The notes beneath the pieces were generated by a model. The model saw nothing but the letters and a program-made list of their open reading frames with translations. It was not told the DNA's origin and did not search any database. From IMG/VR virus record IMGVR_UViG_3300045988_091484: a DNA stretch of 40,479 nt; one strand, 5' to 3'. Source of the stretch: a virus. The position numbers were made by a program, and so were the translations under genes. Every line of letters begins with the position of its first letter. Position 1 is the stretch's first letter. Positions 1-40,479 of the stretch are shown here, piece by piece.

Positions 1-55
1 ATTGGAAATCATGTTGCCGGCGAATACCGGCACGGGGGTTCGAATCCCCCTCTCT
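1..55 (+). repeat. attL core (direct repeat copy 1)
   Basis: Identical to 40425-40479. The repeat may extend beyond both window edges. Confidence 0.95.
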
Positions 56-61
56 CCGCCA
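1..61 (+). tRNA. tRNA-Ser(GGA), 3' portion from anticodon loop to encoded CCA; the 5' part lies upstream of the window
   Basis: Anticodon loop TTGGAAA at 2-8 (GGA at 4-6). Long variable arm 14-33 with GCCGG/CCGGC stem (class II tRNA). T arm GGGGG-TTCGAAT-CCCCC at 34-50. Acceptor 3' strand TCTCTCC, discriminator G, CCA at 59-61. Confidence 0.85.
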
Positions 62-70
62 CAAAGTCAT

Positions 71-101
71 AGCCTGTCGAATAAGACGGGCTTTTTGTTT
101 T
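71..101 (+). terminator. Intrinsic terminator after the tRNA
   Basis: Stem AGCCTGTC (71-78) / GACGGGCT (85-92) with one G-U pair, followed by a T run. Confidence 0.6.
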
Positions 102-140
102 GTGAAAAATGAAATGTTTAAAGGTGTAAAAAATTGTTTT

Positions 141-162
141 TGCCCCCACTTTGCCCCCACTT
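141..162 (+). repeat. Tandem TGCCCCCACTT x2 (candidate integrase arm-type sites, P' arm)
   Basis: TGCCCCCACTT at 141-151 and 152-162. The same 11-mer pair recurs at 40322-40344. Confidence 0.6.
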
Positions 163-173
163 TGTTTTTTACA

Positions 174-203
174 CGAAAAAAGCCGAGGCAAATTCTCGGC
201 TTT
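174..203 (-). terminator. Intrinsic terminator downstream of int
   Basis: Stem AGCCGAG (181-187) / CTCGGCT (195-201). The A run at 175-180 gives a U run on the minus strand. Confidence 0.65.
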
Positions 204-209
204 AGAGTA

Positions 210-1268
210 TTAAATTATCTTTTTTAGGGTTTCTTTTACTCCGATTTCGAGATCCGGAATAAAGTGTCCATAGGTATCCATCGTCTGCTGGAATGTGCTA
301 TGGCCAAGTCTATGCTGCAGAGCTTTAAAATTTATACCTTCTTTTAAAAGCAAGGTGGCGTGTGTATGTCGGAGTCCGTGAAAAGTAAAGTCAGGTAGAC
401 CCATTGCGTTAAATGTCCGGCGGGCAATTTTTTCAATATGGTTTCTTTTTATCGGATTTCCCTCGGCATCGCAAAAAAGCAGATTTTCAGGATTGGGAGT
501 TCCTTTCATAGCTGATATGTGGTGCTGTATCAGCTTCATTGTTTCTCGATCTATAGATATTGTCCGGCGGGATGACTTGTTTTTTAAATCGTAAGATAGC
601 TGCTCTTTACCATTCACCCGGATTACAGAGCGCATGACTTTTATGGTTCCCCGCTTAAAATCAATCCCCCATTTACAATCAAGTCCGGAGATTTCTCCCA
701 TGCGGAGCCCGGTATATGCTGCAATCCGAAAATAAAGCTTTGTCCACTCTTCCGGGATTAGATCGAGCATTTCTTTTATTTGTGATTGCCGCAGGATGGA
801 AACTTCCTTCCGTTCTTGCTTGGCATGTTTTATATTTGTTAATGGGGATACAGGAATCGCCCCATCTTCCGCCGCCTGTTTTAGTGCAGCGTGCAGGATT
901 GTGTGCAGATTGTTGACAGTTCGCGGCGATTTTTCTTTCAGTAAATCTGCAAAATATGAGCGGAACATGGCCGGCGTCAGATCAGTTAAGAGTATTCTCC
1001 CGATGCGCGCCTCTGTTATATATTTTTTAATGGTATAGTAGTAATCTCTTTTCGTGACAGGGGATATATTCGGCGTTATAGATTCAAGCCACGCCTGCAT
1101 CCATTCTGACAATGTGACTTTTTGTGTGGCAAGCGGGCATTTTTCTAATAAATCAAGAAATGCAGACCGTTTATCTTTTGCTTCTTTAAGCGTTCGCCCC
1201 ATAAAATAATAACGTTTTTTGTTAATTTGGACGGTCACTTTATATCGACCGTCTTTTCTTTTCGGCAT
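210..1268 (-). CDS. int: Tyrosine-type site-specific integrase
   Basis: 352-aa ORF. Motifs AYTGLRMGEISGL, HGLRHTHATLLL (H-x-x-R) and LGHSTFQQTMDTYGHF (His...Tyr). AAGGAG RBS. Adjacent to attL. Confidence 0.95.
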   Translation of the reverse strand: MPKRKDGRYKVTVQINKKRYYFMGRTLKEAKDKRSAFLDLLEKCPLATQKVTLSEWMQAWLESITPNISPVTKRDYYYTIKKYITEARIGRILLTDLTPAMFRSYFADLLKEKSPRTVNNLHTILHAALKQAAEDGAIPVSPLTNIKHAKQERKEVSILRQSQIKEMLDLIPEEWTKLYFRIAAYTGLRMGEISGLDCKWGIDFKRGTIKVMRSVIRVNGKEQLSYDLKNKSSRRTISIDRETMKLIQHHISAMKGTPNPENLLFCDAEGNPIKRNHIEKIARRTFNAMGLPDFTFHGLRHTHATLLLKEGINFKALQHRLGHSTFQQTMDTYGHFIPDLEIGVKETLKKII

Positions 1269-1284
1269 TATAAAATCAGCTCCT

Positions 1285-1314
1285 TTGTTTGAATGGGGCT
1301 GATTATGCTATAAT
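1285..1314 (+). promoter_or_regulatory. Candidate extended -10 promoter (TTGTTT-18-TGcTATAAT)
   Basis: TTGTTT at 1285-1290 and TGCTATAAT at 1306-1314. It lies in the loop of a 10-bp inverted repeat (1296-1305 / 1322-1331). Confidence 0.3.
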
Positions 1315-1319
1315 ATATG

Positions 1320-1420
1320 CGTAATCAGCCCGTGGGGGTAATATTACCATTCTGAAGAGTATATTAGCAGTACTGCTTCAGATAACCGTCGTCATATTGC
1401 GAGTATGATGGCGGTTTTTA
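1320..1420 (+). ncRNA. Candidate ~100-nt structured small RNA, divergent from or antisense to the int leader
   Basis: Lies downstream of the candidate promoter. Hairpins at 1337-1348 and 1352-1381. Ends in a 12-bp terminator stem (1385-1396 / 1404-1415) plus T5. Two G-U pairs in that stem would be C-A mismatches on the other strand. No plus-strand ORF. Confidence 0.25.
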
Positions 1421-1435
1421 TATGGTTAAATAAAC

Positions 1436-1529
1436 GAAAAACCTCGCATCAATGAAGATACGAGGTTTTTTCGTGTAGGTGGCTAAAGCCACACAGTACT
1501 AATTGTAGGGAGGTCTTAGCCTCCTGAGT
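1436..1529 (-). ncRNA. Candidate ~90-nt small RNA or attenuated int leader, transcribed from a consensus promoter just downstream of the MazF-like gene
   Basis: Consensus promoter at 1536-1564. Hairpins GGAGG/CCTCC (1509-1524) and GTGGC/GCCAC (1479-1492). Ends at the terminator 1437-1471. No ORF with an RBS. Confidence 0.35.
1437..1471. terminator. Bidirectional intrinsic terminator
   Basis: Stem AACCTCG (1440-1446) / CGAGGTT (1461-1467), flanked by A5 on the left and T6 on the right. Confidence 0.6.
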
Positions 1530-1535
1530 ATCTTC

Positions 1536-1564
1536 ATTATATAGATATATTTTCTTGTTGTCAA
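1536..1564 (-). promoter_or_regulatory. Consensus sigma-A type promoter TTGACA-17-TATAAT on the minus strand
   Basis: Plus-strand TGTCAA at 1559-1564 and ATTATA at 1536-1541, with an exact 17-nt spacer. Confidence 0.6.
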
Positions 1565-1577
1565 ATATTTTATACGG

Positions 1578-2432
1578 TTATCTGATGATTTTTCCGGAAA
1601 TGAATGGAATAAGTTTATCGTAAATCTTTTTCATTGCTTGCTCAGGAAGTGATATTCCTGTCAGGACACTTGTTTCCTTTACCGGATCCATAATTCTCAT
1701 TTTACTGATTGTTGTTATTTGTGAAATTAATGCTATACTACCTTTTCTCATTTTATCAAATGCGGTGATATGCTTATTAAGTTGTTCTCGTTTTAATTCT
1801 AATGCTGAAATCTGAGAATTCAAAATTTTGTTTTCTTTTGATAAAATAGAAAGCTTAGTTTCCAAAGGAATTATTTTTAAATCACGGTCTGCGTCGTTTA
1901 ATTGCTCTTCTTTTAATTGTTTTAATTGGTCTGATAAATTATCAAAAGCTTTATTAAATTTTTCACGCCGCAAATTATATTCAATATCCATCATTTTATA
2001 TTCTTCTATAAGAGTATTCGTTTTTGCGGCGACACGAGAAAATAGAACTTCTCCTAAATCGACCTCAAACGGTCTTAATACAGTATCTTTTTCTTTCCTT
2101 GATCGCAACGGGAGCACAGCGACAACCCCAGATGAACGCGGGTTATTATCTAAAACAACTGCATAATGGAGCCCGCCTTCTTCTGCACCTGGGCGGAATC
2201 CGAAGTTTACGTTTATGATATCTCCACAGGAATATTTTTTCATAAATTTCGGGGAAAATTTATTTTCCCTATTTAACATATTTTTATAATCTTGGAGCCA
2301 ATAATAAAGAAGAGCTGATTTTTTATAATCATTGCTTTCTGACATAGCAATTAACTTGTCGGAATACTCTTTCATAAGTGCAGTTATATTTTTCTGCAGC
2401 TGCTTTTTGTTTTGAGGGTCTTTGAAATCCAT
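1578..2432 (-). CDS. MazF/PemK-fold toxin-like protein with an N-terminal helical extension and a ~100-aa coiled-coil insertion
   Basis: 284-aa ORF with a GGAG RBS. GDIINVNFGFRPGAEEGGLHYAVVL...VVAVLPLRS...RPFEVDLG (aa 70-127) and KGSIALISQITTISKMRIMD (aa 230-250) match the MazF/PemK strand pattern. The C-terminal helix is ISLPEQAMKKIYDKLIPFI. Heptad-rich aa 128-229 sit between the two halves. Confidence 0.65.
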   Translation of the reverse strand: MDFKDPQNKKQLQKNITALMKEYSDKLIAMSESNDYKKSALLYYWLQDYKNMLNRENKFSPKFMKKYSCGDIINVNFGFRPGAEEGGLHYAVVLDNNPRSSGVVAVLPLRSRKEKDTVLRPFEVDLGEVLFSRVAAKTNTLIEEYKMMDIEYNLRREKFNKAFDNLSDQLKQLKEEQLNDADRDLKIIPLETKLSILSKENKILNSQISALELKREQLNKHITAFDKMRKGSIALISQITTISKMRIMDPVKETSVLTGISLPEQAMKKIYDKLIPFISGKIIR

Positions 2433-2525
2433 AATTTATACTCCATAATAGGATGATTGAATAAACCTTTCAATAAAATAGGGGGATTTTCGAGGTAAAA
2501 ATAGACTTGAATAAAAATTGACACA

Positions 2526-2555
2526 AACGATTTCGAACGATTTCAGACGATTTTC
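2526..2555. repeat. Three 10-bp-phased direct repeats (A/G)ACGATTT(T)C
   Basis: AACGATTTC at 2526-2534, GAACGATTTC at 2535-2544 and AGACGATTTTC at 2545-2555. They sit upstream of the MazF-like gene, next to a weak minus-strand TTGTGT-17-TATTTT. Confidence 0.5.
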
Positions 2556-2625
2556 AGGTGTAAATATAAACGGATTTTTCGTTTATATATTATTGAGGGA
2601 TTGGCTGTGGATAATTCAATTTAAC

Positions 2626-2937
2626 TCATTTGTTTTTATAAGCTAATTCCCGATTTTGCCGTGCCTTTTTACTTAATTTAGACATAAGTTTAAAGTTATA
2701 TTCACCAACCAAAGAACTCATCCTAAATAAATCCAACAGTGCCCATAATCCAAATAATCCGGCTGTAAAAAAATAGAAGATGAATTTTATTGGACTATTT
2801 AAATATACATAATGCAACCCGAAACAGAACCAAAAGAAATATGCGGTACCTACGCTTTTTTTCTTTCGATAATACTCCTCCATGATTTCCGCATGCATTG
2901 GGTCATTTGCCATAAATACTTCATTCATTGAATCCAT
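2626..2937 (-). CDS. TM2-domain small membrane protein
   Basis: 103 aa. Two hydrophobic helices in the pattern SVGTAYFFWFCFGLHYVYLN...FFTAGLFGLWALLDLF, typical of the TM2 domain. GAGGAG RBS. Only 36 nt downstream of the ImmA gene, so probably the same operon. Confidence 0.7.
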   Translation of the reverse strand: MDSMNEVFMANDPMHAEIMEEYYRKKKSVGTAYFFWFCFGLHYVYLNSPIKFIFYFFTAGLFGLWALLDLFRMSSLVGEYNFKLMSKLSKKARQNRELAYKNK

Positions 2938-2972
2938 TTTTGTTACTCCTCTCTTTTGAATAATTAATTCTC

Positions 2973-3452
2973 TTACATTACATTTTCTCTACCTGCCGCG
3001 AAACACGGAAACACCGAAAACTGCTCTAACAACTTTTCTGTTGATTCAATCGTTAAAAGCTGTTCATCACGGATGCCGTCTATCATATCCGGACAATTTC
3101 GCATGCATGTGTGACTAATAAGAAGAAAGGCAAATTTATTGGCTTCGAGCTCATCTTTATTGATTGCTTCCTCTGTGATCACATGAGACCCTGAAAAATC
3201 AAGCCCGTCAGTATTTTGAAGCAATGTGTGCCCGAGTTCGTGTGCTAATATGACCTTTCGATGATTCCAGTCGAATTTTTCGTTAATCACAATTAGTCGA
3301 CGGTTTTTATAAGTAAAGGAAGCTCCCTGAAATGTTTCTGAATGCACATTCTCATAGTAGACCTCAATTCCAATTAGCGCTGCCAGCTTATCTGGATCAT
3401 TTGTTTTATGCTCCCTGATAATATCAACAACTTTTGGCAATAGCCTTTTCAC
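2973..3452 (-). CDS. ImmA/IrrE-family zinc metalloprotease
   Basis: 159 aa with the HELGH (HExxH) motif. Overlaps by 4 nt with the upstream XRE repressor gene, the classic ImmR/ImmA arrangement. Confidence 0.85.
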   Translation of the reverse strand: MKRLLPKVVDIIREHKTNDPDKLAALIGIEVYYENVHSETFQGASFTYKNRRLIVINEKFDWNHRKVILAHELGHTLLQNTDGLDFSGSHVITEEAINKDELEANKFAFLLISHTCMRNCPDMIDGIRDEQLLTIESTEKLLEQFSVFPCFAAGRENVM

Positions 3453-4105
3453 TTTCCTTTTCCTCCTTTATTTATTACTACTTGCATTAAATTTAAAAGC
3501 ATTTCCTTTTCTTGTTTATTGAGATTGTAGTTTCCGCCCCTAAATTTGATGTTTTTCGCATTTTGAATTATTTCGTCTAAGTGAATTGCATTCCTTTCTT
3601 CTTCCATTTCTTTTCTTAATTTTTCCGGATTTAGATAGTTTTTCCTGTTCATCGGAACATCAAACCCCATTAACCACACGGGGGAAACATTGAGCGCCTC
3701 CGCTAATATATCCACCTTATCTTGTTTTGCTTTATATCCTCCCTTGAGATATGTATTTATAGAGGATTTATTTATTCCAGTACGTCTATGGAGTTCTGTT
3801 TGAGTTATTTCTCGAATCTGCATAGCTTCAGAAAGTCGTTCAGCGAATGTTGCACTTTTCATAAATTTATCCTCCTTAGGGATATCTTCCCATCCAGTAA
3901 GATACGATGCGGGTACATCCAGAGCCAGCGCAATCTTTTTTATGATATCTATTCCTACTGTTTTTATTTGTCCATCTTCATAACGCTTGGTGTTACTTTC
4001 ACTGAGTCCGATATGCTCACCGAGTTCCTTTAATGTCATTTTTCTGGACTTTCTCATTTCTTTTATACGTGAGCCTACACGCCTGTTATATTGTGATTCA
4101 TCCAT
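3449..4105 (-). CDS. XRE-family phage repressor with two HTH domains
   Basis: 218 aa. Two HTH_XRE-like segments: MTLKELGEHIGLSESNTKRYEDG and ITQTELHRRTGINKSSINTYLKG. Divergent from the early operon. Confidence 0.85.
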   Translation of the reverse strand: MDESQYNRRVGSRIKEMRKSRKMTLKELGEHIGLSESNTKRYEDGQIKTVGIDIIKKIALALDVPASYLTGWEDIPKEDKFMKSATFAERLSEAMQIREITQTELHRRTGINKSSINTYLKGGYKAKQDKVDILAEALNVSPVWLMGFDVPMNRKNYLNPEKLRKEMEEERNAIHLDEIIQNAKNIKFRGGNYNLNKQEKEMLLNLMQVVINKGGKGK

Positions 4106-4144
4106 TTATTTCACCTCGCTTTTGTTAATGCAATAATACAACAA

Positions 4145-4163
4145 ATTTGTATAATATGCAAGT
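4145..4163. promoter_or_regulatory. Operator-like imperfect 8-3-8 dyad ATTTGTAT-AAT-ATGCAAGT
   Basis: Shares the half-site ACTTG(T/C)AT with the perfect dyad at 4242-4260 and with a half-site at 4187-4194. Confidence 0.5.
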
Positions 4164-4201
4164 ATATTATATCCTAAGATAAAAAAACTTGCATATAGTG
4201 C

Positions 4202-4229
4202 TTGACAATGTTCCGCCGATGCGTATAAT
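4202..4229 (+). promoter_or_regulatory. Early lytic promoter TTGACA-16-TATAAT
   Basis: TTGACA at 4202-4207 and TATAAT at 4224-4229, facing the early operon. Confidence 0.7.
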
Positions 4230-4241
4230 TAGTATAGAAAA

Positions 4242-4260
4242 ACTTGTATAAAATACAAGT
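4242..4260. promoter_or_regulatory. Operator: perfect 8-3-8 palindrome ACTTGTAT-AAA-ATACAAGT
   Basis: Perfect inverted repeat immediately downstream of the early promoter -10. Confidence 0.65.
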
Positions 4261-4284
4261 CGAATAAGAAAGGGGGTGAATCAA

Positions 4285-4524
4285 GTGGAAATGCTCAAGC
4301 TAAAAGGGGCTATAGTGGCAAATAAAAAGAACTATAAGGAATGTGCAGGATTTTCAGATCTTTGTGTAGTCATAAAAGTTTCTGCAAACAGCATGGATGA
4401 CATCAGGGAAATTGTGAAGCAGACGTCAGAAATACAAAAAGAGTACAGCTGCTACTGCACTCTTAATGTAAATCTTCCCAATAAGGTGTCAGGGATAAAA
4501 CTTACGCATGCATCTAAAGGGTGA
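4285..4524 (+). CDS. Hypothetical early protein in the cro position (GTG start; the ORF track starts at 4276)
   Basis: AAAGGGGG RBS 8 nt upstream of GTG 4285. First ORF after the early promoter. Cys-rich, with no convincing HTH. Confidence 0.45.
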   Translation: MEMLKLKGAIVANKKNYKECAGFSDLCVVIKVSANSMDDIREIVKQTSEIQKEYSCYCTLNVNLPNKVSGIKLTHASKG

Positions 4525-4780
4525 AATTATTGAACCAATTGACGCATTCCTTGTTGGCGCGAATGTCATAAGGGGCCAAAACTTGGAACACAGAATAAGA
4601 ATCATTAGGATCAATACGTTTTCTTATTTCTGCACCAATAACAGATGCAGAGAGAGAAGAGGAAACAAACCATGTTGATTTGTGAGGATTGCAATAAGCA
4701 GAAAAACTTCTCAGATAAGAAATCAATCGGGAATAATTTTGCCCTGGTGCATTCAGATCATAGTTAATTACATAGATCAT
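4514..4780 (-). CDS. Small alpha/beta protein with a Cas2/VapD-like (ferredoxin-like) sequence pattern, counter-oriented within the early operon
   Basis: 88 aa with a strong AAGGAGGTG RBS and its own consensus promoter. Opens with MIYVINYDL, followed by helix, STWFVSS and helix, then SYSVFQV. Confidence 0.55.
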   Translation of the reverse strand: MIYVINYDLNAPGQNYSRLISYLRSFSAYCNPHKSTWFVSSSLSASVIGAEIRKRIDPNDSYSVFQVLAPYDIRANKECVNWFNNFTL

Positions 4781-4805
4781 AATAGTTCACCTCCTTTCTG
4801 CCAAT

Positions 4806-4834
4806 ATTATAAGGGAGCGTGGAGTGTAAATCAA
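4806..4834 (-). promoter_or_regulatory. Consensus promoter TTGATT-17-TATAAT on the minus strand for the 4514-4780 gene
   Basis: Plus-strand AATCAA at 4829-4834 and ATTATA at 4806-4811, with a 17-nt spacer. Confidence 0.6.
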
Positions 4835-4852
4835 AGAAAGGAGGTGATCAAA

Positions 4853-5101
4853 ATGGATGAAAGAACGATCGGGATGACAATTACAGAAGTCTCAAGAGCG
4901 CTCCATATCGGAGTTGAGCAGCTCCGGGAGTATGCCCGGTCGGATCCGACGTTCCCGGTCTTCGCAGTCGGGAACAAGCTAATCACTACCGAGGCCGCAA
5001 TCAGCGAATGGGCAACAGCCCGGGCGAAAATGCGGGTCGGGATGAAAACAGAAGGTTCGGCGGTCATGGAGATTGTAAGAAGAAACAGGAGGCGGGCATG
5101 A
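4853..5101 (+). CDS. Excisionase-family / MerR-like HTH DNA-binding protein (candidate Xis)
   Basis: ATG 4853 follows AAAGGAGGTG. MTITEVSRALHIGVEQLREYARSDPTFPVFAVGNKLITTEAAISEW matches the excisionase-type HTH pattern. Confidence 0.65.
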   Translation: MDERTIGMTITEVSRALHIGVEQLREYARSDPTFPVFAVGNKLITTEAAISEWATARAKMRVGMKTEGSAVMEIVRRNRRRA

Positions 5102-5397
5102 ACAAACCCTTAATTTTCACAGCGGCTCTAATGTCAGCCGCACTGGTGGCAGGTGCCGCGGTGGACGCTGACAACATTTACAACCGGCTCTTCCCGGAAG
5201 TAAAAATTGTTGAGTACCGGAGAGAGGTAAAGGCAGGTGATACGCTCTGGGATATCTGTGGCGAAATTGCCACGGATAAGGAAGACCTGCGGAAACTGGT
5301 TTATCAAGCAAAGAAAGATAACAGGATTATGGACGTCGGCAACCTGCAGCCGGGAGCCTTAGTGATTGTAAAAGTAGAGGAGGCGAGAAATCAGTGA
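5098..5397 (+). CDS. Membrane-anchored LysM-like protein
   Basis: ATGA overlap with the upstream stop. N-terminal hydrophobic segment LIFTAALMSAALVAGAAV. VKAGDTLWDICGEI is LysM-like. Confidence 0.5.
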   Translation: MNKPLIFTAALMSAALVAGAAVDADNIYNRLFPEVKIVEYRREVKAGDTLWDICGEIATDKEDLRKLVYQAKKDNRIMDVGNLQPGALVIVKVEEARNQ

Positions 5398-5588
5398 ATG
5401 CAGAAGAAGAACTTAGTGTTTTGAAGGAAAAAATAGAAAAGATGAAGGAGACGTATAAGGGCGCGCAAGATTATGAGTATGAAAATTATAAGAAATATAA
5501 CGAAGAGGGTAATACGGTCGCGGCGAATCGGGCTCTCGGTAAATCCTATGCATTTGAGGCGATATATACGTACATCAAAAACATGTAA
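5394..5588 (+). CDS. Hypothetical small coiled-coil protein (GTG start)
   Basis: 64-aa ORF. Its start overlaps the upstream stop. Confidence 0.45.
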   Translation: MNAEEELSVLKEKIEKMKETYKGAQDYEYENYKKYNEEGNTVAANRALGKSYAFEAIYTYIKNM

Positions 5589-5682
5589 AAAGCCGACTGA
5601 TAACTGCAATTATCAATCGGCAGGCGGAAAATGTGAGTGATATTTCCGCCTCTATATTATCAGAAAATGGAGGAATAGACAA

Positions 5683-6645
5683 ATGGCAGAACTCATATTG
5701 AATGCCGATGCTTCACATGAGGATTGGCTCAAAGTAAGAAATACAGGATTAGGTGGGTCAGACTGCGGAAGCATTCTCGGACTCAATCCGTATAAATCAG
5801 CATTGACACTTTGGTCAGAAAAAACAGGAATGATGCAGCCGGAAGATCTCTCGAAGAATGAGAGGGTTTGGTGGGGCAGCCATATGGAACCGGTGATCGC
5901 GCAGAGATTTGAGGAAATTACAGATAAAAAGGTGCGCCGGAGAGGAACTCTTCGAGATAACGATTATCCGTATATGCTGGCCAATATTGACCGCTGGATA
6001 GTCGGGGAGAATGCCGGTCTTGAAATCAAGACGGCAGACTGGCGCATGAGCAAGCAGTGGGGCGATAAAGACGATCCGCAGGACATGACGGTACCGGACA
6101 GCTACTACTGCCAGTGCATGCATTACATGGCAGTCACAGGGGCCGATTACTGGTACATAGGAGCCCTTATCGGCGGAAACGATTTCCGGGTAAAAAAGAT
6201 CATGCGTAACGAAGACGATATCAAGTACATCCGGGAGCAAGAAAAAGAATTTTGGAACCATGTCACAGAACAGACAATGCCTGCGGTAGACGGCAGTGAT
6301 TCTACAGTTCACACACTTGTCGGGCTGTACAATACGCCGAACGGTAAAGAGATAGACCTGCCGGAAGAAGCCTTGCGGATTTTTGAAAAATATGACTTGG
6401 CCAAAGCAAAAGAAAATGAAGCAAAAGACGCTATACAGGCGGCAAAAAATGAATTAATGGCACTGCTTGGAGAAAACGAAGTCGGACACATCGGTGACAG
6501 AAAAGTTACATGGAAAGCAATAAAGCCGAGAGAATCTATTAGCTTATCCCGCGTTAAAAAAGAAGACAGCGGCAGCTATGAGGCACTCAAAGCGATGGGA
6601 TTTATCAAAGTCGGCGAAGCAGGCCGCATGATGAAGGTCTACTAA
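5683..6645 (+). CDS. YqaJ-type (lambda Exo-like) recombination exonuclease
   Basis: GLGGSDCGSILGLNPYKSALTLWSEKTG motif. GGAGGA RBS. Paired with RecT downstream. Confidence 0.9.
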   Translation: MAELILNADASHEDWLKVRNTGLGGSDCGSILGLNPYKSALTLWSEKTGMMQPEDLSKNERVWWGSHMEPVIAQRFEEITDKKVRRRGTLRDNDYPYMLANIDRWIVGENAGLEIKTADWRMSKQWGDKDDPQDMTVPDSYYCQCMHYMAVTGADYWYIGALIGGNDFRVKKIMRNEDDIKYIREQEKEFWNHVTEQTMPAVDGSDSTVHTLVGLYNTPNGKEIDLPEEALRIFEKYDLAKAKENEAKDAIQAAKNELMALLGENEVGHIGDRKVTWKAIKPRESISLSRVKKEDSGSYEALKAMGFIKVGEAGRMMKVY

Positions 6646-6845
6646 TGAGCATTGAAGAGTTTACAGCCCTCGAGATAGGCGCAAAAGTCAGTATACAAAG
6701 GGGGCTAAAATCCCCGCCACTTAAGGGGACATTGGCGGATAAGGTGAACGAATCCGCTCTTATAAAAATAGGTCACACGCCGGCAGGAAAACCTATCCTG
6801 ATATGGGCGCATTATATGAAATTAAAACAGGAGGAGTTTAGATGA
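6645..6845 (+). CDS. Hypothetical protein
   Basis: 66-aa ORF with TAATG start/stop overlap. Confidence 0.5.
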   Translation: MSIEEFTALEIGAKVSIQRGLKSPPLKGTLADKVNESALIKIGHTPAGKPILIWAHYMKLKQEEFR

Positions 6846-7063
6846 GAATTAAGGAGATACTTTCACAGAACAGAAGAGATTTCAGAGCATTATTTATCTG
6901 TCCGTTTTGCGGGCATGAAGAGGAAAAACCGGGATACGATGACGCTAATTTTCATCAGAATGTGATCCCGAAAATGAAATGTAAAAAGTGCGGAAAAACA
7001 GAGCAGGACGGAGCAAATTATCGTCCGTTGAGTACAAAATATCCGGAAGGTTTTCAAGTTTAA
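6842..7063 (+). CDS. Small zinc-ribbon protein
   Basis: CPFCGH...CKKCGK (two CxxC pairs). AGGAGG RBS. ATGA overlap. Confidence 0.6.
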   Translation: MRIKEILSQNRRDFRALFICPFCGHEEEKPGYDDANFHQNVIPKMKCKKCGKTEQDGANYRPLSTKYPEGFQV

Positions 7064-7079
7064 AACAGGAGGACAAGAA

Positions 7080-7916
7080 ATGAACGCGGCAAAAGGAATC
7101 GTAAAAACAAAGCAGGAAAACAAAAAGCCATCTTTACAAGGGCTAATTCGAGCGATGGAGCCTGAAATTAAAAAGGCATTACCGTCGGTCATTACACCGG
7201 AACGGTTTACCCGGATGGTATTTACGGCACTGTCGAGCAATAAAAAGCTGCAGGCATGCACACCGGAAAGTTTTCTCGGCGCAATGATGCAGGCTGCACA
7301 GTTGGGTGTAGAGCCGAATACCCCGATCGGACAGGCTTACCTGATTCCATACGGCAATCAGGTACAATTTCAACTTGGATATAAAGGACTGATTGATCTT
7401 GCTTATAGAAGCGGTGAAGTACAGAGCATACAGGCGCACGAAGTGCACGAAAACGATACATTTGAATACGAGCTTGGGCTGAATCCAAAACTGAAACACG
7501 TACCAGCTATGAAAGACAGGGGCCCGGTCATCTTATACTACGCTGTCATCAAACTGAAAAACGGCGGAGAAGGGTTCGAAGTTATGAGCCGGGAGGATGT
7601 AGATCAATTTGCGCGGGCGAAGTCTAAAACATATAAAAATGGACCATGGCAAACGGATTTTGACGAAATGGCAAAGAAGACCGTACTTAAGAAAGTTTTG
7701 AAATACGCGCCTTTAAAATCTGATTTCGCAAAACAGGTCAAAGAAGACGAAACGATTAAAACCAGTATTTCGGAAAACATGACAGACCTCCCGGACGAAA
7801 CGGTGACGATTGATGCGGAAGCACAAACGCCGCAGGACGAAGAAATCCCATTTGATGAAATACCGCCTGCTGTAGATAGAGAAACGGGGGAGGTATTAAC
7901 AGATGGAAGAATTTAA
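7080..7916 (+). CDS. recT: RecT-family single-strand annealing protein
   Basis: AMMQAAQLGVEPNTPIGQAYLIPYGNQVQFQLGYKGLIDLAYRSG, typical of RecT. Confidence 0.9.
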   Translation: MNAAKGIVKTKQENKKPSLQGLIRAMEPEIKKALPSVITPERFTRMVFTALSSNKKLQACTPESFLGAMMQAAQLGVEPNTPIGQAYLIPYGNQVQFQLGYKGLIDLAYRSGEVQSIQAHEVHENDTFEYELGLNPKLKHVPAMKDRGPVILYYAVIKLKNGGEGFEVMSREDVDQFARAKSKTYKNGPWQTDFDEMAKKTVLKKVLKYAPLKSDFAKQVKEDETIKTSISENMTDLPDETVTIDAEAQTPQDEEIPFDEIPPAVDRETGEVLTDGRI

Positions 7917-8304
7917 GAGAAATCCTCTTCCGACAATGGAATGCGGGATGGCCTACTTGGCTCATCCCTACGCTCCAATTGTTGAAAATTTGAAAGTATT
8001 TACAGGAGAGATTAAGGAATCCAACGTGGAAGAAACGGGAGATATTGCTTATAAAATAATGAGCAAATATCCCAACCTGACGGTTCTTTCCCCGCTCCAT
8101 GCTTATTCATTCTTAGAAGGAAAAGATATGGAAGAAACGGAGATTCTCCGGTACGATTTCAGGCTTCTCAATAACTGCACTCTTCTGATTTTGTCCGGAT
8201 ACTGGAGACAGAGCCGTGGCTGCATGGCCGAATATGGCTATGCGAAGGCAAGGGGAATCAGGATTTATGAGTATGTAGACGAGACTCTGTATCCGCTGGA
8301 ATGA
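7903..8304 (+). CDS. DUF4406/DUF1937-like (nucleoside 2-deoxyribosyltransferase-like) protein
   Basis: AYLAHPY near the N-terminus and LSGYWRQSRGCMAEYGYAKARGIRIYEY at the C-terminus. Family assignment is from memory. Confidence 0.45.
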   Translation: MEEFKRNPLPTMECGMAYLAHPYAPIVENLKVFTGEIKESNVEETGDIAYKIMSKYPNLTVLSPLHAYSFLEGKDMEETEILRYDFRLLNNCTLLILSGYWRQSRGCMAEYGYAKARGIRIYEYVDETLYPLE

Positions 8305-8341
8305 GTAAATTTCGTTATAAACATTTAAAGGGGGTGATAAC

Positions 8342-9217
8342 GTGGGGCGCCAACTTAAACAGGGGTTGGATTATCTCACACTTGATGTTGATTTCTTCGA
8401 AAGCGTAAAGGTCCGGAAAATCAGAAAGGACTGTGGCAATCAATCAATACCAATACTGATCGCGTTACTCTGCAATATTTTTCGAGAAGAGGGATATTAT
8501 GTGGGGTACGATAACGATCTGACATTCCTCATAGCTGAGCAATTCGGCGTGAGCGAGGGTGCAGTAGAGGATACCGTCCAAAAAGCGGTTTTAGTTGAGT
8601 TTTTTGATAGCCACATGTTTCATACCTATGGAATCCTCACTTCACACGGTATTCAGCAGCGTTACTTTGATGCAGTAACCCGCTTGAAAAGAAAATCGGT
8701 GAAGGTCATAGGGGAATTTCTATGCAAAAATATTTCCCCTGGAATAAATACCGATTTCCTCCGTGATAAATCGAATAACCTCTGGAATAAATCCGACAAG
8801 GTAGAGGAAGAGGTAGAGGAAGAGGTAGAGGAAGAGGAAGAGGTAGAGGAAGAGGTAGAGGAAGAGGTAGAGGAAGAGGTAGAGGAAGAGGACAAAGCGT
8901 CTTCTCCGAAAACTGAAATCATCAAAGCATTTTCTTCCTCTTCTCCCGGACTGGAGAAATCAATCAAAAAGTGGATGGACATGAGGAAACAGAGGAAAGC
9001 TTCTGTATCACCGACGGCTCTTAAAAAGAATTTGACACAACTCAAGAAGTTATCAAACGGGAATATAGAGGACGCTGTTCTCATTGTAGAGCAATCAATA
9101 GAAAATCAATGGCTCGGATTTTGGCCGCTCAAAAAACATAAGCGCAAAAAGTCGGAAGGAAGCTATGGACATATCGCTTCTCTGGAAGAGTGGAAAGGTA
9201 TCAAAGACGGATGGTGA
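8342..9217 (+). CDS. Replication initiation-type protein (DUF4373/Lin1244-like N-terminal domain) with an acidic EEEVEE repeat linker
   Basis: GTG start after AAAGGGGGTG. GLDYLTLDVDFFESVKVRKIRKDCG. Sits upstream of the DnaC-like loader. Confidence 0.6.
   Translation: MGRQLKQGLDYLTLDVDFFESVKVRKIRKDCGNQSIPILIALLCNIFREEGYYVGYDNDLTFLIAEQFGVSEGAVEDTVQKAVLVEFFDSHMFHTYGILTSHGIQQRYFDAVTRLKRKSVKVIGEFLCKNISPGINTDFLRDKSNNLWNKSDKVEEEVEEEVEEEEEVEEEVEEEVEEEVEEEDKASSPKTEIIKAFSSSSPGLEKSIKKWMDMRKQRKASVSPTALKKNLTQLKKLSNGNIEDAVLIVEQSIENQWLGFWPLKKHKRKKSEGSYGHIASLEEWKGIKDGW
8801..8890 (+). repeat. In-frame tandem 12-nt repeat GTAGAGGAAGAG (about 7 copies) encoding (VEEE)n
   Basis: Read directly from the sequence. 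Lies inside CDS 8342-9217. Confidence 0.9.
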
Positions 9218-9921
9218 CAATGGAACGAATTGGACGGGATATGGATGATCTCCGGAAAAAAATGGAGACATTTATCAAAAACAATGGCCGCTTAAATGAG
9301 CAAAACGAAAAGACGGAAGCAGAAGAGGCGGCAGAAGAAAGAAAAAAATGGACGAATAGGCTGTATAAAGCCGGGATAGGCAGGCGGTACCATGCATGCA
9401 CGTTTCAGAACATTGAAAGAAAAGGATTACCGGATTCTAAGCTGCTGAAAAGCCATTATGCCATCGCGAAAGATTACGCTAAGAATTTCAAGGTACACAA
9501 GGCAAAAGGGCAAGGGCTTATATTCGCCGGACCGGTAGGACGCATGAAGACAACAATGGCGGTGGCCATAGCGCAGGAGATTATGAAAGATTATAACCGG
9601 GCGTATTTTATTACGATGCCGGAATTGATGGACAGTCTTCTGCAGAATAATCTTTCACAAGAAGTTCGAACGCGCACAAAAGAAACGGACTTACTGATTC
9701 TTGATGACATGGGAGCTGAGTATCAAAACGACTGGGTATTGAACGCGGTCGACGCAATTATATCGAAGAGATACAACGAACTCATGCCGGTAATCATTAC
9801 GACGAATAAGACACCGGAAGAGATGAATCAGAGGTATATGGCACGGATTTTTGACAGGTTAAAACATGCGAACAGGTTACTTATAGAAGCAGGAGAAAGC
9901 CTGCGAAAAAATGAAGTTTAA
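9211..9921 (+). CDS. DnaC/IstB-like AAA+ helicase loader (start uncertain: 9190 GTG, 9211 ATG or 9220 ATG)
   Basis: GLIFAGPVGRMKTT (Walker A-like) and DLLILDDMGAE (Walker B). ATGGTGA start/stop overlap at 9211. Confidence 0.7.
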   Translation: MVTMERIGRDMDDLRKKMETFIKNNGRLNEQNEKTEAEEAAEERKKWTNRLYKAGIGRRYHACTFQNIERKGLPDSKLLKSHYAIAKDYAKNFKVHKAKGQGLIFAGPVGRMKTTMAVAIAQEIMKDYNRAYFITMPELMDSLLQNNLSQEVRTRTKETDLLILDDMGAEYQNDWVLNAVDAIISKRYNELMPVIITTNKTPEEMNQRYMARIFDRLKHANRLLIEAGESLRKNEV

Positions 9922-9939
9922 GAAAGGAAAGATTGATAA

Positions 9940-10155
9940 ATGGGAAGTAGTCGATTCATAGTCGTATCAATGAAAAAGATGATTGTCGCAATGAATCCGT
10001 CTTACGTTGAACAGAAAGAAAAAAGTCTCATCATCTACTTGCCCGGGACGTATAAACAGCTCGAGCTGGAATATGAAACGGAAGATAATGCAAGAGACGC
10101 TTTTATAGACATAGTTGACGCTTATGAATCCGGGAAAATAGACGTTTATATCTGA
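9940..10155 (+). CDS. Hypothetical protein
   Basis: 71-aa ORF with an upstream purine-rich RBS. Confidence 0.5.
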   Translation: MGSSRFIVVSMKKMIVAMNPSYVEQKEKSLIIYLPGTYKQLELEYETEDNARDAFIDIVDAYESGKIDVYI

Positions 10156-10171
10156 AAAGGAGGAATGAAAA

Positions 10172-10603
10172 ATGCTAAACATGAACAATTGCCAGATTTG
10201 CGGAAATCTTGTCCGCGATCCTGAAATCAAGAACACATCATCCGGGAAAGCGGTAGCAACGATGACGGTGGCGGTTAACCGGTATTTTGTAAATCAGAAC
10301 GGAGAAAAACAGGAATTTACAGATTATGTACGAGTAAAAGCGTGGCCGCCATGGGCAGAAGCCATCGGAAACCAGCTGCAGAAAGGGATGCCGGTGTTTG
10401 TAGAGGGGCGGTACAGCAGCTACTCTTACGGCAAGGACGGTGATAAAAAATACATGACGGAGATTGTCGTTGAATTTGTCGCGAGCCCTTTGAATATCAA
10501 GAAAGCACAAGCAGCAGAAGCGGGAACAGGATCGGGCAATTTTGAGCAATTCGGAACGGCGCAGAGTGAGCTGCCGCCGCAAAATGATGATTTACCGTTT
10601 TAA
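10172..10603 (+). CDS. ssb: Single-stranded DNA-binding protein
   Basis: OB-fold pattern NNCQICGNLVRDPEIK. Gly/Gln-rich tail ending in the acidic DDLPF tip. Confidence 0.9.
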   Translation: MLNMNNCQICGNLVRDPEIKNTSSGKAVATMTVAVNRYFVNQNGEKQEFTDYVRVKAWPPWAEAIGNQLQKGMPVFVEGRYSSYSYGKDGDKKYMTEIVVEFVASPLNIKKAQAAEAGTGSGNFEQFGTAQSELPPQNDDLPF

Positions 10604-10615
10604 GGGGGAAGAGAA

Positions 10616-10753
10616 GTGGATACAGCTGTTGATGTAGCAAGCGTCGTACTGTTTATTGTTCTGATCATGTACGCAGCTATCAAACTTGACGAAGCAGCAA
10701 GAAAGTTGCGCAATGAGGAAGAGCGGATTTACGGAGAAAGGCGAGAAAAATGA
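10616..10753 (+). CDS. 45-aa single-pass membrane peptide (below the ORF-track cutoff)
   Basis: GTG after GGGGGAAGAG. Sequence VDTAVDVASVVLFIVLIMYAAIKLDEAARKLRNEEERIYGERREK. Its stop overlaps the dUTPase ATG (ATGA). Confidence 0.4.
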   Translation: MDTAVDVASVVLFIVLIMYAAIKLDEAARKLRNEEERIYGERREK

Positions 10754-11154
10754 AACAGGGATTTGAAAAGGCAAAAGGATATGAATTTGTAAACTTGCCG
10801 CAAAAAAATAAAAGATCACCGGCAGGATATAACATTGAAAGCGCTGTTGATGTTGTAATCGAGCCGGGAGAAACGAAGGAAATCGAGACGGGACTAAAAG
10901 TCAATATAAGTGGAGATAAACGGCTGGGCATTTATATAAACTCAATCCTTGCTTTCGATCATGGACTTATATTAACAGATTGTGTAGGAGTTGCTGATAA
11001 TGAAGAGCATATCGTTGTGACAATCAGAAATATATCAGAAGTGCCTTATAGAATCAGAAAAGGAGACAGGATTGCGCAAGGAATATTTTATGATAGCGAA
11101 GAACTGAATGAGATAAAAGAGCGTATTTATAAAGACGGGTGGGGAAGAAAATGA
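10750..11154 (+). CDS. dut: dUTPase-like protein
   Basis: RSPAGYNI, CVGVADNEEHIVVTIRN and GDRIAQGIF resemble trimeric dUTPase motifs, though divergent. Confidence 0.65.
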   Translation: MKQGFEKAKGYEFVNLPQKNKRSPAGYNIESAVDVVIEPGETKEIETGLKVNISGDKRLGIYINSILAFDHGLILTDCVGVADNEEHIVVTIRNISEVPYRIRKGDRIAQGIFYDSEELNEIKERIYKDGWGRK

Positions 11155-11942
11155 ATAACTTGATCACCATCGAAAACGTAAAAGGATATTTAGACCCGGT
11201 CACCGGGACGGCATATCTCAACGCAGAGGATGTAGCACGAGGCTTCGGATTTACGACCGTTGCCAAAAGTGGCAACGCGGTAATTCGGTGGGCGAGGGTC
11301 AACCGCTACCTATCCGAGTTTGGTCTTTCCAAAGAAATCGGCCGGGATGATTACATCCCGGAAAATATGGTGTATAGGCTCGGATTTAGAGCGAGCAACG
11401 GAACGGCAAAGAGGTTCCAAGCGAAACTTGCCGACGAAGTTATTCCGGCGATCCGCAAAACGGGAATGTATATGACGGATGGGGCTGTACAAAATATTCT
11501 GAATAATCCAACGGCTTTTATCGAGATTCTCACGGAGTATAAAAAGGTTCAAGACGAAAATAAAAGTCTTGCTGTGCAGAACGCTCGACAGAAGCAGCTC
11601 ATCGGTGAGTTGAAGCCGAAGGCGGACTACACAGATCTTATTTTGAAAAATAGATCGCTTGTCACGATTACGCAAATTGCTAAGGACTATGGCATGAGCG
11701 GTCAGGCTATGAATAAAATTCTTCATAGCCTCGGTATTATTTATAATCAGTCCGGACAGTGGCTGCTCTACAGCAGGCATCAGGCAAGAGGATATACTCA
11801 CAGTGAGACGGTGAGCATTACGCATGCCGATGGACGGGAAGCCGTGAAGATGAATACAAAGTGGACGCAAAAGGGACGGCTCTTCTTGTACGACACGCTA
11901 AAGAAAGAGGATATTGTTCCGGTTATCGAGAGAGGAGCATGA
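11151..11942 (+). CDS. Phage antirepressor (Bro-N/ANT-like N-terminal domain plus KilA-C domain)
   Basis: ATG 11151 has an ATGA overlap. N-terminus YLNAEDVARGFGFTT. C-terminus VTITQIAKDYGMSGQAMNKILHSLGIIY...LYSRHQARGY. Confidence 0.7.
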   Translation: MNNLITIENVKGYLDPVTGTAYLNAEDVARGFGFTTVAKSGNAVIRWARVNRYLSEFGLSKEIGRDDYIPENMVYRLGFRASNGTAKRFQAKLADEVIPAIRKTGMYMTDGAVQNILNNPTAFIEILTEYKKVQDENKSLAVQNARQKQLIGELKPKADYTDLILKNRSLVTITQIAKDYGMSGQAMNKILHSLGIIYNQSGQWLLYSRHQARGYTHSETVSITHADGREAVKMNTKWTQKGRLFLYDTLKKEDIVPVIERGA

Positions 11943-11943
11943 A

Positions 11944-12084
11944 GTGAAGCTTTACAGTGACAGAGGGGATAAATATTATCTTTTCGGACAGTTTGAACTA
12001 TATCTAATGCTCATACAGTGCGTTCTTATCGGAATATTAGTAGCGCTGGTATACGTTTTGATTCGATTAGGCGGTGGAGTATGA
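11944..12084 (+). CDS. 46-aa single-pass membrane peptide (below the ORF-track cutoff)
   Basis: GTG 6 nt after GAGGAG. Sequence ...LYLMLIQCVLIGILVALVYVLIRLGGGV. Its stop overlaps the rusA ATG (ATGA). Confidence 0.4.
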   Translation: MKLYSDRGDKYYLFGQFELYLMLIQCVLIGILVALVYVLIRLGGGV

Positions 12085-12440
12085 AGCTCATAATTCCGGG
12101 ACGGCTGCCATGCATGAATGATCTTATAGCCGCTAACAGGCTGAACAAGTACGCGGGAGCTGGCGTTAAGAAGAAAACGCAGAAAGAGATTATTCTTATC
12201 CTGCGTCCGCAAGTGCAAGGACAAAGGTTTACCGAAAAAGTAAATATCCGCATTGAGTATTACGAAAAGGATATGCGGCGGGATGAAGACAATGTTATGA
12301 GTGCCGCAAAGTTTATCTTGGATGCGATGCAGGATATGGATTTTATCCCGAATGACAGCCGGAAATATGTGCACTTGACGCAGGAAGTATTTACCGATCG
12401 GGATAATCCGAGGATTGAAATTGAGGTGAATAAAGCATGA
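12081..12440 (+). CDS. rusA: RusA-family Holliday junction resolvase
   Basis: MKLIIPGRLPCMNDLIAANR...RRDEDNVMSAAKFILDAMQDMDFIPNDSRKYV. Confidence 0.8.
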   Translation: MKLIIPGRLPCMNDLIAANRLNKYAGAGVKKKTQKEIILILRPQVQGQRFTEKVNIRIEYYEKDMRRDEDNVMSAAKFILDAMQDMDFIPNDSRKYVHLTQEVFTDRDNPRIEIEVNKA

Positions 12441-12976
12441 ATAACGGAATGAGACCGGGGATATTTCATAACCCGGATCCGACGTACGAAAAAACGAAAA
12501 CAAATTTAAATCGTGAATCAAAACGGGTACGCGGTGATATCGAAGCGTTTTTTGAAGAAATTCGGCGATGCAGAAAACATATTGACTCTTTGAATCAGTA
12601 TCGCCAGCAGTACGAGATGGATCTGTTCTCGCTCAAGGGTTGTAGATACGATAAAGAGCCGGTCGACGGCGGCGTGTCTTCCGATTTATCGGATATCGTG
12701 ATTGCGTTTGAACAGAAGATGGCACAGGCGGAAGAACTACGGATTAAAGAGCTCAACAGATACGGTGACATGATTACAAAAGGATTCAGGCTGCTTGCTT
12801 TACTATCCGATCCGGAGCAGAAATCGATTATGATTGACAGGTATTTCATGAATGTTTTGTGGGAGAAAATATCGCTGGATCATCATTTTGACAGGAGTAC
12901 ATGTATGAGAATGAGAGACCGGGCGATACAAGAAATTTCACGAAAAACGCAAGTTGCGACTAAATGCGACTTTTAA
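12437..12976 (+). CDS. ArpU/RinA-type (sigma-like, DUF1492-like) late transcription activator
   Basis: Last gene before the packaging module. C-terminus KSIMIDRYFMNVLWEKISLDHHFDRSTCMRMRDRAIQEI resembles a sigma region 4-like HTH. Confidence 0.55.
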   Translation: MNNGMRPGIFHNPDPTYEKTKTNLNRESKRVRGDIEAFFEEIRRCRKHIDSLNQYRQQYEMDLFSLKGCRYDKEPVDGGVSSDLSDIVIAFEQKMAQAEELRIKELNRYGDMITKGFRLLALLSDPEQKSIMIDRYFMNVLWEKISLDHHFDRSTCMRMRDRAIQEISRKTQVATKCDF

Positions 12977-13053
12977 ATGTGCTATTATGATAGTGTAAAG
13001 TTCGGGCAATAAATGTCGCCGCCCGATGCTTTCATACAACTCCATAAAAGCAA

Positions 13054-13086
13054 GAAGTCGGGTTTGATGAGTTTCCCGGCTTTTTG
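13054..13086 (+). terminator. Hairpin plus T5 between the early and late modules
   Basis: Stem GTCGGG (13057-13062) / CCCGGC (13075-13080) with one G-U pair, then TTTTT at 13081-13085. Confidence 0.45.
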
Positions 13087-13112
13087 CTTGCATTTGATAA
13101 AGGAATTTAACA

Positions 13113-14430
13113 ATGATTGATTACAAAACATCTGCAAAACCGCGTATTATCACAAAAGACGATGTCGCGGTTTTCTGTTCGTATGATGAAATCGTGCCAA
13201 TTGGACAGCTGCAGCCGAATCCGCAAAACCCAAATCAGCATAACGAGCAGCAGGTAAAGCTCCTCGGGGAGATTATCCGAAGTGCCGGGTGGCGGGCTCC
13301 GATTACAATATCAAAGCGAAGCGGGCTGATTGTAAAAGGACATGGACGCAGGCTGGCAGCTATTGACGCAAGGCTGGCATGGGTGCCTGTTGAGTATCAG
13401 GAATATGCGACGGAAGCGGAAGAGTACGCTGACCTCTTAGCAGATAACCGGATAGCCGAGCTTGCGGAGATGGATAACGATAAACTCTCCGAAATTCTAA
13501 AAGACCTGCAGGAAACCGAAAACTTCGATATGGATTTGACCGGTTTTGACGAGGACGCTTTAGCCGACCTGATAGGTGAGCAGTTGACATCTGACGACAT
13601 AGAAGAGGATGAAGTTCCGGAGACGCAGGAAACGGTATTTACTAAACCTGGTGACTTGTTTATCATGGGTAACCATCGTCTTTTATGCGGAGACAGTACC
13701 AAGCTGGAAGATGTCAATCGTTTATTGGGGGGGGCAGCAGGCTGATTTATATATTACGGATCCGCCGTATAATGTGGCGTATGTCGGCAAGACAAAAGAC
13801 GCATTGACGATAGAGAATGACAAAATGGCTGACGGAGATTTCCGTCAGTTTTTAGTTGATGCATTCAAGGCGGCGAACGATAACATGAAGCCCGGTGCGG
13901 CATTCTACATTTGGCATGCCGATTCGGAAGGATTTAATTTCCGCGGGGCTTGTAAAGATATCGGATGGGATGTTAAGGAGTGTTTGATTTGGAATAAAAA
14001 TCAAATGGTTCTCGGGCGGCAGGATTATCAATGGAAACATGAACCGTGCTTGTACGGATGGAAACCCGGTGCACCGCATAACTGGTACAGCGACCGAAAG
14101 CAGACAACGGTTATTGACATGAGCAAGCCGAGCCGCAGTGAAGATCATCCGACAATGAAACCGGTTGGCTTGTTTGCGTATCAAATCGAGAATAGCAGTA
14201 AATCAGGTGATATTGTACTTGACAGCTTCGCCGGAAGTGGTACAACGATGGTTGCCTGCGAGAAGATGGGGCGAAAAGCAATGCTTATGGAAATTGATCC
14301 GAAATATTGTGATGTGATCATAAGGCGGTACATACAGGAATCCGGAAATCTTGAAATAAAGGTGGAGCGTGACGGAGAGATAAAATCGCTTAAGGATGTA
14401 ATGGAAGAAGTAGGAGCCACCTTAGAGTAA
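13113..14430 (+). pseudogene. ParB-N domain / beta-class N6-or-N4 DNA methyltransferase fusion, split by a +1 frame change in a G8 tract
   Basis: ORF 13113-13745 carries the ParB-like LQPNPQNPNQH...GHGRRLAA and ends ...NHRLLCGDSTKLEDVNRLLGGAAG*. Frame +1 continues (W)GGQQADLYITDPPYNV...VLDSFAGSGTT to 14430. The G run is at 13727-13734. Confidence 0.85.
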
Positions 14431-14446
14431 CGGGAGGTGGTGACTT

Positions 14447-14962
14447 TTGGGAAGGCGAAGAGCCGAGTGCGAATGGGAGCGTAAAAAAGGCGAATCTTCA
14501 GAGGCTTATGCCGCGTTTAAACTCTACTACCAGATGGGTGATAAAAGATCTTGCACAAGGGTAGTACAAAAGCTGAACAAATCAAGGGCACTCATCACCG
14601 GCTGGTGCGGCAAATGGGACTGGGTAGAAAGAGCCCGTGCTTACGATAACGAGCTGGCTCGGCAGGAATTTTCAGAGGCTTGTAATGCGATAAAGAAAAT
14701 GAACGAGCAGCAGGCGCAAATTGGACTGCTCATTCAAAAAAAGGCGCTGGAAGCGCTAAAGGAAATGAAATCTAAAGAACTGTACCCGAAGTTACTGCTG
14801 CAGTATTTAGTACAAGGGGCGGGGCTTGAGAGAAGGGCACGGGATTCCGATATTGAGATAAAAACAAGCAGCAAGGAAAAAGAAATCAACGAAACGGACT
14901 ATGCTGATGATGGATTGACGGAGGCACTAAGAAATTCTGCGAAAAAGGTGTGGGATGAATGA
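14447..14962 (+). CDS. Terminase small subunit (TTG start)
   Basis: GGGAGGTG RBS 7 nt upstream of TTG 14447. Lies immediately upstream of, and overlaps, TerL. Confidence 0.65.
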   Translation: MGRRRAECEWERKKGESSEAYAAFKLYYQMGDKRSCTRVVQKLNKSRALITGWCGKWDWVERARAYDNELARQEFSEACNAIKKMNEQQAQIGLLIQKKALEALKEMKSKELYPKLLLQYLVQGAGLERRARDSDIEIKTSSKEKEINETDYADDGLTEALRNSAKKVWDE

Positions 14963-16275
14963 AAAACGTGATTGAGCCGGTTATCCGGTTTAAAGAATTT
15001 TCCCGTCGTCAAATGCAAGCGTTTACTTGGTGGTGTCATGGATCCCCTTACTTCAATTACAACGGAATTATAGCGGACGGAAGTATTCGAGCTGGTAAAA
15101 CGGTATCAATGGCTATCAGCTTTGTTTTATGGGCAATGCAAACATACGATAAACAGAACTTTGCTATGTGCGGCAAAACGGTCGGTTCTTTCCGACGTAA
15201 CGTCTGGAATTGGCTCAAACCTGTGTTGTATGCCCGCGGGTATGAAGTGACGGAGTTCCGGACGAGCAATACGATTATCATAGATGACGGAAAATCCGTG
15301 AATTACTTTTACATCTTCGGCGGAAGAGATGAGTCATCTCAAGATTTAATACAGGGCATGACACTTGCCGGGCTGTATTGCGATGAAGTGGCGCTTATGC
15401 CGGAATCATTCGTCAATCAGGCGACAGGACGTTGTTCCGTCCCGGGAGCAAAGATGTGGTTCAACTGCAACCCGGAAAGTCCCATGCATTGGTTTCTCAA
15501 AAACTGGATAGAGAAAAAAGAAGAAAAGAGAATGCTTCATCTCCATTTCACAATGGACGACAATCCTTCTCTTTCCGAAGATGTAAGAGAACGCTATAAA
15601 ACGACTTACAGCGGTGTATTTTATAAGCGTTTTATTTTGGGATTGTGGGTCATGGCGCAGGGCGCCATTTATAAAGACGCTTGGAGCGATGACCTGTATT
15701 TTGATAAAAACCAGCTGGAGTATATTTACAACAATCCGAGATTGTACCGCCGGTATATATCTATCGACTATGGCACCGTCAATCCGATGTGCTTCTTAGA
15801 TATCTGGGACGACGGAGACATTGCGTGGGTGGTAAGAGAATATTATTGGAACAGCCGGGAGGAAGGAAAGCATGAAAAGGATAACAGTCAATACGGTGAT
15901 GATCTTATGGAGTTTATTAATTCAGTAGACTATGCGCCGTCGGCGGTTATCATTGACCCGTCTGCTGCCAGCTTCAAAATAGAAATGAGAAACAGAGGAC
16001 TTCGAGCAAAAGAAACAGTGGATACGATTAATGCGGACAACAGTGTGCTGGAAGGAATCCGCACAGTTAATAAAATGCTCACAAAGAAGAAAATTCGAAT
16101 ATACAAAGAGAACTGCCCTATGCTTGTTAAAGAAATGCAAAGCTACGCATGGGATGAAAAGGCTATACAGAATGGCGGCAGGGAAAAACCGATAAAGGTG
16201 AATGACCACAGCGTCGACGCCCTGCGTTATTATTGTCAGACAGTAATCAGATCAAGGAGGCTTGCGAATGCGTAA
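14959..16275 (+). CDS. Terminase large subunit (PBSX-type)
   Basis: Walker A GSIRAGKTVS, Walker B LYCDEVALMP, and a C-terminal nuclease region with DHSVDALRY. Confidence 0.9.
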   Translation: MKNVIEPVIRFKEFSRRQMQAFTWWCHGSPYFNYNGIIADGSIRAGKTVSMAISFVLWAMQTYDKQNFAMCGKTVGSFRRNVWNWLKPVLYARGYEVTEFRTSNTIIIDDGKSVNYFYIFGGRDESSQDLIQGMTLAGLYCDEVALMPESFVNQATGRCSVPGAKMWFNCNPESPMHWFLKNWIEKKEEKRMLHLHFTMDDNPSLSEDVRERYKTTYSGVFYKRFILGLWVMAQGAIYKDAWSDDLYFDKNQLEYIYNNPRLYRRYISIDYGTVNPMCFLDIWDDGDIAWVVREYYWNSREEGKHEKDNSQYGDDLMEFINSVDYAPSAVIIDPSAASFKIEMRNRGLRAKETVDTINADNSVLEGIRTVNKMLTKKKIRIYKENCPMLVKEMQSYAWDEKAIQNGGREKPIKVNDHSVDALRYYCQTVIRSRRLANA

Positions 16276-18244
16276 GAAAAAAAGAATACAGGTGCCGGCG
16301 GGAAACCCGAAAAGAGCACCCGCCCGCGACGCATTTGCCAACGCTTTGGCGCGAATAGGTGCAGGGATGCCGAGCTTGATGGAGGGAACCACCTATCAAA
16401 TGCAGCGCCTGACACGGAATTATAACTTACTGAACAGTTTATATCGTGAACACTGGATAATGCGTCGGATTGTGGACATTATTCCGGGAGATATGCTGAA
16501 GAATTGGATTACTATCACGACGGAAGTAGATCCGAAGGCGCTGAAGCGAATAGACCTTGTCCTCCGCCGGACGCAGCTCATACAGAAAATCAAAACGGGC
16601 ATGCAGTGGGGACGTCTATATGGTGGCGCGGTAGGCGTCATGCTGATTAAGGGACAGGGGTATGATCTTGCAGAACCTGTTGATTTGGATCGTATAATGC
16701 CGGGGGATTTCTGTGGTATTACGGTTTTAGACCGGTGGAATGGTGTTTCTCCCTCTGGAGAATTGATAGGTGATATCAGCGACCCGGAATATGGGCTTCC
16801 GAAGTATTATCTTGTAACGGATACCGTATCCGGTGTAACTACCAAGATTCATAATTCACGTGTGCTTCGTTTTATCGGAGATGATCTGCCGTACTGGGAG
16901 AGCCAGTCAGAGGAACAGTGGGGCGCCTCGGTGATAGAATCAGTGTTTGACGAGCTGAAGAAGCGTGATAATGTTTCATGGAATATAGCGCAGCTCACGT
17001 TCATGGCGTCGCTTCGTGTACTCAAGATGAACGACTTGGGACAAACGCTATCTGCTACAGACGAACAAACACAGGCGGAATTGTACAAAACGATACAGGC
17101 GCAAAACTGGCTCATGAGTAATAGCGGCGTGCAGGTGCTTGATAAAGAAGACGGTTTTGAAACACACCAGTACACATTCGGCGGCATTTCCGAGGTTTAC
17201 CAGCAGTTCATGATGGATATATCCGGTGCGGCACAGATACCTGCCACAAAGTTATTTGGACGAGCTCCCGCCGGAATGAATGCCACAGGCGAAAGTGACC
17301 TGCAAAATTACTACGACATGATCGGGCAAGAACAGGAATCAAAACTGCGTCCGATACTGAATAAACTGTTGCCGATTCTCTGCATGAGCGTTTTCGGGGC
17401 AGTTCCTGATGATTTAGATTTCGATTTTGACCCGGTATCTGAACCTTCCGACAAAGAGCGGAGCGAGCTGGCTAAAACGGGCACGGAGAACGTGGTAACG
17501 GCACTTAATGCGGGGCTTGTGTCTAAACGTACAGCGCTGCAGGAGCTTAAGCAGCAGAGCGAGCGTACTGGCGTATGGACGAATATCACGGATGAGGATA
17601 TTATGAACACTTCCGATAAAATAGAAGAGGAAGGGGAGTTTGGCGGATTTAGCGGAATGTTGGGGGTGGATGAATCGGAAAGCGATGGAGATGAATTACA
17701 TAAAACATCAAATTCTGTACAAGATAGTAGTAAATGGGTGACTATGAATGGAACCCATGTAAAGGTAGATGAGGACGGTGAGATAAAGAATGGTCCGTTA
17801 AAGGGGCAGAAATATACATCGAAACTCAAGGCTCCGAAATATACGAAGGCGGAAGGATATGAAAAACAGATCGGCTCTCCAATTCATGGTGGATATAAGG
17901 GAATCAATGCTATAAATAAGCTCTTGGAAACGAAAAATGGGTATGTACCTGATGCATTCACCAGATCAGATATAGGAAGCATAGCACTGCCGTGGGGCGA
18001 TGATTTTATGGGGCTCAAGCACATTATCCAAGAAAGACAATCTCAGGGGATTGACACTAATGAGTTCTTGCAGCATTTGCCGGATATCATAGAAGACGGG
18101 AAGCTTGATAGTAGAAATGGAAGGTTTTATATAAGGAAAGATCACTATACAGCAGTAATATCTCCCACCTATTTTGATGATCATTTCACATTCGTACTTA
18201 CTGGATGGGATGAAAATGTTTCTGAAACAACAAAAAAGCACTAA
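16268..18244 (+). CDS. Portal protein (DUF1073-type) with a ~170-aa extra C-terminal domain
   Basis: ATG 16268 follows AGGAGG. LNSLYREHWIMRRIVDIIPGDMLKNW is typical of DUF1073 portals. An acidic/Gly linker is followed by the extra domain from about 17735. Confidence 0.85.
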   Translation: MRKKKRIQVPAGNPKRAPARDAFANALARIGAGMPSLMEGTTYQMQRLTRNYNLLNSLYREHWIMRRIVDIIPGDMLKNWITITTEVDPKALKRIDLVLRRTQLIQKIKTGMQWGRLYGGAVGVMLIKGQGYDLAEPVDLDRIMPGDFCGITVLDRWNGVSPSGELIGDISDPEYGLPKYYLVTDTVSGVTTKIHNSRVLRFIGDDLPYWESQSEEQWGASVIESVFDELKKRDNVSWNIAQLTFMASLRVLKMNDLGQTLSATDEQTQAELYKTIQAQNWLMSNSGVQVLDKEDGFETHQYTFGGISEVYQQFMMDISGAAQIPATKLFGRAPAGMNATGESDLQNYYDMIGQEQESKLRPILNKLLPILCMSVFGAVPDDLDFDFDPVSEPSDKERSELAKTGTENVVTALNAGLVSKRTALQELKQQSERTGVWTNITDEDIMNTSDKIEEEGEFGGFSGMLGVDESESDGDELHKTSNSVQDSSKWVTMNGTHVKVDEDGEIKNGPLKGQKYTSKLKAPKYTKAEGYEKQIGSPIHGGYKGINAINKLLETKNGYVPDAFTRSDIGSIALPWGDDFMGLKHIIQERQSQGIDTNEFLQHLPDIIEDGKLDSRNGRFYIRKDHYTAVISPTYFDDHFTFVLTGWDENVSETTKKH

Positions 18245-18443
18245 GGCGCCAGAAGCATGTAAACTAATCTGGCATTGCTAAGCGTACAGACCACTTGCTA
18301 CGCTAACCCAAGTGCTTTTCTTATCTTTATTATAATGCTTGATGCATAAAATGCAAGGTGGCACCGTTAAATACAGTGGATTTATTGAGTGTTTAGATTT
18401 ACACTGTGACAAACAATATAATTATTTTGCGAGGAGGTAAATT

Positions 18444-18923
18444 ATGGATAAAACAAAAGAGAATTTAATGCGGATTAAAGCGTACGACGCAGAAGAAGGG
18501 GAATGGAGAACTATTAAGGGTGCCCGTGTACTTGTTAAAAACGGATAAATTGTTGCTGGTGCCGGTGGTAAGTTTAATGGTCAGAAATTTGGATCAAAAC
18601 CTGCACGATCAAGTAAGGTGCAGACAATGGAAAATCTGGCAAGTGCAGCTAAGCCGGGGAAAACAGACCCAACTACAAGTCGGGCAATCATAACTCCAGC
18701 GATGAAAAAACAGGTTGAAGCAGACTTTGAAATGAATAAAAAGAAATTCCCTGAAAATGAACATGAAGCTGTATCACAAACGTTAAAAAAATATTTTGAT
18801 AAAGCAGAAACGTATTTAAACAAAGATATGTATAATGAATATGCCGCTGAAACCGCAAAAGCTCGATGCCTTATGAAAAAAGTCTATGGACAGGAATATG
18901 CAACACGGGATCCGGCAGAGTAA
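18444..18923 (+). pseudogene. 160-codon reading frame interrupted by one in-frame TAA (18546-18548); alternatively two genes, 18444-18548 and 18618-18923
   Basis: Strong GAGGAGG RBS before ATG 18444. No other stop occurs in this frame until 18921-18923. ATG 18618 has its own AAGGTG RBS. Confidence 0.4.
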
Positions 18924-18933
18924 GTGAATAAAC

Positions 18934-19758
18934 ATGAAAAGAAACTTCAAACCAAATCGAATGACAGAAAAGCGGTATGCCGCTGCGATAGAAAGAATCA
19001 TGAAAGGACTGGAGCGTGAGATGGCTCATGCAGAAAGTCCTTTTCAAATGCTCTCTGTCCTCCGTGGTCTTGCCCGTTCTCCCACTTTTGAAAAAGCATG
19101 CGAGGACGCGGCACGATCCATGGCAACACACGCCTTTTCTGATGGACACCGAACGTGGCGGGAAGCCGCCCGGGCAGGTTCTAAAGGACGCAGGATATAT
19201 CGATTGCTGCACAAAGAACTCGAAGTGAACGATATTTACCGGGATATCGTTTCCCGTAATTCCCGCTTGATTCAATCCATGACAAATGAGGCTGCAGAAC
19301 GTGTATCAAATATAGTGTCTGAAGGACAGTCGGCTGGTATTCGGTCAGAAGACATGATAGATGACATACTCAAGCAATGGCCGACGATGACAAGGGCGCA
19401 TGCTAAATTAATTGCCCGGACGGAATCCTCAAAAGCGGCCTCTGCGTTGACACGCTCAAGGGCGCAAAGCGCGGGGCTCAATTGGTATATTTGGGAAACA
19501 TCGGAAGATTCCAGGGTGCGTTCTTCCCACCGTCACATGGACGGCGTACTGGTCAATTGGAATGACCCGCCGTCTCCGGAGGCTCTGATTGATATGAAGG
19601 ATTACGGAAAATATCATGCCGGCGAGTTTCCAAATTGCCGCTGTTATGCCGCTCCGTTGATAGAATATGATGATGTTTCTTGGCCGCATAAGGTATACAG
19701 GAATGGACGTATACGGTATATGCGGCTTTCTGAATTTAAAAAAATAGAAGGGGGATAA
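18934..19758 (+). CDS. Head morphogenesis protein, SPP1 gp7 / Mu F family
   Basis: LIARTESSKA...WETSEDSRVRSSHRHMDG motif. Lies downstream of the portal. Confidence 0.85.
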   Translation: MKRNFKPNRMTEKRYAAAIERIMKGLEREMAHAESPFQMLSVLRGLARSPTFEKACEDAARSMATHAFSDGHRTWREAARAGSKGRRIYRLLHKELEVNDIYRDIVSRNSRLIQSMTNEAAERVSNIVSEGQSAGIRSEDMIDDILKQWPTMTRAHAKLIARTESSKAASALTRSRAQSAGLNWYIWETSEDSRVRSSHRHMDGVLVNWNDPPSPEALIDMKDYGKYHAGEFPNCRCYAAPLIEYDDVSWPHKVYRNGRIRYMRLSEFKKIEGG

Positions 19759-20988
19759 ATGAGGGCATTTTACGGAAGTAAAATCTCCGGACATATGATC
19801 CGAACTCCAGAGGGGTACCTTGTGTGTAAAGAAGTGCCTATTGCAAGGATAGGTACACAGGAATACCGGGGAATGGAGTTCGGGGGAGAAAATCCGGAGA
19901 AAATCTATGTTGTTAAGAGGCCTGAAGAAGAGGTATTCAGTAAGGCGGCATTAGCAAGTTTTGAGGGTAAACCGGTCGTGGATGAACATCCCAGCGAAGA
20001 CGTAACGCCGGACAATATTGGTCGATATATTAAAGGCACCTGCCGTGATGTACGTCGCGGTGATGGTGCCTTATCCGACTGCGTTGTAGCGGATCTGCTT
20101 ATCTATGACAAGGACCTGATACAAAAGATTGAAAATGGAAAGCGCGATATTTCTTGCGGGTATGATTGCCTGTGGGATCCGGAAGATGACGACACCTACG
20201 CACAGCGGGAAATCCGCGGTAATCATGTAGCCGTCGTCGAAAAAGGGCGCGCTGGACACAAAGTTTCTATTCGTGATTCACGAAAAGGAGGAAAAACAAT
20301 GTCAGAAAAAAGTAAAAACAGTATTTGGGGGCGTATGCTTTCTGCGTTTGCGCATGACAGCGATACTACTCCGGAAGATCTGGAAGCAGCGGCAAAAATG
20401 AAGCCTGCTTCTGATGAAGATGATCCGGCAAAGACTGTTCCGGTAGTAGAGAAAAAAGAAGAACCGAAGAGCACGATCGATGCAGAACTCGACGCACGTC
20501 TCAAAAAGATTGAAGATGCTATTGCCGCTCTTGCTGAAAAGCCGGATAAAGAAAAACCGGCAGAGGAATCTGATGCGCTGGACGCATTAGAAGAAGAGCT
20601 CAAGGGCGAAAAAGAAGAAACCCATGATGAAAGTGATGTAGAAGTTGATCCGAAAGAAATCAATGCCAAGCAGGAAGAAACAGAAGATGACGATGAAGAC
20701 GTTGTAGAACCGGAAGACGAGGAAGAAGCCAAAGCTGCTCGTGACGCTGCTCTGAAAGCTATCAGTGCATTGAAGCCGGTTGTAGCGGCTCTGCCTAAAA
20801 GCCAGAGAAAGAAAGCTGCAGATAGTCTTGCGGATCTGATTCGCGGCAACATTCGCGATGATGGATATGACGCCATTATGAAAGCCAAAGAAAACGGTCA
20901 CAAAAAAGCAAAAGACAAAGCAATGGATGACCGTGAACTTGGTCGCATGATTCGAGACAAATATAATCCACATTACAAAAAGAACTAA
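19759..20988 (+). CDS. DUF2213-type prohead scaffold/protease-like protein with an acidic C-terminal half
   Basis: VPIARIGTQEYRG...RPEEEVFSKAALASFEGKPVVDEHP. Followed by a long E/D/K-rich region. Confidence 0.65.
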   Translation: MRAFYGSKISGHMIRTPEGYLVCKEVPIARIGTQEYRGMEFGGENPEKIYVVKRPEEEVFSKAALASFEGKPVVDEHPSEDVTPDNIGRYIKGTCRDVRRGDGALSDCVVADLLIYDKDLIQKIENGKRDISCGYDCLWDPEDDDTYAQREIRGNHVAVVEKGRAGHKVSIRDSRKGGKTMSEKSKNSIWGRMLSAFAHDSDTTPEDLEAAAKMKPASDEDDPAKTVPVVEKKEEPKSTIDAELDARLKKIEDAIAALAEKPDKEKPAEESDALDALEEELKGEKEETHDESDVEVDPKEINAKQEETEDDDEDVVEPEDEEEAKAARDAALKAISALKPVVAALPKSQRKKAADSLADLIRGNIRDDGYDAIMKAKENGHKKAKDKAMDDRELGRMIRDKYNPHYKKN

Positions 20989-21003
20989 AAGGAGGAAAAC
21001 ACA

Positions 21004-21519
21004 ATGAGTGGAAAAGCAATTGGAGTAGCTATGAACTATGGGTTCCCGGGGACCTATGCAAGAACCCCGGACGATGTCGTTACATCCCGCCAGCTGAAAG
21101 AGGGCTCTGCCGCGGTACCGTTCGGTGCGGCTCTGGCGGCGAATGATGACAATACTTATTCTGCGGTGGGCGCCACATTTACTGCCGCTAAATTTGGTGG
21201 TGTTGCGCTCCGTGTAGTTAAACAGGCTGTCTCTTACAATGATCAGAACGAAACAGCTTACAATGAGCAGGACCTTGTCTCCGCAATTAATCGCGGATCT
21301 GTTGTCGTTAAATGCAATAATGGTACACCAAAAGCCGGCGGGGCTGTATTTGTCCGCATCAAAGCCAATTCTGCAATTTCCAGCGGCGTTGTCGGCGGAT
21401 TTGAAGCTATAGCTGATGGAGCTAACACTGTACAGCTAACAAATGTACAGTGGACAAATGGTTATGTTGACGCAAATGGCGTGGCGGAAATCACTATTCT
21501 GACCCGTCTGAACGCGTAA
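21004..21519 (+). CDS. Head accessory (decoration/cement-like) protein
   Basis: 171-aa ORF between the scaffold and major capsid genes, with a strong RBS. Called from position only. Confidence 0.4.
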   Translation: MSGKAIGVAMNYGFPGTYARTPDDVVTSRQLKEGSAAVPFGAALAANDDNTYSAVGATFTAAKFGGVALRVVKQAVSYNDQNETAYNEQDLVSAINRGSVVVKCNNGTPKAGGAVFVRIKANSAISSGVVGGFEAIADGANTVQLTNVQWTNGYVDANGVAEITILTRLNA

Positions 21520-21538
21520 TAGAAGGAGGTACAAAATA

Positions 21539-22588
21539 ATGGGAAATAACGCTGTTTCTATGTTTACACCGAATGCCGGAATGATGGGAGTGGCCAACGC
21601 GGCTATGCGCGCAGGCGGCAAACAGGCTTTTTATGGTTCTGCTTATGACGCGGCAATTGCGTCCGGCATGGCTTATCTTGTGGGCGAACTTGAAAAAGTA
21701 GATCCGAAAATTAGGGAACCTCTCTCTTCTGTTACCTGGCAGCGAGACATCGTTGCAAAAACAGGCGGCGGATGGGTAGATTTCACGTCCACCTTTGATG
21801 TTGATTATGGAACTACAGGCGCCAATGATTATTCGATCGTTGGATCCGGTACGACCGCGGTTCCGGTAATGCAGGTCAGCACCAGCAAAAACCTGTTCAA
21901 AACCTTTACGTGGATGCATGCTATGCAGGTTCCGTTTGTTGATCAGGCTAAGCTGCAGCAGATTGGACGTTCTCTGGAAGATATGCTTGATAAAGGCATT
22001 CGCCTTAACTACAACAAGACCATTGATAAAAACGTTTATCTTGGGTTTGATTCCCTCGGCACTTCCGGTCTGATTAACGACAAGAAAGTCACGGTAGGTA
22101 CTGTTGTAAACGGTGCGGCAGGTTCTCCGCTTTGGACGAAAAAGACGGCGGATGAAATCCTGCAGGATATCAATAACGCTCTTGTGGAAGCGTGGAAAGC
22201 GGCTGAATATGACCTGTCCGGTATGCCGAATCACATTCTGATTCCGCCGGAAAATTATGCCTTCATTGTGAAGCAGAAAGTATCCGACGCCGGGAATATT
22301 TCCATCCTTGAATATCTGCTGCAGAACAATATCGCCAAGAATCAGGGCGTGGATATTGCTATTGAACCGTGCCGCTGGTGCATTAAGGCAGGTACCGGTA
22401 AAACTAACCGCATGGTGGTTTATGTCAACGATGAAGACAAGGTAAACTTTGACATCACCGTGCCGATTACCCGCGCTATGACCCAGCCGTCCGTGGAACG
22501 CGCCGCGTATCTGACTTTGTTCGCTGCACAGATTGGGCAGGTTAAGTTCAATTATTATCAGCCGGTTCGCTACTTTGACGGTATTTAA
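21539..22588 (+). CDS. Major capsid protein (DUF2184-type)
   Basis: LVGELEKVDPKIREPLSSVTWQRDI near the N-terminus. 349 aa. Strong AGGAGG RBS. Confidence 0.8.
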   Translation: MGNNAVSMFTPNAGMMGVANAAMRAGGKQAFYGSAYDAAIASGMAYLVGELEKVDPKIREPLSSVTWQRDIVAKTGGGWVDFTSTFDVDYGTTGANDYSIVGSGTTAVPVMQVSTSKNLFKTFTWMHAMQVPFVDQAKLQQIGRSLEDMLDKGIRLNYNKTIDKNVYLGFDSLGTSGLINDKKVTVGTVVNGAAGSPLWTKKTADEILQDINNALVEAWKAAEYDLSGMPNHILIPPENYAFIVKQKVSDAGNISILEYLLQNNIAKNQGVDIAIEPCRWCIKAGTGKTNRMVVYVNDEDKVNFDITVPITRAMTQPSVERAAYLTLFAAQIGQVKFNYYQPVRYFDGI

Positions 22589-22601
22589 CAGGAGGTAATT
22601 T

Positions 22602-22964
22602 ATGATCATTCTAACAAAAAAGAAATTCTGCTTTGAACTTGACGGGGAGCAATTCACTTCCCGTGGCGGAATGGAAATGGAAAATGCTCCGTCATGGATT
22701 CAAAAGACATGGATCTTTGACCTTGCTGTAAAAGATGGAGACCTCATCGTTGCGCAGGATAGCGACACAAAAACAGAGGCGGATGTAAGAAATGCCGCCT
22801 CTGAACCTGTAGCGCCTCCTGCTTCTGAATCCGAACCTGCAGATCCTGATGAAAATTCTGGAGAAACAGAATCAGAGGAAGATGAAGACGCTGAATCCAA
22901 TGATGAAGTCGAACCTGAATCCGACGTAAAACCGAAAACGACAAGAAGAACCAAAAGCAAATAA
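22602..22964 (+). CDS. Hypothetical protein with an acidic C-terminal tail
   Basis: 120-aa ORF with an AGGAGG RBS. Confidence 0.5.
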   Translation: MIILTKKKFCFELDGEQFTSRGGMEMENAPSWIQKTWIFDLAVKDGDLIVAQDSDTKTEADVRNAASEPVAPPASESEPADPDENSGETESEEDEDAESNDEVEPESDVKPKTTRRTKSK

Positions 22965-22985
22965 TAAAGAAAGGGGGTAAAAATC

Positions 22986-23438
22986 GTGATAGGCATTATA
23001 ACGCAGGCATCTAATATCAAGCATGGAGATAATCCGGCATATTCAAAGGCGGATTTTCTGTCTTTGTATCCGCAGTTTAAGGGGTTAATCCCTGACGCTG
23101 CGCTGGATATGTATGTGGAACTTGGAAACGCCTGTGTCAGCAGCGGGCGATATCATTCCATGTGGAAACATGCTATCGGTTTGTTTATCGCTCATTTTTG
23201 CTCCCTCTATCTTCAGAGTTTGCAGCCAGAGGGAGCGTCTGCTTCCTCTGTTCTTTCTGCCGCTGCCACGGCAGGCGTCGTTACAAGCGAAAGTGCGGAC
23301 GGTGTTTCCCATTCTATGGATTTGTCGGCATTGACGCAGGACTTGAACGGATGGGCAGGGTTCAAATTAACAACCTTCGGTGTGCAGTTTGCAACACTGG
23401 CCAAAATGGTCGGCAAAGGCGGGATGTATGTATGGTGA
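22986..23438 (+). CDS. Head-tail connector-type protein (DUF4054-like)
   Basis: GTG start after AAGGGGG. Called from position after the capsid gene. Family assignment is from memory. Confidence 0.45.
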   Translation: MIGIITQASNIKHGDNPAYSKADFLSLYPQFKGLIPDAALDMYVELGNACVSSGRYHSMWKHAIGLFIAHFCSLYLQSLQPEGASASSVLSAAATAGVVTSESADGVSHSMDLSALTQDLNGWAGFKLTTFGVQFATLAKMVGKGGMYVW

Positions 23439-24016
23439 ACTCAAAAGGTAAAGTTGAGCATAACGAGTACAATGGCGGATTTGCCGGACTCGTCAAACGG
23501 CTACAAGGGCTGCAGAAAAGGCAGATTCAGGTTGGCATACCGCAGCAGACATCAAGCCGTAAAAGCGAAGGCATTAACAATGCAGAACTTCTTTACATCC
23601 ATACCCATGGAATAAGAAGAAAGGCCATGCGAAAAGAAATGCAGGAAGGGATGGACAGGGGGCTTAAATACAGCGAGGCTTTTTCTCTTTATATTCAGTC
23701 CCACGGTTCCCCTCTTTGGCATTCTCCGCCCCGTCCTGTCTTAGAACCAGCTATCAAGGCAAACAAAGAAAAAATAGCGCTGCAGTTCTCTAAAATAGTC
23801 AAGGCCACGGCCGACGGGAATGCGGACGCGATGGAACGGGCTATTACAAGCACGGGGATGACCGCGCAGAATGCATGCCGGGCGTGGTTTAAGGATCCGC
23901 GCAACGGGTGGCCACGTAATGATCCCAAAACGGTGAAACTAAAAGGGAGCGATAAGCCGCTTGTTGACAGCGGAGAATTGAGAGATTCCATTGTTTACGT
24001 TGTGAGGGAGGAATAG
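23432..24016 (+). CDS. Neck / head-closure protein (start corrected to ATG 23432)
   Basis: ATGGTGA overlap with the upstream stop. The upstream part of the 23162 ORF is an out-of-frame overlap with the preceding gene. Confidence 0.5.
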   Translation: MVNSKGKVEHNEYNGGFAGLVKRLQGLQKRQIQVGIPQQTSSRKSEGINNAELLYIHTHGIRRKAMRKEMQEGMDRGLKYSEAFSLYIQSHGSPLWHSPPRPVLEPAIKANKEKIALQFSKIVKATADGNADAMERAITSTGMTAQNACRAWFKDPRNGWPRNDPKTVKLKGSDKPLVDSGELRDSIVYVVREE

Positions 24017-24019
24017 CCG

Positions 24020-24391
24020 ATGATTAATTTGTCAAGCGTGATTCATTCCTCTCGATTGTCACGGGATTATACTATTCTTCGTTCGTCTGGCGTATGGGAA
24101 AATGGAGAATTCATTAAGAATGGAACTCCGTCTACACTCCAGTTCCATGGGATTATTACTGTAGCAACCGAAAGAGATCTGCAGAAAGTTCCGGAAGGGA
24201 ACCGGCAGACGGGAGCCATGAAAATTCTTTCCACTGAACCGATTTATGTAACAGGGCAGCTTGAAGAAAACGGCTTTTCAGATGTTCTTGTCTGGAATAA
24301 CGAAAAATATCAGATTGTAGCCGTCTTCCCGGATAAGGATTATGGATTTTATCGCGGAATATGTACTCGTCTCTCTGGGGAGGTGGTATAA
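24020..24391 (+). CDS. Neck / tail-completion protein
   Basis: 123-aa ORF with a GGGAGGAA RBS, in the structural operon. Confidence 0.45.
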   Translation: MINLSSVIHSSRLSRDYTILRSSGVWENGEFIKNGTPSTLQFHGIITVATERDLQKVPEGNRQTGAMKILSTEPIYVTGQLEENGFSDVLVWNNEKYQIVAVFPDKDYGFYRGICTRLSGEVV

Positions 24392-24991
24392 ATGCCTGTT
24401 CAGACTATGCGAGCTCTAAAAACGGCGTTTTATCGCGCGACTATGACGGCGCTTGGATATGATCCCGAAAAGGTATATAGGAAAACAAAGCCGCCGGTAC
24501 GGATAACCTATCCGCCACTCGGTAATCCCGATTGGACGATGGAAGAGGATGTTGTCTTTATTACAATTATGGACGCAAACGGTGACGATGTGTCGCAGCC
24601 GATACATGAACTTTGGAAAGATGACGGAGAGGACCTGCTGCGGGAGCATTATGCTACCCGGGTGCTGCAGGTTATTTTTACCGCATACGGTCCCAACGGT
24701 TATGATCGTTTGGTGCAGCTTCGGCATACGTTTCTTGATGGTTCTTCTGTGCTCCGGGCTGCAAATATATTTATCATTCCCAGCTCTGATACACCACAGT
24801 ATGTGCCGGAGCTTTTTAATAACATGTGGTTTGAACGAACCGACCTTGCGCTTCGGTTCAACAATCAGCTGCTGTTCGAAGAAAACATCAAAAGTATCAA
24901 AGAGGTTCCCGTCAAGAAAGTGGACGCGAACCGTTCCGGTACTTCCGATGTTATTCTTTATGGCGGCGGTATTACGATAAAGAAAGGGTGA
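24392..24991 (+). CDS. Neck / tail-terminator-position protein
   Basis: 199-aa ORF immediately upstream of the sheath gene. Confidence 0.45.
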   Translation: MPVQTMRALKTAFYRATMTALGYDPEKVYRKTKPPVRITYPPLGNPDWTMEEDVVFITIMDANGDDVSQPIHELWKDDGEDLLREHYATRVLQVIFTAYGPNGYDRLVQLRHTFLDGSSVLRAANIFIIPSSDTPQYVPELFNNMWFERTDLALRFNNQLLFEENIKSIKEVPVKKVDANRSGTSDVILYGGGITIKKG

Positions 24992-24999
24992 TTCCGTAA

Positions 25000-26154
25000 A
25001 TGGCGAAATTATCACTGAAAACAATCATTGATATCCAGGTCAATCTGGCAGCAAAGGCCGCCAAACGAAAAGGATTCAACATGGCACTTATTCTCGGGAA
25101 AAGCAATGTCATTCCCGAATCAGAACGGGTGCGTATTTACACAAGCGCTGATGCGTTGATTGAAGATGGGTTTAAACTGGACAGCGCAGAATATAAGGCA
25201 GCCAAGCTATATTTTTCTGCGACACTTGCTCCGTCTCGTCTTGCGGTCGGTGTTCAGGTAACTAAGGACAAGGATAAACTGGCTGCAGCCCAAGCCTGCC
25301 GTGCGGCTAATGGAGAATGGTATGTTCTGATCCCGCTCGGTGCTACAGATAAAGAAATTGAAGCCTTGGCAGATTGGGTAGAAAATGCACAGCCCGATAC
25401 GCTTCTTGCTTATACGACTTCAAGCAAAAATAACCTATCTAATTCTCAAGAAGATGCCGGAGAGGAAAAGACGGGGATTTTTGAAAAGCTAAAGAAGAAA
25501 TCCTATCGTCGTTCTTTTGGTCTGTATTGCGCACAAGGAGATACTCCAGATGCAGTGGCGGCCGTTATTGGATATGCGATGGGGGCGAATAGAGGAACAA
25601 ACAATTCTTCTTATACTCTCGCTTATAAGCATCTCCCCGGCGTGACACCGGATAATCTCACAGAAGCCCAAGTGGCATTTATCTGCGGATCTATGACGGC
25701 TGCAGGAAATAACGGTAATGTTTATGTCTGCCGCGCTGAAGAATATAACATCCTGCAGCAGGGGTGCATGGCAGACGGTACGTCTTTTGACGAGATACTC
25801 AATATTGACATGCTGAAGAATGATATCATGCTCAATGTCATGGATCTACTCACATCTACGCGGAAGGTGCCGCAAACAGAGGGCGGCGTTGCGTCTATTG
25901 TGAATGTTATTAATGTGGCCTGCAATAAGTATGTTAATACTGGATTTATCGCTCCGGGTAAATGGAATGGCGGTGAAGTGCTAAATCTTGAAAACGGAGA
26001 TTATCTGGCAAGCGGTTATCTTGTACAGAGTGAACCTATTGATTCACAGTCTCAAGCTGACCGTGATGCAAGAAAAGCGCCGCCGATTTATGTATGCGTA
26101 AAACTGGCGGGCGCTATTGAGTTTGTTACAATCGACGTTTATGTCAATCGGTAA
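25000..26154 (+). CDS. Tail sheath protein (DUF3383-type)
   Basis: 384 aa, directly followed by the tube gene. Family assignment is from memory. Confidence 0.65.
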   Translation: MAKLSLKTIIDIQVNLAAKAAKRKGFNMALILGKSNVIPESERVRIYTSADALIEDGFKLDSAEYKAAKLYFSATLAPSRLAVGVQVTKDKDKLAAAQACRAANGEWYVLIPLGATDKEIEALADWVENAQPDTLLAYTTSSKNNLSNSQEDAGEEKTGIFEKLKKKSYRRSFGLYCAQGDTPDAVAAVIGYAMGANRGTNNSSYTLAYKHLPGVTPDNLTEAQVAFICGSMTAAGNNGNVYVCRAEEYNILQQGCMADGTSFDEILNIDMLKNDIMLNVMDLLTSTRKVPQTEGGVASIVNVINVACNKYVNTGFIAPGKWNGGEVLNLENGDYLASGYLVQSEPIDSQSQADRDARKAPPIYVCVKLAGAIEFVTIDVYVNR

Positions 26155-26168
26155 AAGGAGGATGAATT

Positions 26169-26606
26169 ATGGCACAAACAACTTATAGTTTTACCGATCT
26201 GGTCGGCTCCATCCACTCTGATGTGGTTGGAGATTTTATTTTTACCGGCAATGGTGTCGGTTCCGTTTCTGTATCGAAAGCTACGGAACGCACGTCACAT
26301 GATATCGCTGCTGACGGCTCCGTTATGATCTCAAAAATAGCGGGGAATAACGGCACGGTGACCATTGAGACACAGCAGACATCTCCGCTTCATTTGTGGC
26401 TTATGAAATGGTTTCAGGCACATTGGTCAGCTCCTACTTCGCAGTGGGCGGGTACATCCATGCTGCTTAAAAACACGAGCACGGGCGGCTCTCATGTCTG
26501 CAGCGGCGTATCTCCTCAAAAGGAAGCCGATGTACCGTACCAATCACAAGGGCAGCGTGTCACGTGGACACTGATGTGTGCCGACATTGTAAATAATCCG
26601 GTGTAA
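26169..26606 (+). CDS. Tail tube protein (DUF3277-type)
   Basis: 145 aa with an AGGAGG RBS. Lies between the sheath and chaperone genes. Confidence 0.65.
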   Translation: MAQTTYSFTDLVGSIHSDVVGDFIFTGNGVGSVSVSKATERTSHDIAADGSVMISKIAGNNGTVTIETQQTSPLHLWLMKWFQAHWSAPTSQWAGTSMLLKNTSTGGSHVCSGVSPQKEADVPYQSQGQRVTWTLMCADIVNNPV

Positions 26607-26622
26607 CTTTAGGAGGAAATAA

Positions 26623-27054
26623 ATGGAACCTAAACAGAAAACCCAGATCATAGAGGTGGGCGGTAGTAAATACCGCCTTTCTAAATTGGACGCACGGTCC
26701 GCGTCCTACATTGCATTTAAGTCTGCGGGGATTGTAGCCCCTCTCATGGGAAAAGGGAAAAACAACGGAAATATATCGGTGGAATCTATATCAAAGGTAC
26801 TGCCGGCCGTTCCCCGTCATGAATTTGAAGAAATACAGACCATGCTTTTAAAAACGGTGGTGAAAATGAATGACGTGGGCGGACAGCTTCTTCCGGAACC
26901 TATTTTAAAAGAGGATGGAAGCTTTGCTATTGAAGATTTGGCATATGACGCCGGAGCGGTAATTGCGCTTACCGTAAGAGCGTTCCTGTTCAATGTCGGG
27001 GGTTTTTTCGGAGGGGCCGGCCTGATACCGGCCGAATCGGAACCGAAATCCTAA
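26623..27054 (+). CDS. Tail assembly chaperone (gpG-like)
   Basis: 143 aa, immediately upstream of the tape measure. Contains a slippery site near its 3' end. Confidence 0.65.
   Translation: MEPKQKTQIIEVGGSKYRLSKLDARSASYIAFKSAGIVAPLMGKGKNNGNISVESISKVLPAVPRHEFEEIQTMLLKTVVKMNDVGGQLLPEPILKEDGSFAIEDLAYDAGAVIALTVRAFLFNVGGFFGGAGLIPAESEPKS
27003..27009 (+). promoter_or_regulatory. Candidate -1 programmed ribosomal frameshift heptamer T TTT TTC
   Basis: The zero frame reads GGT TTT TTC. The -1 frame is open from 26949 to the stop at 27240-27242. Confidence 0.55.
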
Positions 27055-27065
27055 AATTTACACCT

Positions 27066-27242
27066 ATGGATTATCCAACTGTCGATAGTTTTGCCTATGC
27101 CCCTGTGGCGGCTGGCATGTGGCGACAGCATGAAGTGTTTGATGGCACTTATGATTTCGATGATTTGCTTGACGCCCATGAAATCATCTTTGTGAAAGCA
27201 GAAAACGCAGCCCGTGCCAGAGACGCTGCAGAAAGGAGTTAG
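27066..27242 (+). CDS. gpT-like distal chaperone segment (58 aa if initiated at ATG 27066; more likely expressed as a -1 frameshift fusion)
   Basis: ORF is in the -1 frame relative to 26623-27054. No convincing RBS. Below the ORF-track cutoff. Confidence 0.5.
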   Translation: MDYPTVDSFAYAPVAAGMWRQHEVFDGTYDFDDLLDAHEIIFVKAENAARARDAAERS

Positions 27243-27245
27243 CAA

Positions 27246-29120
27246 GTGGCAGGAAATGTAATAGAAGAATATCTTGTCGGCATTGGCGCTGATATAGATA
27301 CCGGCAGCTTTAATTCTGCCATGATGGCCATTGGCCAGCTTGGCAAAGCGATGAATGCAATTAAAGGAGCTGCTCCTATTGTTGCTGTTGCCGCTGCGAT
27401 TATCGGGGTGGGCAAGGCAGCCTACAGCACCATCAAAGATGTGGCGGCAGCGGATATGGAGTACAAAAAGCTGGCGTCCCAGATGTGGATCACAAAGGAT
27501 TCTGCCAAGTCACTTTCTACAACCATGAAAGTCATGGGTGTATCGCAGGAAGATATCGCATGGATCCCCGAACTCCGGGAACAGTTCTTCCGCCTCCGGA
27601 ACGAGATGAACGAACTGGCTACTCCGGTAGATGCGGATAACCAGCTGCAGTGGATCCGTGAAATCGGCTATGATGTACAGTCTCTGCAGGTTAAGCTGAA
27701 AATGCTGAAAGAATGGATCGCTTATTACCTGATCAAGTATCTTCAGCCGTATATCAAGGAATTTCAGCAATTTATCCAGTGGCTGAATGATAAGCTCGGG
27801 AAAAACATGCCGGAAATCGCCCGAAAGATAGCTAAAGTTTTATCACAGATAGTGAGTATCGGTATTTCTGCCGTTAAAGTGTTAAAAGCTATATTCGGAT
27901 CAATCTATGATTTCATAGAGAGCTTACCTGCCAACGTGAGAAAATGGGCAGCTATATTCGCGATGGTAGGCGCTATTATTATGAGTGGTCCCTTCGGTCT
28001 TTTCATTGCTGCTATCGGCGGCGCGCTTCTCCTGATGCAGGACTTCATGTACTTTGTAGAAGGGAAAAAATCTTCCCGCACGTTGGCTCCGATGTGGAGA
28101 AAATTGCTGGATTTTCTGAACAATGACAAGGTTAATAAGTTCTTTCAGGGCGTCAAAAAAGGTATGATATGGATCGCGGATATGTGCGATATCATCGTAA
28201 AGAAACTGCTTAAATTTTTGGATGATGCAACGCCCAAGGTCATGAAATTTGTTTCAAAAATGACAGAAGGTGTCGGGAGACTGCAAAATGGAGATGTTCG
28301 CGGGGCTGCATCTGCTTTCGGTGACGCTTTCGGAAATCCTTTCGGATCTCCTTTTGGCGGTGGTGATATAGTTTCCCGTGCGGCTAATATTACGGATAAT
28401 CCGACCGGTGATTTTCTCGGAAACGAAAATGGATGTACTTATTTTGTGAAACAGGCGGTCGGTGCTGATAATGAATATTTCCAAAATATGGGGGATAGTC
28501 TATGGGTGCCGACTTGGGTTGATTCTGCTAAGGCGCAGGGGCGCTGGCATGCAGGAGTAGACGGCATGCAGGCTGGAGATATCGTTGTCGTTGAGACAGG
28601 AGGAGAAGGCCCATATGATCACGTCGTCGTTTATGACGGGAATGGCGGATATTTCGGGAACTCTTCTTCTCTCGGAAAACCTGTTCATGGCGATCTGTCC
28701 GATTTCGGATATGGAAATATATCTGGATATATAAGAACGGGCGGGTCTGATTCCGGGTGGGATATGAATTTTGACACTTCGCTGGACGATTATTTCAAGA
28801 GTTCCGGAGGAGAATCCAGCGGTGCAAGTTCCGGTTACCGGATCGGGTCCGGCATGATGGGATTTGCAGGCGGCGGCTCTTTCTCCGGAAGTTATGCTGA
28901 CCAGCTGTATAGTGGCGGTTATGCAGAGCAAGGAATGTCAGCGCAAGCCGCAGCTTCAGGATCCGGTGCATATGGCGGCGTTTCCAATGTATCTAATAGT
29001 ACAGTTTCTATCGGAGATATTATTGTAAATGTAGCTAAAACAAATGCCTCTGAAGATGAAATAGGTGAAGCGGCTTATAAGGCATTCAGTACGAGAATGG
29101 GGAGGGGGTCAATTGTATGA
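27246..29120 (+). CDS. Tape measure protein with a C-terminal CHAP/NlpC-P60-like peptidoglycan hydrolase domain
   Basis: GTG start after GAAAGGAG. Helical N-terminal part with TM segments. NGCTYFV (Cys codon 28434-28436) ... YDHVVVYDG (His codon 28620-28622). Gly/Ser-rich tail. Confidence 0.8.
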   Translation: MAGNVIEEYLVGIGADIDTGSFNSAMMAIGQLGKAMNAIKGAAPIVAVAAAIIGVGKAAYSTIKDVAAADMEYKKLASQMWITKDSAKSLSTTMKVMGVSQEDIAWIPELREQFFRLRNEMNELATPVDADNQLQWIREIGYDVQSLQVKLKMLKEWIAYYLIKYLQPYIKEFQQFIQWLNDKLGKNMPEIARKIAKVLSQIVSIGISAVKVLKAIFGSIYDFIESLPANVRKWAAIFAMVGAIIMSGPFGLFIAAIGGALLLMQDFMYFVEGKKSSRTLAPMWRKLLDFLNNDKVNKFFQGVKKGMIWIADMCDIIVKKLLKFLDDATPKVMKFVSKMTEGVGRLQNGDVRGAASAFGDAFGNPFGSPFGGGDIVSRAANITDNPTGDFLGNENGCTYFVKQAVGADNEYFQNMGDSLWVPTWVDSAKAQGRWHAGVDGMQAGDIVVVETGGEGPYDHVVVYDGNGGYFGNSSSLGKPVHGDLSDFGYGNISGYIRTGGSDSGWDMNFDTSLDDYFKSSGGESSGASSGYRIGSGMMGFAGGGSFSGSYADQLYSGGYAEQGMSAQAAASGSGAYGGVSNVSNSTVSIGDIIVNVAKTNASEDEIGEAAYKAFSTRMGRGSIV

Positions 29121-29809
29121 GCCTGCTTAATATCGGGGGGCTGGGTAATATTACCTCTGCATTAATAGGCGGAACATCTTGTATCCCTGATCTTTCCCAA
29201 TATGGATTTTCCGCTTATGGAGGATACCGCCCACCGCAGTGGAATTCTTCTTTCTTGGGAACAGAAGATCTTGTATATTGCAAAACAAATATAGGCGGTC
29301 TCTTTTTTGACGCTGTTATTAGTGTCGATACAGATCATACGTCTACCGTGACATCTCATCCGGTACAGTCTGGTGCGAACATGTCAGACCACATGTATGA
29401 GAACCCGGTAACAATCACGATGGAAATCGCTATGTCCGACGCTATGGATTCCATGGTGCACGGTCAGTGGCATAATTCCGGAGAAAAAGGTATTTCTGCT
29501 TACCGAACTCTTCGAGATTTGCAGAAATCAAGGATACCGATAGATGTACTGACCCGTCTCGACAGGTACCAGAATATGGTCATTCAAAGTATCCATGTAA
29601 ATGATGACAGCAAGACACTGGGCGGGCTCAAAGCGTCCGTCCATTTACAGCAAATCATAACGGCTACTGTTTCCACTGAAAAGGTTAGCGCCAGGAATTG
29701 GACAAGCGGTGGAGCTAACCGTCGTGGTGAAATACAAGTGGAAGAACAAGGATCGGTTATATCCGAAATTATGGATGATGGAGAAAAGGGGCTGAAAGAT
29801 AAAGTATGA
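29117..29809 (+). CDS. Baseplate hub-associated protein (Mu gp43 / XkdP position)
   Basis: 230 aa with an ATGA overlap onto the tape measure stop. Called from position only. Confidence 0.45.
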   Translation: MSLLNIGGLGNITSALIGGTSCIPDLSQYGFSAYGGYRPPQWNSSFLGTEDLVYCKTNIGGLFFDAVISVDTDHTSTVTSHPVQSGANMSDHMYENPVTITMEIAMSDAMDSMVHGQWHNSGEKGISAYRTLRDLQKSRIPIDVLTRLDRYQNMVIQSIHVNDDSKTLGGLKASVHLQQIITATVSTEKVSARNWTSGGANRRGEIQVEEQGSVISEIMDDGEKGLKDKV

Positions 29810-30138
29810 GTTACTGCATTGTACCGCTGACAAATCAGCCGTATTCCGAGCAGGAATTTAAGCTGACACTGAAAAACAGGCGGAATATCAATATCAAGCT
29901 CAAACTCCGCTATAACGACCTTTGTGCGGACTGGACGGCGGAGGTTATAGACAACAGCACCGGAAAGACGCTGATAGATACGCTTCCGCTTGTACCTGGA
30001 GTTAATCTTTTGGGGCAATTCGGATATTTAAATATCGGTGAAGCATATGTTATACCAACGACAGATACGGAATTGATGATGCCGGACAACACAACACTTG
30101 GATCTGTTTTTGTTCTCGTTTGGGGTGACCGATCATGA
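29806..30138 (+). CDS. Small baseplate/tail protein
   Basis: 110 aa, overlapping starts on both sides. Confidence 0.4.
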   Translation: MSYCIVPLTNQPYSEQEFKLTLKNRRNINIKLKLRYNDLCADWTAEVIDNSTGKTLIDTLPLVPGVNLLGQFGYLNIGEAYVIPTTDTELMMPDNTTLGSVFVLVWGDRS

Positions 30139-31139
30139 ACGGACAATTATGGGGGCGCCGCTGGCGTATTCTTGTAAGTAAACAGGCTACAAAAGACAAT
30201 CCGAACGAAGAGGAAGCACTGAACGTATCCGAACTCCACTGCACTTTTGAAATCCATAAAAAACGAGGGAAAGGCGGCTTTTATGCTGTCTGCAAAATCT
30301 ATAATCTGACTGCTGCCACCGAAAACAAATTAATCCGTGAGGGTGACAGGCTAATCATTGAGGCCGGCTATGACGGTACCGCGGAAAAAGATGTTACTAA
30401 TACCGACGGAACCGTACAGACGGAAACAGTTCCGCTGCAGTACGGAAAAATATTTGACGGTAGGATCATATATCCGTCACGAAGCAAAGAATCAAATGTG
30501 GACTATATATTGACATTGACTGCTATTGACGGTGACGCCCCGCTGAATTTGAATCACATATCAAAGACCGTAAACCGCGGTCTGAATATGCGTAAGGTGG
30601 TGGAAACCGTCTGCAATGACAGTGAAGTAAAAACGCCGATTAATACAGTGAGCGACGGGCTTTCTCTGCAAACCCTGCCGCGAGGAAAGGTTTTCTATGG
30701 CCGCCCCTATGATTATGTGCAGGACGTTTGCCGGGGAAATAGTGCTGATTACTACATCGAAGATGGACGGTTAAATGTAGTGCGGCTGCAGGATGTAGCG
30801 AAAGATGAAGCACTTGTTGTCACACCGAACAACGGTCTTATAGGAACGCCGCAGCAGACGCAGGACGGTGTGTCCTTTAAATTGCTTTTGAACCCGGCTA
30901 TCCATCTGGGGTCCATGATCCAGTTGAAAAATGTAGAAATTAATGAAGTAAATGTCATGCCCGGGCAAAGGCAAGCGCCTCTTGACGACGATTGGATTTA
31001 CCAGGCAATAGAAATTACACACAGAGGAGATACGCGGGGAAATGACTGGTACACAGAAATTATCGGGATATCTCGATACGGCAAAGGTGCACTTCCTGCG
31101 CTTCTTGGCGATTCCGGAACTAATGGAATGGGGGTGTAA
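30135..31139 (+). CDS. Baseplate hub protein (XkdQ / gpD / Mu gp44-like)
   Basis: 334 aa, upstream of the spike gene. N-terminus WRILVS...LHCTFEIHK. Confidence 0.55.
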   Translation: MNGQLWGRRWRILVSKQATKDNPNEEEALNVSELHCTFEIHKKRGKGGFYAVCKIYNLTAATENKLIREGDRLIIEAGYDGTAEKDVTNTDGTVQTETVPLQYGKIFDGRIIYPSRSKESNVDYILTLTAIDGDAPLNLNHISKTVNRGLNMRKVVETVCNDSEVKTPINTVSDGLSLQTLPRGKVFYGRPYDYVQDVCRGNSADYYIEDGRLNVVRLQDVAKDEALVVTPNNGLIGTPQQTQDGVSFKLLLNPAIHLGSMIQLKNVEINEVNVMPGQRQAPLDDDWIYQAIEITHRGDTRGNDWYTEIIGISRYGKGALPALLGDSGTNGMGV

Positions 31140-31141
31140 AG

Positions 31142-31714
31142 ATGATTCCGTTAACTGAAAGAAGCCCGTCTTCTCGTGTAAACAGTGATAATGAACTTAG
31201 GCAGCGTGAAATCAACCTTCGTGTGGCGGCTCCCGGCATTATTCAATCGTTTAATTCAGAAGAACAGACCGTCACTGTACAGCTGTCCATTCGTGAAAAA
31301 AGAAATAATGATGGTGTGGAGACATGGGAAGATCTGCCACAGCTTGTAGATGTCCCCGTGGTATTCCCACGTGCAGGCGGTTATGTACTGACTATGCCGA
31401 TAAATCCCGGAGATGAATGCCTTGTCATTTTCGGAGATAACTGTATGGATGCCTGGTGGCAGTCCGGTGGTGTTCAGAATCAAATTGACTGCAGGAGACA
31501 CGATCTTTCAGACGGTTACTGTATCCCGGGACCATGGTCGCAGCCGCGGACTATTCCGAATTACAGCACTTCATCGGCGCAGCTTCGTACAGAGAGCGGT
31601 TCTTCTTACATTGAACTTGCCGGAAATGATATTAATATCGTGGCAGCGGGGAATATCAAGATTAAGGGGGCAAGGATAGATATCAATGAACCAAGGGGGA
31701 ATATCAATGAGTAA
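31142..31714 (+). CDS. Baseplate central spike (Mu gp45 / gpV / Gp138-N-like)
   Basis: VAAPGIIQSF...TVTVQ...VDVPVVFPRAGGYVLTMPINPGDECLVIFGDNCMDAW...RRHDLSDGYCIPG. Confidence 0.7.
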   Translation: MIPLTERSPSSRVNSDNELRQREINLRVAAPGIIQSFNSEEQTVTVQLSIREKRNNDGVETWEDLPQLVDVPVVFPRAGGYVLTMPINPGDECLVIFGDNCMDAWWQSGGVQNQIDCRRHDLSDGYCIPGPWSQPRTIPNYSTSSAQLRTESGSSYIELAGNDINIVAAGNIKIKGARIDINEPRGNINE

Positions 31715-31997
31715 GGCAACCAGAGTGGGAGATTTGAATACCGGGCATGACAGCTGCCCGCCCGTGGCGCTTGTGACAGGTTCCCCGAATGTTTTTATTA
31801 ACGGACGAGCGGCGGGGCGCGTAGGCGATTCTTACGCTCCTCATGGCTGCCATGTTCATCCGTCTCATGTTGGCAAGATAGCAAGTGGGAGTTCTTCTGT
31901 ATTTATCAACGGAAAACCCGCAGGGCGCATAGGTGATCCTGTGTCGTGCGGAGGGGCTGTTGCGGAAGGTTCCTCAAATGTATTTATAGGAGGTTAA
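31707..31997 (+). CDS. PAAR-repeat spike-tip protein
   Basis: ATG 31707 follows AAGGGGGA. Repeated SPNVFINGRAAGRVGD / SSSVFINGKPAGRIGD / SSNVFIGG. Confidence 0.8.
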   Translation: MSKATRVGDLNTGHDSCPPVALVTGSPNVFINGRAAGRVGDSYAPHGCHVHPSHVGKIASGSSSVFINGKPAGRIGDPVSCGGAVAEGSSNVFIGG

Positions 31998-31999
31998 GC

Positions 32000-32371
32000 A
32001 TGATTTACCGGCAGCTTGATGATAACGGCGATTATATTTTTGGACACGGGAAGCATGCGTATTTGGAAGGTGTGGACGCAGTGGCACAGGCCATCAAGAC
32101 CCGCCTTCTTTTATTGTATCGAGAATGGTGGGAAGATCTGGAAGATGGATTGCCGCTATGGGAAAAAATCATGGCCAGCTCCGGGCAACCAAGCAATATA
32201 AAAGCCGTCGATTTTATTTTTCGCGAGCGGATACAAGGTACAACCGGTGTGCTGTCTATTCTCGGCTATGAATCTTCTTTTGAAAACAGGCATTACACTT
32301 TCCGATGCGCTGTAGAAACATTGTACGGATCCCTTGTAATTTCAAATATAAGAAATGAGGCGGAAGGATGA
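32000..32371 (+). CDS. Baseplate wedge protein (gp25 / W-like position)
   Basis: ATG 32000 follows GGAGG. 123 aa, immediately upstream of the J-like gene. Confidence 0.5.
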   Translation: MIYRQLDDNGDYIFGHGKHAYLEGVDAVAQAIKTRLLLLYREWWEDLEDGLPLWEKIMASSGQPSNIKAVDFIFRERIQGTTGVLSILGYESSFENRHYTFRCAVETLYGSLVISNIRNEAEG

Positions 32372-33558
32372 GTTATTTTACACCTTATGTGGATGCGTCC
32401 GGTTTGCACATACCGACGTATGCCGATATACGTGACGATATTATTGTGCAAATGAAAAAGATATATGGCAATGATATCTATCTCGAAAACGACAGCGCCG
32501 ACTACCAGTTTATTTCCATTTTAGCCCTTAAAATTTCAGATTCTTATCAAGCTGTTCAATATGCTTACAATGCAAGATCTCCTGCGACAGCCATTGGGGC
32601 GGCGTTGGATTCTGTTGTGAAACTGAACGGTATTGCACGAAAAGAACCAGGATATTCTACTTGCCAGGTGACACTTACCGGAATTCCATTTACAGAAATA
32701 AAAAATGGATCGGTAGTAGATAAAACTGGACTTATTTGGGATCTTCCGTCATCTGTCATTATCGGAAGTGGAGGAACAGTTATTTCTACCGTTACATGTC
32801 AAAAAGTAGGGGCGGTTTCCGCCGAGCTGGGGGATATAGACAAAATAAATACTCCTACTTACGGATGGAAATCTGTCACAAATCACGCGGAAGCTATTCC
32901 GGGTAATGCAGTAGAAACAGATGCGGAACTCCGTCAGAGACAAACTATTTCTGTATCTAATCCGTCGCAAACAATGCTTGAAGGTACACATGGCGCAATC
33001 ATGGCACTAAAAAACATCGCAAGAGTAGCTGTATATGAGAACGATACGAATGTAAGCACTGTGGATCCGGAAAACAATCCTCATGGGCTACCTCCGCACT
33101 CTATTACATGCGTGGTTGAGGGAGGCTCCGACACGGATATAGCAGAAGCGATTCTTTACCATAAAGGAATTGGGTGTTATACAAACGGCGACAAAGAGGT
33201 CAGTATTATAGATCGGAATGATTATGTAAATAAAGTTCGTTTTTATCGGCCGTCTTATGTTGACATCTACATCAACCTGAAATTGAAGAAGTATACAGGA
33301 TATGTATCAAGCCTCTCATCTACTGTCAAAACCGCAATTTATAATTATATTTCTTCTCTTGAAATAGGACGTGATGTATCCATTTCCATGCTTACCGGAG
33401 CCATCATGTCATGCAATCCTGATATTACCCGTCCAGTGTTCGGTATATCTTCTATTACGATCGGAAGAAGTAAACAATCTCTTTTGAATGGAGATGTGGA
33501 TATTGCTTACAAAGAGGTGGCGCGTCCTAATTATGACAATATCGAGGTGACGGTATGA
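32368..33558 (+). CDS. Baseplate J-like protein
   Basis: 396 aa. N-terminus YFTPYVDASGLHIPTYADIRDDII. Followed by a DUF2612-type gene. Confidence 0.75.
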   Translation: MSYFTPYVDASGLHIPTYADIRDDIIVQMKKIYGNDIYLENDSADYQFISILALKISDSYQAVQYAYNARSPATAIGAALDSVVKLNGIARKEPGYSTCQVTLTGIPFTEIKNGSVVDKTGLIWDLPSSVIIGSGGTVISTVTCQKVGAVSAELGDIDKINTPTYGWKSVTNHAEAIPGNAVETDAELRQRQTISVSNPSQTMLEGTHGAIMALKNIARVAVYENDTNVSTVDPENNPHGLPPHSITCVVEGGSDTDIAEAILYHKGIGCYTNGDKEVSIIDRNDYVNKVRFYRPSYVDIYINLKLKKYTGYVSSLSSTVKTAIYNYISSLEIGRDVSISMLTGAIMSCNPDITRPVFGISSITIGRSKQSLLNGDVDIAYKEVARPNYDNIEVTV

Positions 33559-34301
33559 TAACGCATGATACGGAATATTATCGGAAACTGATAACATCCG
33601 AATACCGTGGATCTCCCCGTTTTAATGAAATGGTTCGAAAAATGGCGAGCTATGGACGTGAGCTGGATATATCCATATTTAAAATGGTGGATATGTTTGA
33701 TGTCGATGTGGCGGAAGCTGATCAGTTGGATGTTTTGGGGGCTTGTGTCGGTGTATCACGATCCTTGAAATTTGAACCGTCACCTACGGCACGCGGCGAA
33801 ATCATATGTCCTACACCTCTTGAATTATCACAAGATACAGGAGCGGAATCTAAATATACGATATATAAGACGCCTGTTCCATCAAAACTGGCTGACACAA
33901 ATATTATACAGGACTTTGCTCCGGGTGACATGGATGACATGCCGCTCGTCACTGACGATATATATCGAATTATGATTAAATCGCGGATTATACAAAATGT
34001 TTGGAAAGGTAATGTTCTTGACTTGTATGAGATGTGGGATAATTTGTTTCCAGATAATCAAGGACTGCAGATACAGGATCTTCAAGACATGAGCTTTAAT
34101 ATCGTTTTGCTCGGGAATTATTCAAAACTGATGCAGGAACTTATTGTTCACGGATATATTATTCCGAAGCCGGAAGGTGTGAGGATTAATACGCTGTCAT
34201 TTATTGACACAGACGGTCTTCCGATATTTGCTTATGACTACAATACCATTAATTACAGCGGCTATAAATCTCATTGGCTGCAAGTGCATGAAGGAGGTTA
34301 A
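33555..34301 (+). CDS. Baseplate protein, DUF2612 / gpI-like
   Basis: LITSEYRGSPRFNEMV near the N-terminus. Lies after the J-like gene. Confidence 0.6.
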   Translation: MITHDTEYYRKLITSEYRGSPRFNEMVRKMASYGRELDISIFKMVDMFDVDVAEADQLDVLGACVGVSRSLKFEPSPTARGEIICPTPLELSQDTGAESKYTIYKTPVPSKLADTNIIQDFAPGDMDDMPLVTDDIYRIMIKSRIIQNVWKGNVLDLYEMWDNLFPDNQGLQIQDLQDMSFNIVLLGNYSKLMQELIVHGYIIPKPEGVRINTLSFIDTDGLPIFAYDYNTINYSGYKSHWLQVHEGG

Positions 34302-34303
34302 TA

Positions 34304-35191
34304 ATGGCACGGTCAAATTTTAAAGTATTCGCTGAGGGGGCGGCTGATAAAGATGTACAATCCGACGTCGTCTATAATGCGGACACACAGCGCATATACG
34401 GTGTCGTCCCAGGCATTGCTGAACCGAAAATGCACAATAAATTGTATAAACAGGCGACCGTTATGGTAGCAGCGCTTGCACAGGTTATTGTGCAAGCAGG
34501 ATTCGATGCATTGGATTCCGATTATTCAGGGCTTGTATCAAACCTGAGAAAATCTTTTGCTGGTTCAGTTAACGGGGTTAAACCGGATGAATCAGGTAAT
34601 ATCGACCTGACAGAGGTTATTGAAGAAATCCGAAAGATGACCTATCCGCGTGTGGGCGATTTTATTATTACAAAAAATCCAGATAATCCATCTAAAAAAT
34701 ATAAAAATACAACCTGGGAGTTGCTCGAGTCCAAAACATTTATTATGAGTGCTGGCGATGATACTCCAGTTAATAGCAAAGGTGGTAGTAACACACATAT
34801 AAACACAGTACAAGAAATGCCTGAGCATGTTCATGACGCATCCTCTGCGTATGCCGGAGGGCACTCGCACTCGCGTGGAACTATGAACATAACCGGGACG
34901 CTGGCTCTTCCTACACATAACGGGAGATGGAACTCGTATATAACAGGAGCCTTTGACGCTGAACCAGGCGGATCTAATATCAAAAATATTGAAGGGGCAG
35001 ATTTTGACGAGCATAATAGGTGGCACGACATAGGGTTTGCTACATTTGACGCATCCAGAACCTGGTCTGGAGAGACTTCATCTATTGGAAATCATAATCA
35101 TACTGTATCTGTCAATTCTACAGGAAATGGCAAAGAATGGGATATTCGACCCAAATATATAGCTGCTTACATTTGGGTTCGTACTGCATAG
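34304..35191 (+). CDS. Tail fibre protein with HxH motifs
   Basis: Conserved fibre N-terminus (FAEGAADKDVQSDVVY...NKLYKQATVMVAALAQVIV). HVHDASSAYAGGHSHSRG and HNHTV. Confidence 0.6.
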   Translation: MARSNFKVFAEGAADKDVQSDVVYNADTQRIYGVVPGIAEPKMHNKLYKQATVMVAALAQVIVQAGFDALDSDYSGLVSNLRKSFAGSVNGVKPDESGNIDLTEVIEEIRKMTYPRVGDFIITKNPDNPSKKYKNTTWELLESKTFIMSAGDDTPVNSKGGSNTHINTVQEMPEHVHDASSAYAGGHSHSRGTMNITGTLALPTHNGRWNSYITGAFDAEPGGSNIKNIEGADFDEHNRWHDIGFATFDASRTWSGETSSIGNHNHTVSVNSTGNGKEWDIRPKYIAAYIWVRTA

Positions 35192-35205
35192 GAGGATAAA
35201 AGTAA

Positions 35206-36561
35206 ATGGCAACAAGTAATGCAAGAATTCAGTTTTCTACAGCTGATGAAGAAACGTGGAAATCAGTAAATCCAATGCTCCGAGAGGGAGAGCTTGTTAT
35301 TGCAAAAAAGCCATCAGGCAAATATAGACTATATGTTGGTGCTAAGGGGGGAAGCAAGTTTAAAGATTCAACTATCGTCTGGGATGAAGAATTAGCAAAT
35401 TCGCACGAAAAGAATGCAGCAATAAGTGCTGATGCCGCGATGACGAGCAAGGCTGCAGCAGCATCCAGCGCCAGTTATGCGGCGCAAAGCATGAATTCTG
35501 CCAAAGAGAGTGCCAGTGCGGCGGAACAAAGCATGAATTCTGCTGAAGCAAGTGCGGATCAAGCTGCCGAATATATGAATAATGCAATAAATAGTGCCAG
35601 TGCAGCTGCACAAAATAGTGCATCGGCAGCTTCAAGTGTGAAAAAGGTAGAACAAAGTATGAATTCTGCTAAAGAGAGTGCAGATAAAGCTGTAGCAGCA
35701 TCAAATAATGCTTCAAGTAGCGCTTCTTCAGCGGCAAATAGCGAATCTAATGCTATTGATGCAAAAAATAAAGCGACACAGAGCGCCTCTGAAGCCAAAT
35801 CATCTGAATTAAATGCAAAAGCGAGTGAGAAATCTGCCGCTAATTCTGCTGCGGCCTTATCTTATGCAACGCAAGAAGAGGTAAATTTTGGGATAGAGAG
35901 TAGAAAAATCGTTTCACCAAAAACTCTCGGAACATTGTTAAACTTATTACAAAGAAATACTTCTTATAAAGTCGGAGAAATCGTCTACTCTGCAAAAATG
36001 CCGTCATGGGCATATCTTGAATGCACGCAGGCAGGAACTACCGGCAATACCGAACCTAATTTGTCAACTGTGTCAGGATGGGGAGAAGTTAATGATGGCA
36101 GCGCGAAATTCAGAGTAGTAGACAAAAGAATGAAAGCAATGATAGATATACTTTATCCAGTCGGCATAGTCGTTACAACAGCAACGGACGACGCAAAAAA
36201 GCCGGGGGAAGCAGACGGGCTGGCGCAGTGGGAAGAAATCGCACAGGATAGAGTATTACAAGGTACATCAATCGGCGCGGGACAAACAATAGAAGCAGGA
36301 TTGCCGAACATTACCGGTAAAGTATGGCTCCGTCCGCTCGATAGCGGAGACGGAATCACATGGGATAAAGAAAACGGAGCATTTATAACAAAAGTAGTAG
36401 AAGATCCGAACGATTCAAGCGGCACAATTGCAAAAGGGAGTGGTGGGAAACCATTCGGGTCGATTAGTATTGACGCTTCAAAATCAAACAATATCTACGG
36501 GAACTCAAACACTGTACAGCCGCCGGCGTATAAAGTGCATTTCTGGAAACGTATCAAATGA
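35206..36561 (+). CDS. Tail fibre / receptor-binding protein with a repetitive Ala/Ser coiled-coil shaft
   Basis: N-terminus IQFSTADEETWKSVNPMLREGELVIAKK. Three QSMNSA(K/E)ESA repeats. Confidence 0.6.
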   Translation: MATSNARIQFSTADEETWKSVNPMLREGELVIAKKPSGKYRLYVGAKGGSKFKDSTIVWDEELANSHEKNAAISADAAMTSKAAAASSASYAAQSMNSAKESASAAEQSMNSAEASADQAAEYMNNAINSASAAAQNSASAASSVKKVEQSMNSAKESADKAVAASNNASSSASSAANSESNAIDAKNKATQSASEAKSSELNAKASEKSAANSAAALSYATQEEVNFGIESRKIVSPKTLGTLLNLLQRNTSYKVGEIVYSAKMPSWAYLECTQAGTTGNTEPNLSTVSGWGEVNDGSAKFRVVDKRMKAMIDILYPVGIVVTTATDDAKKPGEADGLAQWEEIAQDRVLQGTSIGAGQTIEAGLPNITGKVWLRPLDSGDGITWDKENGAFITKVVEDPNDSSGTIAKGSGGKPFGSISIDASKSNNIYGNSNTVQPPAYKVHFWKRIK

Positions 36562-36815
36562 GGCGGTGCACAATGGAAAGAAATGACGGAGAAAAAATAA
36601 CAATGCAATTTGTAGAACGAATGGCAAAGATGGAAGAGAAACTTGACATGCTCGTGAAAATGCTCCCCGAAATTACCGCACTGCAAATTGCACAGGCAAG
36701 GTCTGAACAAACCGCGGCATCGGCTCACAATAGAATTGATAATATCTATAAAGTAGCCGGTTTGATTTCCACCATTATCTCAGTGGTCATCGCATTAATC
36801 GGAAGGGCGGTGTGA
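36558..36815 (+). CDS. xhlA: XhlA-like lysis-associated membrane protein (start 36558 or 36573)
   Basis: Coiled-coil N-terminus (ERMAKMEEKLDMLVK) and a single C-terminal TM helix (VAGLISTIISVVIALIG). First gene after the fibres. Confidence 0.55.
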   Translation: MRRCTMERNDGEKITMQFVERMAKMEEKLDMLVKMLPEITALQIAQARSEQTAASAHNRIDNIYKVAGLISTIISVVIALIGRAV

Positions 36816-36816
36816 T

Positions 36817-37197
36817 ATGTTAAAAAAATTAAAATCACTCTGGAGAAAAGCCAAAAGCTACTTCCGGAAATTAAACGCACCGCTGCTATACTGGGCAACA
36901 CTCTATGCGGTTATCTGCATTTTCTGTATCTTTCTCTATATTCTAATGACCATTGCTGACTGGCTGATCACGGGAAAAGGAAATGAGCCGGAGCTAAGAC
37001 TTTTCATCACAATGCTTTTATCCGCGGGGGCAGTCGGTGGCATAGTCGGAATCGGTAAGATGTTTGTGGATAAAGACAACAATAAAATACCTGATGTATT
37101 CGAAAAGGACGATGGAAAACCACCGTTCTTTTTCGTGAAAGGAGAAAAAAGTGACGAAAGAAGAACTGGCAAGGGCGATAGCGACAGGGATAATTGA
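36817..37197 (+). CDS. Holin-like protein (two TM helices, charged C-terminal tail)
   Basis: LLYWATLYAVICIFCIFLYILMTIADWL and LFITMLLSAGAVGGIVGIG. K/D/E/R-rich tail. Confidence 0.55.
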   Translation: MLKKLKSLWRKAKSYFRKLNAPLLYWATLYAVICIFCIFLYILMTIADWLITGKGNEPELRLFITMLLSAGAVGGIVGIGKMFVDKDNNKIPDVFEKDDGKPPFFFVKGEKSDERRTGKGDSDRDN

Positions 37198-37717
37198 GAC
37201 GGGAATTGAAGGAGACTACGGCTCCGTTTCTTGCTCAACTGCAGGAGACTACCCATCGATTGGCTGCTCTCAATGGGAGGGCGAAAGGGCTAACCGTCTA
37301 TTAGAAAGCATTACCGGCGGAGCGCACTATGCTTACCGCAGCTACTCTGATTTGAGCTATTCCGGTGAACTCTGGGCGCTGAAAGAACTCTTGATGAGTG
37401 ATGAAGGACAGCAAGCGCAGCTCGATATGCTTGCCGAAGACTGTGAAGACTATGTAGAAACATTATGGGAAGTACCTGATCTTGATGATACAAAGTGCAC
37501 TATCTACGCAGGAATGTGGTGCCCGACATCTGAAACCGTGGTAAGAAATTTCTTAATGCGGAGACAAGAAAGAGGCTATGACCTGCGGGACATCAATGTA
37601 ATCTATGAACTTTTCAGAGAACAGTATGCAGATGCGGCATGCTGTGAAGAATACGCGGAAGGTTACGCAAATAGAGCCACCGCAACGTATGAATATGTAA
37701 TGAATCTGGAGGTATAA
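37151..37717 (+). CDS. Putative endolysin of a non-canonical (lysozyme/chitosanase-like?) type; GTG start
   Basis: AAAGGAGA RBS. Sits in the endolysin position. IIETGIEGDYGSV...GDYPSIGCSQWEG is weakly lysozyme-superfamily-like. No amidase or CHAP motifs seen. Confidence 0.35.
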   Translation: MTKEELARAIATGIIETGIEGDYGSVSCSTAGDYPSIGCSQWEGERANRLLESITGGAHYAYRSYSDLSYSGELWALKELLMSDEGQQAQLDMLAEDCEDYVETLWEVPDLDDTKCTIYAGMWCPTSETVVRNFLMRRQERGYDLRDINVIYELFREQYADAACCEEYAEGYANRATATYEYVMNLEV

Positions 37718-38140
37718 ATGTGGAAAATCAAAAAAGGGCTTATTTTATCGGCGGTATTGCTGTCGCTGTGGTTGTCGCCATTGCTGTCTGGTTCGCATGC
37801 GCAGGCAAGACAAGTATTCACGATTTACGATACGGAGCTGACGCAGTTAGAACAGAGCTTGACAACGCTCGAACAGCACAGCAAAGACAAGCAGATACTC
37901 TTAGACAAGCAGGCGAAGCAGCTGAGCGAGGCTCAAGAGCAATTGAAAATAGCGAACGAGCAAATCAGGAAATCTCAAGAATTGAACGAACGGACGCAGA
38001 ACTCATTAGAGAAAGCAAATCAATACTTGAAAGAGTACGAGAAAGAGGCGGAACGGAAAATCAAAATTAAAACAAGGCAAAGAAATATGTGGATTGTTAT
38101 CAGTGCAGTAGCCGTGGGAGCGGCCATCTCCCGGAGGTGA
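37718..38140 (+). CDS. Secreted/anchored coiled-coil protein (signal peptide, heptad region, C-terminal TM)
   Basis: GGAGG RBS. LILSAVLLSLWLSPLLSGSHA-QA, a long Q/E/K/L heptad region, then MWIVISAVAVGAAISRR. NCG/CAG/CTG-rich codons resemble those of the other phage genes. Confidence 0.55.
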   Translation: MWKIKKGLILSAVLLSLWLSPLLSGSHAQARQVFTIYDTELTQLEQSLTTLEQHSKDKQILLDKQAKQLSEAQEQLKIANEQIRKSQELNERTQNSLEKANQYLKEYEKEAERKIKIKTRQRNMWIVISAVAVGAAISRR

Positions 38141-38156
38141 TCCTAAATTTAATCTA

Positions 38157-38165
38157 TGGTATAAT
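38157..38165 (+). promoter_or_regulatory. Extended -10 element TGgTATAAT
   Basis: TG at 38157-38158 and TATAAT at 38160-38165. No good -35. Confidence 0.3.
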
Positions 38166-38204
38166 ATAATTAATTGAACCGTGGCGTATTGCACAAAGCG
38201 GACC

Positions 38205-38252
38205 AGAAAAAGAGTTCTGATGTGGAAATTGCATCAGGGCTCTTTTCTTTTT
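38205..38252 (+). terminator. Strong intrinsic terminator ending the late/lysis operon
   Basis: About 15-bp stem (38205-38222 / 38232-38248), 9-nt loop and a T-rich tail. Confidence 0.7.
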
Positions 38253-38264
38253 AAGGAGGATTAT

Positions 38265-38864
38265 ATGAGATGGTTTTTATATGCGCCGTTACAGTTAATC
38301 ATTATGATAATCTGCTATATTACCAATCCGATTGTGGTATTGTTTGCTGATGAAAACGGTGAGCTCCCCGGATTGTTTTGTCTTTGGCAAACGTGGGACG
38401 ATTCTTGTGACAGCGAAGATTGTGTGACAAAGTATGTTCCGGACTGGATGCGGTATGATTTCTATAAATATTACTGGACAGAAAAGCGATATGATCCGGA
38501 CTACGGACGAGTAATAAAACGGTCAATCAACATTGCACCGTTGCCGCTAATTGACAGATTTAAGCGGTATTGCTGCCGTGTGTTCTGGCTATCAAGAAAT
38601 TGTGCTTACGGTTTCGCTTTAACTCTGTTCGGAGCGACAATCAATCCGGATAATGTAGTAGTCATTGATGATTATAGAGCAGGAGAATCCGAAAGAAATA
38701 TACTTTTTACGCGGGATTTAAAATACTGGAAAATATATAATTCTATGCGAATTCTGAACACGAATTACCGATGGAAAATATATTTAGGATGGAAAATTCA
38801 TAACGTAAAAAGTATACATAGGGCGATGCTGGCATTTCGGGTATGGTTCTGTAAAGCAAATTAA
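38265..38864 (+). CDS. Membrane-anchored Trp/Tyr/Cys-rich hypothetical protein (moron)
   Basis: ATG 38265 follows AAGGAGG. N-terminal TM helix FLYAPLQLIIMIICYITNPIVVLF. Bracketed by terminators. Confidence 0.6.
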   Translation: MRWFLYAPLQLIIMIICYITNPIVVLFADENGELPGLFCLWQTWDDSCDSEDCVTKYVPDWMRYDFYKYYWTEKRYDPDYGRVIKRSINIAPLPLIDRFKRYCCRVFWLSRNCAYGFALTLFGATINPDNVVVIDDYRAGESERNILFTRDLKYWKIYNSMRILNTNYRWKIYLGWKIHNVKSIHRAMLAFRVWFCKAN

Positions 38865-38867
38865 AAC

Positions 38868-38893
38868 GGGGCGGGAAACCGCCCTCTTTTTTT
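38868..38893 (+). terminator. Intrinsic terminator
   Basis: GGGCGG (38869-38874) / CCGCCC (38879-38884), followed by TCTTTTTTTT. Confidence 0.75.
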
Positions 38894-38940
38894 ATTGCAC
38901 GGTATAAAGATAATTTATAATAAAACATCTTGAAAATGTA

Positions 38941-38969
38941 TTGACTAATCAAAGATGATATAGTAATAT
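38941..38969 (+). promoter_or_regulatory. Promoter TTGACT-17-TAATAT for the attR-proximal cassette
   Basis: TTGACT at 38941-38946 and TAATAT at 38964-38969. Confidence 0.5.
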
Positions 38970-39013
38970 ATAATCAAGAAAAGAAAAGTAGTAAAAACGA
39001 GGAGGCAAACAAA

Positions 39014-39214
39014 ATGATTAGAAACATCGGAATCGAAGAAGGCGGAAGAATTTTAACAGATGGAAACCGGACAATAAAATTTGAAAGGGTAGACCGCGGA
39101 TATGAAATGTACGAACTAAGCGGGAACAGATATACCCGCTGCGGAATTGCGAACGCAGACGAAGAAACATCAGATGCGGATTTGTGGGCAATCGCCACAG
39201 ATGATTTGTACTAA
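39014..39214 (+). CDS. Small acidic hypothetical protein
   Basis: 66 aa with an AGGAGG RBS. C-terminus ADEETSDADLWAIATDDLY. Confidence 0.55.
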   Translation: MIRNIGIEEGGRILTDGNRTIKFERVDRGYEMYELSGNRYTRCGIANADEETSDADLWAIATDDLY

Positions 39215-39232
39215 AAGAGAGGAGAAAGAAAA

Positions 39233-40105
39233 ATGAAAGTAAGAATGTATAGAAACTATGATAAATTCCCGTACGAAAGTGATCATCGCGGAAACTTTAA
39301 TGGAAGAATGATATTCACGTTCTTTCGTCCGATTAGCGAGGAGTTCGATTGTATACTGGTCGAGCTCCCGGAAGGATACAAACCATTACCGCTGGAAAAG
39401 TACGAACACTACAGCGGGTGGCAGATGGAGTTAGATCAGGTCGTAAAAAAAGAAGAAGACGGAATGTACAACACTCACGGATTAACTATGAGGTTTTTCG
39501 ATGAGAAAAACTGGGACTATGTAAACGTTCCAAAAGGGTGGCTCGATACTTATGCAAAGGAAGATACGGTGCCGGAACTTTGCGGTCGTGAAAATATACC
39601 GGTTAAATTCATCAGAATTGAATATTCAACGATAAAAGAACTTGCTGAAAAATTTAATTGTGAGTATGTAGAACCGATAGATGAATTTTATGCCAGCTTC
39701 CGGAAAAGAATAAATGAATACATAAGCGCTTATGAAAAATGGAAAGATGTGAAAGAAGATGTTAACCGCAGATCGATTACAACATTCGAAACTCTAAAAG
39801 AAAGAGTTGAACTCAAATCAAACTGGCACGAAAAAACATACATCGGAAATCCGGGCGATTATGTATTAAATGTAGGAGAGAAACGATATCTTATACTCGG
39901 AGTTATAGCTGCAGAAGACACATCACCGAGCAGCGAGCATATGTTTCTCAATGTACAATCTTTTAATCCGGACGACCGGGAAACTCGTTTACCCGCGGTA
40001 GGACTTCCGGAAAACACACCTGCGGAGATAATTGACATGATAGAAAAAGAATCTACACGCCGAGACGTATTAATAAGCAGTCATGGAGAGGAGGACTGGG
40101 GTTAA
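39233..40105 (+). CDS. 290-aa acidic hypothetical protein with no recognisable domain
   Basis: GAGGAG RBS. Long uninterrupted ORF in an AT-rich cargo region. Confidence 0.7.
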   Translation: MKVRMYRNYDKFPYESDHRGNFNGRMIFTFFRPISEEFDCILVELPEGYKPLPLEKYEHYSGWQMELDQVVKKEEDGMYNTHGLTMRFFDEKNWDYVNVPKGWLDTYAKEDTVPELCGRENIPVKFIRIEYSTIKELAEKFNCEYVEPIDEFYASFRKRINEYISAYEKWKDVKEDVNRRSITTFETLKERVELKSNWHEKTYIGNPGDYVLNVGEKRYLILGVIAAEDTSPSSEHMFLNVQSFNPDDRETRLPAVGLPENTPAEIIDMIEKESTRRDVLISSHGEEDWG

Positions 40106-40284
40106 TGATAGAAACAACAAAAAAATCCGCCCCCGGCTGGGGCGGGCACCGTAAAGGGTCCGGCGCTAAAAGAACACTGCCGCCGGGCGCCAGAACACGG
40201 TCTGTCAGGATGACCGACGAAGAATGTGAAAAGGTGAAAGACTTTTTGAAAAAATTGAGAGAAGGAAATGAAAACGGTAGATAA
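40105..40284 (+). CDS. 59-aa basic Gly-rich N-terminus plus ribbon-helix-helix-like small DNA-binding protein (below the ORF-track cutoff)
   Basis: TAATG overlap with the upstream stop. Sequence MIETTKKSAPGWGGHRKGSGAKRTLPPGARTRSVRMTDEECEKVKDFLKKLREGNENGR. Confidence 0.5.
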   Translation: MIETTKKSAPGWGGHRKGSGAKRTLPPGARTRSVRMTDEECEKVKDFLKKLREGNENGR

Positions 40285-40291
40285 AATAAAA

Positions 40292-40317
40292 AGAGCGATA
40301 TCACTATCGCTCTTTTT
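40292..40317 (+). terminator. Intrinsic terminator (perfect 9-bp stem)
   Basis: AGAGCGATA (40292-40300) / TATCGCTCT (40305-40313), followed by TTTT. Confidence 0.8.
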
Positions 40318-40321
40318 AATC

Positions 40322-40344
40322 TGCCCCCACTTCTGCCCCCACTT
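40322..40344 (+). repeat. Tandem TGCCCCCACTT x2 (candidate integrase arm-type sites, P arm)
   Basis: TGCCCCCACTT at 40322-40332 and 40334-40344. Same 11-mer and orientation as at 141-162. Confidence 0.6.
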
Positions 40345-40424
40345 TAAAAAAGTTTATAGCTATTTGCGGGTGTTTATAGATTGATTTTGTCAGATTTTAT
40401 CGAACAATTACGACTATATATCGA

Positions 40425-40479
40425 ATTGGAAATCATGTTGCCGGCGAATACCGGCACGGGGGTTCGAATCCCCCTCTCT
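40425..40479 (+). repeat. attR core (direct repeat copy 2; partial tRNA-Ser 3' half without a tRNA 5' half upstream)
   Basis: Identical to 1-55. The sequence just upstream (40380-40424) has no D arm or acceptor, so this is the duplicated fragment. Confidence 0.95.

What the first reader, a model, noticed from the sequence alone, without database searches (positions are those of the whole stretch)
38941..40317. Autonomous three-gene cassette of unknown function next to attR
The unit lies between the lysis module and attR and is self-contained. It has a TTGACT-17-TAATAT promoter, a 66-aa acidic protein and a 290-aa acidic protein with no recognisable motifs. A translationally coupled (TAATG) 59-aa protein follows, with a basic Gly-rich arm (GWGGHRKGSGAKR) and a ribbon-helix-helix-like RSVRMTDEECEKVKDFLKKL segment. 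A perfect 9-bp-stem terminator closes the unit. The region is AT-richer than the structural genes. Several features fit a prophage-borne defence, toxin-antitoxin-like or anti-defence module not matching any family I can name. These are the position (the classic moron hotspot), independent transcription signals, a small DNA-binding partner coupled to a larger orphan protein, and the strongly acidic character of the first two products.
Basis: inference. Interest (0 to 1): 0.65.

Follow-up and report, generated by a model that had tools for sequence, protein, structure and literature searches.

The report
Variable-cargo accessory operon with constant regulator
The three genes at the end of this gut-bacterium (Dialister) prophage are real, but they are one version of a swappable locus: a fixed promoter and a fixed tiny basic protein frame an ever-changing set of small proteins of unknown function, a layout best known from phage anti-defence (anti-CRISPR-type) operons.

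Summary
All three genes are under purifying selection. None matches Pfam, PHROGs, PADLOC, PDB or BFVD. The only lead is a weak, sub-threshold similarity of the 59-aa family to NCBIfam UrfF ("plasmid repression protein F").

The trio is not a fixed unit. In 74 related loci (some are the same contig fetched twice), the conserved promoter block (38884-38990) and the 59-aa gene are always present. Between them sit at least 14 unrelated cargo families in about 20 arrangements. The 66-aa and 290-aa genes are independent cargo.

The unit sits at three different positions in three phage backbones, once in inverted orientation. A decayed copy lies on a 31-kb conjugative plasmid. The 290-aa gene occurs without the 66-aa gene and without the 59-aa gene, which argues against a toxin-antitoxin system.

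Best reading (about 0.45): an acr-aca-like counter-defence operon with a non-HTH autorepressor. The main rival is a defence or exclusion moron (about 0.25). Function is untested.

The parts
38868..38885 (+). Terminator hairpin after the preceding DUF7338 gene. It marks the left edge of the block shared with other phages.
   Evidence: 7-bp G+C-rich stem followed by a T-run. The DNA homology with L009, L010 and L013 starts here.
38884..38990 (+). Conserved promoter block of the locus. It holds -35 TTGACT (38941-38946), -10 TAATAT (38964-38969) and the invariant TATAATCAAGAAA (38969-38981). Conserved AATCAA copies lie at 38947-38952 and 38972-38977, and these are candidate operator half-sites.
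   Evidence: for the promoter match; the block is present upstream of every 59-aa homologue (76 copies, 58 distinct sequences), whatever the cargo; it is the only exact copy in the window. The operator role is inference.
39014..39214 (+). Cargo gene F2: a 66-aa acidic protein (pI 4.40) with RBS GAGGAGG at 38999-39005.
   Evidence: dN/dS is 0.10. It also occurs alone with the 59-aa gene, and with unrelated cargo F3/F4. A homologous domain is fused to an RHH-like N-terminus in L027:3614-3991 (BLASTP E = 1e-9; weak PF23807).
39233..39766 (+). Cargo gene F1, N-terminal half of the 290-aa protein (residues 1 to about 178). No confident structural model was obtained.
   Evidence: This half is absent from the stand-alone 115-aa relatives in L052 and L053.
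39767..40105 (+). Cargo gene F1, C-terminal domain (residues about 179-290). It is a beta-rich domain followed by a long helix and the invariant GEEDWG tail.
   Evidence: AF2 pLDDT is about 80-90 for residues 181-284 only. The domain exists as a separate 115-aa gene within the same frame in L052 and L053. GEEDWG is kept in the 34%-identical P0078.
40105..40284 (+). The constant 59-aa basic protein (pI 10.2), translationally coupled to the gene before it. It is the proposed Aca-like autorepressor.
   Evidence: the invariant motif is WGGxRKGxGAK+TLPxGA+xR...MTD. Nineteen of 20 family members hit NF041430 UrfF, best E = 5.8e-6, which is below the family cutoff. It is always found with the promoter block. 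DNA binding and repression are inference.
40287..40318 (+). Terminator hairpin that closes the operon and marks the right edge of the shared block.
   Evidence: Homology with other phages ends at about 40322. The hairpin is retained on the plasmid after the 59-aa gene was deleted.
40325..40345 (+). CCCCACTT-type repeats directly after the terminator, also present at 143-163. They are candidate integrase arm-type sites and are context, not part of the operon.
   Evidence: family D9. The function is inference.
40425..40479 (+). attR core, included as context.
   Evidence: Perfect 55-nt direct repeat with 1-55. A tyrosine integrase gene lies at 210-1268 on the minus strand.

Best explanation
The region is one allele of a hypervariable accessory operon carried by phages of human-gut Dialister.

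Shown: a constant frame consists of an insulating terminator, a conserved sigma-70-type promoter block, a terminal 59-aa basic protein and a terminator. This frame encloses a combinatorially shuffled set of small, mostly acidic, soluble orphan proteins. Here the cargo is the 66-aa protein (F2) and the 290-aa protein (F1).

Inferred mechanism:
- The host RNA polymerase fires the promoter as soon as the DNA enters a cell, or at a low level from the prophage.
- The cargo proteins bind and inhibit host proteins, most likely immunity systems such as CRISPR-Cas or restriction. This would work as anti-CRISPR or anti-restriction proteins do.
- The 59-aa protein accumulates last, because it is translationally coupled at the operon end. 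It then binds the conserved promoter block (candidate sites: the AATCAA repeats and TATAATCAAGAAA) and shuts the operon down, as Aca proteins do in acr-aca operons.
- The terminator protects attP and int from read-through.
For: 1. Constant frame, variable cargo. Every one of the 49 IMG/VR loci with a 59-aa homologue has the promoter block 0.3-1.4 kb upstream, and the further metagenome loci do too. Between promoter and 59-aa gene lie at least 14 unrelated families in about 20 arrangements.
2. Autonomy. The shared block runs from terminator to terminator. It sits after the lysis genes in most loci. In a podovirus-like backbone it lies just upstream of the small terminase gene. In a P22-portal backbone it is inverted between a 179-aa gene and the small terminase gene.
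3. Cargo properties typical of inhibitor-type anti-defence proteins. They are 66-135 aa (F1 is 290 aa) and many are very acidic (pI 4.05-5.1). They are hydrophilic and match no Pfam, PHROG or PADLOC model. Their families are extremely narrow: only two full-length clusters of F1 among 1.84 billion representatives.
4. Deeply diverged alleles occupy the same slot. The two F1 forms are 33-34% identical and each is under purifying selection. The C-terminal domain is also used on its own.
5. A regulator-cargo fusion exists. In L027, which lacks a 59-aa gene, an RHH-like domain is fused to the 66-aa domain. This parallels Acr-Aca fusions such as AcrIIA1 (bioRxiv 10.1101/787200).
6. The plasmid copies that lost the 59-aa gene also lost the upstream half of the promoter.
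7. The cargo is shared between phages and a conjugative plasmid that also carries ArdC.
8. Non-HTH regulators of such operons have precedent: Aca14 (RHH; bioRxiv 10.64898/2026.07.27.740549) and Reg of p576 (PMC8708921).
9. Dialister invisus CRISPR spacers target gut phages (PMC3460193).
Against: - No cargo protein resembles a known anti-defence protein. No dedicated Acr or anti-defence library was available.
- No structural model good enough for fold assignment was obtained for the 290-aa protein (pLDDT 47 and 55).
- DNA binding by the 59-aa protein is unproven. It matches no HTH or RHH model, and its only database lead is below threshold.
- At 290 aa, F1 is large for an Acr-type inhibitor.
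- The position at the prophage end, with its own promoter, suits lysogen-expressed defence genes equally well.
- The co-loss of promoter half and regulator on the plasmid is essentially a single evolutionary event.
Confidence: 0.45

Rival explanations
1. Prophage- or plasmid-borne defence or superinfection-exclusion moron. The operon is expressed in the lysogen, and its cargo (for example the 290-aa protein, with the 66-aa protein as modulator) blocks or aborts infection by competing phages. The 59-aa protein tunes its expression.
For: - It has the classic moron position, with its own promoter and terminators and an inverted orientation in one backbone.
- Its presence among related phages is patchy.
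- On the plasmid it lies in a region with AbiEii, Fic and RelB/YoeB genes.
- GC content is lower than in the structural genes.
Against: - No PADLOC model hits.
- The cargo proteins are small and soluble. They have no enzymatic or membrane signature, and all GRAVY values are negative. Most known defence effectors and Sie proteins are different in these respects.
- A shared regulator and promoter framing shuffled unrelated small genes is not a described layout for defence islands.
Confidence: 0.25
2. Three-component toxin-antitoxin or addiction module of the omega-epsilon-zeta type. The 290-aa protein is the toxin, the 66-aa acidic protein the antitoxin and the 59-aa protein the transcriptional regulator.
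For: - Sizes and charges resemble omega/epsilon/zeta (from memory: 71, 90 and 287 aa).
- Gene order is small acidic protein then large protein, with translational coupling.
- In L027 the 66-aa domain is fused to an RHH-like domain, the canonical architecture of a type II antitoxin.
- Truncated copies of the 290-aa gene exist.
Against: - The 290-aa gene is kept intact and under purifying selection without the 66-aa gene (L019, L021, L026, L045).
- It is also kept without the 59-aa gene (L011), and without either on the most widespread carrier (L001-L006; P0032 is indexed in 182 blocks).
- The 66-aa gene also occurs alone or with unrelated cargo.
- No Walker A motif and no toxin family match was found.
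Confidence: 0.07
3. The frame is a phage housekeeping or regulatory unit, and the cargo genes are passengers that have nothing to do with immunity. For example, the 59-aa protein could be an excision or directionality factor, or a small regulator of phage development. The cargo could be host-takeover or lysogenic-conversion factors unrelated to immunity.
For: - In the commonest context the 59-aa gene is the last gene before attP and int.
- The other two contexts lie next to the small terminase gene.
- Small basic proteins next to att sites are often recombination directionality factors (general knowledge).
Against: - The gene is tied to the promoter block 0.3-1.4 kb upstream in all contexts. 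Two of these contexts show no integrase gene within the 4 kb of flanking DNA examined.
- It matches no excisionase or HTH_17 model.
- It is dispensable in L027-type phages, where another DNA-binding domain replaces it.
Confidence: 0.18

Closest known systems
acr-aca (anti-CRISPR / anti-CRISPR-associated) operons, including the RHH-type Aca14 and bifunctional AcrIIA1
   Same: - A strong promoter is followed by variable small orphan, often acidic genes and then a conserved small regulator gene at the 3' end.
- The locus is scattered over different positions in unrelated phages and on plasmids.
- Regulator-inhibitor fusions occur.
(bioRxiv 10.64898/2026.07.27.740549; bioRxiv 10.1101/787200)
   Different: - No cargo gene has a known Acr homologue or a demonstrated activity.
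- The regulator is neither an HTH nor a recognisable RHH protein. It has a Gly-rich basic arm, one strand and one helix.
- One cargo protein is 290 aa.
- The host is a Negativicute (Dialister).
Reg(p576)-controlled establishment-gene operons of pLS20-family conjugative plasmids (PMC8708921)
   Same: A small non-HTH repressor curtails a promoter that drives genes needed just after DNA entry. Part of the present locus sits on a conjugative plasmid.
   Different: - No sequence relationship was tested or found.
- The plasmid copies here have lost the 59-aa gene.
- The locus is mainly phage-borne.
omega-epsilon-zeta three-component toxin-antitoxin system (pSM19035)
   Same: The sizes, charges and order of the three products look alike. 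Omega also has a basic disordered arm before its DNA-binding strand (from memory).
   Different: - Partners do not obligatorily co-occur.
- There is no zeta-type P-loop.
- The 66-aa gene pairs with other cargo.

Phage morons (promoter-gene-terminator insertions, as in lambdoid phages such as HK97)
   Same: - It is an autonomous transcription unit bounded by terminators.
- It differs in composition from the surrounding genes.
- It is present or absent between conserved neighbours.
- It is inverted in one backbone.

   Different: Here the regulatory frame itself is conserved and the content is swapped, rather than a single fixed gene being inserted.
NCBIfam NF041430 UrfF, 'plasmid repression protein F'
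   Same: Nineteen of 20 members of the 59-aa family align to profile positions of about 25-60 of 68.
   Different: Scores are about 20 bits against a cutoff of 100, so these are not members of the family. No literature on UrfF was found.

Membership tests
acr-aca-type anti-defence operon | A conserved regulator gene at the 3' end of an operon whose upstream small genes vary between elements | tested here: met
   At least 14 cargo families in about 20 arrangements lie upstream of the 59-aa gene in 74 loci.
acr-aca-type anti-defence operon | The regulator binds repeats in its own promoter and represses it | not testable with these tools
   Indirect evidence only. The promoter block always co-occurs with the 59-aa gene, and conserved AATCAA and TATAATCAAGAAA elements flank a variable spacer. 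The plasmids lost both together.
acr-aca-type anti-defence operon | The regulator has a recognised DNA-binding domain (HTH, or RHH for Aca14) | tested here: not met
   No Pfam HTH or RHH hit for any of the 20 members. No PDB relative was found. Only a sub-threshold UrfF hit was seen.
acr-aca-type anti-defence operon | At least one cargo gene is a known or demonstrated inhibitor of a defence system | tested here: inconclusive
   No hit in Pfam, PHROGs, PDB or BFVD. No Acr or anti-defence library was available, and no experiment was possible.
Type II / three-component toxin-antitoxin system | The toxin gene is always accompanied by its antitoxin gene | tested here: not met
   The 290-aa gene occurs without the 66-aa gene (L019, L021, L026), without the 59-aa gene (L011), and without either (L001-L006).
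Type II / three-component toxin-antitoxin system | The toxin belongs to a known toxin fold or family (for example the zeta P-loop kinase) | tested here: not met
   No family or PDB hit. No Walker A motif is visible in the sequence.
Known anti-phage defence systems (PADLOC-DB 2.0) | The proteins match a defence-system model | tested here: not met
   Zero hits at E <= 1 for the three proteins and for the DUF7338 neighbour.
Ribbon-helix-helix superfamily (for the 59-aa protein) | An N-terminal beta-strand followed by two helices, detectable by RHH models | tested here: not met
   No RHH model hit. By eye, only about 22 residues follow the putative strand, which is room for one helix. The partner-fusion protein in L027 has a weak RHH_10 hit at E = 0.005.
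Phage moron | An autonomous promoter-to-terminator unit, present or absent between conserved neighbours, with deviant composition | tested here: met

The most novel reading that the evidence does not exclude
The 59-aa UrfF-like protein, with its basic arm followed by one strand and one helix, is a new kind of Aca-type autorepressor that is neither HTH nor canonical RHH. It marks a hypervariable counter-defence locus in phages and plasmids of Dialister (Negativicutes). By guilt by association it would point to at least 14 previously unseen families of immunity inhibitors. These include a two-domain 290-aa protein whose C-terminal domain works on its own.
Probability: 0.35. Interest if true: 0.7.

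Novelty: new member of a known kind. Interest (0 to 1): 0.55.

Why it matters
If the reading is right, the 59-aa gene and its promoter are a ready-made search handle. They could be used to find anti-defence proteins in an abundant but genetically intractable group of human-gut bacteria, and they already point to at least 14 orphan families. It would also add to the recent finding that regulators of such loci need not be helix-turn-helix proteins.

Even if the function turns out to be defence, one point stands. A fixed regulatory frame with shuffled cargo is shared by three phage backbones and has decayed on a conjugative plasmid. That is a clear example of how accessory genes are exchanged among mobile elements in the gut.

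Tried and rejected
Searches that found nothing:
- Pfam, PHROGs, PADLOC and NCBIfam on the three proteins gave only the sub-threshold UrfF hit. Pfam and PHROGs on 17 neighbouring and cargo proteins added nothing useful.
- BLAST against the phage and plasmid record collections, at DNA and protein level, gave no match.
- The GTDB representative genomes hold no relative of the 290-aa protein.
- An exhaustive profile search of 1.84 billion representatives found only one close cluster, one 34%-identical full-length relative, one distant 99-aa fragment (P0086) and fragments of these.
- Profile searches against PDB sequences found nothing.
- Rfam and tRNA scans of the window found nothing. The att core is only a partial tRNA.

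Structure prediction:
- Two AlphaFold2 runs gave pLDDT 47 and 55. Only residues 181-284 are confident.
- Three Foldseek searches gave no significant fold match. The single exception is the uncharacterised homologue A0A8S5LKC5.

Literature: no paper mentions UrfF or 'plasmid repression protein'.

Ideas rejected:
- A fixed three-gene system.
- A toxin-antitoxin module.
- A canonical RHH fold for the 59-aa protein.
- A multi-operon regulon within this phage. The promoter motifs occur only once in the window.

Inverted repeats in the promoter are short and AT-rich, so I do not rely on them.
Full report
**1. What is in the window**

The window is a complete prophage bounded by a perfect 55-nt direct repeat at 1-55 and 40425-40479. 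By eye the repeat reads as the anticodon-to-acceptor part of a tRNA-Ser(GGA)-like gene. ARAGORN finds no complete tRNA.

The window encodes the following:
- a tyrosine integrase (210-1268, minus strand)
- a double-HTH repressor
- a DNA methylase
- a large terminase
- a portal protein
- a major capsid protein
- a baseplate J protein

A lysis region follows, with a weak XhlA/holin match and a DUF7338 gene at 38181-38864. Chromosomal genes next to a related prophage are 81% identical to Dialister genes, so the host is a human-gut Dialister (Negativicutes).

**2.

- The ORFs are at 39014-39214 (66 aa), 39233-40105 (290 aa) and 40105-40284 (59 aa).
- The stop of the 290-aa gene and the start of the 59-aa gene overlap as TAATG.
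- The promoter match is at 38941-38969 and the hairpins at 38868-38885 and 40287-40318.
- pI values are 4.40, 4.93 and 10.2.
- GC is 40.6% against 45.6% for the structural genes.
- Pairwise dN/dS across relatives is 0.18 (290 aa), 0.10 (66 aa) and 0.38 (59 aa), so all three are real genes.

The promoter as a bare consensus match is not above chance. Its conservation across related loci is what makes it convincing.

**3. No known family**

The three proteins hit nothing in Pfam, PHROGs or PADLOC. The only lead is a weak match of the 59-aa protein to NCBIfam NF041430 UrfF, 'plasmid repression protein F' (E = 4.8e-4, 20 bits against a cutoff of 100). Nineteen of 20 family members reproduce it, with a best E of 5.8e-6. 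I found no literature on UrfF.

The 290-aa family is very narrow. A word-indexed search found 73 clusters, all at least 71% identical. An exhaustive profile search of 1.84 billion representatives added one full-length relative at 34% identity (P0078), one distant 99-aa fragment (P0086) and fragments of these.

There is no match in the annotated phage or plasmid records, in GTDB representative genomes or in PDB sequences. AlphaFold2 gave pLDDT 47 and then 55, with confidence only for residues 181-284 (beta strands plus a long helix). Foldseek found no fold match. The one exception is an uncharacterised homologue in BFVD.

**4. Context of the 290-aa gene**

- *Conjugative plasmid.* The commonest carrier is a plasmid of about 31 kb with Rep3, a MobA/MobL relaxase, VirB4/TrbL, ParA, Fic, ArdC and AbiEii. 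Homology to the window there covers only 39212-40145 plus the terminator. The plasmid therefore keeps the first 40 nt or so of the 59-aa ORF and has lost the rest. An unrelated 114-aa gene lies upstream.
- *Second plasmid variant.* This one has 91-aa, 70-aa and 289-aa genes and no 59-aa gene.
- *Prophages.* The block shared with the window runs from terminator to terminator, 38868-40322. It lies after different lysis modules and next to different chromosomal sites.
- *P22-portal backbone.* The trio is inserted in the opposite orientation, between a 179-aa gene and the small terminase gene.

So the unit is autonomous and mobile.

**5. The trio is not a fixed unit**

The 59-aa family is found in 49 IMG/VR loci, against 14 for the 290-aa family. 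In every one of those loci, and in the metagenome loci fetched earlier, the promoter block (window 38884-38990) lies 0.3-1.4 kb upstream of the 59-aa gene. That makes 76 promoter copies and 58 distinct sequences.

The genes in between fall into at least 14 unrelated families in about 20 arrangements:

| Family | Size | Note |
|---|---|---|
| F1 | 290 aa | window cargo |
| F2 | 66/70 aa | window cargo |
| F3 | about 110 aa | pI 4.2 |
| F4 | 100 aa | |
| F5 | 91 aa | pI 4.05 |
| F6 | 135 aa | |
| F7 | 99 aa | |
| F8 | 90 aa | |
| F9-F14 | 70-119 aa | rare; one or two loci each |

Examples of arrangements are F2-F1, F5-F2-F1, F7-F1, F2 alone, F2-F3-F4, F6-F3(-F4) and F8 alone. The 74 loci counted include some contigs fetched twice. 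The simple gene caller I used also misses some F2 copies, so the exact counts are approximate. The tblastn tables show the same picture independently.

None of the cargo families has a Pfam or annotated PHROG match.

The locus occupies three positions in three backbones:
- after the lysis genes, next to attP and int
- upstream of the small terminase gene in a podovirus-like backbone
- inverted next to the small terminase gene in the P22-portal backbone

**6. Further anatomy**

- F1 has two deeply diverged alleles (33-34% identity) in the same slot. Its C-terminal domain occurs as a separate 115-aa gene within the same frame. This matches the only confidently modelled part of the protein.
- In L027, which has a P0078-type F1 and no 59-aa gene, the 66-aa domain is fused to an N-terminal RHH-like domain. 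BLASTP gives E = 1e-9 for the 66-aa part, and PF23807 is weak at E = 0.005.
- Within the promoter, ATTGAC, two AATCAA copies 25 nt apart and TATAATCAAGAAA are at least 95% conserved. The spacer between them exists in several alleles.
- Both plasmid variants lack the 59-aa gene, and both have replaced or deleted the upstream half of this block.
- The motifs occur only once in the window.

**7. Interpretation**

The combination found here is:
- a conserved promoter and a conserved small basic terminal gene
- shuffled small orphan cargo, often acidic
- spread over unrelated phages and a conjugative plasmid
- a regulator-cargo fusion

This is the layout of acr-aca anti-defence operons. Aca regulators were long thought to be HTH proteins, but an RHH-type Aca14 has just been described (bioRxiv 10.64898/2026.07.27.740549). 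RHH repressors also control establishment genes of pLS20-family plasmids (PMC8708921). AcrIIA1 is a repressor-inhibitor fusion (bioRxiv 10.1101/787200). Dialister invisus CRISPR spacers do target gut phages (PMC3460193).

I therefore favour a counter-defence operon with an Aca-like autorepressor, at a confidence of about 0.45. The anatomy is shown. The mechanism is inferred and nothing functional was tested.

**8. Rivals**

- *Defence or exclusion moron (about 0.25).* It fits the position and the autonomy. It does not fit the small soluble orphan cargo, the shared regulator, or the absence of PADLOC hits.
- *Omega-epsilon-zeta-like toxin-antitoxin system (about 0.07).* It fits the sizes, charges and the L027 fusion. 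It fails the co-occurrence test: F1 persists without F2, without the 59-aa gene, and without both. F2 also pairs with other cargo.
- *Housekeeping role for the 59-aa protein, such as a directionality factor (about 0.18 together with other non-immunity functions).* This is hard to square with its constant link to the promoter in contexts that show no integrase gene within the 4 kb of flanking DNA examined.

**9. Novelty and score**

The kind of locus is known. This instance is new in its regulator family, its 14 or more cargo families and its host clade, and it is absent from every annotated resource searched. I rate it a new member of a known kind and score its interest at 0.55. The locus would become clearly more interesting if the 59-aa protein is shown to be a new type of Aca, or if any cargo gene is shown to inhibit a defence system.

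Noticed in passing
window 1-55 and 40425-40479; also 143-163 and 40325-40345: The att core is a perfect 55-nt repeat that reads as the 3' part of a tRNA-Ser(GGA)-like gene. CCCCACTT-type repeats lie just inside both prophage ends and are candidate integrase arm-type sites.
   Followed up: partly
window 38181-38864: A 227-aa DUF7338 gene (PF24027, E = 9e-34) lies between the lysis genes and the operon and is closed by its own terminator. It is present only in some related phages (L013, L021, L023, L043, L086), so it looks like a separate moron.
   Followed up: partly
window 37718-38140 and 37720-38070: Two ORFs (140 aa and 116 aa) overlap in different frames. Each has an N-terminal hydrophobic segment and coiled-coil-like sequence. 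A similar overlapping pair is seen in L019 and L026. This may be an embedded spanin-like pair, which would make sense for a host with two membranes.
   Followed up: no
window 1578-2432 (minus strand): A 284-aa protein with a PemK/MazF-like toxin domain (E = 1e-10) lies in a very AT-rich stretch (32% GC) next to the integrase gene. It may be an accessory or toxin-like gene at the left end of the prophage.
   Followed up: no
window 16262-18244: The portal protein carries a C-terminal PBECR1 nuclease-like domain (PF18809, E = 5e-9).
   Followed up: no
L001-L006, L011 (metagenome contigs of about 31 kb): This is a very prevalent conjugative plasmid in human-gut samples. It carries Rep3, a MobA/MobL relaxase, VirB4/TrbL, topoisomerase, ArdC, AbiEii, Fic and sometimes RelB/YoeB. 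It also carries a decayed copy of the locus. PLSDB holds no relative of its 290-aa gene (tblastn); the plasmid backbone itself was not searched.
   Followed up: partly
L019:6982-7698, L028:5164-5829, L030:5164-6000: In many loci a Cys-rich gene of 221-278 aa overlaps the end of the 59-aa gene. By eye its C-terminus looks AP2-like, but there is no Pfam hit. L030 has an internal duplication of the Cys-rich repeat.
   Followed up: no
window 8787-8906: A tandem 12-nt repeat (GAGGAAGAGGTA-like, about 9 copies) lies inside ORF 8342-9217 and would encode a Glu/Val-rich repeat.
   Followed up: no
L026:7480-8352: A transposase-like 290-aa ORF lies directly downstream of the locus in one phage contig.
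   Followed up: no
L032:22-1443 and 1658-2146; L027:390-878: The podovirus-like backbone carries a DNA methylase gene (PF00145) and a small methyltransferase-like gene about 2-4 kb upstream of its variable locus.
   Followed up: no
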